DNA of 64,000 nt from an uncultured Chloroflexia bacterium. GTDB taxonomy: Bacteria > Chloroflexota > Anaerolineae > JAAYZQ01. Every line of letters starts with the position of its first letter. The stretch's first letter is position 1. The stretch covers positions 98,741-162,740 of the forward strand of contig CAVOXA010000007.1 of NCBI GenBank assembly GCA_963700285.1, read 5' to 3'. Shown piece after piece: positions 1 to 64,000 of the stretch. The position numbers and the translations under genes were made by a program. The notes beneath the pieces are model-generated. The model searched no databases. It was given only the letters and a program-made list of their open reading frames with translations, and was not told where the DNA came from.

Positions 1-1935
1 GGCCGACATCTTGTCCGTGCCGCCCACCGCCGCCACCAGGTAGCCGCAGTTCAGGTAGCGATACCAGTCCGAGAGCGAGTAGGGGTCGATGCCGCCGTAC
101 AGGTTGCCCCAGGACGTCATCTCGACGGCATCGATGTCGCCGCTGACGATGCTGGCCGCGTGCTCGGCGCGCGGGTTGGGAAAGTGGGGCAGGACCACCA
201 GCGCCGCCCTGCTTCTTGCACTGCCGGGCCCACTCGGTCAGCAGGATCTCGATGGGGTCGCCCAGGGCCGACTCGTCCGGGCCGCCGGTCGTCATCGGCG
301 CGATGATCCTGCCGCTGTAGCCCAGCAGCGAGATGTGCCCCAGCACGTGCTGCCGGTTCTCGGTGCCCACGCGCACCAGGTATTCGCCGTCGCCGCCCGC
401 TTCCCGCGAGCCCCAGGTGGTGCTGGCCGTCGAAATCGCCCACGTTGGTCATCAGCTCGCCCCACTGGCTGGCCAGCAGGTTGACCACGTTCACGCCCTC
501 CGCCGCGCCTTCCAGCAGCGCCGACATCGGCGAGAGAAAGTGGACGTGGGTGTCGGCGGTGACCCAGCCCCGCTCGCGCCAGGGCAGCACCTTCTCGATC
601 TCGATCACGATCTCCTCGCGTGTCCGGCGTCACCTCGACCACCTTGCGCACGGGCCGGATCTCGAAGCCCTTGGAGACCTCGACGTACACCTTGCCCAGC
701 GGCAGGTCGATGCGTCGTCTCGCCCGGGATGTAGGTGCAGGCTGATGCGTATCGCCCAGGTGGTGCAAAAGTCGACGCTGTAGTCCTCGAACCAGGCCGG
801 GTTGAGGATGCGGTGGCGGTCCACCGGCGCCAGGTACTCGCCCCACTCGCCGTGGACGTGCAGCTTGACCGGCACCGGCTTGCCGCTGCCCTGCTCGACG
901 ACTCCGCAGCGTGACCCGCTGCGTGGCCGGCGGCACCGGACTGCAGAGGCGTGCTCCTGGTTGCGCGCCCTCGACCTGGGCCACCGGCACTACGCTGCCC
1001 GCCGGGCAGATGGAAACAGGCATCCGGGTGGGCCGTGTACTCGATCAGCACCTCGCTCTCAGACGGTCTCCGGGATCTGGTTGTTGTAGGTCGTCAGCCC
1101 ACGCGTCGTTGGGATAGACCAGGCGCGGCGTCGCCGAGATGACCTGGCCCATGTCGAGCTGGATCTGCTGCAGCAGCCCGTGCTCGTCCAGCTCGGGCTG
1201 GAAGGCCTCCCCGCGCGGCAGCGTCAGACAGGCCTTGCGGCGCGGCGCCAGCGCAGGGGCTGCGCCGACGCGTCGCCCGCCGAGATGCCAGACACGATCA
1301 CCGCGCCCGACACCGGCTCGAAGCGGACGCCGACGATGGCCTTCTCCGGGTGCGGATTCTCCCAGGCCCAGAGCCAGTTCACCCACGGCCCTCGCGTCCG
1401 CCGGCATAGCGCGCGTCTGGCTCCGCCCCCAGTCGGCGCTTGCCTGCTCGTGCGACGCCCGCACCGGGAAGGGCTTGTTGTGGGCGACCGCCTCGAAGGA
1501 GTTCTCGCCCCAGCGCCGCTGAAAGGCGCCGATCTGGAGGCGGCGCCGGATCGGCGCCCGCTCCTCCGTGCCATCCTCGTAGAGCACGACATAGTCGGCC
1601 GCGTGCTCGCCCAGCTGCCCCTGGCCGCGCATCGGCGAGAAGAAGCCATCGGGACCGGGCTCAAACGGTCGCAGATCTGAGGTGTGCATAAAGACCAGCC
1701 ACTGCGCCGTCACCGGCGGCAACTCGATGGCGATGGGCCGCTCCTTCAGGACAATCACGTCCTCCACCTGGAATGGAATGCCCCAACCGGTGCACTCGCC
1801 AGCCGGCGCGTGTTCCAGGGCGGCCGCCATCTCGGGCGACAGCCCTGCGCCAGCCAGGTCAGATAAGGCTACGTTGCCCTGAAAAGTCAGGGGGTGAAAA
1901 AGCGCTGTTCGAGGACCGTCCTGGACGCCAATCAT
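1..1935 (-). CDS. CehA/McbA-family (PHP-like) metallohydrolase, runs off the window edge, multiply frameshifted
   Basis: ATG at 1935 after AAGGAGG. Coherent peptides continue across ORFs 1045-1953, 605-1051, 630-875, 292-1023 and 117-608, including WVTADTHVHFLSP...VNVVNLLASQWG. Confidence 0.7.
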
Positions 1936-1969
1936 TGTTCCCTCCTTGCACAAGTATCAACTGCTTGCC

Positions 1970-1998
1970 AGTATAGCACTATCTCGGCTGGCAGACAA
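1970..1998 (-). promoter_or_regulatory. sigma70-type promoter for the gene starting at 1935
   Basis: Minus strand TTGTCT-17 bp-TATACT. Confidence 0.55.
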
Positions 1999-2332
1999 GA
2001 GCCGCGGATGACTCATTCGGGTGATTGTCAAACCCTATCTCCAACCGAACTGCCGGCCGCGGACGTGGTGCCATTCTGGCACCACACGCACTTCTCGCAA
2101 GGGAGAAGTGATGTTCCTCCGAAAGAGGACTCGAGATTAAGCGAGATCCGGCTTGTGGTATAATACCAATCTCGGATGGAGAGCTTCGGTACCTTGAAAG
2201 GCGTGCAGGAGTAATATCCTGAGCAAGCTCTGCTAGGCGGACCGAACCCAGACCGCAGTGTTTGCCTGACGGGAAGGGACGATGCGCCGGGACTGAGGAG
2301 CGCTGGCCAGGAGACCCAGAGAGGAGAATTCC

Positions 2333-2747
2333 TTGCTCAAACTGATTATTGGCCTGTTCATCGTGCTGCATGGCCTCGTTTACCTGGTGTACGTTGGACA
2401 AAGTTTGAGGCTCTTTGAGCTTCGACCCGGGATGGTTTGGCCTGACGGCTCGTGGGCGTTCTCCAAGCTTCTCGGCAGCCAGGCAACAAGGTGGCTGGCG
2501 GGCATTTGCTACGTACTGGCAGCCGCCGGGTTCGTGGTTGGTGGGCTGGGAATCGGGGGGGGTGCTGGGCCTGGCCTGGTGGCGCCCAATCGTCGTGGCT
2601 TCCGCCCTATTCTCTTCCCTGATCATAATCCTCTTCTGGAATGGAAAGCTGAAAAAGCTGAGTGATCAGGGCCTGTATGGCATCCTCATCAATGCTGCGA
2701 TACTAGTTGCCGTGCTTGTCTTTCGCTGGCCTGGCTCCGGGTTCTAG
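2333..2747 (+). CDS. small multi-pass membrane protein, frameshift in poly-G at ~2555-2562
   Basis: GAGGAG RBS and TTG start. Hydrophobic N-half (ORF 2333-2665) joins hydrophobic C-half (ORF 2415-2747) at a G run. Confidence 0.65.
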
Positions 2748-2807
2748 ATCCACGGTCAAAGATGCCCTACGGGGATCCTTGCCAAAGCCGACGCCCGGTC
2801 GCTGCTG

Positions 2808-3095
2808 GTGGTCCTAATGCAGATCGACCGCGTCTTCATGGGCGAGGTATTGGCCCGAGAAGGGGCAGCGCCGGCCGGCTTGGCCGGGGAACAGGTCCGC
2901 CGGGCGCTGGAGCCCCGGCACAGCGTAGAGGCCTCCGCCCACGACGGGGACCAGGCGCCAGCCGCCGTCGCCCGCTCCATCAAGGAAGCCTGGGATCTGT
3001 TGCGCGCGGATCGCCAGCAGGTGGAAAGCTCCCGCCGTGCAGTCGTCGAGGCCAGAGAGAAACTATGCCAGATCGTGCGCAAGATGTTCATATAA
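2808..3095 (+). pseudogene. possible remnant resembling the C-terminus of argininosuccinate lyase
   Basis: RRALEPRHSVEA...DQAPAAVARSI...LRADRQQV resembles the ArgH C-terminal helices. No N-terminal part is present. Confidence 0.35.
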
Positions 3096-3106
3096 TGGTC
3101 GCTGCT

Positions 3107-3148
3107 ATCTAGACTTCCGAAGGTTTCCGAAACTTCGGAAGTCTAGAT
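3107..3148. repeat. 16-bp perfect inverted repeat (REP-like hairpin)
   Basis: ATCTAGACTTCCGAAG-N10-CTTCGGAAGTCTAGAT. Confidence 0.85.
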
Positions 3149-3231
3149 CCAACTCCAGTAGACAGAATGGCCGCGGGATAGAGACAAGTGGCCCCGAGGA
3201 ACCGAATCCTCATACCTTGCCTATTCCCATC

Positions 3232-3260
3232 TTGCGGTTTCTCCCCGCTTCTGGTACAAT
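3232..3260 (+). promoter_or_regulatory. promoter, probably giving a leaderless mRNA
   Basis: TTGCGG-17 bp-TACAAT with TG extension. ATG lies 7 nt downstream and has no SD. Confidence 0.6.
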
Positions 3261-3267
3261 GGGCGGC

Positions 3268-4545
3268 ATGAAAGCAATCGTGACGATTCTCACATTCGCA
3301 TCTGCCCTCCTGAGTTTCGCGGCTCTCATCCGCCCCCCGGGTACGGCTCGGGCCCTGTTCTCCTGGCTGCCCAAGCTGCTGGGCGGCGCTTTGACGCCCA
3401 GCCTGGGCATCACGTCTGCTTTGGGCGCTCTGGTGGGAATCTCGCGTCGCGATCCCAAGCTGGTCGCCGCCGGGCTGCTGGGCGTAGGCCTGGCCGGCCG
3501 CCACGTTAAGGACGTGGCCGGGGCCCGTGGCAACTTTGCCGCAGCCTTTGGTCCCGGCTGGCAGGATCGGGTGCCTGTTGCCTGGCGGCAGCGTCTTGCC
3601 CACCGGCGTATCTCGCTGTGCGCCCCGCGGCCGGAGCCCACGATCTTTCAGTTTGACGTGCCCTACGGCCAGAACCCCGAGACCGGCGACGACTTGTTGG
3701 CCGACCTGTGGCAGCCCGCTGTCGGCACGCCGCGCACCGGCCTGGGCCTGATCTACGTCCACGGCGGTGGCTGGCGCATCGGCGACAAGGACGAGTGGAC
3801 GCGCCCCTTCTTCCGGCGCCTGGCGGGGCAGGGCCACGTAGCATTGGACATCGCCTATACCCTCTGGCCCCGGGCCGGGATCCCTGAGATGGTCTCCGAG
3901 GTCAAGCAGGCGGTGCTATGGATGAAGGGCCGCGGCGCGGACTATGGTGTCGATCCCGAACGCGTCGTGCTCATGGGTGGCTCGGCAGGTGGGCACCTGG
4001 CCTTGATGGCAGCCTATACCGCCGCCCATCCCGATCTGCCACCGCCTGTCGACGGCGCCGATACCTCGGTTCGGGGTGTGATTGCTTTTTACCCGCCCAC
4101 CGACTTGGCCGCGCTATACAGCGATCTGAACGGCGTCCGCCAGGCGTCGGGCTGGGTGGAGGAAACCGCTGAGGCTGCGCTGGACCGCATCTTCCAGCTT
4201 CACGCCGGGGACATTGATTTTGAGCTGCACACGCGGGATCTGTTACCCGCTATTCTGGGCGGCGCGCCGGACGAGGTCCCAGATGCCTACCGGTTGCTGT
4301 CGCCCAGCGGTCACGTTGGGCCGGACTGCCCGCCCACGCTCCTGCTTCAAGGTAGCGACGACATTTTTCAATTGGCGCCCGGTGTGCGCCGTCTGCATCA
4401 CGACCTCTGCAGCGCCGGTGTGCCCTGTGTCCTGGTCGAGTTTCCCCACACAGAACACGCCTTCGACCTGGTCTTGCCCCGCCTCTCGCCCGCCACCCAG
4501 GCCGCCACCTACGACATCGAGCGTTTCCTGGCTGTGCTGGCGTGA
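3268..4545 (+). CDS. membrane-anchored alpha/beta hydrolase (HSL/BD-FAE-like esterase)
   Basis: HGGGW oxyanion motif, GGSAGG nucleophile elbow, QGSDD acid and HAFD His. N-terminal hydrophobic helices. Confidence 0.9.
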   Translation: MKAIVTILTFASALLSFAALIRPPGTARALFSWLPKLLGGALTPSLGITSALGALVGISRRDPKLVAAGLLGVGLAGRHVKDVAGARGNFAAAFGPGWQDRVPVAWRQRLAHRRISLCAPRPEPTIFQFDVPYGQNPETGDDLLADLWQPAVGTPRTGLGLIYVHGGGWRIGDKDEWTRPFFRRLAGQGHVALDIAYTLWPRAGIPEMVSEVKQAVLWMKGRGADYGVDPERVVLMGGSAGGHLALMAAYTAAHPDLPPPVDGADTSVRGVIAFYPPTDLAALYSDLNGVRQASGWVEETAEAALDRIFQLHAGDIDFELHTRDLLPAILGGAPDEVPDAYRLLSPSGHVGPDCPPTLLLQGSDDIFQLAPGVRRLHHDLCSAGVPCVLVEFPHTEHAFDLVLPRLSPATQAATYDIERFLAVLA

Positions 4546-4573
4546 CATGGTGGTTTTGCGTATGAGCAGAAAA

Positions 4574-4606
4574 AGACCCGTCAGGTCTTCAAGGCCTGAC
4601 GGGTCT
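4574..4606. terminator. 12-bp inverted repeat between convergent genes (REP-like or bidirectional terminator)
   Basis: AGACCCGTCAGG-N9-CCTGACGGGTCT. Confidence 0.65.
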
Positions 4607-4637
4607 GGTCGTTGTTGCGGCCGAGCTGTGTGCAGTC

Positions 4638-5009
4638 CTATTCCTGTGGTACTGCCTGCATGACACCGATCCGGTTGCCGCCGGGATCGCCAAAGACCGC
4701 CATCCAACCGACGGTCGGGATCTCCATCTTGTCCAGAAAGATGGGAGCACCCAGTTCCTTTGCCCGCGCGATGGTCGCGTCGATGTCCGCTACATCGACA
4801 TAAACCAGGATGCTGCCGGGTTCGGCATTTGCTCGTTCATCGTTCGTGTCAGTAAAGCCCATGCCCACCTCGCCCTGCTCAAAGGCGGTCATGGTGTAGT
4901 TCATTTTTTCGTCGGTCACGATAGGCCAGCCGAACAGGTCCCCGTAGAACTTGGCCGAGGCGGGGACGTTGGTCGAGGCCGATTCAAACCACATGATTTT
5001 GTTGGACAT
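4638..5009 (-). CDS. VOC/glyoxalase-bleomycin resistance family protein
   Basis: IMWFE...FYGDLFGW...YVDVADID...DPGGNRIG, AGGAGG RBS. Confidence 0.9.
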   Translation of the reverse strand: MSNKIMWFESASTNVPASAKFYGDLFGWPIVTDEKMNYTMTAFEQGEVGMGFTDTNDERANAEPGSILVYVDVADIDATIARAKELGAPIFLDKMEIPTVGWMAVFGDPGGNRIGVMQAVPQE

Positions 5010-5159
5010 TTTTCCTCCTGTGTTGGGTACGCTGGAAATCAATCATCCTTAGCTCCATAGTATCATATCCAGGTTCCAGCGTCAATAGCCCTGCCATTAA
5101 TTCTTGGTTAAGATTGTCTGGTACCGGCACCCGTTTCGCCCTCTGCGCTCTCAAATCCT

Positions 5160-5329
5160 GTCAGTCTGACCGGAGCGCAGCGGAGTGAAGGATGACGGCT
5201 TCCCGAGGAGCGGGTTTCTGACACATAGAGTGGCGCCCCGCGCCATGGAACACTGGGTGATGGCGTCCCGAAGGCCGAGATACTGCCACTTGGAGTGGTG
5301 CCCTGCGCCATGGTTCACTCAGAATGATG
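5160..5329. repeat. degenerate GTCATTCTGA...TCAGAATGAC-type palindromic element
   Basis: Begins TGTCAGTCTGACCGGAGCGCAGCGGAG and ends TCAGAATGATG. Related half-copy at 28633-28668. Confidence 0.4.
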
Positions 5330-8300
5330 CGCTTCGTCGTGGCCTTTATGTTCGACCGAGGCGTCCATCGTTTCTAGTTCTTGCAGACGTTCCCGGGCAA
5401 TGGCCGCGTAGCGCGGCACGCCCATGTCCTGGAAGGCTTCCTCGCCTCGCGGAGCAGCTCTGCGGCCCGCTGCCGGTCGCCGGGCTGGCCGCGGGTGGCG
5501 TGGGCCTCGGCCCAGTCCAGGAGCCCGCGAGCCCGCCACCAACGCCCACCTGAGCGGACCAGGACCTCGCTGGACGCCCTGAAGAAATCCATCGCTGCGG
5601 CCCAATCCCCTGCTGCAGCAGCTACCTGCGCTGCAAAACGCAGCCGGTCGCTTTCAATGTGGGCAGGCACGGGCACCGCCTCAGCCTTCTTGTTGGCCTC
5701 GGCCAGCAGGCGCCTGGAATCGGCCAACCTGCCCTGTAGAAGGTACAAGGTACCCCACACAGCCCGAGTCACGATCGCGATTGCGTTCGACAATGAACGA
5801 TCAAACACCTCGGTGGCTTCGGCCAGGGCCGCCTCAGCTTCGACCCAGTCGTCTGCGTGAAGGCTAGACTCCCAGATGAGGGATTCCAAGATCGCCCAGC
5901 CCAACCAAGCTGCTGCTAGGGCCCGATCCCTCTCTGCACCTCGCTCACGCATCGAGGTCCGCAGTGCCCGAGCCTGTTGAGCACAGGCCGCCCAATGCCC
6001 AATATGCCCCAGGTAGCGGATCTCAGCCAGTTGAATTGCTGCGGCGGCTTTGGTGGGCTCGTTGAGGTCCTTCAACAGCAAATGGGCTCTGCCAAGGGTC
6101 TCCGCTGCCTTTTCGAATTCACCGGACTGGAGCAAGGCTGATGCCAGAAGGGCGAGTATGGCGCTCTCTGACGCGACGAGCCCAGCCTGCCTTGCCAGCT
6201 CTGCGCCCCGCCGGAAGTGTTCCTGCTCAGCATGGGGGTCGTCCTGCTGGAACCTAGAGCGAAAAGCTAGGTATGTGTGGGCTCGTTGGCCAGCGACTAG
6301 CAGCCCATTCTCCTCGGCCAACGCCACAGCCCTGGCTGTCACCGCCGTGGCGTCCTCGCCTGAAGTAGCAAAGATGCCCCAGGTTGTCAGAGCATGGACC
6401 AGAAGCTCTACGTCACCCAGCCGCTCGGCCATTTCCAGGGCTCGTTGGGCAAAAGGCTTGCCCTCTTTGCGCAAAGCGTGATCAGAGTAGGCGATTGCTG
6501 TCTCGTGTAGCAGAAGGGCGAGGCCAGGTCCGTCGGGTGCCTCACCGGCGCGAGCCAAACCTTGGAGGCAGAGCCTCAGGTACTCTGCCGAGTCATTTGC
6601 CTGGGAAGCAGCCCAACCCGAGCGGGCGTACAGGCGGGCGATGGCATCCGTGTCCTCCAGCGCCTGGTAGCGTTCGAGCCCGTCACGCCAGATGGCTATC
6701 GCCTCCTGAAAGCGATTTTGGCGGGCCAGCGTTTCACCCAGCTTGGAGAGGAGAGCCGCTTCCTCTGGGACTGAGGGTTCCAAGTCCAGCGCCCGCTGGT
6801 AGTGACTCTCAGCCTGCCGGCTGGCGTAGGCAGCCAGCGCTACGTCGCCGGCCAGAGTGAAGTACTTTTTCGCGTGGTCATGGTTGTGGGCCTCAGCATA
6901 GTGGTGCGCTAGCAGGACGGCGAGCTCCTCGAGCCGGCCTTGGTGCAGTTCTTCCAGAACCGCGGCAACCTCGCTGTGCAACTGCGCCCGTTCGCCCGTA
7001 CCGAGGCTGCTGTACAGATACTGCTGAAAAAGGGCGTGGCTGAAGCGATAGCGCGCCAGCCAGCGGCTGCCCTCACAGGAGACCGAGTGCTCGCGCACCA
7101 GGCGGTGGTGTGCCTCCAAGTCCCGGGACAGTAACTGCAATGCCTGCCTGTCGCTCAGCCCCTGCAACCCGGGCCACGACCTGGGCCGTAAAGGTCTCGC
7201 CCTCGACGCTGGCCACACGAAGAAAGTTCTGCAAATCTCTGTCGAGCCGCCCGATGCGGGCTTTGATGATGCCCTCCACCCGGGGCGGCAGCGAGGTCCA
7301 ATCGAGGGCAGGGGCCTCGACCCAGGCTCTGTCCTCGTCCTGGACCAGGTCCCCGCGTTCCTGCATGGCCCGCAGCAGCTCGACGGTGAAAAGGGGGTGG
7401 CCGTGTGTATGGGCAAGAAGGGCTGATTCGAAAACCCTCGCCGAGGCGATTGGGCTCGGCATCCAACAGGCTATCGACGAAACGGCGGTCTTCCGGTTCC
7501 TGGACCGCGGCAAGGTCCAGCAAGAGGTCGCCGTATTGGCGCTGCAACTCGGCCAACACTTGCTGCAGTAGGTGGGGCATGGTGCGGGGGTCGCGGGGGC
7601 TGGCCGGGCGGGGGACGACCTCTTCGGGCCGGTAGGCGCCGGCGATGAGGATGCGGCTGCCTGCGATGCGTCGTCCCAGGTGGAAGAGCAGGGCGGCCGA
7701 GGCAGCATCGACCCACTGCAGGTCGTCCAGCGCCAGCAGCAGGGGCTGGTCCCTGGCCAGGGCGCGCAGCAGGTTGGTGACCTGCTGGAAGAGGTCGGTC
7801 TCTTCAAGAACCTCGGCGGCGGTCTGGCTGCAGTCGATTCGGTCGCTCAACTGCTGGAGCCAGGGAGCTCCGTCTGGCGCAGCTAGCGCTGCTCTGTCCA
7901 GGAGGGCAAGACAGGGGATCAGGGCGGGGGCCAGGTGGGGGCCGTGGTCCACCAGGGCCTGGCAGGTCAGTGGCAGGGCAGTCCAGAGTCGCTGGGCGTG
8001 ATCGCGGGAGATGGCTCCGGCTGCATAGGCCGCTTCCACGTCGCCGGTGAGCATGGCCAGTACTTCGCGAAAGGGCAGGTAGGGGTCGCCCACGCCCGAG
8101 TAGGCGTTGCAGGAGCCAGAGGCGACCAGTAGATCGGGATGGGCTTCCATGGCTCGCCGGGCGAATTCGTCCAGCAGGGCGGTCTTGCCCCGGCCTGGCC
8201 CGCCGGTGACAAAGACGACGTTGCTCTGGCCGGCCAGCGCGGCCTCCAGCTTTTCCTCCAGCCAGGCCAACTCCTGCTCGCGGGCGACAAAGAGTGGGGG

Positions 8301-9143
8301 CGGCGCTTGCTCTCCCGCATCGATCAAGAAGGCCGGGAGCTGCGGGACCGCTTCAGGTGCCTGCGTTGGTACTGGCACCAGGCCCGGCTCGTCGAGCTCG
8401 CCATCGCGGATCTGCTTGTAGAGGCGCGTCGTTTCAGGCTCGGGTTCCACATCCAGCTCGTTAGCCAGAACCTGGCGGCAGGCTTCATACTGCGCCAGGG
8501 CGGCGGTACGTTGGCCGTCCAGGGCCAGCAAGCGGATGAGCAACCTCTGCGCATCTTCGCGCCAGGGATCTAGTTCAACATAACGCCAGGCATAGGGCAG
8601 CCCTTGTTGGTATGCCCCGCGAACCTGGTGTCGATGGGCGAGTTCCTGCAGGACCTCTCCGACGTAGCGGACGTACTGTTCTCGGGTGAGCAGCAGCCAT
8701 TCCTCAAAGGCCGGGCTGTCGGGCGTGGAGAAGCCCTCCAAAAAGGGACCCCTGTAGAGATCCACTGCACGTTCCAGTGCGGCGATTGGGGCTCTCGTGG
8801 CTGGCACCGCGGAAGAGACGTCATGCGCGTCAACCCAGCAATCGCTGTCACCGTTGAGATGGATGCTTTGGCGAGTGGTGAGCAGGTGGCGGGGTGAGGC
8901 AGCATGGTCGCCGATGGCCCGGCGGAGAATGCCCAGGGCGTTGCGCAGGCTGGCCCGGGCAGAGCGCTCCGGGTACTCGGGCCAAAGGAGTCCGGCCAGC
9001 GTCTCGCGGCGGTGGGGTCGGTCGGGGTTCATGACCAGGTAGGCCAGCAAGGCACGTACCTTGTCGGTGGCGAAGCCGGTGACGGTTTCTCCATCCAGGA
9101 TGACTTCAAAGGGGCCCAGGAGTCGGATCGATAGGCGTGCCAC
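5315..9143 (-). CDS. SARP-type regulator: wHTH + BTAD + AAA/STAND-like ATPase + TPR, three frameshifts (~7435, ~7165, ~5435)
   Basis: LSIRLLGPF, RETLAGLLWPE, LYRGPFLEG, DPWREDAQ (BTAD), GGPGRGKT Walker A, LALDDLQWVD Walker B, helical repeats. GTG start after GGAGG. Confidence 0.85.
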
Positions 9144-9414
9144 AGGTCCTCCCTGCTTCTTCAGCACCCACGCCGGCCCTCATCCAAACGACTCCCCTGT
9201 GCCCTGCGTGATGCTGTGGGGACATTGTACCTCTTTGGCGCTGGCGCGTCAAGCTCCGCTACAGCAGGGCGCCCATGATGTTTTGATTTTGTTCATGTAT
9301 TTCGCTCATTTTGCGGTTCCATTACTCTCTTGTTACGCCCGTCTGTTATACTGCCACCAACAAACAGATCGGGAGAGACTGACTCTTCCACAAATACAGG
9401 TAAGGAGGAAGATT

Positions 9415-9954
9415 GTGAACACGAGAAACAGAGTCCATCGATCCAGAATCAGAGGCCAAGATCAGTCCAGAGTTCGCCAGATGTTTCTGCTGTCTGTAAT
9501 CGCTCTGTCTGCGGTGGCGCTGGCCTTTCCTGCAGCGGCTGATGCCGATGTCACACGCCAGCACGACGAGGGGTACGGAACCGCCTGGTACGTGGACCCG
9601 GGTGAGTGGTTCGAGGCGACGCAGGATTCCGTCGCCCTGACCGGCAAGGCTCTGTCCAGCGACGACGAGGGATATGATACCGCCTGGTTCATAGACCCGG
9701 GCGAGTGGTACGAGACGACGGAGGCATCGGTCGCCCTGGCCAGCAAGGCTCTGTCCGGCCGAGAGAGGTACGAAACCGCCTGGTACGTGGACCCGAGTGA
9801 GTGGTCCGAGGCGACGCAGGATCCCGTCGCCCTGACCAGCACGGCTCTGTCCGGCCAAGAGAGGTACGGAACCGCCTGGTACGTGGACCCGGGTGAGTGG
9901 TCCGAGGCGGAAGAAGCCACCTTTGCCTTGGGTGAGACGTGTGAGCAGTGCTAG
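9415..9954 (+). CDS. putative secreted protein with four tandem 32-33 aa aromatic repeats
   Basis: AAGGAGG RBS then GTG, hydrophobic signal-like segment ending AAADA, repeats YxTAW(Y/F)(V/I)DP(G/S)EW, C-terminal CEQC. Confidence 0.75.
   Translation: MNTRNRVHRSRIRGQDQSRVRQMFLLSVIALSAVALAFPAAADADVTRQHDEGYGTAWYVDPGEWFEATQDSVALTGKALSSDDEGYDTAWFIDPGEWYETTEASVALASKALSGRERYETAWYVDPSEWSEATQDPVALTSTALSGQERYGTAWYVDPGEWSEAEEATFALGETCEQC
9571..9930 (+). repeat. in-frame tandem repeat, 4 units of 96-99 bp
   Basis: Units start at ~9571, 9670, 9766 and 9862. Differences preserve the reading frame. Confidence 0.9.
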
Positions 9955-10041
9955 GAGACCCGGCTCCCAAGGCAGTGCCAGGTGCCTATCATCTAGCAGC
10001 ATCCTGCTAAGGCACTAGATCGAGTGGCACGCAGTGAGATG

Positions 10042-10064
10042 GGTCCAGTCCCTGAGACTGGACC
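10042..10064 (+). terminator. hairpin after the repeat protein gene
   Basis: GGTCCAGTC-CCTGA-GACTGGACC followed by TATCTTCT. Confidence 0.45.
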
Positions 10065-10281
10065 TATCTTCTATGCGCCAATCGCGGCGGGAGGCCCAGA
10101 CCAGATTCCAACATACCAATGACAGGTGGTGCTCCTAGCCCTCGTCTCGAGGGCGATGCGCCTGAAATAGGCAGGGATCCGCACATTGGACTGTGCCAGA
10201 TGCCCCGAGACAGGGGCTGTGGGCGAGTTTGAGGGATCAGCCGCCACATGAGGTAGCCCTGAAGGCCCAGGCTCCATCCGC

Positions 10282-10310
10282 TTGACTGGGGATGTGCATC
10301 GTGATAGAAT
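10282..10310 (+). promoter_or_regulatory. sigma70-type promoter
   Basis: TTGACT-17 bp-TAGAAT. Confidence 0.65.
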
Positions 10311-10435
10311 GACCCTGCGCGACAAGGCATGTCGAGGCAGCATAGGTGCAGTGAGATGTTGGGCGGGGAGGGCGAGTATCGAGGCACTCCCGGGAGGAGG
10401 ACCCACTGGCTAACCGGGCAGATACGTCCAGAAGT

Positions 10436-12226
10436 GTGAGCCGTCGCGAGTTCCTCAAGGCCGCAGGTATTGGACTAGGGTCTTTGGCCGGAGCTACCCT
10501 GGCCTGCGGCCAGGTGGCGCGTGAGGCCACCCCGGTTGCCCAGACGCAGGCCACTGCAACCAGCGCTCCCACGCCTTCCCCACCGGTTTCCACACCAGTG
10601 CCGATTCCCATTGAAACTGCAGCCTTCCTGCCCGATCAAGAAGCCGATTTGGTGCTGCATGCGGGCAAGATCCTCACCGTAGACCCCCAGGACTCGATCC
10701 TCGGGGCTGTGGCCCTCCGGGACGGGCGGATCGTGGCCGTGGGTGGTGACGAGGAGGTCTTGGCCCTCGCTGGGCCGCTGACCCAGAAGATAGACCTGGC
10801 TGGCCGGGCGGTCACCCCGGGTCTGATCGACGCCCACAATCACCTGCAGGTGACGGGCCTGATGCACGGCTACTATACGCCTTTTCTGCCCCCAGAGGTC
10901 AGGTCGCTCGACGACCTACGGGCCAGGCTGGCCGAAATCGTAGCCCAGACACCTGAAGGCGAGTGGGTACAGGGTTACTTTATGGTGGTGAACGAAGGGC
11001 GGCTGCCCAGCCGCCAGGACCTGGATCCGGTTTCCCCCGACCACCCGGTCTGGATCATTCAGCAGGGCGGTCACTATGGCTCGGCCAACAGCCTTGCGCT
11101 CCAGATGGCGGATGTTACCGCGGCCACGCCCAACCCGGTGGGGGGCGTCATCGAGCGCGATACTGGCGGCGAGCCGACGGGGGTTTTCTACAATCACCGG
11201 GCTATGGACGTCCTGCGCCGGGTGATCCCCCGCTACACCCAGGAGATGGTGCGGGAGAATATCGTCTCATCGCAACCGCTCTTTGCCGCCGGTGGGGTCA
11301 CCAGCTTCCAGGACAACAACGTGCGTGGCACGGACACTGTTGCGACCTACCTGGAGGCTGGCCGGTGGGGTGACATGTCCCTACGTGGTGCAGTCTACTA
11401 TACGCTGGAATGGCCTCAGGATCTCGATCGCGCGCTGCACGAGATACCCTACGCCGGTGGGGACGATTTGATGCGCTTTGCCGGTTTCAAGTTCCTGCTT
11501 GACGGCCAGGCCAAGATGGCCTACTGCCACGAGCCCCACGCCGGCGTGCGCTGGGATACGCCGACCTGGGACCCTCAGAGTTTCAAACAAGCCGTCCGCA
11601 GTTTGCATGACACGGGCTTGCAGATCTGCGTTCATTGCGCCGGGGATGCCGCGGTGGATCTGACGCTTGATGCCTACGAAGAGGCCATGAATGCCAACCC
11701 CCGTCCCGATCCCCGCCATCGCATCGAGCACTGCATCTTGAGCACGCCGCAGGCGACGCAGCGGATGGCTGACCTGGGTGTGGTCGTCAGCACCCAGCCC
11801 CAGTTTCTGCGCCTGGGAGGGGATGCCTACACGCCTCTCTATGGGGAGGAGCGGTCACGAAGGGCGATCGTCACGCGCGAGTGGCTGGATGCCGGCGTTC
11901 CGGTGGCCCTTGGCTCTGACGCGCCGACCACGCCCTGGACCACGCCCCAGATTACGCTCTATGGCGCGGTGACCCGCGTTACGGCCTCCAACCAACGGCA
12001 TGAGCCTGACCAGGCGCTGACCATCCAGGAAGCGCTGCGAGCGCACACCATGGGCTCGGCCTATGCGGCCCACGAGGAAGGGGTCAAGGGCTCCATCGAG
12101 GTGGGAAAGCTGGCCGATCTGGCGGTGTGGAGCGAGGACCCGACAACCGCCCCGCTGCAGCGCCTGTGGCAGATACCCATAGACATGACGATTGTGGGCG
12201 GGCGGCTAATCTATGAGGGCACCTGA
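10436..12226 (+). CDS. Tat-exported (lipo)protein, amidohydrolase 3 family (YtcJ-like)
   Basis: SRREFLK twin-arginine motif, LAC lipobox, PGLIDAHNH, HCAGDAA, HRIEH, LGSDAP, GSIEVGKLAD. Confidence 0.9.
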   Translation: MSRREFLKAAGIGLGSLAGATLACGQVAREATPVAQTQATATSAPTPSPPVSTPVPIPIETAAFLPDQEADLVLHAGKILTVDPQDSILGAVALRDGRIVAVGGDEEVLALAGPLTQKIDLAGRAVTPGLIDAHNHLQVTGLMHGYYTPFLPPEVRSLDDLRARLAEIVAQTPEGEWVQGYFMVVNEGRLPSRQDLDPVSPDHPVWIIQQGGHYGSANSLALQMADVTAATPNPVGGVIERDTGGEPTGVFYNHRAMDVLRRVIPRYTQEMVRENIVSSQPLFAAGGVTSFQDNNVRGTDTVATYLEAGRWGDMSLRGAVYYTLEWPQDLDRALHEIPYAGGDDLMRFAGFKFLLDGQAKMAYCHEPHAGVRWDTPTWDPQSFKQAVRSLHDTGLQICVHCAGDAAVDLTLDAYEEAMNANPRPDPRHRIEHCILSTPQATQRMADLGVVVSTQPQFLRLGGDAYTPLYGEERSRRAIVTREWLDAGVPVALGSDAPTTPWTTPQITLYGAVTRVTASNQRHEPDQALTIQEALRAHTMGSAYAAHEEGVKGSIEVGKLADLAVWSEDPTTAPLQRLWQIPIDMTIVGGRLIYEGT

Positions 12227-12331
12227 CGCGAAAGAATCGAGCCACCGAACAAGGCTTCGAATGCGCTCAGCCGAATGTTTGGGATTCCCTCGCGCCAGTT
12301 GTCCCTGGCAAACCTGTGACGAGCGCGCCTT

Positions 12332-13453
12332 CTAGTCCTTGTAATAATCCTCGGGATAGGGGCCGACGAGCGACGCGTCATCGCGGACGGCCAGGCTGAA
12401 CAGGGCGTTGCCCGGGTAGTAGTAGATGCCGTGACTGCGACCCAGGACGACACCGTCGTGCTCGGAGCGCAGGAGGCCACCCTCCAGCGGCCGGCCCCAG
12501 ATATCGAGTAGCTCGGCCACCGGATCGCCGATGGCCAGCAGGTCGCCCCCTTCCACCAGGTGCAGGGCCACGCACGCCTCCTTGACCAGGGGCGCCCTGA
12601 AACGCCGCACCGGGAAACCGGGATCGACTACTTTGATGCCCTCGATCCTTTCCCCCTCGCCAGCCAGCATGCCGGCCCAGCGCAGCACGTTGCGCGTGCC
12701 AGCGCCCGCCGCGGAGACGATGGCCCAATCAGGCATGTGGCCGGTCCCCAGTTCCACGGTGAAAGCCGGGATCTTGGCCAGTAGCAGTGCGGCCGCCGAG
12801 GTGGACCGGTGGAGCTTCTGGTCGATATACTTGTCGACGGAAAACTCGTTGACCGTGGTGTGCCCGTAGGCGCGCAGCATGTCCTCCAGTTTCGCTGCCA
12901 GCCGCTTGGCCTCTGTCTCGTTGCGGTCAGCGTCCTGGTCGTCGCGATAGAGAACGCGGTCGCGGATGGCAAAGGAGATAGAGCCCGTGGACGAATTATG
13001 GTAGTCGATCAAATAGTCCGCGCTGGCGGCGATCACGACGAACAGGCGCGCGTAGGCTCGTTCGAGAGAGGAAGGGGAAGCCTTGTCGGGATCGAGGGGC
13101 TTCTCGGGCCTGCCGTCGGGCCACAGCCGGTTGGGGTCATCGTCGACGTGGTAGGGCCGGCGCTCCATGGTGCGCAGGCCTGCGGGATTGAGCGCTGGAA
13201 TGGCGACGATGGTGCCCCGCAGCTTGTCGACCAGTTCCTGGCTGATGAGCCGGTAGATCACGGCCGGGCCGGCTTGCTCCGGACCGTGGATGCCTGCCGT
13301 CAGCCAGATGCAGGGTCCTTCCTCCCGCCCCTGGGCGATGATGACGGGCAGAAACTCGACATGGCCGGTGGGGTGGCTGAGCGCGTCCCAACGTCCGTAC
13401 TGGATGGTGCCAGGTACAGCGGTGGCGGTTCCTACAGTGAGTGAAGTTGTCAT
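12332..13453 (-). CDS. succinylglutamate desuccinylase/aspartoacylase (AstE/AspA) family protein
   Basis: AGIHGPE, DPNRLWP, IDYH, FTVELG motifs. Confidence 0.88.
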   Translation of the reverse strand: MTTSLTVGTATAVPGTIQYGRWDALSHPTGHVEFLPVIIAQGREEGPCIWLTAGIHGPEQAGPAVIYRLISQELVDKLRGTIVAIPALNPAGLRTMERRPYHVDDDPNRLWPDGRPEKPLDPDKASPSSLERAYARLFVVIAASADYLIDYHNSSTGSISFAIRDRVLYRDDQDADRNETEAKRLAAKLEDMLRAYGHTTVNEFSVDKYIDQKLHRSTSAAALLLAKIPAFTVELGTGHMPDWAIVSAAGAGTRNVLRWAGMLAGEGERIEGIKVVDPGFPVRRFRAPLVKEACVALHLVEGGDLLAIGDPVAELLDIWGRPLEGGLLRSEHDGVVLGRSHGIYYYPGNALFSLAVRDDASLVGPYPEDYYKD

Positions 13454-13696
13454 AAGGGTTCTCCTTCATGAAGGTTCAGAGTCTCTGGGGACATGCTCCT
13501 GATTATACCACCGTAGGGATAAAAGCCAAAGCGGGACGAGACGGGGCTTTGCTCTTGCTCATTTGCTCAGCCAAAGCCGACCTGCGATAGGGTAGGAAGG
13601 GCGACTGTGTGTTATAATCTCGCCGGATACTGTGGTTCCCAATGCCTGGAGCCACCAGTCACAGCAGAAAACAACAGGGAGCGAGCCGAGAAGCCT

Positions 13697-14408
13697 ATGG
13701 ATGATCAGATCCGCGCCATTCTCTTTGACCTGGATGGCACACTCTTGGACAATGACATGCACGAATTCCTGCCGCACTATTTCCATAAGCTATCGGCGCG
13801 GGTTGCCCATCTGATCCCACCGGACGAATTCATGGACTGCCTCATGAGGGCCACGGATGCCATGCTGGCCAATGATGGCCAGGCGACGAACGAGGAGGTC
13901 TTTGCCAGGGTATTCTATTCCCTGGTGGGAGTGGCCCGGGAGGAGATGGAGTCCACCCTGCTGGAATTCTATGCGGTTGACTTTCCGCTTCTGAAAAAGT
14001 ACACACGGCGCAAGCCGGAAGCCCCAGGGGTGGTGCAACAGGCATTTGACCTTGGCTGCGACGTCGTTGTGGCCACCAACCCACTCTTTCCCGCGACGGC
14101 CGTTGAGCAGAGGATGGAGTGGGCCGGCGTGGCAGGTTTTCCCTACCAGTTGGTGACGAGCTATGAGAACTGCCGGGCCGCCAAGCCCAGTCTCCTCTAC
14201 TTTGCAGCAGATCTTGGAGGCTTTGGACTGTCCTGCCGGTTCGGCCCTGGTCGTTGGCGACGAGGACATGGACATGGTGGCGGCGCACCTTGGCTGCCGG
14301 ACCTTTCTGGTACCAGGATCCCGCACCGAGCTGGCTCCTACCACGCCGGAACCCGACTACCGTGGCTCGCTGGTTGATGTAGGCGCCCTGCTTGAGCGTT
14401 GGCGCTAG
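13697..14408 (+). CDS. HAD-family hydrolase, frameshift at ~14205
   Basis: ILFDLDGTLLD motif I, ATNPLFP, KP motif. VVGDEDMD motif lies in the next frame. Confidence 0.85.
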
Positions 14409-14468
14409 CGCAGTCATGCTTCCTGAACGAGAGGTACCGGGCTTGTGACGCAGATGGAGAGATTGAGC

Positions 14469-15509
14469 ATGATTTTCGATCCGACGGAACATCCACACCG
14501 CCGCCAGAACCCGCTCACGGGCGATTGGGTCCTGGTGTCACCCCAACGCACCCAGCGCCCCTGGTTGGGGCAGGTGGAGAAACCGCCGCCTGATGAGCGG
14601 CCGGCCTACGATCCAGGCTGCTACCTGTGCCCAGGCAATGAACGGGCGGGGGGAGCGCATAACCCCCAGTATGAGACTACCTACGTTTTCACCAACGATT
14701 TTGCGGCCTTGCTGCCTGACACGCCCTTGGCTCAGGATGCTCAGTCGCTGCTTCGTCAGGAGAGCGAGCAGGGCACCTGCCGCGTGGTCTGTTTCTCGCC
14801 GCGCCACGACCTGACGCTGCCAGAGATGGCGGAGGAGGACATTCGCCGGGTGGTGAATGTGTGGGCCGATCAGGTCTCCGAGCTTGGGCTGTCGTACCGT
14901 TGGGTACAAGTATTCGAGAACAAGGGGGCGATGATGGGCGCGTCCAACCCCCACCCCCACGGCCAGGTTTGGGCGGGAAGCGTTCTGCCCAACGAGCCGG
15001 CCAAAGAGGATGAACACCAGCGCCGCTACCTAGAGGAGCATGGCAACCCGCTTTTGCTGGATTATCTTGCGCTGGAGAACGAGTCTGGGGAGCGCGCGGT
15101 CGTAGAGAATGCACACTGGCTGGCTGTCGTCCCCTTTTGGGCCGTCTGGCCCTTTGAGACCCTGCTTGTGCCGCGCCGGCACGTGCTGCGGCTGCCGGAC
15201 CTGAGCGGTGAGGAGCGGGACGCACTGGCAGCCATCCTCAGGTGCTTGCTCATCAGGTATGACAACCTGTTCGAGATCTCGTTTCCCTACTCGATGGGCT
15301 GGCACGGGGCGCCCTTTGACGGTGGCAGCGGGGACCACTGGCAGCTTCACGCGCATTTCTACCCGCCCCTGCTGCGTTCCGCCACTGTGCGCAAGTTCCT
15401 CGTGGGCTATGAGATGCTGGCCGAGGCTCAGCGCGACCTGACGGCGGAACAGGCAGCAGAGCAACTGCGGGCTCTGTCAGAGCGACACTACAGAGTCCTC
15501 GCGGAGTAA
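14469..15509 (+). CDS. galT: galactose-1-phosphate uridylyltransferase
   Basis: [55 protein letters not shown]. Confidence 0.97.
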
Positions 15510-15513
15510 CGAT

Positions 15514-15610
15514 CCTGTCATGCCCGCATGGTTCCAGCGGGCATCCTCTCTGCGGAGGTGACGGTTGCTGTTGGCGTGGATTCCCGCCAAAAGTACGCGG
15601 GAATGACAGG
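15514..15610. repeat. palindromic intergenic repeat (GTCATGCCCGC...GCGGGAATGAC type), copy 1
   Basis: Terminal CCTGTCAT/ATGACAGG and two internal hairpins. Second copy at 31547. Confidence 0.85.
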
Positions 15611-15638
15611 TTAGCGCGGTGACGTCCCCCGTTGATTC

Positions 15639-16055
15639 TCAGCAGCAGTCCTGATGGCAGTCGCAATCCCCCTGACAGACGGCTGCGACGGCCTCAATCT
15701 CAACGCGGCCGCCGAGGGGCAGCGCGGCTGCCTGCACGGCAGAGCGCGCCGGCGGTTTGCCGGCAAAGAACTCGGCATAGACGCCGTTCATCTGGGCGAA
15801 CTCGCCCATGTCCTGCAAAAAGACCGTCGTTTTGATGACGTGCTCCAGGCAGGAGCCGCCCGCTTCGAGAACCGCCTTGAGGTTCTGCAGCGCCTGCCGA
15901 GTCTGGCTCTCAATATCCGGGCCGGCAAAGTCCTTGCTGCCGGGTACGAGGCCCAACTGCCCGGCGGTGTACACAAGGTCGCCTACCCGCACGGCCTGGG
16001 AATAGGGGCCAACGGCCCCGGGTGCTTTGTCCGTAGCGATAATCTGTTTCTCCAT
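15639..16055 (-). CDS. ridA: RidA/YjgF family enamine-imine deaminase with Cys-rich tail
   Basis: APGAVGPYSQA, KTTVFL, PPARSAVQAAALPLGGRVEIE. Confidence 0.9.
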   Translation of the reverse strand: MEKQIIATDKAPGAVGPYSQAVRVGDLVYTAGQLGLVPGSKDFAGPDIESQTRQALQNLKAVLEAGGSCLEHVIKTTVFLQDMGEFAQMNGVYAEFFAGKPPARSAVQAAALPLGGRVEIEAVAAVCQGDCDCHQDCC

Positions 16056-16158
16056 GGTGTACCTCTCCTATTGTGCTGTGTTGGGTTTCACATGCGCCGG
16101 ACTGTGCTCCAGCGCCAGCTCTTTTGAGTCAGTCCTGGTTCAGAATCTCCAATTCACA

Positions 16159-17223
16159 TTAGAAATCAACGGTACAGCCCAGCCCAGGCACATCTCGAGC
16201 GATGAGCCAACCGTCCTCGAATAGGAAGCCCGCCCGGGTGGGGTCGTTTACCAGATCAAAGTGGCCGTCCAGGTCGCCATAACGGACGTTGGGGCTGCTC
16301 AGGGCCAGTCCCAAACCGGCGGCGATGAGCAGCGCAGGCTCGTGGATGCAACCCACCATGGTGGCCATCTGGGCCGCGCGGGCGATGCTGTCTACCTGAC
16401 GGGCACAATGCAAGCCCCCACAGGTGGCAAGCTTGATGCTCACGCCAGTCGCAGCCCGCTGGCTGGCCAGCGCCAGCGCTGAACGCGGTCCTCGCAGGCT
16501 TTCGTCAGCGAGAATGGGAACCGGGCTGTGCTGGGTCACTTCCTTCAGAGCGCCAAGATCAGCAGCGGGCGTGGGCTGCTCCAGCATTTCCAACTTGCCC
16601 TCAAGGGCCCGGGCCACATTCAGCGCCTGCTGGACCGTGTAGCCCTGCTCCGCATCCAGGCGCAGGGCCAGACCGGGCAGTGCGGCGTGAACGGCCTGCA
16701 CCCGGCGGACATCTTCTTCTGGCTCGAGGCCGCCTTTCAGTTTCAGAATGCGGAAGCCCTGCCGAGAGCGGTCAAGGGCCAGTTCCACCGTCTCTTTTTC
16801 CGGCGCCATGCTGAGGGTGATGGAGGTCTGGATGCGATGGCGGTAGCCGCCCAGGAGCCGGTGGAGGGGCAAGCCGGCCGCCAGGCCAAGGAGATCGTAG
16901 AAGGCGATGTCAAAGGCGCAGCGAGCTGAGGGCGTGCCCTCGGTCAGAGGAATCAATTCGGCCAGGGCGTATTCCGTATTCAGGGGATTCAGGTCCAGAG
17001 AGCGGTCGGCACAGGCCTGACAGACCTGGATGACCTGCTCCAGGGTTTCGCCCGTCAGGGTGGCGTCAAAGGCTGCACAGCCCCAGGCCACCCGTCCTTC
17101 CCGTGTCTCGATGCGCACAAAGATGCAGTCGATGCTGGTGATCTCTGTCTGGTGGGTGGCCGTCCGGTAGGGCAATCTCAATTGCAATTCAACGGGCACG
17201 ACCTCAACCTTCGAAATCTGCAT
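16159..17223 (-). CDS. dipeptide epimerase (L-Ala-D/L-Glu epimerase-like, enolase superfamily)
   Basis: LKLKGG, RLDAEQG, LEQP, ADES, IKL, DLDG motifs. Confidence 0.88.
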   Translation of the reverse strand: MQISKVEVVPVELQLRLPYRTATHQTEITSIDCIFVRIETREGRVAWGCAAFDATLTGETLEQVIQVCQACADRSLDLNPLNTEYALAELIPLTEGTPSARCAFDIAFYDLLGLAAGLPLHRLLGGYRHRIQTSITLSMAPEKETVELALDRSRQGFRILKLKGGLEPEEDVRRVQAVHAALPGLALRLDAEQGYTVQQALNVARALEGKLEMLEQPTPAADLGALKEVTQHSPVPILADESLRGPRSALALASQRAATGVSIKLATCGGLHCARQVDSIARAAQMATMVGCIHEPALLIAAGLGLALSSPNVRYGDLDGHFDLVNDPTRAGFLFEDGWLIARDVPGLGCTVDF

Positions 17224-17360
17224 GAGAACCCCGCCTCCTTCCTCGATAACCCATTATACCCGCAATAGCCGCTGAAGGCAAAGCTCCTGTGGGACTGTTG
17301 CGGGGCAGTGGAGAAACAGGGCTGGTGCAGAGTACCTTGACATACACTATCGGCCAGATC

Positions 17361-17489
17361 TGTCCTTGCGAGGCGCGCCGTTTGCGCCGTGGCAATCCCC
17401 AGGGCAAAGGTGGAGATCGCGTTCCCTCGGCAGGCCCTTCGCGGACTCAGGACATGCTCGGGACAGGCGCTGACGCTCGCGATGACGAC
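17361..17489 (+). repeat. composite palindromic repeat (GTCATTGCGAG...CTCGCAATGAC type with nested insert)
   Basis: Near-identical inverted copy at 50682-50810. Confidence 0.85.
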
Positions 17490-17522
17490 TTTGCTATGGC
17501 CCTAGTGAAGAAAATCGGGGTA

Positions 17523-17551
17523 TTGACTTGTGCCCCTGCTTCTGGTATAAT
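17523..17551 (+). promoter_or_regulatory. consensus-like sigma70 promoter upstream of the MBL-caspase cassette
   Basis: TTGACT-17 bp-TATAAT with TG extension. Confidence 0.75.
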
Positions 17552-17812
17552 GTAGCCGGTCGAGACCTAACCCCCACTGACAGGTGTGGCTCAAGCACCG
17601 GCGCACGGGCCGCGCTCTGTTCTCGCGACTGCTGACCTTGGCTGGTTCCAGGCCTTGGGAGCGGTGCTGCTCGCAGTCGACATGGACCACCAACCGACAT
17701 GAGACCCGTTCGATCGATAGGGTACGGGCTTGGCGCTATCCCAGTGGCAGTGTCGCGACACGCGCCGCCGCCGGCCCCTGCGGCGCGTTGAACGTGGAGA
17801 GGAATCGAAATC

Positions 17813-18931
17813 ATGTTGAAGCTACGCATCGTTCAGGCTGAGCAAGGCGACTGCCTGGTTCTGGAATATGGTACAGATTCGAGTCCCAGGTACATCCTGA
17901 TCGACGGTGGACCAAACCAGATCTATGCTGATCACCTCCGGTTCGTGCTTGGCGAGATACGCGAGGCCGGTCACAAGCTAGATCTGGTCATCCTGAGCCA
18001 CGTGGATGATGACCACGTGAATGGCCTGCTGGATCTGACGGCTGAGCTACAGGAGCAGCGCATGGAAGGCGACAAGGAGACCATTGCCATTGACGAGATG
18101 TGGCACAACACCTTCAGCCAAACGGCGGGCGCTGACGTTGAGCAACGCTTCCGGTCTCTCACCGAGCGGGCAGGCGCCTCTCGCGATATCATGAGCCGCA
18201 CTGCCGTGGCCGGCCGCAGCATCCGCCAGGGGGATGAGCTTACCAGGGAGGCCAGCGCCCTGGAGATCCAGGTCAACCCCCGCTTTGCCCCAAAATACCT
18301 TGTTTCGGTCGACGATGTCCCCGACGCTGTTGTGCTCGGAAATCTGAGCCTGCAGGTAGTCGGCCCTACCTCAGACAATCTGGACCGGCTGAGAACAGAG
18401 TGGCAGGAGTGGCTGGAAAAGTACGACAAGCCTGTCCTGTCGCGGGACCCAGCCGAGGCCGAGCGAGCCGCCCTGGCCGCTGACAGCAGCATCCCGAACC
18501 TGAGCAGTATCATGCTGCTGGCCGAAGCCGACGGCAAGAGGCTGCTGCTCACCGGCGATGGGCGTGGAGATCATTTGCTCGAGGGCTTGGAGAAAGCCGG
18601 CTTACTCGAGCCTGGGGGGAGCTTTCATGTGGATGTCCTCAAGGTCCCCCACCACGGGAGCAAACGCAACGTCACGCCCGCGTTCTTCCAGACTGTGACG
18701 GCCGACCAGTACGTGGTCTCGGCCAACGGCAAGCACGACAATCCGGACCTCGATACGCTCCACTGGATCGTGGAAGCGGCCCGAGCACAGGGACGATGTA
18801 TCGAGATCTTGGCCACCAATGCCACGGATGCCACGCGACGTCTTGTCGTCGAACGCGATCCTGGCGAGTATGGATACCGATTGTTCGAGATGGCGCCGGG
18901 TGAACACTCGATGGTTCTGGAGCTTGCCTGA
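17813..18931 (+). CDS. MBL-fold metallo-hydrolase (ComEC/Rec2-like, Avs1a-like)
   Basis: QGDC, LIDGG, SHVDDDHVNG, EMWHN, SIRQG, NLSSI, LTGDG, LKVPHHGS. Confidence 0.88.
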   Translation: MLKLRIVQAEQGDCLVLEYGTDSSPRYILIDGGPNQIYADHLRFVLGEIREAGHKLDLVILSHVDDDHVNGLLDLTAELQEQRMEGDKETIAIDEMWHNTFSQTAGADVEQRFRSLTERAGASRDIMSRTAVAGRSIRQGDELTREASALEIQVNPRFAPKYLVSVDDVPDAVVLGNLSLQVVGPTSDNLDRLRTEWQEWLEKYDKPVLSRDPAEAERAALAADSSIPNLSSIMLLAEADGKRLLLTGDGRGDHLLEGLEKAGLLEPGGSFHVDVLKVPHHGSKRNVTPAFFQTVTADQYVVSANGKHDNPDLDTLHWIVEAARAQGRCIEILATNATDATRRLVVERDPGEYGYRLFEMAPGEHSMVLELA

Positions 18932-19139
18932 AGGACTGGGGCCAGAGCTGCGCGGGCCACGCGTGACGCCCAGCAGAGGAGAATCAAATGGCGTTGCCTT
19001 TCCGGGCCCGACCTGGTTGTTATCCACGGAAGGAGGTGGTGTAGATCTGGTGTCAGCAGAGCTGTCCGTGAGCGTCCCGTCTGGGACGCTGCCAGAAGAC
19101 ACAGCGTTAGGAGCAACTACAGAATAAGGAGAGCACATC

Positions 19140-20063
19140 ATGTCCAAGAAGGCGTTAATTGTTGGGATCAACGACTTTGCGACCGTTAGTGGCCTGCGCG
19201 GATGCATCAACGACACCTACGAGATGCAGGGGGTTCTCAGAGACTATGCTGGGTTCCAGGATGACGATATCAGACTGCTGCACGACAAGGATGCGTCTTC
19301 CCAAGGCATACGCGACGGACTTGCCTGGCTTCTGAGTGACTATGCCGGCGGCGGACAGGACGTCCGGGTCTTTCACTTTTCCAGCCATGGCACCCAGGTG
19401 GCTGACCAGGGCGACGACGAATGGGAGTGCCAGGATGAGGTCATTGTGACCTATGACCACGACTGGGGTGATCCTTTTCGGGACGATGACCTGAGAGAGA
19501 TCTTTGAGGACGTCCCGGAGGACGTGGCCTTTACCTTCCTCGCGGACTGCTGTCACAGCGGTACGATCCAGAAGGGCATCATTGACGCTCAGGTGGACTT
19601 TTTGCCGCGCTATGTAACGCCGCCCGAAGAGGTCCTGATAGAGATCGAAAGCAAGGTAGCCACGCGGGACGCCGAGGCTGATGCCTGGGCCGCTGCCCAG
19701 TTGGCGCAGATGCTCAAGGATATCCCGCCCGAACAATGGGCTGAAAAGATGCAAGAGTACCTGGCGCTGCTGAGGCGAAGGTTCCGGGAGAACCGCTATG
19801 CCATCGTGCCGGCGGGCAGGGACGTCCTGCTGGCCGCTTGTGAGGACCGCCAGACCGCGGCGGATGCATATATCGATGGTGAGTACCGCGGCGCCTTTAC
19901 CTGGGGGCTGGCCAAGGCCATCAAAGAGGCCAACGGCATTCTCACCTATGATGAACTCATCACCCAAACAGGGGCAAACCTGAACAAGTATGAGCAGAGG
20001 CCGCAGCTCGAGTGCCCGCCGGAGCTCTATGGGCACCAGGTTTTTGCGCCACTGGGCTCATAG
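19140..20063 (+). CDS. caspase-family (peptidase C14, metacaspase/orthocaspase) protein
   Basis: KKALIVGIN, LRGCIND, FSSHG (His), DCCHSG (Cys), AAC...QTAAD, GAFT, QRPQL. Confidence 0.93.
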   Translation: MSKKALIVGINDFATVSGLRGCINDTYEMQGVLRDYAGFQDDDIRLLHDKDASSQGIRDGLAWLLSDYAGGGQDVRVFHFSSHGTQVADQGDDEWECQDEVIVTYDHDWGDPFRDDDLREIFEDVPEDVAFTFLADCCHSGTIQKGIIDAQVDFLPRYVTPPEEVLIEIESKVATRDAEADAWAAAQLAQMLKDIPPEQWAEKMQEYLALLRRRFRENRYAIVPAGRDVLLAACEDRQTAADAYIDGEYRGAFTWGLAKAIKEANGILTYDELITQTGANLNKYEQRPQLECPPELYGHQVFAPLGS

Positions 20064-20162
20064 TACGAGCGTTGTTTTCTTCACCGACCGCCGGGAGGTT
20101 CGCGTAGGGCAGGACCTCTCGGTGGACGGTGGGTGCCAGGCCGCCCAGCAAAGGAGATCTCG

Positions 20163-20834
20163 ATGGGCTCTCAGTTACCCCAACCCGCTGGGCGTAGGCC
20201 GTGGGTCGAGGTCCTCGATGAAAGGGAGGATTATCGGTTCGGCGGCCTCTTTTGCATTGTGCTCGCCACGCTCCGCTACCGGCGCTTTGACGGAGAGATG
20301 AGCGCACAGGTGCAGCGTATCAACTTTGAGCGTGGTGACTCAGTGGGGGTACTGCTCTTCGACCCAAAGGCAGAGGCAGTGGTCCTGGTGCGCCAGTTTC
20401 GCTACCCGGTCTATGCCGGCCTCGAGCCTGAGGCGCGAACTGGGGCTGGAGCCCAGAGGGCATGGCTGCTGGAGATCGTCGCCGGCATGCAGGACAGCGG
20501 CCGGACGGTACGCGAGGTGGCTCATCGGGAGTTGCTGGAGGAGGCGGGCTACGGGCTTCAGGGGAGTTTGCAGCCAATCGCCACCATCTATGCCAGCCCG
20601 GGCGGTACCTCGGAGCGTATCCATATTTTCCTGGCTGAGGTCAAAGGCGGTTCGCCCGTGGGTCCTGGAGGTGGGTCCGCGTCGGAGGGGGAAGATACGC
20701 AGGTCGTTGTCCTGCCCCTGCTAGAGGCCATGGCCATGGTTGCCCGTGGGGAGATACAGGACGCCAAGACCGTCGTGGCCCTCCAGCATCTGGCCCTGCA
20801 GCGGGCCCTTGGTCAGGAGATGGCGGGCGCCTAG
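20163..20834 (+). CDS. NUDIX hydrolase (ADP-ribose pyrophosphatase NudF/NudK-like)
   Basis: LVRQFRYP, EIVAG...AHRELLEEAG Nudix box, SPGG, EGED, DAKT. Confidence 0.92.
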   Translation: MGSQLPQPAGRRPWVEVLDEREDYRFGGLFCIVLATLRYRRFDGEMSAQVQRINFERGDSVGVLLFDPKAEAVVLVRQFRYPVYAGLEPEARTGAGAQRAWLLEIVAGMQDSGRTVREVAHRELLEEAGYGLQGSLQPIATIYASPGGTSERIHIFLAEVKGGSPVGPGGGSASEGEDTQVVVLPLLEAMAMVARGEIQDAKTVVALQHLALQRALGQEMAGA

Positions 20835-20909
20835 ACCGTCCATGTTTGGGGGTGGTGGCTGGGGCCAAGTTGTGGTAAAATGTGCCCCATCCTGGCCCGA
20901 GGTCCGAGC

Positions 20910-22031
20910 ATGAAACGTACTGCTGACGTTGTCATCATTGGTGGAGGTATCCAGGGGCTGAGCCTGGCCTATCATCTGGCTATCAAGGGTCTTACCGACG
21001 TATGCCTCCTGGAGATGAACACCCTGGGCAGCGGCTCGTCGGGGCGTTCGGCGACCATCATCGGCTACACTTTCCAGTCGGAGCAGTCGCTGCCCCTCAC
21101 GCGCTGGTCCTTTGCCGCACTGGGGCGTTTTGAGGACGAGCTGGAGGCAAGCCCTGGCTTCGAGCCGATCGGTTGCCTGTTGCTGGCTGGCCCACAGTCC
21201 GGCCCAAAGCTGCGAGATCGCAGCACCCTCCTGCAGGGTATGGGCATCGCCAGCCGTCTGGTGGACGACGCGGAAATCCTCGGCCTGACACCGGGCCTGA
21301 ACCTGGCGGACATCGACACGGCTGTGTACAATGCCGGGGCAGGCGCCATCGATGCTCACTCGATGATGATGGCCTATGCGGCTCAGGCCCGCCGCTTGGG
21401 CGTGGAGCTTGTCGAAGGGATTCGGGCGACCGGACTGCTGACCCAGGGGCAGCGGGTGGTGGGGGTGGAGACGACGGCGGGCGCCGTCGCAACGCCTTGC
21501 GTGGTCAATGCAGCCGGCTTTCGGGCCCGCCAGGTCGCTGCCTGGGCCGGGCTGGACCTGCCCATCACCAACCTGAAGCGCCACATCTTTTTCACGGGCC
21601 CTGTTTCCGCCTATTCCGGCCCCATCCCGTTCACCTATGACCATGACGCGGCCTGGTACATGCGTCGCGAGGGGCCGGGTTTACTCATGGGCATGGGATC
21701 GGTGGAGAGCGACGAGGAGGATCCCAAGGTGGACTGGTCTTTCCTCGACGAGGTGATCGATCACGCGCTGCACCGCGCTCCACCGCTGGAGACCGCAACC
21801 GTCCAGAGCGCTTGGGCGGGCCTACGTCCCATGACACCGGATGAAGATCCCATCCTGGGGCCGGCGCCCCAACTGCGGGGGTTCTACAACGACTGCGGAT
21901 GGGGTGGCCACGGCGTCATGCACTCGCCAGCGGCGGGCATGGCGCTGGCTGAATGGATCGTAGATGGCCGGGCGAACTCGGTGGACCTTGCTTGCTTTGG
22001 CGCGGAGCGCTTTGAGGGGTTGGGGGGCTAG
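20910..22031 (+). CDS. FAD-dependent oxidoreductase (sarcosine oxidase beta/DAO family)
   Basis: VVIIGGGIQG, GSSGRS, WAGLRPMTPD, GWGGHG. Confidence 0.9.
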   Translation: MKRTADVVIIGGGIQGLSLAYHLAIKGLTDVCLLEMNTLGSGSSGRSATIIGYTFQSEQSLPLTRWSFAALGRFEDELEASPGFEPIGCLLLAGPQSGPKLRDRSTLLQGMGIASRLVDDAEILGLTPGLNLADIDTAVYNAGAGAIDAHSMMMAYAAQARRLGVELVEGIRATGLLTQGQRVVGVETTAGAVATPCVVNAAGFRARQVAAWAGLDLPITNLKRHIFFTGPVSAYSGPIPFTYDHDAAWYMRREGPGLLMGMGSVESDEEDPKVDWSFLDEVIDHALHRAPPLETATVQSAWAGLRPMTPDEDPILGPAPQLRGFYNDCGWGGHGVMHSPAAGMALAEWIVDGRANSVDLACFGAERFEGLGG

Positions 22032-22059
22032 TACTTTTTCAGGGTGAAAATGACATACT

Positions 22060-22160
22060 TGTCATTGCGAGCGCAGCGAAGCAATCCCTATGAAATCGTG
22101 AGAAATCGACAGCTTGGCGCAAGTGGGGATTGCTTCGTCGCTTCGCTCCTCGCAATGACA
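22060..22160. repeat. palindromic repeat GTCATTGCGAG...CTCGCAATGAC between convergent genes
   Basis: TGTCATTGCGAGCGCAGCGAAGCAATCCC ... GGGATTGCTTCGTCGCTTCGCTCCTCGCAATGACA. Confidence 0.9.
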
Positions 22161-22214
22161 CGCATCATAACCATGTTGGACAGGTACTAGGGCGAGAGGC
22201 GTCCTTTGGATGGT

Positions 22215-23468
22215 TCAGTCCCTACGATAGAGAGTCAAGACCATCCTTGTGCCGCTGCCCGGGATGCTCTCCAGCCGCAGGTGCCCGTCCATCCGCCTGG
22301 CTCTTTCCTGCATGCCGGCCAGGCCGTAGCACTCTGGCCGGCGCATGCTCTCTGCCACGTCGAATCCGACGCCATCGTCTTCTACTACGACCTTCAGTTC
22401 TTCCCCGGCCGTAAGTACCTGCACGTGCACCAGGTCTGCCTGCGCATGGCGGGCCACATTGCTCAGGCTTTCCTCGACGACGCGCAGAATCCCCTCGGCC
22501 ATTGCTGGCGGTACCTCTACCGCCAAGTCATCCACCTCGAGGGATGCCTGGATCCCGGCAGAACCAGTAAAATCATCAACCTTCCCGATCAGGGCCTCGA
22601 TGAAGCTGCCCGGTTCCAGCGTCGTCGCGCGTAGGGCCTGGCTGGCGTGGTCCGCGATCTCCTGGGCCACCCGGGCCTGCTCCAAAGCCTGCTGCAGCTC
22701 AGTCAGCAACTTCTCTGGTTCCGGTTGGCCCTCTTCCAGTTCGCGGCCGGAAGCCTCCAACTGTCGCGCCAGTTCGGCCAGATGTTGGACCAATTCATCG
22801 TGCAGTTCAAGGGCCGCGCGCTGCTTTTCCTGAGCGACAGACAGGTCCTGTACCAGGGCGGCGTGGGACCGCAAGCGCTGGCGGGCAAGATCAAGCTCCT
22901 GGTCCAAAAGGCGCACGCTCTCACGAGCTTGGATCTGGCGAGCGTAGAGCAGTACGCAGAGGAAGGCAAAGGCCACCATCAGGGCGACCACGGGCAAATA
23001 GCCAACCAAGAACCCGATGTCCCACATCAGGATACCGTTCAAGGCGAACAGGCCGAGACAGGCCAGGACAGCCAGGACCGCAGCGCGGGTATTGGGCCAG
23101 ACGATGGCCACTGCTTCTCCGACCAGGGCGATGTAGAGGCCAACGATCAGGCCCTGGCTCTGGATCAGCGCGCTCATGCCCAGGAGCAGCAGGCCCTGCA
23201 CGGCCAGGTAGGCGGCCAGCCATGACCAGCCCTGGTCCTTCGCCGCGTGCATTCTCAGGCGCGGGCTGAGCCCATGCAGGACCGCGTGCATGGCCATGAG
23301 CGCCGTGAACAGGGCAAGCTGTAGCGGATCCCGCATCGATCCGGCAGAGACGACGACCACCAGGTAGGTCGCCCCCAGCACCGCATACAGAACGAGGAGG
23401 AAGGGCAGGGCGGCGGCCGCCTCCTCTTTGGTAGAGAAGCCCAGGCTGGAAGATAGACGTTGGACCAT
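22215..23468 (-). CDS. membrane sensor histidine kinase (HisKA_3, NarX/DesK-like)
   Basis: Multiple TM helices, ALELHD phospho-His, ESLSNVARHA, EDDGVGF, YGLAGMQER. Confidence 0.9.
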   Translation of the reverse strand: MVQRLSSSLGFSTKEEAAAALPFLLVLYAVLGATYLVVVVSAGSMRDPLQLALFTALMAMHAVLHGLSPRLRMHAAKDQGWSWLAAYLAVQGLLLLGMSALIQSQGLIVGLYIALVGEAVAIVWPNTRAAVLAVLACLGLFALNGILMWDIGFLVGYLPVVALMVAFAFLCVLLYARQIQARESVRLLDQELDLARQRLRSHAALVQDLSVAQEKQRAALELHDELVQHLAELARQLEASGRELEEGQPEPEKLLTELQQALEQARVAQEIADHASQALRATTLEPGSFIEALIGKVDDFTGSAGIQASLEVDDLAVEVPPAMAEGILRVVEESLSNVARHAQADLVHVQVLTAGEELKVVVEDDGVGFDVAESMRRPECYGLAGMQERARRMDGHLRLESIPGSGTRMVLTLYRRD

Positions 23469-23658
23469 GGTGAAACCTCAAGGCCATTGTACCACAAAAG
23501 AGGGTCATGAGATAGTTGTAGAGTGGCAGGCTGTGGCCCGCTTGGCAGGGAGTCTGGTTTGCTTGCCAAAACCACGTCCCGTTGCTATACTGGATGGGTT
23601 GAGCCCGGGTTGCTTGCTCCGTGATCTCGGACCAGGCTGGGCCGACAGCAGGAGCGGT

Positions 23659-23793
23659 GGACTGTGGTCCACCTGGAGCTGTTGAGAGAGCTTTCACACA
23701 GTCTGGCTTGTGCTGGACCACAGTCCAGCACCTGCGCGCAGGGACCGCCAGACTGTGGCCTGCCTGGAACTGTTGAGAGAGCTTTCACACAGT
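23659..23793. repeat. intergenic repeat: 13-bp inverted repeat plus a 24-bp direct repeat spaced 91 bp
   Basis: GGACTGTGGTCCA (23659) and TGGACCACAGTCC (23714). CTGTTGAGAGAGCTTTCACACAGT at 23679 and 23770. Confidence 0.8.
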
Positions 23794-23841
23794 TTGGAGC
23801 TGTTGGGGTGAGGATGCGGTGATCCGAGAGCAATCGCTTGC

Positions 23842-25056
23842 CTACACCAAGGGCTTTGTCTCAGTCGCTGGCTGCTCCGGGACGGGGCTTTCTCCTTTGA
23901 GCCAGCCCAGGCTCAGGAAAAAGCCGATGAGCATGATGAAGGAGCCACTCCAATAGGGGTAGCTGATATTGCTGTCAAAGACAAAGCCTGCCCAGGACGG
24001 CCCGACCATCCTTCCCAGGCTCATGAAGGAGTTGTTCAGGCCCATGGCCACGCCCTGGCCGCCGCTGGCCCGCTGGGAGATCAGGGCCGAGACCGCGGGC
24101 CGGAGCAGGGCGTTGCTGATGATGAAAAAGCTCACGGTCAGCAGGACGGCGACGTAGGTCTCAGCTTGCAGCATGAGGACAAAGCCGATGGCGCTGCCCA
24201 GCAGAGAGGCGCGGATGATGGCCACCTCGCCCCAGCGCTTGGTAAGCGGGCCGGTCAGCCCACCCTGGACCAGCGCCGAGGCCAGGCCGATGACGGTCAG
24301 AATGGTACCCACGCGCGCCGGGCCATAATCGTAGCGCTGCAGCGCGTACAGGCCAAAGACTGCCTCAAAGTTGGCGAGCCCGTAGGAAACCAGGAAGGCG
24401 AGGATGAGTAGAAAGCCAATGGGCCCAAAGAGCGCTTTCCACATCTCGCCAAACTGCGGTCCCTGCAAGCCCTTGCCGCCCTGCGTGCGCGCCTCTTTTG
24501 GCAGCGACTCGGGCAGGGCCAGCCAGACAAAGGGCAGCATCAGGGCGGAGAGCCCGGCCGCGATAAAGAAAGGCAGCGATAGCGACTGCGTGGCCAGCCA
24601 GCCGCCCAGTCCGGGGCCCAGAACCATGCCTACGCCCATGGCAGCGCCGAGCATGCCCATGCCGCCGCCCCGATCCTCGTCGGAGGTACTGTCGCCGATG
24701 TAGGCCATGGCCGTGGGCAGCGTGGCGGCGGACAGGATGCCCGCCAGGGCGCGGGAGGCGAAGAGCATCCACAACTCGGTAGACAGGCCAAAGAGCAGTT
24801 GGGAAACGGCATAGCCCAGGATGCCGATCATCAGCACCCCTTTGCGCCCATGCCGGTCTGAGAGCTGTCCCCAGAGGGGTGCAAAAAGGAACTGCATCGC
24901 GGCAAAGGTCGCCATCAGAAGGCCCAGTTCGCTGCCGCTGGCGCCAAAGCTGTCGATGTAGAAGGGGATGAGCGGGATGATCATCCCAAAGCCCAGCATG
25001 ATCACGACCAGCGTGATAAAGAGGATGGCCATGCTGCGGCGGTTGTGCTTTGTCAT
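23842..25056 (-). CDS. MFS efflux transporter (TetA/Bmr-like)
   Basis: WGQLSDRHGRK motif A, GMVLGPGLGG motif C, about 12 hydrophobic segments. Confidence 0.92.
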   Translation of the reverse strand: MTKHNRRSMAILFITLVVIMLGFGMIIPLIPFYIDSFGASGSELGLLMATFAAMQFLFAPLWGQLSDRHGRKGVLMIGILGYAVSQLLFGLSTELWMLFASRALAGILSAATLPTAMAYIGDSTSDEDRGGGMGMLGAAMGVGMVLGPGLGGWLATQSLSLPFFIAAGLSALMLPFVWLALPESLPKEARTQGGKGLQGPQFGEMWKALFGPIGFLLILAFLVSYGLANFEAVFGLYALQRYDYGPARVGTILTVIGLASALVQGGLTGPLTKRWGEVAIIRASLLGSAIGFVLMLQAETYVAVLLTVSFFIISNALLRPAVSALISQRASGGQGVAMGLNNSFMSLGRMVGPSWAGFVFDSNISYPYWSGSFIMLIGFFLSLGWLKGESPVPEQPATETKPLV

Positions 25057-25142
25057 AGACTCTTGTCCTTTCCGGTGACGGCTGATTATAGGTAGGCATC
25101 ACCGATCTGTCAAAAACGAACGGGTGGGGGGAATCAAGGACC

Positions 25143-25967
25143 ATGCACGAATCGGAGACCATCGAGCGGAACCGGCGCGGTTGGAATGCCATAGCAAATA
25201 GCTATCAGGCTGAGAGGCGGATCTCGCTCAACGATGTGCACTATGGCCCGCTGGCCGCGGGCGAGCGGGAGCTTGGGCTGCTGGGGGAGGTGGCCGGCTT
25301 GCGGATCCTTGAGGTCGGCTGTGGCGGCGGGCAGAACAGCCTGGTGCTAACCCGCTGGGGCGCAAGCTGTGTTGGGATTGACCCTTCAAGCTTTCAGTTG
25401 GCCCACGCCCGGCGCCTGGCCCAGGAGCAGGGCCTGTCAGTACAATTCGCCATCGGGATCGCCGAGGATCTGAGCGATTTTCAGGATGGCAGCTTTGACC
25501 TCGTACTCTCGTCCTATGCCTTTGACTATGTGGCAGACCTGGGCAAGGCCTGCAGCGAAGCGTGGCGCGTCCTCAAACCGGGCGGGCTGTTTGTCTTTTG
25601 CCAGAGCCATCCCTGGTTCCAGGCTGTGGGCTGGCACCTGGCCGGCGACGCCGACGCAGCCGAGGTAGGAGACTATGCCGCCTGGCCCGATCTGGAGGAG
25701 TGGGACTGGGAATTCGAGGACGGCACATCGGTGCCGATGCGAGGACACCTGCGGCCGCTGGCGCAGATTGTCAACTGTGTGATCGACAGTGGCTTTCATC
25801 TGGAGCGGATGGTGGAGCAGGCCACGGAGGATGTGGCGGGGGCCTCGGCCGAAGAACTGGCCCGCCTGCCTTACTTGAACTCCTATGATACCAGGAGCAA
25901 GGAGTACGAAATCATGCGCAAGCTGCCCTTTACGCTCATCATCCGGGCCAGAAAACCGGATCGGTGA
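25143..25967 (+). CDS. class I SAM-dependent methyltransferase
   Basis: ILEVGCGGG, SFDLVLSS, RVLKPGG. Confidence 0.92.
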   Translation: MHESETIERNRRGWNAIANSYQAERRISLNDVHYGPLAAGERELGLLGEVAGLRILEVGCGGGQNSLVLTRWGASCVGIDPSSFQLAHARRLAQEQGLSVQFAIGIAEDLSDFQDGSFDLVLSSYAFDYVADLGKACSEAWRVLKPGGLFVFCQSHPWFQAVGWHLAGDADAAEVGDYAAWPDLEEWDWEFEDGTSVPMRGHLRPLAQIVNCVIDSGFHLERMVEQATEDVAGASAEELARLPYLNSYDTRSKEYEIMRKLPFTLIIRARKPDR

Positions 25968-26132
25968 GGGGTAGGGTCTTGCATTCCTGCTAGAGTGCCT
26001 GGAAAGGGCCATCCTCCCGCAGGCTCGCACTGGTATCGGCCTCGCTGCAGACCGCTTCTGCCAGGGCTTGGCATAGTACCCCGTGCCACAAGCCTGCGGG
26101 AGGATCCCGATGGCGATTTGTAACTGGAGTGC

Positions 26133-28577
26133 CTACTCGGCGGCGTAGCGGGCGAGATTCTGCCAGAAGGGCAGGTTGTCGGGGCCATCCCAGCCGGAGG
26201 CGAGTATGCCCAGGTCGGCGAGGGCCAGGACCTGGCCCCCGGCGTCCCCATGGTCGACCAGAACCACGGCTGGCTCGTCGCCCACACGGGCCAGCACAGT
26301 CCCGTCCACGTCATCGATGGGATCGAAGCGCAGACTGTTGTTCTCCAACAGGGAAAGCGTGGCTACGTCTGACACAAGGGGATGCTGCCCCTCGGTCTTG
26401 GCCCGGATGCCATCCAGCCCCCGGCCCTGGTATGTCAGGCCAAAGCGCGATGCCAGAGCATTGGCGTCCATCACGTCCTCGTTGGCATCCTCGACCCTGG
26501 CCCCATACTTGAGACGGTGGCCGCTGTTGGTCAGGACCAGCAATCCGCCATCCGCCACGTAGCCTTCCAGTGCATCCACCTCTTCCGTCGTCCAGGCTTC
26601 GTCGTACAGGTTGAGGTTGGTGTCCAGGCTGGGATAGTCTACGACCGGGAGGGCGATGACCAGGTCGGTCCCTGCCAGGTCCGCCCCAGTCACAGGCTGG
26701 CCATAGGGGATCAGGTCCACGTCAAAGCCTTCCATGGCCAGCGCCATGCCCAGGTCGGTGAACCAGGCGGGCGTCATGTGCACCGCTTCGGTGTGGCTGG
26801 CGACAAAGAGCGCGCGGTGTTCCGCTTCGGGTGGGACGCGCAGGTCGGCCGTGCCGGCCGGGACCTCCAGCGCTGCGGCCAGCGCCACGCGCGCCATCTC
26901 CTCCAGGACGTCCCCCACCTCGCGGGCCAATTCCACCGTATCGTAGGGGTCGTGGATGTGCGCCGCGTAGTGGAGGCTGCCCGTGGCTTCCATGGCCTCT
27001 TCGTCCACGTAGATCAGGTCGGCGTGGGGAACATTGTAGGCGCCAAACACGCTGTTGTCCGAGTAGGTGGTAAAGAGGTCCTCCGCCACCGTCTGGACAC
27101 CGTGGCCGGCCGAAGCCTCGGCCAGATAGTCGGGCCACAGGAGCCGGCCGTCGCCCAGCCGGCCGTAGGACCAGGTAACCAGGGTGATCTCGGCGGGGAT
27201 GCCGTCCAGGGGATGGCTCAGCATGTCGGTCTGCAACATGGCCTGCGTCCGGTCGAGCAGCTCCTGGTGGGTGGCCACAAAGTGGGAGGCGCCATAGAGC
27301 CCCAGCTCCTCGCTGCCAAACCAGACCAGGTACAGGTCGGTGGGCGGGGCGGTCTGCGACTCATCGAGCACGCGGGCCACCTCCATCAGGATCACCGAGC
27401 CGCTGCCATCGTCCATGGCCCCGGGCGAGTTGGGGCTGTCAATGTGGGCGCCCAAGATCATGGCCCGTGACGGATCTGCACCGGGGATGCGGGCGATGAG
27501 GTTGCTGGAGGTCGCCGGCGAAAAGACATCCGCGTCCCAGGTCAGGCGAGCTGACTCTACGCCCTCCAGATCCTGCCAATCCTCAATCCCAGCAGGGCTC
27601 AGATCCTCCAGGCGGACGTAGAGGGTGGGCGGCGCCGTGGCCGTGCCCACCCAGTTGAGGGCGCTCAGGTCGCCGGCAAAGGCGCCATGGCTTTGCCCCA
27701 CCCGGTTGGAGAAGGTCGTGACCAGCACCAGGCCCGCGGGCTCTTTTTCCAGCAGCTCCCAGGCGACCTGTACCCCCTGCTGGGTACTGCCCTGCACGAT
27801 GCGGTCGACGGCCGCATAGTCCAGGAACACCACCTTGCCCTCCACGTCCTTCCGCTTCAGGGCATTGACCTCGTCGGCGGAGCGGACCAATAGCGTGGGA
27901 CCCTCAACCACTACAGGGTCGCGGGCCGAATCGTTGAGCGCGCCGTCGGAATCAAAGCGCAGCGCCTGCGTAACGTCATCGCGCGGCCCGCGCAGGCCGT
28001 CGGCTGGCACCTCCGTCTCCTGCCCGTCAACGGTCAGATGGAGACGGGTGTCCCAGAGTTCGGTGCCCAGAAAGACGTGAAAATCCTGGCGCTCGAACTC
28101 TAGCCCCAGCTCGCGCAGATACTCGTGGCTCCCAAGTGTCTGCGTGACATAATCCTGGGCTTCAGCCTCGCCCTCGCTGGCCGAGTTCCGCCAGCCGGAA
28201 TAGGGCTGAATGGCAGTCAGGTCCTCCAGGTAGCCAAAGAGGCTGTCCTGAGATATGAGGTCAAAGGGGTCAGACTCTGGCATCGGGCTGGCCGTGGGAG
28301 CGGAGCCTTCGACGGCGGTGGTGGGTGTGGCTTGGGCCTCTGTTGGCTTTGATTCCGGTGCGGGAGCCGGCGTCGGGGAGGATCTGGCCATTTCCACAGT
28401 GGGCTGAGGGGGCGAGGTTGGCGCTGGTGGTGATGGGCTAGGGGCCTTTGCCTGGGCAGTGGGCTGGTCCGCAACGCCGGCAGGGGAATCCGCTTGCCGG
28501 GGCAGGAGCTGCGACGCAAACCAGACAGCAATCGCGACGACGACAACAGCCAGTAGAATGTACAGCAGTTTTCTCAT
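26133..28577 (-). CDS. membrane-anchored/secreted M28 family peptidase
   Basis: N-terminal TM, P/T/S-rich linker, GAHIDS, GAMDDGSG, SEELGLYG, SDN, HDPYD. Confidence 0.88.
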   Translation of the reverse strand: MRKLLYILLAVVVVAIAVWFASQLLPRQADSPAGVADQPTAQAKAPSPSPPAPTSPPQPTVEMARSSPTPAPAPESKPTEAQATPTTAVEGSAPTASPMPESDPFDLISQDSLFGYLEDLTAIQPYSGWRNSASEGEAEAQDYVTQTLGSHEYLRELGLEFERQDFHVFLGTELWDTRLHLTVDGQETEVPADGLRGPRDDVTQALRFDSDGALNDSARDPVVVEGPTLLVRSADEVNALKRKDVEGKVVFLDYAAVDRIVQGSTQQGVQVAWELLEKEPAGLVLVTTFSNRVGQSHGAFAGDLSALNWVGTATAPPTLYVRLEDLSPAGIEDWQDLEGVESARLTWDADVFSPATSSNLIARIPGADPSRAMILGAHIDSPNSPGAMDDGSGSVILMEVARVLDESQTAPPTDLYLVWFGSEELGLYGASHFVATHQELLDRTQAMLQTDMLSHPLDGIPAEITLVTWSYGRLGDGRLLWPDYLAEASAGHGVQTVAEDLFTTYSDNSVFGAYNVPHADLIYVDEEAMEATGSLHYAAHIHDPYDTVELAREVGDVLEEMARVALAAALEVPAGTADLRVPPEAEHRALFVASHTEAVHMTPAWFTDLGMALAMEGFDVDLIPYGQPVTGADLAGTDLVIALPVVDYPSLDTNLNLYDEAWTTEEVDALEGYVADGGLLVLTNSGHRLKYGARVEDANEDVMDANALASRFGLTYQGRGLDGIRAKTEGQHPLVSDVATLSLLENNSLRFDPIDDVDGTVLARVGDEPAVVLVDHGDAGGQVLALADLGILASGWDGPDNLPFWQNLARYAAE

Positions 28578-28632
28578 TGACCGACTCCTCAACCGCTACA
28601 ACGCCCTATCCCTGTTGTCTGTTCACCCGCCA

Positions 28633-28668
28633 AGATTCTTCATTCCGCTGCGCTCCATTCAGAATGAC
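28633..28668. repeat. half-copy of GTCATTCTGA-type palindromic repeat
   Basis: AGATTCTTCATTCCGCTGCGCTCCATTCAGAATGAC. Confidence 0.55.
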
Positions 28669-28933
28669 GGAACACCGGATCCTCGCTCCTTCGATGCCGT
28701 GTCGCTGCCAGGTACAGTCGCGGTCACCTGGCGCAGTCCATTGTGCCTGAAGAGGTCGGCCTTGTCAATCTCCAGGATATGGCTTGCGTCCTGAGGCAGC
28801 GGCCTGGTGTTGCCTTTTCTTACTGACAATGGTATACTCGTCTCGCTCGTTTAGCGCCGGGGCCACCATGCCACAGGGGCACCAGTGGCTCGGGCTCGCT
28901 GGCCCAGGTATTGTGCGCCCAAGGAGATCCATC

Positions 28934-29821
28934 ATGCACTTGACCTTGCTTGCTCAGCAGCCATTCATGCTATCGTCCGTACTGGGGTCGCACGGTTGGA
29001 TCCGGTTGGCGCCCAATGGCACGGACGATGCTCTGAGCTGTCTGAACCGTGTGGAGCGGCTGGACTCTGGTTGCGTGGTCGAGATCCTCGTCCAGGAGGC
29101 GGCGGGCGGCGCCAGTGTAGTGGTCGATGGCGATTTGACGGCATTGGACCAGCGCGAGGTCGCCAGCAAGGTAGGTTGGATGCTGGGCCTGGAGCAGGAC
29201 CTGAGCCCCTTTTATGCCCAGGCCCGCCAGGAGCCCAAACTGGCGCAGGTGGAAGCACGCGCCCAGGGCCGCATCCTCCGATCTCCGACGCTCTTTGAGG
29301 ACACAGTCAAGACCATCCTAACCACCAACACTGCCTGGAGCGGCACCATCCGCATGACCGAAAAGCTAGTCGGGCGCTTTGGCTCGCCTCTGCCCGCTGA
29401 GCCAGACCGCCGGGCCTTTCCCACGCCGGAGCAACTGGCGGATACGGACGAGGCGACCCTGCGCGGCGAGGCGGGGCTGGGTTACCGGGCGCCCTACGTG
29501 CTGCGGCTGGCCCGCGACGTGGCTGCCGGGATCCTGGACCTGGAATCGCTCAAGGCCGCAGACATCCCCACCGCAGAGCTTTGCCAGCAACTGTTGGCCA
29601 TCAAGGGCGTGGGGGATTACGCCGCGGCCAACCTGCTGATGATCCTGGGGCGCTATGATCTCATTCCCGTGGATTCATGGGCCTTCAAGATGGTGTCCCA
29701 CGAGTGGTACGGCGGAGAGAGCGTTGGCCGGGCTCAGGTCGAGGAGGCCTTTGAGCGCTGGGGAGAATGGCGGGGACTTGCCTACTGGTGCTGGGATTGG
29801 TCCTACAATAACCCAGGCTAG
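28934..29821 (+). CDS. HhH-GPD DNA glycosylase (AlkA/Ogg-like)
   Basis: FPTPEQLA, GLGYRA, LLAIKGVGDYAA (HhH), IPVD. Confidence 0.9.
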   Translation: MHLTLLAQQPFMLSSVLGSHGWIRLAPNGTDDALSCLNRVERLDSGCVVEILVQEAAGGASVVVDGDLTALDQREVASKVGWMLGLEQDLSPFYAQARQEPKLAQVEARAQGRILRSPTLFEDTVKTILTTNTAWSGTIRMTEKLVGRFGSPLPAEPDRRAFPTPEQLADTDEATLRGEAGLGYRAPYVLRLARDVAAGILDLESLKAADIPTAELCQQLLAIKGVGDYAAANLLMILGRYDLIPVDSWAFKMVSHEWYGGESVGRAQVEEAFERWGEWRGLAYWCWDWSYNNPG

Positions 29822-29845
29822 CCAGCGGACACTATCTATCGAGGC

Positions 29846-30286
29846 ATGACCATGGACACAGTCGAGTACAAGCAGGGCAGGTATACCATCAGTACGGACC
29901 CAACACGGATCGACGTCGACTCGGTGCATGACTATCTCTGCAACACCGCCTATTGGTGCCTGGGACGGCCTCGGGCCGTGGTGGAACGATCCATCGAGCA
30001 TTCCCTCTGTTTTGGCATCTATGCGGGCACTGAGCAGGCTGGCTTTGCCCGCGTCGTGACCGACTATGCTACTTTTGCCTGGCTGTGCGACGTCTTTGTT
30101 TTTGAGGCCTACCGTGGCCAGGGTCTGGGCAAGTGGCTGATCGAGTGTGTGGTGGCCCACCCAGCGCTTCGGGACCTGGGCCTGTTTATCCTGGCCACGA
30201 CCGACGCCCACGAACTCTACCGGCGCTATGGCGGCTTTGAGGCGCTGGAGCGGCCCGAAAAGTGGATGCTGCGCTCGGGAAAGTAA
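29846..30286 (+). CDS. GNAT family N-acetyltransferase
   Basis: GFARVVTDY, DVFV...YRGQGLGK, DAHELY. Confidence 0.92.
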   Translation: MTMDTVEYKQGRYTISTDPTRIDVDSVHDYLCNTAYWCLGRPRAVVERSIEHSLCFGIYAGTEQAGFARVVTDYATFAWLCDVFVFEAYRGQGLGKWLIECVVAHPALRDLGLFILATTDAHELYRRYGGFEALERPEKWMLRSGK

Positions 30287-30294
30287 GAGCGTTC

Positions 30295-31377
30295 ATGCCC
30301 GGCCGGGAACTGGCCCGCCTGTACTACGTCGAGGCCGTGGCCCCGATCCTGGAGACCTACCACCCCGGTCTCGAACATTCTGCCGGCTTGCTCGACTCCG
30401 GGTCGGAGGTGCTGGGCTTTGATGACCCAATGTCTGCCGACCATAACTGGGGGCCGCGTCTGGGCATCTTTCTTGGCGTAGAGGACTGTGCCCGGGTCGC
30501 GGACAAGCTGTGGGCAACCCTGGCCAATGAGCTGCCTTTCGACTTTTGCGGCTATCCTACCCACTTTGAAGAGGCGCCCGGCGACCCGGGCAGCCTGGTC
30601 CCTGTTGCAGCCGGCCGACACCCGATCAGACATCAGGTGCAGATCACTACGCTGCCGGCCTTCCTGCGGCGTACCATTGGCACCGAGTTGGAGCAGGAAC
30701 CGACGCTGTGGGACTGGCTGCTGATCCCCGAGCAGAAGCTGCGTACCCTGGCTGAGGGGGCGGTCTTTTGCGACGATCTGGACCTGTTGTTGCCGATGCA
30801 GCGCAAACTGGCCTACTATCCGCACGATGTGTGGCTGTACCTGCTATCGGCTCAGTGGCAGCGCATTGGCCAGGAGGAGCCCTTTGTGGGCAGGGCTGGC
30901 CTCGTGGGGGATGAGGCCGGTTCGGCCGTCATTGCCGCGCGACTGGTGCGCGATCTGATGCGCCTTGCTTTGTTGATGGAGAAGCAGTATGCCCCCTATC
31001 CCAAATGGTTCGGCACGGCCTTTGCCCGCCTGAGCTGCGCCGGGAGGCTGACGCCGGTTTTCGAACGCTCGCTCGCTGCCACAGACTGGGAGGAACGGGC
31101 GCAGGCCCTCAGCGCTGCCTGCGAAACCATGGCCGGCATGCACAACGATCTGGGCATCACCAAGCCTGTGCCTGCCAGCCTGTCGCGATTCCACTCCCGG
31201 CCCTTTATGGTCATCCAGGGCGACAGCATCGCCCGGTCGATCTGGGCAGCGATCGAGGACGAGGCGGTCAAGTCCCTGCCCTTTGGCGTGGGCAAGGTGG
31301 ATCAGTATCTGGATAGCACCGATATCCTCTCGCACATCTCGCGTAGCAGAGCACTGGACGCTGTCTATGAGGTCTAG
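30295..31377 (+). CDS. DUF4037 domain protein (nucleotidyltransferase-like)
   Basis: GSEVLGFDD.MSADHNWGPR, YYPHDVW, YAPYPKW. Confidence 0.8.
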   Translation: MPGRELARLYYVEAVAPILETYHPGLEHSAGLLDSGSEVLGFDDPMSADHNWGPRLGIFLGVEDCARVADKLWATLANELPFDFCGYPTHFEEAPGDPGSLVPVAAGRHPIRHQVQITTLPAFLRRTIGTELEQEPTLWDWLLIPEQKLRTLAEGAVFCDDLDLLLPMQRKLAYYPHDVWLYLLSAQWQRIGQEEPFVGRAGLVGDEAGSAVIAARLVRDLMRLALLMEKQYAPYPKWFGTAFARLSCAGRLTPVFERSLAATDWEERAQALSAACETMAGMHNDLGITKPVPASLSRFHSRPFMVIQGDSIARSIWAAIEDEAVKSLPFGVGKVDQYLDSTDILSHISRSRALDAVYEV

Positions 31378-31546
31378 GCCTTTGCCGAGACCAACCTCCC
31401 GAAGGTACACGCTACAGTGCGGATGCCTGCGGGAGGCTACTCAAGATGACGCATATATTATGGCGGGGGTTTCAGTTGGGACGGATCCTATGTCAGCTAG
31501 GGACGAATGGTGATTGCCCGCATCGTCCTTGTGTGCAACCAACGAC

Positions 31547-31640
31547 CCTGTCATGCCCGCATGGTTGTAGCGGGCATCCACTCTACGGCGGTGACGGTTG
31601 CTGGTGGCTTGGATTCCCGCTAAGAGCATGCGGGAATGCG
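31547..31640. repeat. palindromic intergenic repeat, copy 2 of 15514-15610
   Basis: CCTGTCATGCCCGCATGGTT...GGTGACGGTTGCTG...TGGATTCCCGC...GCGGGAATG shared with copy 1. Confidence 0.85.
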
Positions 31641-31695
31641 GGCCAGAAAGGCAGCATTTTCACCGAGATCGTACGGAAGGCTCCTCAACCGAGAC

Positions 31696-31724
31696 TTGAC
31701 AGGCGTGGCAAGAGATGGTACAAT
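31696..31724 (+). promoter_or_regulatory. sigma70 promoter of the catabolic operon
   Basis: TTGACA-17 bp-TACAAT with TG extension. Confidence 0.8.
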
Positions 31725-31741
31725 GGCCACCAAGTAAACAG

Positions 31742-31763
31742 GGTGTCCAAATATTGGGACACC
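31742..31763. promoter_or_regulatory. putative operator, candidate site for the IclR-family regulator
   Basis: GGTGTCCAAATATTGGGACACC, 10 of 11 palindromic pairs, just downstream of the -10 box. Confidence 0.7.
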
Positions 31764-31847
31764 TTCAGCAACACGTTCGCCGCGCACTGGCGGCGGGTGC
31801 GTGTATGACGGATTCCTGGCTCACCTCGACGTGGAGGGAAAGAGACT

Positions 31848-32627
31848 ATGGCCATTTCACCAATGCCCGAACAGACGCTGCAGGTTGACCGCCTTGAGGT
31901 CGAGATCTATGCTGACCGGGGCCAGTTGGGCGCGGCTGCTGCCCATGCTGTTGCGGGCCGTATGAAAGAAACCATCGCCACCAAAGGTTCTGTGGCGGTG
32001 GTTTTTGCGTCTGCGCCATCTCAGAACGAGTTTCTGGCCACGCTGGCCAACCTCGACGGCATCCGGTGGGATGAGGTCATTGCCTTTCACATGGACGAGT
32101 ACCTGGGCCTGGGGGCCGGCTCAGAACAAGGATTTGGCACCTTTCTCCAGGCGAATCTGTACGACGCGGTCAAGCCCGGTGCCGTCCACTTTTTGGACGG
32201 GCTGGCTGATGACCCGCAGGCAGAGTGCCAGCGCTACTCGCAGCTCCTGCAGGCCAACCCCGTCGACATTGTCTGTGCCGGCATCGGAGAGAACGGGCAT
32301 CTGGCCTTTAACGATCCGCCGGTCGCGGATTTCAACGATCCGGAACAGGTCAAGGTCGTCCTCCTGGACTATGCTTGCCGCATGCAGCAGGTCCACGATG
32401 GCTGCTTCCCCGATTTCGACAGCGTGCCGACCCACGCCCTTACGCTGACCATCCCGGCGCTGACACAAGCGCGGTGGATCTATGCCATGGTTCCTGGTCC
32501 TACAAAGGCCCAGGCTGTGAAGGACACGCTCACATCGCCGGTGAGCACCGACTGTCCGGCGACGATCTTGCGCCAGCATCCGCGGGCGTTTCTCTACGTA
32601 GACCAGGATTCTGCGTCGCTCCTGTAG
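31848..32627 (+). CDS. glucosamine-6-phosphate deaminase / 6-phosphogluconolactonase family protein
   Basis: FHMDEY, GIGENGHLAFNDP, CPATILRQH. Confidence 0.88.
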   Translation: MAISPMPEQTLQVDRLEVEIYADRGQLGAAAAHAVAGRMKETIATKGSVAVVFASAPSQNEFLATLANLDGIRWDEVIAFHMDEYLGLGAGSEQGFGTFLQANLYDAVKPGAVHFLDGLADDPQAECQRYSQLLQANPVDIVCAGIGENGHLAFNDPPVADFNDPEQVKVVLLDYACRMQQVHDGCFPDFDSVPTHALTLTIPALTQARWIYAMVPGPTKAQAVKDTLTSPVSTDCPATILRQHPRAFLYVDQDSASLL

Positions 32628-32688
32628 CGCAATCCATTCCGACTGACTGAAAAACCCTTGTCGCACTCGATGGGGAGGTAGGCACACG

Positions 32689-33723
32689 TTGAAAAAGGTC
32701 GTAACTTTTGGCGAGATCATGATGCGTCTCTCGCCGCCTGGCTTTCAGCGCTTCTCCCAGGCCCATTCCTTCGACGTTGTTTATGGCGGCGGCGAGGCCA
32801 ACGTGGCTGTCTCGCTGGCGAACTATGGTCTGCCCGTGGACTATGTGACGCGGCTGCCGGACAATGACCTGGGCCGGGCCTGCATCCAGTATCTGCGCCA
32901 GTATGGCGTCGGCACCGACAAGATCGTCTTCGGCGGCCATCGCTTGGGCATCTATTTTCTGGAGATGGGTGCGGTGCAGCGCGGCAGCAAGGTGGTCTAT
33001 GACCGCGCCGACTCGGCGATTGCCGCGGCGCGGCCCGGCATGATCGATTGGCGGTCGGTGTTTTCCGACGCGGACTGGTTCCACTGGACCGGGATCACGC
33101 CTGCCATCTCGGAGAGCCTGGCGGAACTATGCCTGGAGGGCGTGCGAACCGCCAAGGAGATGGGCTTGACGGTGTCCTGCGATCTCAACTACCGCTCCAA
33201 GCTCTGGCGGTGGGGCAAGACCGCGGCCGAGGTGATGCCCGAGCTGGTGAGGTACGTTGATGTGGCCGTCGGCAATGAGGAGGACGCGGAAAAGGCTTTT
33301 GGGATCCGTGCGGCGGATACGGACGTGACTGCGGGGGTTATTGAGGCGGGCGCGTATGGATTCGTCTGCAAAGAACTGACGGTACAGTTCCCCAACCTGA
33401 AGGTGGTGGCCATCACGCTGCGCGGCTCGCTTTCGGCCAGCCACAATACCTGGTCAGGTGTTCTGTGGGACTGCGAGCGGTTCTACACCGCCGCCCGCTA
33501 TGACATTACCCACATGGTAGATCGGGTCGGGGGTGGCGATGCCTTTGCCGGAGGGCTGATCTATGGCCTGAGGACCTTTGGCCAGGACCGACAGCTGGCC
33601 CTCGACTTTGCCGTTGCGGCCTCGGCGCTCAAGCATACGGTTTTTGGCGACTTTAACCTGGTCACTGTACCGGAAGTCGAAAAACTCATGGGCGGCGACC
33701 TGTCCGGACGGGTGTCACGCTAG
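32689..33723 (+). CDS. kdgK: 2-dehydro-3-deoxygluconokinase (PfkB family)
   Basis: VTFGEIMMRL, GGGEANVA, DLNYRSKLW, DRVGGGDAF. Confidence 0.9.
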   Translation: MKKVVTFGEIMMRLSPPGFQRFSQAHSFDVVYGGGEANVAVSLANYGLPVDYVTRLPDNDLGRACIQYLRQYGVGTDKIVFGGHRLGIYFLEMGAVQRGSKVVYDRADSAIAAARPGMIDWRSVFSDADWFHWTGITPAISESLAELCLEGVRTAKEMGLTVSCDLNYRSKLWRWGKTAAEVMPELVRYVDVAVGNEEDAEKAFGIRAADTDVTAGVIEAGAYGFVCKELTVQFPNLKVVAITLRGSLSASHNTWSGVLWDCERFYTAARYDITHMVDRVGGGDAFAGGLIYGLRTFGQDRQLALDFAVAASALKHTVFGDFNLVTVPEVEKLMGGDLSGRVSR

Positions 33724-33744
33724 TTCTACCAGGGAGGGATTCTG

Positions 33745-34428
33745 ATGGCTCGATTCTCCAGGCTTGAGGTACTCAACACGATGCTGGACATTGGCCTGGT
33801 GCCGGTTTTCTACCACCAGGACGTGGAGGTGGCCAAGCGCATTGTGGCCGCTTGCGCGGCTGGTGGCGCTCGAGTAGTCGAATTCACCAACCGCGGTGAC
33901 CTAGCCTACCAGGTGTTCTCGGATCTGGTCCGGCACTTTGCAAAAGAGGGCCCGGACATCATCCTGGGCGTGGGCTCGGTTCTGGATCCCGGCACGGCGG
34001 CGCTCTATATCTCCTCGGGCGCCAATTTCGTCGTGGGACCGGTCCTGAACGCCGACGTGGCCAAGGTCTGCAACCGGCGCAAAGTAGCCTACAGCCCCGG
34101 CTGCGGCAGTGCATCCGAGATCTCGGCCGCAGAAGAACTGGGCGTGGAGATCTGCAAGGTATTCCCTGGCGCCCAGGTCGGTGGGCCGGCCTTTGTCAAG
34201 GCGGTGTTGGGGCCCTGTCCCTGGACACGTATGATGCCCACGGGCGGCGTGGACGCCACGGAGGAGAGCATCACTGCCTGGTTCCAGGCTGGTGTCTCTT
34301 GTGTGGGCATTGGCTCGAAACTCATCGCCAAGGACCTGGTGGCCAGCGGGGACTATGCGGCCATTGCCACAAAGACGGCCGAGGTCATTGGCTGGATCAA
34401 GCGGGCGCGAGGCGACTCGGGCGCCTAG
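33745..34428 (+). CDS. eda: KHG/KDPG aldolase
   Basis: VEFTNR, GVGSV, KVFP, MPTGGV. Confidence 0.9.
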   Translation: MARFSRLEVLNTMLDIGLVPVFYHQDVEVAKRIVAACAAGGARVVEFTNRGDLAYQVFSDLVRHFAKEGPDIILGVGSVLDPGTAALYISSGANFVVGPVLNADVAKVCNRRKVAYSPGCGSASEISAAEELGVEICKVFPGAQVGGPAFVKAVLGPCPWTRMMPTGGVDATEESITAWFQAGVSCVGIGSKLIAKDLVASGDYAAIATKTAEVIGWIKRARGDSGA

Positions 34429-34467
34429 GCTTCAGATCATCCGCTATCAGATCGGAGCGTTGGGTAG

Positions 34468-35271
34468 GTGACTGAGCAAGCTCAGGGTTTGACCCTGACG
34501 GTCAAGAAAGCGATGGATATTCTGGACTGCCTGGGCAGGGCACGGACGCCCCTGGCTGCCAGCGAACTGGGCCGCCGGCTGGAGATGCCGCGCAGCACGG
34601 CCTATCGCTTGTTGACCACGCTGAGTTTGGGCGGCTATGTAACGCAGGATCTGGAGAACCCGGAAAAGTACCGGCTGGGCTTCAAGATCGTGGAACTCGC
34701 CAGCAGCTTGCTGGACTCTATCGAACTGCAGGCAGCAGGCGGCGCCCTTTCTGCGGGAACTCAGGGACCATGCCAACGAGGTGGTACACCTGGTGGCCCT
34801 GGAGCACGGCCGGGTGGCTTATATCGACAAGTTGGAATGCTCACAGGCGGTGCGCATGCACTCGTCCATCGGCCGCCAGGGTTTCGTACATTGCACCTCG
34901 GTGGGAAAGGCGATGCTCGCCTTCCTGCCCGAATCGGCCGTAGCGAGCATCATCGAGCAACACGGCCTGCCTGCTCTGACCGGCCAATACCATCACCGAC
35001 GGTGCCAGCTCTGCACCGGGAGTTGGACAAGGTCCGGCGGCAGGGCTATGCCATCGACGACCTGGAGAATGAAGAGGGTATCCGCTGCGTGGGCGCAGCG
35101 ATCCTGAACCACGAGGGCCAGCCGGTGGCTGCTCTCAGTGTCTCAGGTCCGGCCTTTCGTTTGACGCTGGAGCGGGCTGAGGAGCTGGGCCCGGCCGTGC
35201 GGATGACCGCCCAGGGTATTTCCCGGCAACTGGGTTACAGAGGACGCCGGGTGGAAACAGGAGATCTGTGA
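34468..35271 (+). CDS. IclR/KdgR family regulator, two compensating frameshifts (~34735, ~34985)
   Basis: HTH with PRSTAYRLL. HCTSVGKAMLA lies in the alternate frame (ORF 34781-35107). GYAIDDLENEEGIRCVGA. Confidence 0.88.
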   Translation: MTEQAQGLTLTVKKAMDILDCLGRARTPLAASELGRRLEMPRSTAYRLLTTLSLGGYVTQDLENPEKYRLGFKIVELASSLLDSIELQAAGGALSAGTQGPCQRGGTPGGPGARPGGLYRQVGMLTGGAHALVHRPPGFRTLHLGGKGDARLPARIGRSEHHRATRPACSDRPIPSPTVPALHRELDKVRRQGYAIDDLENEEGIRCVGAAILNHEGQPVAALSVSGPAFRLTLERAEELGPAVRMTAQGISRQLGYRGRRVETGDL

Positions 35272-36458
35272 TGATCGAGTTTGCTGGGGTCAAGTTCAAG
35301 AACCCCTTTGTGGTGGCTTCGAGCCCATTGACCTCCAATCTGGAGGTTCTCAGGGCCGCCGACAGGGCTGGCGCGGCGGCGGCGAGCACCAAGCTGACCT
35401 TTATCAAGCAACCCTTCTACGGGAAGCTGCGGATGTACAACGATCCCAAGGTCGGCAGCATTGTGTGCCACGATCGTCGCTTGGACATGGATGAGGCGCA
35501 GAGACTCATTGAAGAGGCCAAGAAGCAAACCTCGCTGGTACTCTTTTCCAACATCACGCATGACGCCAAAGACCTCGAAGGCTGGGCCACCCTGGCCAAG
35601 GCCATGGAGAATGCTGGCGCCGACCTCATTGAAGCCAACCTGATCTGTCCCAACATCACCCTGACGGCCAAGCAACTGGCTGCAAGCAGCGGTGGCGAAA
35701 AGGGGGAGGAGGGGGGCGCCATTGCTGGCCAGGATCCTGAGGCAGCGGGCAGCATCGCCAGGGCGCTCAAAGAAGCAGTGGGCATCCCCGTGGTGTGCAA
35801 ACTGACGCCCAACGTGACCGACATCACGGCTGTCGCGGCTGCCTGTGAAGCAGGTGGGGCGGACGCGGTCTGCCTGGCCGGAGCCCAGCTCTCGCTGCCG
35901 CCGGTGGACGTCTACCAGCCCGATCGCATCTATCCTCTGTTGCAGGGGGCAAGCATGGGCAGCCTTGGCGGCCCCGCTTCGCGGCTCATGGGCTATGCTG
36001 CTGTGGCCCAGACGGCCCGCCGCATCCAGGCCCCGCTCATCGGCGGCGGAGGGCTGCAGACCTGGGAGCATGGCATCCAGTTCATGATGTGGGGAGCAGA
36101 ATTGGTGACGGCTTGCACTGAGATCATGTGGCGCGGGTGGGACGTGGTAACCAAGATCGTTGAAGGGATGGAATCATTTCGACAGAAGCAGGGCTATGGC
36201 TCCTACGCCGAGATCGTCGGGCGGGCCCTGACCAACCTGCGGCCGGCAGCTGAACTGGAGACCATCATCGGCGCGCCACTGGTTGACCTGGATCGCTGCA
36301 GCGGTTGCGGTGGCTGTGTGAAGCCGGGGCACTGCTTTGCGGTGACGCTGGTCGATGGCAAGGCGGTCGTGGACCCGGCCAAGTGTTACGGCTGCGGCAT
36401 CTGTGTGGCCCTGTGTCCGACCCACGCCCTGTATTTTGAGTCCCAGAGGCTACCTTAG
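35271..36458 (+). CDS. dihydroorotate/dihydropyrimidine dehydrogenase (PreA-like) FMN domain with C-terminal ferredoxin
   Basis: FKNPFVVASSP, EANLICPN, KLTPN, CSGCGGC and CYGCGICVALCP. Confidence 0.85.
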   Translation: MIEFAGVKFKNPFVVASSPLTSNLEVLRAADRAGAAAASTKLTFIKQPFYGKLRMYNDPKVGSIVCHDRRLDMDEAQRLIEEAKKQTSLVLFSNITHDAKDLEGWATLAKAMENAGADLIEANLICPNITLTAKQLAASSGGEKGEEGGAIAGQDPEAAGSIARALKEAVGIPVVCKLTPNVTDITAVAAACEAGGADAVCLAGAQLSLPPVDVYQPDRIYPLLQGASMGSLGGPASRLMGYAAVAQTARRIQAPLIGGGGLQTWEHGIQFMMWGAELVTACTEIMWRGWDVVTKIVEGMESFRQKQGYGSYAEIVGRALTNLRPAAELETIIGAPLVDLDRCSGCGGCVKPGHCFAVTLVDGKAVVDPAKCYGCGICVALCPTHALYFESQRLP

Positions 36459-36467
36459 GGAGAGAGC

Positions 36468-37658
36468 ATGCCGGAAAAGGTTCGAGTTGGTTTAATTGGC
36501 GCAGGTTTTGTGGGCAACATCCACGCCCGTGCGCTGCGCCGCATCACGGATCTGGACGTCGAAATCGCCGCGGTTGCCGCTGTACCCCTGGGCCAGGCCG
36601 AGGAGCTGGCGCAGCGTTACGCGGTGGCAGACGCGTACGACGACCACCGCCGCATCCTGGAAAGAGATGACATAAATCTGGTCGTCCTGGCGGTGCCCAA
36701 CTACCTGCACGAGTCCTTTACCATCGAAGCAGCTCAGGCGGGGAAGCACATTGTCTGTGAGAAGCCGCTGACCGGCTACTTTGGCGGGCCGGGAGCTGCC
36801 GAACCGGTGGGAGCGACGCCCAAGGCCCTGATGCTGGAGGAGGCTCTCCACAGCGCCGATCGGATGATCGAGGCGGCCAAGAGCCACGGCGTAAAACTGA
36901 TGTACGCCGAGAACTGGCTGTACTGCCCGGCCGTCCAAAAGGCCCTGCGCCTGGCCGAAGCCAGCGGCGGTACCATCCTGGAGGTACGGGCCCAGGAGGC
37001 CCACAGCGGTTCCCACGCCAGCTATGCCAAAACCTGGAAGCTGGCCGGCGGCGGGGCCATGGTCCGGCTGGCGCCGCATCCCATCGGTACCGCCATCTAT
37101 CTCAAGGAGCAGGAGGGGTTGCGCCGTCACGGCCGGCCGATCACGGTCGCCTCTGTGACGGCGGAGGCCAGCGATCTGAGCAAGTTGCCCGCCCTGCAGG
37201 CTGAAGCCGAGCGGTGGCTCGTGGACGACTGGCAGGACGTAGAGAACTGGTGTACCCTGATCATGACTTTCAGCGACGGCTCCCGAGCTTTGATCCAGGC
37301 TTCGGACATTGTCCTGGGCGGTATGGAGGACACGCTGCAGGTCTTTTTGTCCAACGCCCGCATCGACTGCGACATGGGGCACAGCGGCATGGTCAAGGCC
37401 TTTGCCCCCAACGACCAGGTGTTCGCCGACGCGTACATCATGGAAAAGGTGGGTACGAAGGCAGGCTGGAGCTACCCCAGCATCGACGAGGAATGGCTGC
37501 TGGGCTACCCGCAAGAGGTACGCGATTTCGTAGAGGCTGTGGCCCATGACCGGGAGCCCCTGTCGGGCGCCCGGCTGGGCCGGGCGGTGACCGAAGTCAT
37601 GTACGCCGCCTATGTGTCGGCGGAAGAAGGACGCCGGGTGGATCTGGCCGGCGGCTGA
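36468..37658 (+). CDS. Gfo/Idh/MocA family oxidoreductase
   Basis: VGLIGAGFVG, KHIVCEKPL, HSGSH, GGGAM. Confidence 0.92.
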   Translation: MPEKVRVGLIGAGFVGNIHARALRRITDLDVEIAAVAAVPLGQAEELAQRYAVADAYDDHRRILERDDINLVVLAVPNYLHESFTIEAAQAGKHIVCEKPLTGYFGGPGAAEPVGATPKALMLEEALHSADRMIEAAKSHGVKLMYAENWLYCPAVQKALRLAEASGGTILEVRAQEAHSGSHASYAKTWKLAGGGAMVRLAPHPIGTAIYLKEQEGLRRHGRPITVASVTAEASDLSKLPALQAEAERWLVDDWQDVENWCTLIMTFSDGSRALIQASDIVLGGMEDTLQVFLSNARIDCDMGHSGMVKAFAPNDQVFADAYIMEKVGTKAGWSYPSIDEEWLLGYPQEVRDFVEAVAHDREPLSGARLGRAVTEVMYAAYVSAEEGRRVDLAGG

Positions 37659-37727
37659 GGCCACGGGCTGGCCACGGACCAGCCCGGAGCGAGCGCGAGA
37701 AAGAGGAAAGGTAAAGGGTGTAGGCGC

Positions 37728-38351
37728 ATGGACGGTACGAGCATTGGGCCTTGGGACCTGGAACTGGAGGTGATTGACGTCCTGGGCGAACCGGGCTGTG
37801 GCTGGAACTATGCCCCCGGCTTTAGAACGCTCTGGGATGGGCGCCATTTTCCGGAGGGCATGTGCCCCTTTGCCTGGAATGCCTTTGCACCGCTCATCTG
37901 GGCGCAGCGCTACGCCAAGAGCAACCGGTCCCTGGGCCGGGCCAGCGGGGACGAGTTGGTCGTCGTCTGTCCGGATTCCCGGCATCAGATCTTGTGGAAG
38001 ATCCGCCGTCTCGAGGATGGGCCCGGCGCGGGGCAGAGGACTATAGGGGCAGAGCCGTCCGTGTGGAAGCTCAGAATCGAGGTCGAAGAGCTGTCGCGGG
38101 GCCCAGGCTGCGACCGGGGCTATTCGCCCGGCCAGCGGTGGGACTATGATGGCAGCGTTCCGGAGGATTTCTGTCCCCTGGCCTGGCAGGCGTTGAGCCT
38201 CTGGGTCTGGCCGCTCAGATATGGCGCCAGCCCAGGGCCGATGGAATGGGAAGGCGACAGCGTCAAGTACAATTGCCCGAATGCGGACAACCCTGTGGTT
38301 TTCCACGTCTATCGCACGCAAGAGTCCGAGAGCGTGAGAGGAGGTGCATGA
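37728..38351 (+). CDS. tandem two-domain Cys-motif protein (TIGR04076-like)
   Basis: Two copies of GC...PG...PE.(M/F)CP.AW...P...RY...CP(D/N). Confidence 0.7.
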   Translation: MDGTSIGPWDLELEVIDVLGEPGCGWNYAPGFRTLWDGRHFPEGMCPFAWNAFAPLIWAQRYAKSNRSLGRASGDELVVVCPDSRHQILWKIRRLEDGPGAGQRTIGAEPSVWKLRIEVEELSRGPGCDRGYSPGQRWDYDGSVPEDFCPLAWQALSLWVWPLRYGASPGPMEWEGDSVKYNCPNADNPVVFHVYRTQESESVRGGA

Positions 38352-38512
38352 CATAAGGGATCGGAGAAGAGATGGCGGTCGTGCATCGCTGATCCTCGCT
38401 ACGCGAGGCCGGGTGGCTGTGTCAGTTGAGAAGGGAGGTGACGCGCGGCGCAATGTCTAGTGGTGTTTCTGAACTGTGTCTATTTCGTAGCCATTCAAGA
38501 AGGAGGAATAAA

Positions 38513-40318
38513 ATGAAGCGTCTTGCCGTCGTACTCAGTCTGTTGGTCGTGGTTGCCCTGTTGCTGGGCGCCTGCGGCGCCGCCCCGGAACCCGCGGTGG
38601 TCGAGGTCGAAAAGGTCGTCAAAGAGACGGTCGTGGTCGAAAAAGAGGTCGAGAAGGTCGTCACCGAGGTGGTCGAGGTCGAGAAAGAGGTCGAAAAGGT
38701 CGTCACCGAAGTCGTCGAAGTCGAAAAAGAGGTCGAGAAGGTTGTCACGGCGACACCGCTGCCGAGCGGCCCCAAGTCTGGTGGTCGGGTCGTGGTCGCT
38801 CACCGCCAGGAGCCAGACCGTTTCTGGCAGCCCATCAGTGGCCTGTCGGTGGCTCACGAAGTCGGCGGAGCGATGAACCATCCGCTCGTCGGGCTCGACG
38901 ACAACAGCGAATACTATCCGATCCTGCTGGAAGAGATACCCACGGTCGCGAACGGTGGCCTATCGGAGGATAGCCTGACCTGGACGCTGAAGCTGCGAGA
39001 CGACGTCACGTGGCACGACGGGGAGCCCTTTACGTCAGCGGATGTCAAGTTCACCTACGACATGATGGTGCTGGAAGGCACCGACGTGACCTCGCGGGTG
39101 GGTTGGGACAGCATCGAGTCTGTCGAGACGCCCGACGACCATACGGTTGTCATCACCTTTTCAGAGGTCGATGCTCCGTTCCTCTGGCGTCTCTCGCGAG
39201 CCTCCATCCTGCCCGAGCACATCCTGGGCGGGCTGACCGCGGAGGAGTTCAACGCCGCGGAATGGTTCAGGGCACCGGTAGGCACGGGCCCCTTCATGTT
39301 CAAGGAGTGGGTGGCTGGCGATCACATCACCCTGGTCAAGAACCCCAACTACTTTGTCGAGGGGCTGCCCTATCTGGATGAGGTTGTCTACCGCATCGTG
39401 CCCGATGCCAATACGCTGCTCAACATGACCGAGACGGGCGAGGTGGACGTCCAGTTCCGGGTACAGGACGACCTGGCAGAGCTGCTGGATAGCATGCCGG
39501 ACGTGGACCGGATCACGGTCCAGTCGGTCACTCCCTGGCTGCTGTGGGTCAACAACAACCACCCACTCTTCCAGGACGTGCGCACCCGCCAGGCGCTGGC
39601 CATGGGCTTTGACAAGGAGATCATTGCCCGGGGCATTTTCCGCAACATGAGCCAACCGGCAGACGGGGTGATCAGCCCTCAGCTCGAGGCCTACAACCCC
39701 GATATCGCCATCTTCCGCCACGATCCCGAGGCGGCTGCGGCCCTGCTGGACGAGGTTGGCTGGAAGGACGAGGATGGCGACGGTGTCCGAGAGGCGCATG
39801 GGGTTGAGGGTGTTGAAGACGGCACGCCCCTGAGCTTTGAGACGGCCAACATCGCCGGAGAGCAGATCCGGGTACAGCTTCTGTCACTCATACACGCCCA
39901 GTGGAAGCAGCTAGGCATTGATGCCGAGATAAATCTGGTGGACGTGGGGACGCTATTCGGCGACATGCTTCCCAACAACAACTTTGAGACCGGCTACTCC
40001 TACATTGGCCGCTATGCCGATCCGGACATCGGCGGCCTCTACCTGGACCGCGACACGTACAACAACAAGGCAAACTATGTTGGCTATAGCAATCCCAAGG
40101 TAGACGAGCTGATCCTGGCCAGCCAGCAGACGGCGGATCAGGAGAAGCGGGCCGAGTATCTGAAAGAGGCGCAGGCGATCATCGCCGAGGAAGTACCACA
40201 GATCTTTCTCGCCTGGCGAGCCAACACCACGGCAGTCAATGAGCGTCTGAAGGGCTACAAGCCGGCCCCGGCCACAGACGAGCTGTGGAACATCGCGGAA
40301 TGGTACGCTGAGGACTAG
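38513..40318 (+). CDS. peptide/nickel-type ABC transporter substrate-binding lipoprotein
   Basis: LGAC lipobox, LRDDVTWHDGEPFTSADV, PVGTGPF, AGGAGG RBS. Confidence 0.93.
   Translation: MKRLAVVLSLLVVVALLLGACGAAPEPAVVEVEKVVKETVVVEKEVEKVVTEVVEVEKEVEKVVTEVVEVEKEVEKVVTATPLPSGPKSGGRVVVAHRQEPDRFWQPISGLSVAHEVGGAMNHPLVGLDDNSEYYPILLEEIPTVANGGLSEDSLTWTLKLRDDVTWHDGEPFTSADVKFTYDMMVLEGTDVTSRVGWDSIESVETPDDHTVVITFSEVDAPFLWRLSRASILPEHILGGLTAEEFNAAEWFRAPVGTGPFMFKEWVAGDHITLVKNPNYFVEGLPYLDEVVYRIVPDANTLLNMTETGEVDVQFRVQDDLAELLDSMPDVDRITVQSVTPWLLWVNNNHPLFQDVRTRQALAMGFDKEIIARGIFRNMSQPADGVISPQLEAYNPDIAIFRHDPEAAAALLDEVGWKDEDGDGVREAHGVEGVEDGTPLSFETANIAGEQIRVQLLSLIHAQWKQLGIDAEINLVDVGTLFGDMLPNNNFETGYSYIGRYADPDIGGLYLDRDTYNNKANYVGYSNPKVDELILASQQTADQEKRAEYLKEAQAIIAEEVPQIFLAWRANTTAVNERLKGYKPAPATDELWNIAEWYAED
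38597..38750 (+). repeat. in-frame 42-bp repeats encoding a VEKEVEKVVTEVVE linker
   Basis: About three copies right after the lipobox. Confidence 0.8.
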
Positions 40319-40333
40319 TTCAATCACATATCG

Positions 40334-40372
40334 AGAGTACGCTGGCACAGGTGCAGCGTGCCAGCGTACTCT
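40334..40372 (+). terminator. 15-bp stem-loop after the SBP gene (mRNA stability or partial termination)
   Basis: AGAGTACGCTGGCAC-N9-GTGCCAGCGTACTCT. Confidence 0.7.
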
Positions 40373-40491
40373 GACTCTCTCCGGTTGGCTGCGACTCGCA
40401 CGGCACTGTACACTGCCGCCGGAGGCGTAAATCAGCCCATCAGTATAGATGTCAGGGTGATGCGCCCTGGCCGGCCAAAGGCGAACTCGGT

Positions 40492-41448
40492 ATGGGTAGA
40501 TTCCTAATTCGCAGACTGCTGCAGGCGGTCCCGACTCTGTTGGCAGTCTCGGTGGTCATCTTTGCCATCATTCACCTGGCTCCTGGCGGGCCTATGGCCA
40601 TCTATGCCAGCAGCCCCAACGTAGATCAAGCGGCGTTGGATCGTATCGAGGAACGGCTGGGCCTGAACGATCCACTGCCCGTGCAGTATGCCAAGTGGCT
40701 GTCTGGCATGGTCACGGGAGATTGGGGCATGTCCTACAAGTTCGGTCGCGACGTAAAGGATGTGCTGGGCGAGCGCCTCTGGGCCAGCATCCAATTGGTG
40801 GCCGCCTCGCTGATCATTGCCCTGGTCTTTTCAATTCCCTTTGGCATCTTTTCTGCGCTGAACCGGAATCGTGGCGTGCAGTATCTCACAAACGGGCTGG
40901 CCATGCTGGGGGTCTCTATCCCCACTTTCTGGCTGGGCATGGTGGTGCTTTTGCTCCTCTCGGTCAAGACGCGCATCATACCGACGGGCGGCATGATGAC
41001 CATTGGGCTCGACGGCTTTCAGCCCTGGGACCGGCTGCACCACCTGCTACCGCCGGCTGCCGTACTGGCCACCCTGTACATCGCGGGCTGGAGCCGCTAC
41101 GTACGCTCCAGCATGCTAGAGGTGGTCAGCCAGGACTATATCCGCACGGCCAGGGCAAAGGGGCTGAAGGAACGGGTGGTGACCAATCGCCACGCGCTCA
41201 AGAATGCCCTGCTGCCGCTCATTACGCTCGTGGGACTGCAGGCAGGCCGGCTTATCGGTGGGGCGATGATCACCGAAGTGGTCTTTGCCTGGCCGGGCAT
41301 GGGACGCCTGCTGGCCGAGTCGCTGGCCGGCCGAGATTACCCGGTACTGATGGCATCCTTCATGCTGATGTCGATCTTGGTCATTGTGGGCAACCTCGCC
41401 GCCGACGTCGGCTATGGCGTTGTAGATCCACGCATCCGGTTGGAGTGA
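40492..41448 (+). CDS. ABC permease, DppB/OppB type
   Basis: LIRRLLQAVPTL, DYIRTARAKGL, HALKNA, DPRIR. Confidence 0.95.
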   Translation: MGRFLIRRLLQAVPTLLAVSVVIFAIIHLAPGGPMAIYASSPNVDQAALDRIEERLGLNDPLPVQYAKWLSGMVTGDWGMSYKFGRDVKDVLGERLWASIQLVAASLIIALVFSIPFGIFSALNRNRGVQYLTNGLAMLGVSIPTFWLGMVVLLLLSVKTRIIPTGGMMTIGLDGFQPWDRLHHLLPPAAVLATLYIAGWSRYVRSSMLEVVSQDYIRTARAKGLKERVVTNRHALKNALLPLITLVGLQAGRLIGGAMITEVVFAWPGMGRLLAESLAGRDYPVLMASFMLMSILVIVGNLAADVGYGVVDPRIRLE

Positions 41449-41454
41449 TACAAC

Positions 41455-42339
41455 TTGTCAGCTAAAGAGACAGACGTGGTGGCTCGCCTGGACGAGCCCC
41501 TGCCCAGGCGCAGGCCATCTGCCTGGCACTACTTTCGGCGCAACCTGCTGGCGGTCATTGGCCTGGTGGTTCTGGTAGCCATGATCGTCATTGCCGTCGC
41601 TGCGCCCCTGGTGGTGCCCTTTGATCCCGACGAGATCAGCTATGACTTTTCGGCGCCGCCTACCAAAGAGCATCCCCTGGGCACCGACGACGTGGGCCGC
41701 GATGTGCTCAGCCGACTGATCTATGCCTCCCGCGTCTCACTGAGCGTCGGCTTTGCCGTATCGCTGCTGGCCGTGCTGCTGGGAAGCATCGCCGGTTCCA
41801 TCGCCGGTTACTATGGCGGCCGCACCGACAGCCTGGTCTCGGGCGGCATCAACGTGCTGCTCTCGATCCCGCTGATTCCCATGGCCATGGTTCTGGGCGC
41901 GTTTCTCAAAACCGACTTGCTCTTTGTCGTCCTCATTCTCGGCCTCCTATCCTGGACCGGCGTGGCGCGGGTCATCCGGGCCGAGTTTCTGTCTCTAAAG
42001 GAGCGCGAGTTCGTCATGGCCGCCCGCCTTATCGGCGTGTCAGACTTGCGAATTATTCGCAGGCACATCCTGCCCAACGTCGCAGCCGTCGTCATTGTGG
42101 CCGCGACGTTGATGGTGGCCACGGCCATTCTGGCCGAGTCCGCACTCAGCTACCTGGGTTACGGCATACAGCCGCCCACCGCTTCGTGGGGCAACATGCT
42201 GCAGAATGCCCAACGGTTCTTCCGCGTCAATCCCATGATGGCTATCTATCCGGGGATCCTCATCTCCGTCACGGTCATTTGCATCAATTTCGTAGGCGAT
42301 GGCATGAGGGACGCGCTGGACCCCAGACTCAGAAACTAG
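41455..42339 (+). CDS. ABC permease, DppC/OppC type
   Basis: HPLGTDDVGRD, EFVMAAR, HILPN, GDGMRDALDPR. Confidence 0.95.
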   Translation: MSAKETDVVARLDEPLPRRRPSAWHYFRRNLLAVIGLVVLVAMIVIAVAAPLVVPFDPDEISYDFSAPPTKEHPLGTDDVGRDVLSRLIYASRVSLSVGFAVSLLAVLLGSIAGSIAGYYGGRTDSLVSGGINVLLSIPLIPMAMVLGAFLKTDLLFVVLILGLLSWTGVARVIRAEFLSLKEREFVMAARLIGVSDLRIIRRHILPNVAAVVIVAATLMVATAILAESALSYLGYGIQPPTASWGNMLQNAQRFFRVNPMMAIYPGILISVTVICINFVGDGMRDALDPRLRN

Positions 42340-42433
42340 TGGTTCCTGCCCGGTGTCCAATCCGCCCACGATGCCGGGTGGATGGCTACGTCCTTGCCGG
42401 CGCCTGAATCGCTGCAACAAACAAGGAGGAAAC

Positions 42434-43168
42434 ATGCTGGATGCAACCAATACATCCAAGGAAATCCAAGAGAACCAACCCGAGATCGCGGTGTTTGGCG
42501 TTGGAGCCATCGAGCAGCACTCCATTCACCTGCCGCTGGGTACCGACTGGCTCGGGATCACGGCCATGACGCGGAGGGTCGCCGAAGAGTTGGATGCCTT
42601 CCTGGTCCCGCCTCTGCCCTTCAGCATGAGCGAGTGCCATGGGCCGATGGCTGGAACCGTTTGGCTGAGGCCCGAGACCCTGGCCGCAGTCCTTCATGAC
42701 ACGGTCCTGTCCTTGTACGCCCAGGGCTTTCGCCAGGTACTGGTCATCAATGGCCACGGCGGCAATTTTGTCCTGGAGGCGCAGATCCGCCAGCTCAACC
42801 TGAGCTACCCGGACCTGATTGTTCTGATGCCACCCCTGTTCTGGCCGCCCCGCCCGGGCGACACGCAGATTTGGGACAAGGGAGTCGGCATTCATGCGGG
42901 TGAAAGAGAGACCGCCCACCACCTGCACATCAACCCCGAACTCGTAAAAGAGAAACGCATTGATTACCTTCCTCCAGTTGGAAGAGAGTTCCTGGACTAT
43001 GCCTATGTGGGTTTTATCAGTGAGTGGGGCGTCTGGGGCTATCCCTCCTACGGGACGGCAGAAAAGGGAGCAGAGGCTTCGGCCAGAAACGTGCGAAACA
43101 TTACGGAATGGGCACGAGAGGCATTTGCCACAGTATCGGCCCTGCGCGGCCGGGAGCAGGAGGCCTGA
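42434..43168 (+). CDS. creatininase family amidohydrolase (motifs intact)
   Basis: EQHSIHLPLGTD, NGHGGN, HAGERET. Confidence 0.9.
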   Translation: MLDATNTSKEIQENQPEIAVFGVGAIEQHSIHLPLGTDWLGITAMTRRVAEELDAFLVPPLPFSMSECHGPMAGTVWLRPETLAAVLHDTVLSLYAQGFRQVLVINGHGGNFVLEAQIRQLNLSYPDLIVLMPPLFWPPRPGDTQIWDKGVGIHAGERETAHHLHINPELVKEKRIDYLPPVGREFLDYAYVGFISEWGVWGYPSYGTAEKGAEASARNVRNITEWAREAFATVSALRGREQEA

Positions 43169-43169
43169 G

Positions 43170-43943
43170 ATGCTATTGGACTACCGGAATACCACGTTTG
43201 AGGTCAGAGACGCCAGCCCCGAGATCGCCGTGCTGCCCATCGGCTCGACAGAGCAATGTGGTGACCATCTGCCCATCGGCTCGACAACCTTTATCCTGGA
43301 TGCGGTAGCGCGCCGCGTGGCTGAGAGCCTTCAAGGTAGGGTCTACCTGTTGCCGGCCATGCCGCTAGGCAGCAGTGGGCTGCACCGGGGAACCGCCGGC
43401 ACCATCGCCCTGGAATGGCAGACCCTGATGCAGGTGGTTACTGACCTGGTTGAGTCTCTGTTGAGCCAGGATATCCGCAAGGTTGCGGTCATCAACGGCC
43501 TGGGCGGTGCCAACGAGACCACGGTCATCCCCCGAGAGAACTATATCGTCAAGACTGCGGTGCGCCAGTTGAACTATGATCATCCCGATCTGGACGCCAT
43601 CTGGGTCCAGCCCTTCACTGCTGCTGGCGGCGAGCTGAAAGAGATCCTGGAATCGGCAGAGGTGGACGTTCATGCGGGCGAGTTGGCGACCTCGGTCATG
43701 CTGCACCTGGCTCCCGAGACTGTGAAGCATGGTGCCATCGACCACTTGCCCGAGGTGAACAAGGAGTACATGGACTTTGTCGCTTTTCGGAGCCTGTGCC
43801 CCGGCGGTGTGTGGGGCAGTCCCAGCCTGGCTTCTGCGGAGAAGGGCGAGCGGGCGTTTGAGGCTGCGGTCCAGGGCACAGTGCGGTATATTGAGGAGAG
43901 CTTTGCCCACCTGGCGACGATGAAGCGGCGGCTGTACTACTAG
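43170..43943 (+). CDS. creatininase family protein with degenerate metal ligands
   Basis: EQCGDHLPIGSTT, NGLGGAN, HAGELAT, GVWGSP. Confidence 0.85.
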   Translation: MLLDYRNTTFEVRDASPEIAVLPIGSTEQCGDHLPIGSTTFILDAVARRVAESLQGRVYLLPAMPLGSSGLHRGTAGTIALEWQTLMQVVTDLVESLLSQDIRKVAVINGLGGANETTVIPRENYIVKTAVRQLNYDHPDLDAIWVQPFTAAGGELKEILESAEVDVHAGELATSVMLHLAPETVKHGAIDHLPEVNKEYMDFVAFRSLCPGGVWGSPSLASAEKGERAFEAAVQGTVRYIEESFAHLATMKRRLYY

Positions 43944-43971
43944 CCATCTGTGAAGGTACTGCGGAGGGACT

Positions 43972-44796
43972 ATGGATTGGCAGAACCCCTATGATCTGTC
44001 GGGCAGGGTGGCCGCCATCACTGGCGGTGGCGGCATACTCTGCGGAACGATGGGCAGGACGCTGGGCCAGCTTGGCGCCCAAGTTGCCCTACTGGATGTT
44101 CGGCAGGACGCGGCGCAGGCCGTAGCCGATGACATTGTGGCGGCAGGCGGGCAAGCCATCGGGGTCCAGGTCGATGTCATGGACCGGCCCAGCATCGAAG
44201 CCGCCGCTCAGGTGGTCTTGGATACCTACGGCCGCGTGGATATCCTCATCAACGGCGCGGGTGGGGCAAAGAAAGAAGCAACCACCAGTGGAGAGCTGTC
44301 CTTCTTTGACCTGCCGGCTGACGCATTGCGCTGGGTCTTTGACCTCAACTGTCTGGGGACCGTTCTATGTAGCCAGGTATTTGGCCGGTTCATGGCTGAG
44401 CAGGGCACCGGCTGCATCATCAACATTTCGTCCATGTCGGCCTTCCGCCCGCTGACCCGGTCCGTCGCCTACTGTGCGGCCAAAGCCGCAGTGAGCAACT
44501 TTACCCAGTGGCTGGCGGTATACATGTCGCAAGACTGCTCGGAAAGGATCCGCGTCAACGCCATCGCGCCGGGCTTTTTCCTGACCGACCAGAACCGGTT
44601 CCTATTGACCGATCAGGAAACTGGCGCCTATACGGATCGAGGCGAGGCCATCGTGGCTCACACGCCCATGGGGCGCTTTGGCGACCCGCAGGACCTGCTG
44701 GGCACGCTGCTTTGGCTACTGTCGGAAGGGGCCAGCTTTGTGCACGGCGCGGTGATCCCGGTCGATGGCGGCTTTTCGGCCTATAGTGGGGTTTGA
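43972..44796 (+). CDS. SDR oxidoreductase (D-mannonate oxidoreductase-like)
   Basis: TGGGGILC, LINGAGG, YCAAK, NAIAPGFF, VDGGFSAYSGV. Confidence 0.88.
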   Translation: MDWQNPYDLSGRVAAITGGGGILCGTMGRTLGQLGAQVALLDVRQDAAQAVADDIVAAGGQAIGVQVDVMDRPSIEAAAQVVLDTYGRVDILINGAGGAKKEATTSGELSFFDLPADALRWVFDLNCLGTVLCSQVFGRFMAEQGTGCIINISSMSAFRPLTRSVAYCAAKAAVSNFTQWLAVYMSQDCSERIRVNAIAPGFFLTDQNRFLLTDQETGAYTDRGEAIVAHTPMGRFGDPQDLLGTLLWLLSEGASFVHGAVIPVDGGFSAYSGV

Positions 44797-44956
44797 GCCC
44801 GTGGCGTCCAACTTCACATAATCTTGCGAGACCTGGGCGCGCTGTGGACCGGAAGCCGGAGCGCCCGTGGCTGGCTTTGGTGGGGTAGCCCGGGATCGCC
44901 GTTGGAAAGAAGGTCGGAACGAAGGTTCTGAGTTGACGGTCAGGGAGGAGGAGCTG

Positions 44957-46051
44957 GTGGCAGCAGAACGGGTGCGCGTGCGGATCGGGGATCTCGAGTC
45001 CCTGTGCCGGCAGGTGTTTGAGAGGCTGGGGCTTTCGGCGGATGATGCGAGTGCGGCGGCGGCCGTGTTGGTGGCGGCCGATGTGCGGGGCATCCCTTCC
45101 CATGGCGTTGGCCGCCTATGGCGCTATGTGAATGGCCTGACCACGGGACTCATGCTGCCAGACACGCCGGTCGAGGTACTGGTCGATACACCTTCCTCGC
45201 TGGTCATCCACGCCCACGGCGCTATGGGCGCCCCGGTAAGCGTCAGGGCGATGGCTGCCGTCATCGAAAAAGCCAGGACCAACGGAGCCGCTTTTGGCTG
45301 CGTTCGGGACTCGAACCATTTTGGGATCGCGGGCTACTATGCCATGATGGCTCTGGACGCGGACATGCTGGGTTTCGCCATGACCAATACGGCGGCTCTG
45401 GGTGTGCCTACCTTCGGCCGCCAGGTCATGTTTGGGACGAACCCCCTGGCTTTCGCTGCGCCCGCCGGCCAGGAGCGCGCCTTTGTTCTGGACATGTCGA
45501 CGACGGTGGTAACCCGGGGCAAGATCGAGGTCTATGAAAAGCTGGGCAAGGCGCTGCCCCAGGGCTGGGCCGTCGACAAGACGGGCCACACAGCCTCCGA
45601 TGCCCCCAGCCTGCTGGACGACATGTTCCACCGACTGGGTGGCGGCATTTTGCCCCTGGGCGGCGAGGGCGAGGAATTCAGCGGTTACAAGGGCTACGGC
45701 CTGGCCATCATGGTTGACATTCTCTGTGGCGTGCTCTGTGGCGCTCCGACCGGGCCGGATCTGGCGGATACGGAGACCTCTTCGGCCCGGGTGGGACACT
45801 TTTTCGGGGCTATTCGCATTGATAGATTTCGGGATCCGCAGGCTTTTCGGCAGGACATGGATCGTTTGCTTGCGGGGCTGAGGGCCTGTCCTCCTGCCGA
45901 TGGCCAGGAGCGCGTCTACTTTGCCGGCCAGAAAGAGTTTGAGCACGAGGCGGAATGCCAGCGACTTGGCGTTCCTGTGCTGAGGCAGACCTACGACCAG
46001 ATCTGTGCGATCGGAAGGGAGTATGGGGCGAGTGCTCTTCCTCTCGTCTGA
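44957..46051 (+). CDS. Ldh_2 family oxidoreductase (malate/lactate/ureidoglycolate/sulfolactate dehydrogenase-like)
   Basis: ADVRGIPSHG, SNHFGIAG, GTNPL, LDMST, YKGYGL. Confidence 0.9.
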   Translation: MAAERVRVRIGDLESLCRQVFERLGLSADDASAAAAVLVAADVRGIPSHGVGRLWRYVNGLTTGLMLPDTPVEVLVDTPSSLVIHAHGAMGAPVSVRAMAAVIEKARTNGAAFGCVRDSNHFGIAGYYAMMALDADMLGFAMTNTAALGVPTFGRQVMFGTNPLAFAAPAGQERAFVLDMSTTVVTRGKIEVYEKLGKALPQGWAVDKTGHTASDAPSLLDDMFHRLGGGILPLGGEGEEFSGYKGYGLAIMVDILCGVLCGAPTGPDLADTETSSARVGHFFGAIRIDRFRDPQAFRQDMDRLLAGLRACPPADGQERVYFAGQKEFEHEAECQRLGVPVLRQTYDQICAIGREYGASALPLV

Positions 46052-46116
46052 GACCTGTCTGTACGGAAGGAGCGCTCGTAGACCAGACCCGGTCCTGCTG
46101 GCGCGCCTACTCTGAG

Positions 46117-46854
46117 ATGGCAGGCCAGGACGGCACAACGCGGGGGCCTGACCAACCCCAGATCGGGTTGCTCAATGAGAAACCCCTTCACGCGGCCTTG
46201 AAAGAATGGTATGCCCAACCTGGAGACGAGATCGAGGTCAAGGTTGACGGCTATGTCATCGACATCGTGCGCCAGGATCTGCTTATTGAGATCCAGACCG
46301 GGCGCCTTGGCAGCCTCAAACGCAAGCTCATCGACCTGATCGCGCGCCATCGAGTGCGGCTGGTTTATCCCATCGCCCGGGAAAAGTGGATCGTGAAGCT
46401 GGCTGACGATGGCTGCAGCAGCTTGAGCCGCCGCAAATCACCGAAACGCGGCGATTTCCATCACCTCTTTGGCCAACTGGTCAGCTTTCCGGCTCTGATG
46501 GCGGATCCCAATTTTACGCTAGAGGTGCTGCTCATCCAGGAGGAAGAGTACCGCTGCCACGTGCCGGGCCGCGCGTGGCGCCGGCGGGGCTGGGTCACCC
46601 ACGAGCGGCAACTGCTGCGGGTCGTGGGTCGCCGCTGCTTTAGAGATCCGCGGGACCTGGCTGCCCTATTGCCTCCAGAACTTCCGGAAGAATTCACAAC
46701 CCTGGATCTCGCCACCAGCCTCCACCAGAGCCGCCGCCTGGCACAGCAGACCGCCTATTGCCTTTGTGAGATGGGGGCCATCGCCCGGGTGGGGAAGCGC
46801 GGCAACGCCATTCTGTACGAGCTGGTCTCAGAAGGGGCGCTGCGCCAGCCCTAG
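46117..46854 (+). CDS. conserved hypothetical, PD-(D/E)XK-like fold with C-terminal wHTH
   Basis: EKPLHAALK, E...GYVIDI...LIEIQT, C-terminal FTTLDLA...GKRGNAILY. Confidence 0.7.
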   Translation: MAGQDGTTRGPDQPQIGLLNEKPLHAALKEWYAQPGDEIEVKVDGYVIDIVRQDLLIEIQTGRLGSLKRKLIDLIARHRVRLVYPIAREKWIVKLADDGCSSLSRRKSPKRGDFHHLFGQLVSFPALMADPNFTLEVLLIQEEEYRCHVPGRAWRRRGWVTHERQLLRVVGRRCFRDPRDLAALLPPELPEEFTTLDLATSLHQSRRLAQQTAYCLCEMGAIARVGKRGNAILYELVSEGALRQP

Positions 46855-46911
46855 CTGTCCGGACAGAAGCTGGATCGCTGGAGATGACAGCGGTCCGAGA
46901 GAGGGGAAGGG

Positions 46912-47400
46912 ATGAAAGAAGAGGCATTTCAGGATGGCTATCCCGATGAAGTCGCCACCTGCTACGGCTGCGGGCGGCTGAACGAGCAGGGCCTGCAGAT
47001 CAAGAGCTACTGGGAAGGGGAGGAGGCTGTCTGCACCTTTGTACCCAAGCCCTACCATACGGCAATCCCCGGCTATGTCTACGGCGGATTGATCGCCTCC
47101 CTCATCGATTGTCATTCCACCGGAACCGCAGCGGCCGCAGTCTATCGAGCTGAGGGGCGGAGCATGGGCACAGAACCGCACCTGCGCTTTGTAACCGGTT
47201 CGCTGCACGTCGACTATTTAAAGCCTACGCCCATCGAGGGCCCCCTGGAACTGCGGGCCCGGGTTCAGGAGATCAAGGGCCGCAAGGTACGCATCACCAC
47301 AGACCTGTCGGTACGGGGCGAGGTCTGCGCCCGCGGAGAAGTCGTTGCCGTCATGATTTCTGAGCAGGTGTGGAAGCGGCTCGGCGACCGCTCCACGTGA
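46912..47400 (+). CDS. PaaI family thioesterase
   Basis: CYGCG, YGGLIASLIDCH, VTGSLHVDYLKPTP. Confidence 0.9.
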   Translation: MKEEAFQDGYPDEVATCYGCGRLNEQGLQIKSYWEGEEAVCTFVPKPYHTAIPGYVYGGLIASLIDCHSTGTAAAAVYRAEGRSMGTEPHLRFVTGSLHVDYLKPTPIEGPLELRARVQEIKGRKVRITTDLSVRGEVCARGEVVAVMISEQVWKRLGDRST

Positions 47401-47595
47401 CGTTTTCGTGCTCTGTCTGATCGTGCGCCTGTTTATCCTTGGTTCCCCCGCCCTTACCAGCTCCCGGCGACTGGGTGCTGCCACCATGCCAGCCGCAGGC
47501 CATTTGGCTCCGTCCCCATGCTATGGTATGATGGTGGGCCAGGCGATATTGCGGACCGGTTGTAGCCAGGTGTTGGCGCCCAGGGAGAACTCTGC

Positions 47596-49026
47596 GTGAA
47601 ACAGGATATGCGCTGGTACGACTATGTCACCATCAACATCTACTGGTTCGCGCTGACCACACGCTCGCAGGTCGTGACCGCGCTTGTCGTTCCCCTGTTG
47701 GTGCAGCAATTCGTCGGTGATGCGGCCAAAGGCGCCTACCTGGGCCAGATGCGCCTGTGGGCGTTGATGGCCGCCCTTCTGGTACAGGCCCTGATGGGCA
47801 TGCTCTCCGACCGCAGTACGAGCCGCTGGGGCAGGCGGCGGCCATTCATTGCCGGCGGCACACTGGGCCAATTGGTTGTCCTGACGCTAATCGGATTTGC
47901 CGCAGGCTTGTCGGGCATGTCGGGCTACTGGGTACTCTTTGGCCTGTACATCCTGTCCATGGTCGCCTCTGATACCGCTCATGCCGCAACCCAGGGCTTG
48001 ATCCCAGACCTGGTGCCTGAGGAGAAGCGGGGCACAGCGTCGGGCGTCAAGGCACTGCTGGAGGTCCCCTTTCCCCTGATCTTTGTGTCCTTTGTCGTTG
48101 GCAGCTTGGTCAGCGCGGGCAGCCTGTGGGCGGCGCTGACCGCGGTCATGGTGATCCTGATCGCCTGCATGCTGGTCACCATGCTGGCGCGAGAGAAACC
48201 CCTGGTGCAGGTTCCCTTTCCCATCGACTGGAAACCTTTCCTGCGGCTGGTGGCGATGGTTGGCGTCTTTACGCTGATCATCCTGGTCATGGGTGCGGTC
48301 ACCAAGGCCGCGATGCGCGCCTCCCTGGGCCTCTCCTCGAACATGGGCCAGGCCCTGGTCGGCTTTGCTGGCTTTTTGGCCATGACCGTGGCCATTGCGC
48401 TGGGAGTAGCGGCCAGCATCCGAATAGGCATTGGTTCGGAAGCCGGCAAGCATCCCTCCTTTACCTGGTGGGTGGTCAACCGCCTGGCCTTCCTGGTCCC
48501 GGCTTTCAACCTGGCAGGCTTTGTCATCTTTTTTCTCCAGGAACGTTTTGTAGGCATGCAGGGCACGAAGGCGGCGGGCCCGGCCGCGACGGCGGTCATG
48601 ATCGTTGGTGTCTTTGTTCTGCTTACGGCCTTGCCCTCGGGCTGGCTGGCAGACCGCGTGGGCAAAAAGCTGCTGATTGCTGCTGGCTGTGTTCTGGGCG
48701 CCCTGGGCACATTCATCCTGTTGGCGATCCCGGAGGTGGCCGTACTCTATGTTGGCGCCGCGCTGGTGGGCGCGGGCCTCGGCCTGTTCTATTCCGCCAA
48801 CTGGGCGCTGGGCACCGAAATCGTGCCCCGGGAGCAGGCGGGCCGCTATCTGGGCCTGTCCAACCTGGCCGGGGCTGGAGCCGGCGCCATTGGCGCCTAC
48901 ATCGGCGGCCCCATCGCCGACGAGATGGGCTACGTGCTCTTGTTCGCCATCTATGGCACGCTCTTTTTGGTGTCGATCTTGGCGCTCATGGGCATACGCG
49001 AACCCCGTGTCATCAAACCCGTCTAG
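47596..49026 (+). CDS. MFS transporter
   Basis: GMLSDRSTSRWGRRRPF, GWLADRVGKK, many TM segments. Confidence 0.9.
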   Translation: MKQDMRWYDYVTINIYWFALTTRSQVVTALVVPLLVQQFVGDAAKGAYLGQMRLWALMAALLVQALMGMLSDRSTSRWGRRRPFIAGGTLGQLVVLTLIGFAAGLSGMSGYWVLFGLYILSMVASDTAHAATQGLIPDLVPEEKRGTASGVKALLEVPFPLIFVSFVVGSLVSAGSLWAALTAVMVILIACMLVTMLAREKPLVQVPFPIDWKPFLRLVAMVGVFTLIILVMGAVTKAAMRASLGLSSNMGQALVGFAGFLAMTVAIALGVAASIRIGIGSEAGKHPSFTWWVVNRLAFLVPAFNLAGFVIFFLQERFVGMQGTKAAGPAATAVMIVGVFVLLTALPSGWLADRVGKKLLIAAGCVLGALGTFILLAIPEVAVLYVGAALVGAGLGLFYSANWALGTEIVPREQAGRYLGLSNLAGAGAGAIGAYIGGPIADEMGYVLLFAIYGTLFLVSILALMGIREPRVIKPV

Positions 49027-49053
49027 CCAAGCCACCCGATAACTCTGTCATTT

Positions 49054-49120
49054 GTTATAGTGCGTGCTTTGGCGTACTCCCTGTCTTCAGGTCACCGGCG
49101 CTGAAGCGCCTACTATGAAC
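49054..49120. repeat. solitary degenerate copy of the REP doublet that forms the 106-bp array
   Basis: GGCGCTGAAGCGCCTACTATGAAC (49097-49120) differs from the array by one base. Left arm GTTATAGTGCGTG is degenerate. Confidence 0.8.
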
Positions 49121-49304
49121 CTTCCGTACCCGGTCTCGTGTCAGCGCATAGATGCATTCCCCAGACCAGAGGATCAGGATTGACTACAAAATGTAGTCAA
49201 ATGAACGACACAAAGAAGCGGATCCTGTCGGAATGCGGGTCCCCTCGTCTGGAGCTTGTCAGCACCTATACGACGGGTTCGTCGGCATGCGGGGTACGAT
49301 GTAC

Positions 49305-50324
49305 TTATAGCTTGCCGCTTTCCCGGGCCTCCCGGTGGGCTTGGGCCGTATCCTCGTCCGTCAGCCGGGCATAGATGCGCGTCGTGGTTGGGGATGCGTG
49401 CCCCAACAGGTCCTGGGTGGCGGCCAGATCGTGGGTCGCCGTAAGGACCCTGGTGGCGAAGCGATGACGCAGGAGGTGAGGGGTGATGGACTCATCGACG
49501 CCGGCGAGGTTACATAACTCGTTGATTGCTGTCCGGGCGGTGTTGGTAGAGATGGGGAGGATTCTGCTGCCCGCCCCCCGGTCGTGGCGGGCAAAGAGCG
49601 GCAGTGAGGCCAGTGCCCGGCCAGAGACACCATCCGTCCGGGCCTTGAGATAGTGGGTGAGTGCCCCCCATGCCCGGTCATCAAAGTAGACCAGGCGCTG
49701 CTTGCGTCCCTTGCCCGTGGCGATGGCAGCCTGTCGCTCATAGTCCAAGTTCCCGCGGCGCAAGCCGACAACTTCACCGACGCGCGCACCGGTACAGCGC
49801 AGCGTCTCCACCAGGGCGATGTTCCGCAAGCGGCGGAGCAGGGCGCGCTTACCCTGGGACGAATTGGGCTCGTCAGGGGGCGGCACCGCGTAGGCGGCCT
49901 GCACCAGCGCCTGCACCGCGTCCTCAGCCGGCACGTGGGGCAGGGGGCGTGGGGTCCGGCGGCCGCGGACGTCACTCAGGCGCTCCTGCAGCCGGGCATA
50001 GTCCGCGATCTCAAAGCTGGCCTTGCCCTCCAGCAGGAGCCAGCGGTAGAAGCGCATGAGGGCCGTCAAATAGTTGTCCAGCGTGGCCGAGCTGACCGGG
50101 TTTTCGTCCTGGAGCCAGCGCACGAAAGACAGGGCCATGTCAGGCGTGATGGCGGTGACCGGCATCTGGTCGGGGGGCTCTTGCGTCTCGGCACAGAACG
50201 CTTCAAAATGGCGCAGGGACGTGCTGTAGGCCTCCACCGTGTGGCTCGAACGCCGGATGCCAAGGTCCCGGCGAAAGCCATCGACTGCCTCGGTTACGGA
50301 AAGGATGGAGTTTTGATTTGACAT
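49305..50324 (-). CDS. tyrosine recombinase, XerC/XerD-like
   Basis: TGARVGE (R), GKGRKQR (K), TPHLLRH (HxxR), LLGHAS, TTRIY (Y). Confidence 0.93.
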   Translation of the reverse strand: MSNQNSILSVTEAVDGFRRDLGIRRSSHTVEAYSTSLRHFEAFCAETQEPPDQMPVTAITPDMALSFVRWLQDENPVSSATLDNYLTALMRFYRWLLLEGKASFEIADYARLQERLSDVRGRRTPRPLPHVPAEDAVQALVQAAYAVPPPDEPNSSQGKRALLRRLRNIALVETLRCTGARVGEVVGLRRGNLDYERQAAIATGKGRKQRLVYFDDRAWGALTHYLKARTDGVSGRALASLPLFARHDRGAGSRILPISTNTARTAINELCNLAGVDESITPHLLRHRFATRVLTATHDLAATQDLLGHASPTTTRIYARLTDEDTAQAHREARESGKL

Positions 50325-50343
50325 AATGCTCTTTGTCTTTCAC
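50316..50343. promoter_or_regulatory. dif-like 11-6-11 site overlapping the recombinase start codon
   Basis: Plus strand ATTTGACATAA-TGCTCT-TTGTCTTTCAC. Minus-strand arm TTATGTCAAAT is one mismatch from the E. coli XerD arm TTATGTTAAAT. Confidence 0.5.
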
Positions 50344-50580
50344 CCGATGGGCTGTTCGTGCCCGGCCATGGCTCTACGCCCGGGCTGTACGGCGGCAGTG
50401 TTGCGCATTGAAGGCTCAGCCTGCTACAGATAAAGCCAGACAGCGCCTATCGCGTGGCACTGCTGGGCCTGATCTACCAGCGGCTCAGGTGCGCTCTGGA
50501 CGGTATAGTAGGGGGAGCATCGGGCCGACGCTCCCAGGCCCCACGGAAGGGAACCGGCCCGCTTCCCCTTTGACTATTTT

Positions 50581-50608
50581 GCTTAGCACAACTGACATTG
50601 TCACAAGT
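50581..50608. promoter_or_regulatory. second dif-like 11-6-11 site near the predicted transcription start
   Basis: GCTTAGCACAA-CTGACA-TTGTCACAAGT, imperfect inverted arms. Confidence 0.45.
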
Positions 50609-50619
50609 ATCTTTCGGGC

Positions 50620-50648
50620 ATTGTACCACGATCTGGGGGCTGTGTCAA
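50620..50648 (-). promoter_or_regulatory. sigma70 promoter facing the recombinase gene
   Basis: Minus strand TTGACA-17 bp-TACAAT with TG extension. Confidence 0.75.
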
Positions 50649-50681
50649 GCCCCCTCGTGAGCTTGCTACGGCTGTTGCCAA

Positions 50682-50810
50682 GTCGTCATCGCGAGCGTCA
50701 GCGCCTGTCCCGCGCATGTCCTGAGTCCGCGAAGGGCCTGCCGAGGGAAAGCGATCTCCACTTGTGCCCTGGGGATTGCCACGGCGCAAACAGCGCGCCT
50801 ACTAATGACA
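50682..50810 (-). repeat. inverted copy of the composite repeat at 17361-17489
   Basis: Reverse complement aligns along nearly its whole length, including the nested insert. Confidence 0.85.
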
Positions 50811-50816
50811 CCGACC

Positions 50817-50938
50817 TGTCACTGCGAGGCCCGCCGTTTGGGCCGAGGCACCGCCACGAGGCCTCGCAGTGACAGTCTCCACTTGTGTAGTTGGGGATTG
50901 CTTCGCTCCGGCAAAAAGCGCCTCCGCTCGCAATGACG
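50817..50938. repeat. adjacent GTCA(C/T)TGCGAG...CTCGCAATGAC-type repeat with an internal extra hairpin
   Basis: TGTCACTGCGAGGC...GCCTCGCAGTGACA, then GGGGATTGCTTCGC...CTCGCAATGAC. Confidence 0.75.
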
Positions 50939-50962
50939 AGGTCAGGTGTCATTCCATCCTAC

Positions 50963-52165
50963 TCAGTCTACCCCATTGCCTTTCTGCTCGGCAAAGGCTC
51001 TCTTGGCTTCGTCCAGGTTGTCCGGATCGGCCAGCAGATCGAGCGCGGTCATGGCCAGCGCCTTGGCCGCGGCGATGAGGCCAGCGTGGCCGGCCTCGGA
51101 GGCCGATGCTTCGCGGAACTCGTTGGTGTGTCCTGGCAGGTCATCCGGCCCAATAGAGATGTAGGGGTGGATGGTGGGCAGGACCTGGCTGACGTTGCCA
51201 ATGTCCGACGAGCCCATGCGCTCGCCGCCGGTGGCGACCTGGACTTCCAGGCCCAGCGCTTCCAGGTTTTCCTTAAAGAGCGCGACCATCTTGGGGTTGG
51301 GCAGCCTGGCGTCGTAGCGTGGCCCGGTCTGTTTGAACTCCATGCGGGCGCCGGTGGCCAGCGCGGCGCCCTCGGCGCAGGCCCTCACCTTCTCCACAAC
51401 CTCCGCGGCGTAGGGCGTGTCGGCCGCGCGAACGATGAACTCGGCCGAGGTATAGTCGGGTACGATGTTGGCCGCGTCGCCGCCGTGGCGGATGATGCCA
51501 TGGATGCGTACGTCGTCCCGCACATGCTGGCGCAGGGCGTTGATGCCGCTGAACGTAAGCAACATCGCGTCCAGAGCATTGATGCCCACGTCCGGCGCAG
51601 CGGCTGCATGAGCCGCCTTGCCGTAGAACTCGATGCCCAGGGGATAGGCGGTCAGCGCCGTGCGCCCCAGCATGTTGACGTTCGAAGGATGGATCATCAT
51701 GGCTGCGTCTACATGCTCAAAGACACCCGCGTCGACCATGATTGCCTTGCCGCCACCACCCTCTTCCGCGGGTGTGCCGATCACCTGGATCGTCCCGGCC
51801 AGGGCAGGGAGCAGCGGCTGGAGGGCCAGGCCTGCCCCCACCGCTGCGGCAGCGATGATGTTGTGCCCGCAGGCGTGTCCCAGACCCCGTAGGGCATCAT
51901 ACTCGGCCAGGATGGCGATAACAGGTCCCCCCCCTGCGCCAACCTGGGTGCCAACAAAAGCTGTCTCCAGCCCGGCCACGCCCCGCTCGACAGCAAATCC
52001 GTTTTCCTCCAACACCCTGGTCAGCATCGCCGCTGACTCGTACTCCTCAAAACCCAGTTCTGGCGTAGCATGGATGGCGTCGGAGAGGCGGATCAACTCA
52101 GCCCGCCTGTTTTCTACCTCTGCGATAGCGCCTGCCTTCAGTTCCTGCATGTCACTCATGTTCAT
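50963..52165 (-). CDS. M20 amidohydrolase (ACY1L2/AbgB-like), paralog 2
   Basis: PELGFEE, AEYDAL, GHACGHN, GTPAEEGGGGK, GSSDIGNVS. Confidence 0.93.
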   Translation of the reverse strand: MNMSDMQELKAGAIAEVENRRAELIRLSDAIHATPELGFEEYESAAMLTRVLEENGFAVERGVAGLETAFVGTQVGAGGGPVIAILAEYDALRGLGHACGHNIIAAAAVGAGLALQPLLPALAGTIQVIGTPAEEGGGGKAIMVDAGVFEHVDAAMMIHPSNVNMLGRTALTAYPLGIEFYGKAAHAAAAPDVGINALDAMLLTFSGINALRQHVRDDVRIHGIIRHGGDAANIVPDYTSAEFIVRAADTPYAAEVVEKVRACAEGAALATGARMEFKQTGPRYDARLPNPKMVALFKENLEALGLEVQVATGGERMGSSDIGNVSQVLPTIHPYISIGPDDLPGHTNEFREASASEAGHAGLIAAAKALAMTALDLLADPDNLDEAKRAFAEQKGNGVD

Positions 52166-53355
52166 CCCTGCTCGGCTTTCTGCGCTTCGAAGGCGCGCTT
52201 GGCCTCGCTCACCTTGGCTGGATCGGCCAGCAGATCGATGCCCGTCATGGCCAGCATCTTGGCCGCTTTGATCATTCCCTCATGACCTGCCGGCGAGCCA
52301 GAAGCCACCTCAAACTCGGCCGTGTGCCCGCCGATCTCCTCGGGCCCTATGGCGATGTAGGGATGGACCGCCGGGACCACCTGGCTCACGTTCCCCATGT
52401 CGGTGGAGCCCATCCGTTCGTTGGGTTCCGGGGCTTCGACCTCGATGCCCAGGGCGGCCATGTTGGCCTCGATGATGGAGGCCAGCACGGGGCTGGGCAT
52501 CATGGCATCGTAGCGAGGCGCGTATTCGGTAAAGCTCAGGCGGGCGCCGGTGGCCAGCGCCGCGCCCTGGGCGCAGGCCCGCACCTTCTCGAACACCTCG
52601 GTGCAATAGGGGGTATCCGCAGCCCGCACGTAGAACCTGGCGGCCGCGTATTTTGGCACGATGTTGGGCGCGTCGCCGCCGTGGGTGATGACGCCGTGGA
52701 TGCGGGCGTCGTCGCGCACGTGCTGGCGCAGGGCGTTGATGCCGTTGTAGGTCAGGATCAGCGCTTCCAGGGCATTGATGCCCTCGTCCGGCCTGGCGCC
52801 GGCGTGGGCTGGCTTGCCGTAGAACTCGATAAAGATCTTGTAGCTGGCCAGCGAGCGCCGGCGCGTCATGTTGTGGTAGGAGGGATGGAACATCATCGCC
52901 GCATCGACCCCGGCAAAGACTCCCCGGTCAACCATGGTCCCTTTGCCTCCGCCCCCCTCCTCTGCCGGGGTGCCGATGACCTTCAGCGTGCCAGCCAAAT
53001 CGGGCAGGACCGCCTGGACCGCCAGTCCGGCTCCGACGGCGGCCGCGCCGATGAGGTTATGTCCACATGCATGGCCCAGGCCGGGCAGCGCGTCGTACTC
53101 GGCCAAAAAGGCCACCGTGGGCCCACCTCCCTGCCCTTCCATGGTGGCTACAAAGGCTGTGTCGAGGCCGGCTACCGCACGCTCGACGGCAAACCCGTTT
53201 TCCTCGAGCGTGCGGCTCAACAGCGCCGCAGACTCGTACTCTTCGAAGGCGATCTCGGGCTTGGCATGGATGGTGTCAGCCAACTGGATCAACTCCTCGC
53301 GCCGGGCGTCTATTTCGGCGATGACTCTTTGTCTCAATTGGTCTACGTTGCTCAT
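52162..53355 (-). CDS. M20 amidohydrolase (ACY1L2/AbgB-like), paralog 1
   Basis: PEIAFEE, AEYDAL, GHACGHN, GTPAEEGGGGK, GSTDMGNVS. Confidence 0.93.
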   Translation of the reverse strand: MSNVDQLRQRVIAEIDARREELIQLADTIHAKPEIAFEEYESAALLSRTLEENGFAVERAVAGLDTAFVATMEGQGGGPTVAFLAEYDALPGLGHACGHNLIGAAAVGAGLAVQAVLPDLAGTLKVIGTPAEEGGGGKGTMVDRGVFAGVDAAMMFHPSYHNMTRRRSLASYKIFIEFYGKPAHAGARPDEGINALEALILTYNGINALRQHVRDDARIHGVITHGGDAPNIVPKYAAARFYVRAADTPYCTEVFEKVRACAQGAALATGARLSFTEYAPRYDAMMPSPVLASIIEANMAALGIEVEAPEPNERMGSTDMGNVSQVVPAVHPYIAIGPEEIGGHTAEFEVASGSPAGHEGMIKAAKMLAMTGIDLLADPAKVSEAKRAFEAQKAEQG

Positions 53356-53364
53356 GGTCTTTTC

Positions 53365-54120
53365 CTATTCCTCCATAAAGTCTTCTAGAAACTCGACGGC
53401 CTTGACCAGCGCTGCCTCGATGATGGCCCGTCCCAACTCTTCGCTGGCCTGGGTCGCGTCTCCCAGTGCGCCGTTGGCCGTGATCTCGTCAAAGCGGTAG
53501 GCGTAGGCCAGGCTGTAGCCCTGGCCCAGGTTCCGGTACGGATAGCCCTTGAATTTTCCGGGCGCCAGCGCCTCGCGGCGTACCGTGTGCGGCGCCAGAA
53601 ACAGCGCCTGCGAGATCTCACCTTCGCAGGCATGTCCAGCGGGATCCGACAGCACCCGCTCTTTTATGACGTCGCGGCCCAGAGAGGTAAAGCTGGTCCA
53701 GGCAACCTTGACCCCCAGTTCTTGTCGCAGCTTGACGATGCTGACACCCAGCGAGGCACTGTTGCCGCCGTGCCCATTCAGGATCAGGAACCTCTCCAGC
53801 CCATGCTGGTGGAGGCTCCAGACCACGTCGTAGACGGCGGCCATAAAGGTCTCGGGCCGCAGGGTGATGGTCCCGGGAAAGTTCATGTGGTGGTACGATA
53901 CTCCCAGATTGATGGCCGGCGCCAGGATGGTGTCTGGGTAAGTCCGGGCCGCCAGCAGCTTGCCGAAGGCGTAGGCCCGTCCGGTGTCGACCTCAAAGGT
54001 GCCGTTTGGTCCGTGTTGTTCAAAGGATCCGACGGGCACCAGGGCCACCTTGGCCTGCGACAGCGCTTCCCTGGCCTCGGGCCAGGTCATTTCTGGTAGG
54101 ATGAAAGCTTGGTTCTCCAC
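53365..54120 (-). CDS. creatininase family amidohydrolase
   Basis: GTG start after AGGAGG. MTWPE, GSFEQHG, NGHGGN, GHACEGE. Confidence 0.9.
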   Translation of the reverse strand: MENQAFILPEMTWPEAREALSQAKVALVPVGSFEQHGPNGTFEVDTGRAYAFGKLLAARTYPDTILAPAINLGVSYHHMNFPGTITLRPETFMAAVYDVVWSLHQHGLERFLILNGHGGNSASLGVSIVKLRQELGVKVAWTSFTSLGRDVIKERVLSDPAGHACEGEISQALFLAPHTVRREALAPGKFKGYPYRNLGQGYSLAYAYRFDEITANGALGDATQASEELGRAIIEAALVKAVEFLEDFMEE

Positions 54121-54377
54121 TGTATTCCTCCTGCGTGGGATCGCGTGGACTGTGTCCCCGCACTTTGGGGATCGGGTCCACGCTGAGCTTGCCAGCCTGG
54201 CTTGTGCTGGACCATGTGGTCCGCCTAGGGCGGTTGTCTGGAATCTCAACGAAAAGGGCAAGCCAGGTGGCCTGCCCTCGTAACAGCGGGATCGCGGTAC
54301 GCTTGATGACCACATCGCGACCCACTCGCAGCGACAGCGTTGTCGACCACGTGCTTGCTTCTGGCGCTAACTCTGCA

Positions 54378-55322
54378 CTAGCCCTCTGCCTTGTACGGAT
54401 CCAAGGCATCCCGCAGTCCATCGCCGATAAAGTTGATGGCGATGACGGTGACAAAGATCATCAGTCCGGGAAAGATGGCCGTCCATGGGGCACGGGTCAT
54501 CTGATCCTGGGCGTTTTTGAGCATGTTGCCCCAGGTCGGCGTGGGCGGCTGGACGCCAAAGCCCAGGTAGCTCAGGCCCGACTCGGTGATGATAGAGGTC
54601 GCAACGCGGAAGGTGGCGGCCACGATGATAGGACTCAGGGCGTTGGGCAGCAGGTGGCGGCTCATGATGCGCCCGTTGGAGGCGCCCACGCAGCGCGATG
54701 CCTCGGTGAACTCTTTTTCCTTGAGCGACAGGAAGGAAGCCCGTACCAGGCGGGCTACCTGCATCCAGGCCAGCACGGCGATGACCAGCACGATGGTCAA
54801 CACGCTGGCAAAGGCTGTACCCTTCAGAGCCGGGATGGGAATGTCGCGTAGGGCCAGGGCCAGGATGATCAGGACAAAGAGTTGGGGAAAAGAGAGCATC
54901 ATGTCGGTGAAACGCATCGCCAGGTTGTCGATCCAACCCCCGTAAAAGCCGCCGACGCCGCCGATGATGGCCCCGACCGTCACGGCCAGCCCCATGGCCA
55001 GGATGCCGATGCTCAGGGAAACCCGGCCGCCGTAGAGAATGCGGGTCAACAGGTCGCGCCCCAGCTCGTCGGTACCCATAAAGTGCGTAAGCGAGGGCGG
55101 CTCCAGCCTGGAATCCAGATCGGTCTTTTCCGGGTCCCAGGGCGAAATGACGGGCGCGAGGATGGCGGCCAGGACCAAGATGAGAAGGATGGTGGCGCCG
55201 ACCATGGCCGGCTTGTGGCGCCGGAAAGAGCGCCAGACCATCTGGGTCATGGTCTGCTCTTGCCGATAGGCTGGCCCCATCGATAGATCAGCTATGGTCC
55301 TTGTATTCTCTGCTTCTGACAT
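54378..55322 (-). CDS. ABC permease, DppC/OppC type
   Basis: MGTDELGRD, HLLPN, GDGLRDALDP. Confidence 0.95.
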   Translation of the reverse strand: MSEAENTRTIADLSMGPAYRQEQTMTQMVWRSFRRHKPAMVGATILLILVLAAILAPVISPWDPEKTDLDSRLEPPSLTHFMGTDELGRDLLTRILYGGRVSLSIGILAMGLAVTVGAIIGGVGGFYGGWIDNLAMRFTDMMLSFPQLFVLIILALALRDIPIPALKGTAFASVLTIVLVIAVLAWMQVARLVRASFLSLKEKEFTEASRCVGASNGRIMSRHLLPNALSPIIVAATFRVATSIITESGLSYLGFGVQPPTPTWGNMLKNAQDQMTRAPWTAIFPGLMIFVTVIAINFIGDGLRDALDPYKAEG

Positions 55323-55362
55323 AGACTATCCTTCCAGACCTTCAGTCGCCGGTATGAGCATC

Positions 55363-56616
55363 TCAATCGAAGCGGATGCGGGGATCGAGAAAGGCATAGA
55401 GAATGTCGGCGACGATGTTAAAGGCGATGATGAGCATGGCCGTGATCATCAGGTAGCCCATCATGACCGCATAGTCGACACGCTGGGCCGAACGGAAGTA
55501 CAGCTTGCCCATCCCCGGCCAGCTAAAAATGGTCTCGGTGAAGAGCGCTCCGGCAAACAGGATGGGTAGTTCGAGGGCCATGATGGTCACGATGGGGATG
55601 GCCGCGTTTTTGATGGCGTGGCTCCAGATGACGGCCCGTTCCGCGAGACCCTTGGCGCGGGCCGTGCGGATATAGTCCTGATGGATCACCTCCAGCATGC
55701 TGGAGCGCGTGTAGCGCATGTACTGGGCCGCCCCAAAGACGGCCAACATGGTTACCGGCAGTATCAGATGCCAGATGCGGTCCCACAAGGGGACATAGCC
55801 CAGTTCTTGCTTGAGGCGCACATCGTACATGCCGCCGCCCGGGAAGAGGGGCTTGCCGGCCAGGGCCTCCGGGGCAAAATCAGGCCAGGTGAGCGTCGAG
55901 TGAAAGACGATGATCAGGATGAGGCCGAACCAAAAGATGGGGATCGACCGGCCTGCGTAGGCCAGGATGGTAAAGACGTGGTCCGTCGTTGAGTACTGCT
56001 TCAGGGCGGTGATGATGCCCAGGGGTATGCCGACCAACAGGGAACCAATGAAGGCCAAGCTCATTAGTTGGAGGGTGGCCGGGATGCGCTCCAGCATCAT
56101 CTCCAGGGCAGGACGGCGTTCGACGTTGGAGCGACCGAAGTCTCCCTGCAGCAGGGCAAAAAGCCACTTGAAGTAGCGGCTGTCTAAGGGGTTGACCTTG
56201 ATACGCAAGTTCGAGCGATAGGTCCAACCTGTGACGCGCGATGGGACGTCCAGTATCTTGACATAGACGCCCGTATCGTTCTTTTCTTCATCCACTACCG
56301 CCACCCGGGTACCGGCGCCGACCTGGCCCGTCTCCTTGGGCTCCGTCCCTCCTGCTTCCAACCCCGGCGGCTTGTTGTAAAGGACGGTATACTCGTTGAC
56401 GACGCCCGAACTCCCCCGAAAATTCAGAAAGGCCGGCTGCCGGAGCCCCAGTCGGTATTCCAGCATGGCCATGTCCTCGGGGGTGAGGTTCGGGTTGTCC
56501 TCATAGATGGCCAAAGGATCGACCGGGCTGATCATGATCAGCCCGTAGACGATGATGCTGATGAAAAACAGGGTCGGCACGGCCTGCAGAAGCCGGCGAA
56601 TGATGTACCGAGTCAT
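55363..56616 (-). CDS. ABC permease, DppB/OppB type, with ~80 aa insertion
   Basis: YIIRRLLQAVPTL, DYIRTARAKGL, DPRIRF. Extra segment between RLGL and RYFKWL. Confidence 0.92.
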   Translation of the reverse strand: MTRYIIRRLLQAVPTLFFISIIVYGLIMISPVDPLAIYEDNPNLTPEDMAMLEYRLGLRQPAFLNFRGSSGVVNEYTVLYNKPPGLEAGGTEPKETGQVGAGTRVAVVDEEKNDTGVYVKILDVPSRVTGWTYRSNLRIKVNPLDSRYFKWLFALLQGDFGRSNVERRPALEMMLERIPATLQLMSLAFIGSLLVGIPLGIITALKQYSTTDHVFTILAYAGRSIPIFWFGLILIIVFHSTLTWPDFAPEALAGKPLFPGGGMYDVRLKQELGYVPLWDRIWHLILPVTMLAVFGAAQYMRYTRSSMLEVIHQDYIRTARAKGLAERAVIWSHAIKNAAIPIVTIMALELPILFAGALFTETIFSWPGMGKLYFRSAQRVDYAVMMGYLMITAMLIIAFNIVADILYAFLDPRIRFD

Positions 56617-56706
56617 GCACGCTCCCTTCACAGTCCAGAGACGCTCTGGCTCAGATTCTCCCGGTTCCCCTCCGAAAGTGTCTGCTTGTCACCAGAATGA
56701 AACGGA

Positions 56707-56740
56707 GATTGGCGGGCTGCCCATGGGCAGCCCGCCAATC
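56707..56740. terminator. perfect 34-bp palindrome after the SBP gene
   Basis: GATTGGCGGGCTGCCCATGGGCAGCCCGCCAATC. Confidence 0.75.
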
Positions 56741-56759
56741 ATCTAGTCAGCTTGTGGAG

Positions 56760-58604
56760 TTACTTTTCGATATACCACTCTTCGGCGTTCCAGGAGCCGG
56801 TAGAGGTCCAGACATTGGCTTCGTAGCCCATAAAGTGATCGCGCATCAGGTCGATATCCGCGCGGTCATAGAGGTAGATATGCGGGCGCCCCTCGGCAAT
56901 CAGCTCAGACCCTTTCTGGTAGGCCTCCTTGCGGACTGTCAGGTCAGGGCTGGAACCGGCGATGGCCATTTGCGCATCAAACTCCTCGCTGATCCAGCGA
57001 GAATAGTTAAAGCCCCCGCCCGCGTTGTCTTCACAGGGAGAGTTGTAGGAAGCATAGTAACCGTCCATCTGGCTGTGTGGATCGGTACCATACGAGGTCG
57101 TGTACATCAGGATGTCAAACTGACCGTGCTTGCGGAAGGCGCCGCTGGAGAAGCTGCCGAACAGCTCCGCACTGGGCACGTTCTCGATGAACATCTCGAT
57201 GCCGATGTCGGCCATCATCTCCAAGATCACCTGCTCGGCCTGCTCGCGCAGGGAGTTGCCCGACGTGGTCTGGAGCTTGAGCTTCAGAACCGTTCCATCG
57301 TCGGCGGTGGCGCAGCCATTGCACTCGCGGACGCCATCGCCATCGCTGTCGGTCCAGCCCGCTTCCTCCAGCAGGGCCATGGCCTTCTCCGGGTTGAACT
57401 CGCTCTCCGGGATATCGGGTGCGCCCCAGCCCAGGTTCATCTCTGTGGTACCGACCGTCGCCAGGCCGAAAAGCAGCTTGTCGACGATGGTTTGCTTGTC
57501 GATGCCCAGTTCGATGGCCTCCCGAACTTTTGGATCCCCCAGAGCCCAGTGCGGGGAGGGGTTCTCCATCAGCCACTCGGCGCAGGGGGCGTCCAGTTCC
57601 GGATCGACCAGGTTGAGTAGGAGTCGCTCCGTTCCGGTGCTGGGCGGCATGCTGACCTTTACGCCCTCCCACGTCTCAGCCTCCGGGATGTCCGCCTCGA
57701 TCAGGTCCCATACAAAGTCGAGTTCGCCGGTCTGGATGAGCTGCTTGCCCACCTCGCGGCTCTCGATCCAGCGCATGATGATCGTGTCGACGTAGGGTTT
57801 GCCCTCCGTCTCCCACAACCAGTAGTTCTCGTTGCGAACCAGGGTCATGCTGTCCCCCGAGATCCATTCCTGCAGCTTGTAGGGCCCCAGGCTCAGCGGC
57901 TGGCGATTGAGCTCCCATTCCTGCATCTTGGCCGGGTCCAGGCCGAGGTGGCTGGGAAGTATGTCGTCGTCGAACATCATCAGGTAGGGCGCATAGAACT
58001 CGGAGTACTTGACCACGACCGTCATGTCGTTGTCTTCGCAGGTGACTGATTCCATGACCTCATAGCCAGTGGTGCTCACCGCGCCACTCTCGGGGTGCGT
58101 GACCGATTCCCAGCCAAATACCACGTCCTGGCAATCAAAGGGGTCGCCATCCTCCCAGAGGATGCCCTCTTTCAGCTCGTACTTGACGGTCAAGCCGTCC
58201 TCTGAGACGAGGCCGTTCTGCACGCTGGGCACTTCTTTGGCCAGCTCGGCACGGTACTGGCCGTCGGGCCCAGCCACTACGAGCCCGCTCTCGAAAAAGT
58301 CTCCGGCCCAGCTTGCTACCGTCTGGGTGCGGATGAGCGAGTTCAGCAGTTCCGGCTCCTGGTAAAAGCCCAGGACCAGGGTGCCGCCCTGCATGTCGGC
58401 GCCGGGCATGGGGGCCTCCGTCGGCGGGGGATCGGTTGGTGCGGGTGCTTCGGTCGCCGCGGGCGCCTCGGTTGGCGCTGCTGCTTCTGCTTTCGTGGGT
58501 TCTGGGGCAGGCGCTTCCGGCTCTGTGGCCCCGCCACAGGCGGCCAACATGCCGGCCACCAGGACCAGGATCAAGAATAGGCTCAATACGCGCTTCTCAG
58601 ACAT
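56760..58604 (-). CDS. peptide-type ABC substrate-binding lipoprotein
   Basis: LAACG lipobox, P/T/E/A linker, LKEGILWEDGDPF, VREAIELGID, LLEEAGW.DSDGDGVRE. Confidence 0.93.
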   Translation of the reverse strand: MSEKRVLSLFLILVLVAGMLAACGGATEPEAPAPEPTKAEAAAPTEAPAATEAPAPTDPPPTEAPMPGADMQGGTLVLGFYQEPELLNSLIRTQTVASWAGDFFESGLVVAGPDGQYRAELAKEVPSVQNGLVSEDGLTVKYELKEGILWEDGDPFDCQDVVFGWESVTHPESGAVSTTGYEVMESVTCEDNDMTVVVKYSEFYAPYLMMFDDDILPSHLGLDPAKMQEWELNRQPLSLGPYKLQEWISGDSMTLVRNENYWLWETEGKPYVDTIIMRWIESREVGKQLIQTGELDFVWDLIEADIPEAETWEGVKVSMPPSTGTERLLLNLVDPELDAPCAEWLMENPSPHWALGDPKVREAIELGIDKQTIVDKLLFGLATVGTTEMNLGWGAPDIPESEFNPEKAMALLEEAGWTDSDGDGVRECNGCATADDGTVLKLKLQTTSGNSLREQAEQVILEMMADIGIEMFIENVPSAELFGSFSSGAFRKHGQFDILMYTTSYGTDPHSQMDGYYASYNSPCEDNAGGGFNYSRWISEEFDAQMAIAGSSPDLTVRKEAYQKGSELIAEGRPHIYLYDRADIDLMRDHFMGYEANVWTSTGSWNAEEWYIEK

Positions 58605-58828
58605 TGCTTCTTCCTCCTTTGGGGTGTCTCAAACGACCGTGTAATCGAACCGAACCAGCCAACAACAGCTTGCCTCAAAGAAATGGTTCACCTCCTCTCT
58701 ATGCCACCTGCAATCACAGTTTGTACTAGGGAAAAGCCATCATGGGTCCTGGGAGCGACCTAACGTAGCCAAGTCTTGCATAGTACCCAGATTTCCGAAT
58801 TCGTGTGGGCCAGTGGAACACGCTGACC

Positions 58829-58857
58829 AGTATACCAAAGGATCGCCGTCCTGTCAA
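58829..58857 (-). promoter_or_regulatory. sigma70 promoter of the second ABC operon
   Basis: Minus strand TTGACA-17 bp-TATACT with TG extension. Confidence 0.8.
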
Positions 58858-58960
58858 GTCGGCGCTTCAGGCCTTTTATGTCCGTTGTCGCCCATTTGCG
58901 GATGGCCCTCGAGTCCCCGGCCCCAAAGCGGTTCTCGCCCAGGGGCGCAGCTTGAGCCAG

Positions 58961-61443
58961 GTCAGGTCCTGCTCGTAGTGCGCGTTTCAACGCGCTACTT
59001 GAGCTGCAGGTCGAGCCTCTACCCGGAACGGCGCTGAAGCGCCTACTACGAACGGTTCTCGCCTCGGTCAGGTCCTGCTCGTAGTGCGCGTTTCAACGCG
59101 CTACCTGAGCCGTAGGTCGAGCCTCTACCTGGAACGGCGCTGAAGCGCCTACTACGAACGGTTCTCGCCTCGGTCAGGTCCCGTTCGTAGTGCGCGTTTC
59201 AACGCGCTACCTGAGCCGTAGGTCGAGCCTCTACCTGGAACGGCGCTGAAGCGCCTACTACGAACGGTTCTCGCCTCGGTCAGGTCCTGCTCGTAGTGCG
59301 TGTTTCAACGCGCTACCTGAGCCGCAGGTCGAGCCTCTACCTGGAACGGCGCTGAAGCGCCTACTACGAACGGTTCTCGCCTCGGTCAGGTCCTGCTCGT
59401 AGTGCGCGTTTCAACGCGCTACCTGAGCCGCAGGTCGAGCCTCTACCTGGAACGGCGCTGAAGCGCCTACTACGAACGGTTCTCGCCTCGGTCAGGTCCC
59501 GTTCGTAGTGCGCGTTTCAACGCGCTACCTGAGCCGTAGGTCGAGCCTCTACCTGGAACGGCGCTGAAGCGCCTACTACGAACGGTTCTCGCCTCGGTCA
59601 GGTCCCGTTCGTAGTGCGCGTTTCAACGCGCTACCTGAGCCGTAGGTCGAGCCTCTACCCGGAACGGCGCTGAAGCGCCTACTACGAACGGTTCTCGCCT
59701 CGGTCAGGTCCCGTTCGTAGTGCGTGTTTCAACGCGCTACCTGAGCCGCAGGTCGAGCCTCTACCTGGAACGGCGCTGAAGCGCCTACTACGAACGGTTC
59801 TCGCCTCGGTCAGGTCCTGCTCGTAGTGCGCGTTTCAACGCGCTACCTGAGCCGCAGGTCGAGCCTCTACCTGGAACGGCGCTGAAGCGCCTACTACGAA
59901 CGGTTCTCGCCTCGGTCAGGTCCTGCTCGTAGTGCGCGTTTCAACGCGCTACCTGAGCTGCAGGTCGAGCCTCTACCCGGAACGGCGCTGAAGCGCCTAC
60001 TACGAACGGTTCTCGCCTCGGTCAGGTCCCGTTCGTAGTGCGCGTTTCAACGCGCTTCCTGAGCCGCAGGTCGAGCCTCTACCTGGAACGGCGCTGAAGC
60101 GCCTACTACGAACGGTTCTCGCCTCGGTCAGGTCCCGTTCGTAGTGCGTGTTTCAACGCGCTACCTGAGCCGTAGGTCGAGCCTCTACCCGGAACGGCGC
60201 TGAAGCGCCTACTACGAACGGTTCTCGCCTCGGTCAGGTCCCGTTCGTAGTGCGTGTTTCAACGCGCTACCTGAGCCGTAGGTCGAGCCTCTACCTGGAA
60301 CGGCGCTGAAGCGCCTACTACGAACGGTTCTCGCCTCGGTCAGGTCCCGTTCGTAGTGCGCGTTTCAACGCGCTACCTGAGCCGCAGGTCGAGCCTCTAC
60401 CTGGAACGGCGCTGAAGCGCCTACTACGAACGGTTCTCGCCTCGGTCAGGTCCTGCTCGTAGTGCGCGTTTCAACGCGCTACCTGAGCCGTAGGTCGAGC
60501 CTCTACCTGGAACGGCGCTGAAGCGCCTACTACGAACGGTTCTCGCCTCGGTCAGGTCCCGTTCGTAGTGCGCGTTTCAACGCGCTACCTGAGCCGCAGG
60601 TCGAGCCTCTACCTGGAACGGCGCTGAAGCGCCTACTACGAACGGTTCTCGCCTCGGTCAGGTCCCGTTCGTAGTGCGCGTTTCAACGCGCTACCTGAGC
60701 CGTAGGTCGAGCCTCTACCTGGAACGGCGCTGAAGCGCCTACTACGAACGGTTCTCGCCTCGGTCAGGTCCCGTTCGTAGTGCGCGTTTCAACGCGCTAC
60801 CTGAGCTGCAGGTCGAGCCTCTACCTGGAACGGCGCTGAAGCGCCTACTACGAACGGTTCTCGCCTCGGTCAGGTCCTGCTCGTAGTGCGCGTTTCAACG
60901 CGCTACCTGAGCCGCAGGTCGAGCCTCTACCTGGAACGGCGCTGAAGCGCCTACTACGAACGGTTCTCGCCTCGGTCAGGTCCCGTTCGTAGTGCGTGTT
61001 TCAACGCGCTACCTGAGCCGTAGGTCGAGCCTCTACCCGGAACGGCGCTGAAGCGCCTACTACGAACGGTTCTCGCCTCGGTCAGGTCCCGTTCGTAGTG
61101 CGCGTTTCAACGCGCTACCTGAGCCGCAGGTCGAGCCTCTACCTGGAATGGCGCTGAAGCGCCTACTACGAACGGTTCTCGCCTCGGTCAGGTCCCGTTC
61201 GTAGTGCGCGTTTCAACGCGCTACCTGAGCCGTAGGTCGAGCCTCTACCTGGAACGGCGCTGAAGCGCCTACTACGAACGGTTCTCGCCTCGGTCAGGTC
61301 CCGTTCGTAGTGCGCGTTTCAACGCGCTACCTGAGCTGCAGGTCGAAGCCTCTACCCGGAACGGCGCTGAAGCGCCTACTACGAACGGTTCTCGCCTCGG
61401 TCAGGTCCCGTTCGTAGTGCGTGTTTCAACGCGCTACTTGAGC
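58961..61443. repeat. tandem array of 23 complete 106-bp units plus a partial unit (REP-doublet/BIME-like)
   Basis: Period 106 bp (unit starts 58961, 59067, 59173 ... 61293, partial at 61400, one unit 107 bp). No long ORF. Each unit has two inverted GTAG-headed palindromes. Confidence 0.97.
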
Positions 61444-62606
61444 CCACGGATGGCTGGAAGATACGCCTCTGGCGACCGGATCATGGCCGCCAGGAGCGCG
61501 GCCCGCTCGGGCAGGGAATGCAGATACACGTACTCGTGCAGTGCATGAGCGCCATCGCCGACGGGTCCCATGCCGTCCAGCGTGGGTACGCCCAGGGCTG
61601 CGGTAAAGTTCCCGTCAGAGCCACCGCCAGTTCCCGATTCCGTGATCTCAAAGCCCATCTCCTCCGCAAAAGCCTCGGCCTGGGTGAACAGGGCCACGAT
61701 CTCTGACGTCCGGACCATCGGCGGGCGGTTCATGCCGCCGGTGACTTCCAAGGTGGTGCCTTCGAGGTGTGGCCGCAGCCCCCGCATCTCGACCTCAAGG
61801 CGAGTCGCCTCTTCGACGCTCGTGACGCGCATGTCTATCTCGGCCGAAGCCTGCGCGGGGATGACGTTGCTGCGCGTGCCCCCTCTGACCACGCCGACGC
61901 TGACGGTGGTACCGGCCTCATAGTTGGTGAGCGCCTGGATGGCCAGGATCTGGTGGGCCAGTTCCTCGATGGCGTTGACGCCCTTGGCGTGGTCGGCTCC
62001 GGCGTGGGCCGAACGGCCGGTCACAGAGATCCCGTACATGCCCACCCCTTTGCGCCAGGTTTTTAGCGCCCCCTGCGTGGTTTGAGCTGGTTCCAGGCAG
62101 AAAACGACGTCGTGCTGAAGCGCTTCGGCCTCGATGATGGGGCGCGAGGTAATGCTGCCGATTTCCTCGTCAGAGGTGAGCAAAATGGTTACCGGTTGGC
62201 CGGCTGGCAGGTCCAAATCGCGCAGGGCGCGGATGGCCCACAGGCTGTTGGTTATGCCGCCCTTCATATCAAAGGCCCCAGGGCCATAAAGCTTGCCGTC
62301 CTCCACGCGGATGGGCCGCTCGGCCACGGTTCCCACGTCCCAGACGGTGTCCATGTGACAGATCAGCAGGGCGCCACCTGGACCATGGCCCCAGCGGGCC
62401 TTGACGTGGTTGCCGGCCCGATCCTGGGAGAGGATCTGTACCTGGCCGCCCAGGTCCTGCAACTGTTCGGCCAGAAAGGCACTGAGCCGGTCCAGGGCCG
62501 CCTTGTCGAGGGTAGGTGATTCTGTCTCGACGATCTGCGCCAGCGATGCGGCCATCTCGTGCTGATGGTCGCGAAGGTAAGCCAGGATCCGTTGGTTGTC
62601 GGTCAT
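61434..62606 (-). CDS. M20 metallopeptidase (glutamate carboxypeptidase/CPG2-like)
   Basis: CHMDTV, GPGAFDMKGG, SDEEIGS, GRSAHAG, GGGSDGN, GAHALHE. Confidence 0.93.
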   Translation of the reverse strand: MTDNQRILAYLRDHQHEMAASLAQIVETESPTLDKAALDRLSAFLAEQLQDLGGQVQILSQDRAGNHVKARWGHGPGGALLICHMDTVWDVGTVAERPIRVEDGKLYGPGAFDMKGGITNSLWAIRALRDLDLPAGQPVTILLTSDEEIGSITSRPIIEAEALQHDVVFCLEPAQTTQGALKTWRKGVGMYGISVTGRSAHAGADHAKGVNAIEELAHQILAIQALTNYEAGTTVSVGVVRGGTRSNVIPAQASAEIDMRVTSVEEATRLEVEMRGLRPHLEGTTLEVTGGMNRPPMVRTSEIVALFTQAEAFAEEMGFEITESGTGGGSDGNFTAALGVPTLDGMGPVGDGAHALHEYVYLHSLPERAALLAAMIRSPEAYLPAIRGLK

Positions 62607-62653
62607 GATTCTTCCCTTTCTTCTACGCTTGGTGTAAATCGGCCTGCGGATTT

Positions 62654-64000
<1,347 letters not shown>

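Follow-up and report, generated by a model that had tools for sequence, protein, structure and literature searches.

The Locus and Its Repeat Array

The stretch of DNA analyzed here (the window; 64,000 nucleotides) lies on contig C7 of G000, a metagenome-type assembly of 7.05 Mb in 22 contigs with a completeness of 89% and a contamination of 6.5%. A tandem repeat array is located between an M20-family peptidase gene and the first gene downstream, which encodes an oligopeptide-type ABC substrate-binding protein (Table 1); both genes are found on the same strand, as a first-pass annotation made from the sequence alone had described. As assembled, the array comprises 23.4 copies with a period of 106 bp and 97% matches (Tandem Repeats Finder, score 4639), which can be split into 22 units of 106 bp, one unit of 107 bp, and an incomplete 24th unit that stops after hairpin A. 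In all 47 hairpins of the array, GTAG is found 5′ of a short palindrome. Their orientations alternate, with 24 hairpins of type A on the plus strand and 23 of type B on the minus strand; REP B is inverted relative to REP A, and the GTAG ends point outside. The linker remnant a short way left of the array is, judged from its sequence, likely a decayed earlier unit.

Table 1: Features of the array locus and of the cognate transposase gene. Positions refer to the window unless a contig is given.
Feature	Position	Strand	Basis
Oligopeptide-type ABC substrate-binding gene, first gene downstream	56760..58604	-	
Putative sigma70-type promoter of the ABC operon, TTGACA-17-TATACT, extended -10	58829..58857	-	11/12 consensus match
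Remnant of the right-hand linker of a unit, a short way left of the array	58929..58939	+	sequence
Tandem REP doublet array, 47 REPs, A+ / B- alternating	58960..61444	.	repeat finding and hairpin scan
Unit identical to the array consensus	60550..60655	+	unit splitting
REP A of the consensus unit: GTTC-GTAG-T, perfect 7-bp stem, TC loop	60561..60585	+	scan and fold
REP B of the consensus unit: GTTC-GTAG-TA, perfect 6-bp stem, TC loop	60620..60643	-	
M20-family peptidase gene	61434..62606	-	last codons and TAG stop inside the array sequence
RAYT gene, 197 aa	G000:C22:208154-208747		NF047646, 83.1 bits versus cut-off 80

Apart from the final codons of the M20 gene, no ORF of at least 90 amino acids is present in the array, and no Rfam covariance model matched positions 58500-61700 at E≤1, meaning that no known structured RNA was detected there. 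The array, to which this examination was confined, is extragenic save for its overlap with the M20 stop. A CRISPR array was ruled out, since there are no unique spacers and whole 106-bp units recur at 97%. When folded as single-stranded DNA, the two pairing registers of the doublet are nearly equal on the plus strand (-26.7 versus -26.1 kcal/mol; z about -3 against shuffled sequences) because the REPs alternate in orientation, which is true of any alternating REP array; the outer helix is weakened by a two-base variant in 8 of the 24 unit starts. Thus, the first-pass description of 23 non-coding REP-doublet units of 106 bp, with two distinct hairpin motifs and alternative fold registers, is borne out.

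Other tandem repeats in the window are found at 9568-9909 (96 bp × 3.5), 38603-38748 (42 bp × 3.5), and 58441-58487 (18 bp × 2.6), the last of which sits in a Pro/Ala/Thr/Glu linker of the ABC binding-protein gene. Positions 49305-58604 (minus strand) also include, past the ABC genes on the downstream side, genes for an amidohydrolase resembling creatininase/MftE, an M20 amidohydrolase that has a similar neighbour, and a XerC/D-like recombinase.

Variation among the Units

The 22 units of equal length fall into 13 haplotypes. Among six polymorphic sites, all four allele combinations occur in 12 of the 15 pairs, and linkage is seen only for two sites that are 2 bp apart. Neighbouring units are no more alike than shuffled ones (P 0.61 at lag 1). 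Four-combination pairs were counted in further arrays of the assembly, with 15 of 21 on C22, 25 of 28 on C6, and 0 of 3 on C10, the latter being unlike the others; in two arrays of other genomes (L056 and L071), the variants form contiguous blocks. A single rolling-circle burst would yield identical or periodic units, which the scattered variants without neighbour similarity do not resemble; this leaves repeated exchange afterwards or a scrambled consensus.

Strand-specific deamination was considered as a source of the variants and rejected: eight of nine variant sites in the window are C/T-only, yet no bias is seen over 11 arrays (C>T 15, A>G 14, G>A 13, and T>C 10). For replication-strand bias, the GC skew was too noisy to assign strands.

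The REP Family and Its Cognate Transposase

A scan for the GTAG head and hairpin, tolerating one stem mismatch, detected 279 sites of the family in 42 clusters on eight contigs of G000, while the reversed genome, used as a control, gave none. Single REPs make up 22 of the clusters; the biggest hold 47 (the array under study), 44, 37, 24, 20, and 19 REPs, so that the search for other arrays which the first-pass annotation had proposed was successful. The length of the unit depends on the locus and ranges from 48 to 168 bp. At the stem pair beside the loop-closing pair, C-G is found 137 times, A-T 92 times, T-A 49 times, and a mismatch once. There are 13 stem mismatch events overall; read on the GTAG-bearing strand, G·T rather than A·C is seen in eight of the nine events of these two kinds (p=0.02). 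This excess would fit the GTAG-bearing strand as the one that must fold, and it argues modestly for maintenance of the hairpin on that strand. The family is spread unevenly, with 110 sites on the 344-kb contig C22, which carries the RAYT gene, and five on the 1.85-Mb contig C1; none was detected by the hairpin scan on C5 and C15, so that C22, C7, C6, and C9 contrast with C1, C5, and C15. In a class-wide count, 134 matches were obtained in G000 versus at most 28 in each of the other 300 genomes, a comparison which is confounded by the collapse of arrays in fragmented assemblies.

The cognate RAYT, which the first-pass annotation had suggested looking for, is encoded on C22. A genome search with Pfam PF01797 (Y1_Tnp) missed this gene and returned four other Y1 genes, with which it was found by tblastn; it was also recovered by NF047646, above the cut-off. 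The best PDB match of the protein is TnpA-REP of E. coli (4ER8, E 1.2e-8). The gene is flanked by the same REP family, with six REP A singlets upstream and, on the downstream side, 44 REPs arranged as doublets of 108 bp. His85-Tyr86-His87 and Tyr145 are invariant in ten of ten aligned sequences, leaving the HuH motif and the catalytic tyrosine intact. The earlier reading of the repeats as GTAG-headed REP doublets of the BIME/REPIN type is supported. According to Table 1 of PMC6006769, the motifs NHYH, WY, and YIHYNP, the proline-rich N-terminus, and the length of 197 amino acids fit TnpA-Y1 subclass 2.8, an assignment that is based on motifs and not on the HMM, clustering, or tree of that study.

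Some match to the C22 RAYT is present in 20 of the 41 genomes searched. All four closest orthologues (G001, G004, G009, and G013; 69-88% identity) are flanked by GTAG-T hairpins, as are two further loci at about 50% identity, while the five loci scanned next, at 28-40% identity, lack flanking GTAG-T hairpins. At least two GTAG hairpins lie beside the gene at 30 of 49 close loci in other genomes, one of which may duplicate an orthologue locus. Most close relatives from named genomes belong to filamentous cyanobacteria, and several to Chloroflexota; the host of G000 is probably a member of the Chloroflexota. The identity to the filamentous cyanobacterial and Chloroflexota proteins (L050-L098) is 58-69%, with look-alike REPs, which hints at a possible cross-phylum transfer of the RAYT. 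A quick RAYT tree, from which 4 of 38 rows were dropped for stops, in which two rows (L027 and L030) stood in the wrong frame, and which has an unresolved base and no subclass reference members, was not used for any conclusion.

In G000, NF047646 has six matches, two of them above the cut-off, and several have their own distinct flanking repeats. The second RAYT above the cut-off (G000:C22:44917-47570) lies between two arrays of approximately 0.8-1 kb built on another family of palindromes, which lacks the GTAG head; more arrays of that family occur on C4, C5, C7, and C10. Three RAYT-like genes below the cut-off (G000:C10:223154-223792, 1333625-1334665, and 1496680-1497399) are each bracketed by their own perfect or near-perfect palindrome, one of them with a 5 × 83-bp array upstream. 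Behind an IS200-like Y1 transposase gene (G000:C22:117507-119288; NF033573, above the cut-off), a hairpin unit of 185 bp is repeated in 6.3 tandem copies, and a related copy lies upstream of the gene.

The Orthologous Site in a Congener

The congener G001 (same genus), whose flanks are 89% identical to those of G000, has the same gene order with two units at the orthologous site versus 23.4 in G000, and the gap between the matched flanks is 477 bp versus 2525 bp. In this one congener compared, the two units at the same site indicate a lineage-specific expansion and support local amplification, which the first-pass annotation had named, in a rolling-circle-like form, as one possibility. The identity among the units (97%) exceeds that of the flanks (89%), which points to recent amplification or homogenization in G000, while two genomes cannot prove the direction of change. 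In both G001 units (L023, G001:C4:82650-82803), the REP B loop contains an insert of 24 bp, which appears to be another small repeat lying within the first one, and the approximately 120 bp between the M20 stop and the repeats in G001 are missing in G000.

Orthologous sites in G001 were placed by both flanks at eight of the 16 loci tried, six of them arrays, to which the C6 array was added. Six of these seven comparable arrays are longer in G000, among them two of another REP family, namely those beside the second RAYT (965 versus 6 bp and 972 versus 127 bp); the seventh, upstream of the cognate RAYT, is similar, with six versus eight REPs. Among the G001 arrays examined, the number of units reaches 5.6. 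The G001 copy of the cognate RAYT has two 1-nt insertions, which are either real or sequencing errors.

Relation to Known REP Systems

The following comparisons refer to the accessible parts of the cited papers. Tandem REP doublets whose copy number varies among strains have been described (PMC3333891, PMC3116915, PMC2613905), as have RAYT-based models of their amplification (PMC3333891, PMC2817692). The array under study resembles the BIME-2 of the E. coli REPtron (TnpA-REP/YafM; PMC3333891) in its tandem inverted REP pairs, fixed linkers, and GTAG head, and in units that are uniform per locus and differ across loci, with the E. coli copy number varying between strains; in both systems, the RAYT gene is bordered by arrays. 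Unlike the long bulged stems of E. coli (PMC3333891), the stems of the window array are perfect and short (6-7 bp, 2-nt loop), y and z2 REPs in the strict E. coli sense are not found, the RAYT belongs to a different subclass, and there are 47 REPs in one array. With its inverted REP doublets in tandem and regular linkers, the array is a BIME-2-like tandem REPIN array, which works like BIME-2 without being one in the strict sense.

The subclass 2.8 REPtrons share with the C22 RAYT the NHYH HuH motif, W[YH], YIHYNP, and the proline-rich N-terminus; their RAYTs are approximately 199 amino acids long, compared to 197 here, and are likewise associated with GTAG REPs (PMC6006769). The REPs of that subclass are called "long canonical" in the available text of PMC6006769, while those of the window have 6-7-bp stems placed 1-2 nt from GTAG. 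Recognition rules for perfect-stem REPs have been reported (PMC8266576), as have switches of the REP variant beside one RAYT (PMC3686654).

Repetition in tandem of a doublet with its flank is also known from the REPIN clusters of Pseudomonas fluorescens SBW25 (PMC3116915) and the SMAG arrays of Stenotrophomonas maltophilia (PMC2613905), for which a 103-bp dimeric unit and copy numbers varying by strain are documented in these two sources. The largest SBW25 cluster mentioned in the accessible text has 12 REPs (PMC3116915) and the largest S. maltophilia locus 17 repeats (PMC2613905), so that the array, with 47 REPs in 23 doublets, is very long by these published figures, as the first-pass annotation had claimed. 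Unlike in SBW25 and S. maltophilia, most REPs of the G000 family sit in arrays rather than in dispersed doublets. A further close system, likened by description and not as a sequence family, is that of the GTAG-23 repeats of Thermomicrobium roseum, where 87 elements are grouped into large blocks (PMC3733652). Within open-access text and a few of the supplements, no published account was found of the REP family of G000 or of an array with 23 doublets. The type of element is already known, then, and what is new is a long example with an identified subclass 2.8 RAYT.

Possible Function of the Array

The final approximately 11 bp of the M20 reading frame fall inside the array, from which the gene takes its stop codon; REP ends often provide TAG stops (PMC3733652). 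The putative promoter of the ABC operon lies downstream of the array at a distance of about 100 bp and precedes the ABC gene by 225 bp (one such promoter found versus 0.2 expected), and its sequence is identical in G001. Because of this position, the array cannot attenuate transcripts from that promoter. Most likely, the array is neutral or parasitic DNA. Its sole likely effect on expression would be incidental: forming the 3′ UTR of the M20 transcript, it would dampen read-through and, by analogy to an E. coli REP, could only stop or stabilize M20 transcripts.

A selected regulatory role of the array is considered very unlikely, whether as an insulator or an attenuator tuned by copy number that would act between the M20 gene and the ABC operon, or as a platform for protein loading. 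The 3′ UTR position on the strand of the ABC operon would suit such a role, as would the report, in the available part of the preprint, that an E. coli REP acts as a partial Rho-dependent terminator and mRNA stabilizer (bioRxiv 10.64898/2026.03.23.713779); the strong RNA fold of three units (z -5.5) would be produced by any REP array. The attenuator proposed in the first-pass annotation is weakened by the operon's own promoter past the array, kept in G001, where the same genes are present with two units, and by the long arrays at many unrelated loci of G000. Moreover, the stem variant seen most often, in 6 of 24 A hairpins, leaves a tolerated wobble pair on the plus strand and gives a mismatch in the minus-strand mRNA. 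Contigs from RNA runs that contain the unit sequence were rejected as evidence of transcription, since strand, locus, and DNA carry-over are indistinguishable in them.

Origin of the Array

The array consists of 23 REP doublets of the hairpin family that flanks the subclass 2.8 RAYT, and it probably grew in place from a RAYT-seeded element of one or two units. Its identity is well supported; as to the engine of amplification, we infer a course modelled on the work on E. coli TnpA-REP. The RAYT would seed a REP doublet element of one or two units at the site, bind the single-stranded GTAG hairpin and nick nearby, and add units locally by strand transfer; in a later step, the few variants would be shuffled through unequal exchange or conversion among the units. 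One base pair sets the stems of the window array apart from those next to the RAYT gene (T-A or C-G versus A-T), so that recognition of exactly the window variants by this RAYT can only be presumed. On inspection, the junction between units does not look like a CT join, which is where the E. coli enzyme cleaves (PMC3333891).

Possibly, though this is not the favoured course, the RAYT placed only the first doublet, and replication slippage at the hairpins or unequal exchange of the RecA type expanded the array, implying a lineage that is generally prone to tandem expansion. The expansion in G000 of a second REP family with a RAYT of its own speaks for a host-wide cause as much as for the C22 RAYT. 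The greater length of six of the seven arrays comparable with G001 and the free combination of alleles without likeness of neighbours would suit such a host engine, and a second mechanism for ordered clusters has been suggested in PMC3116915. Against it stands that the non-coding arrays detected by Tandem Repeats Finder are nearly all built on hairpin families flanking Y1 transposase genes, and that G000 has an intact RAYT above the cut-off for both families compared, while the G001 copy of the cognate RAYT carries the two insertions, possibly sequencing errors, mentioned above.

It is improbable that the copy number or the order of the units is an artefact of assembly or consensus, arising from a population of variable length or from reads out of register. 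The metagenome-type assembly, with indel errors visible in other arrays, would allow for it, and the scattering of variants in the window array differs from the blocks in L056 and L071. Nevertheless, 13 distinct haplotypes among 22 units do not represent one unit copied, and contigs of up to 2.1 Mb continue across arrays into flanks that are unique and syntenic. In two other studies, Illumina contigs contain a head-to-tail junction of the 106 period (X4) and the two-base allele in the same linkage (X2), showing tandem structure and alleles independently, but for at least two units and not for 23. The best public run contained 0.35 of the words of the flank, all matches being contigs, and no contig bridging the junction of the M20 gene and the array was found in public runs.

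Beyond growth in place at this locus, a genome-wide burst of REP-array amplification may have occurred in the lineage, involving several REP families at once, with variants shuffled at a scale of 10-50 bp; this broader reading is tentative and rather doubtful. How REP doublets become tandem arrays is presented as a model rather than a result in the accessible parts of the literature (PMC3333891, legend to Fig. 7; PMC2817692, discussion). Having several arrays of 10-23 units, an intact cognate RAYT, and a congener in the short state, G000 makes the question of amplification easier to test. If the burst were true, the arrays would preserve a natural record of how BIMEs are amplified, pointing to repeated strand transfer by the RAYT or to conversion in patches and away from a single rolling-circle burst, and the 197-amino acid subclass 2.8 RAYT would provide a handle for testing that mechanism.
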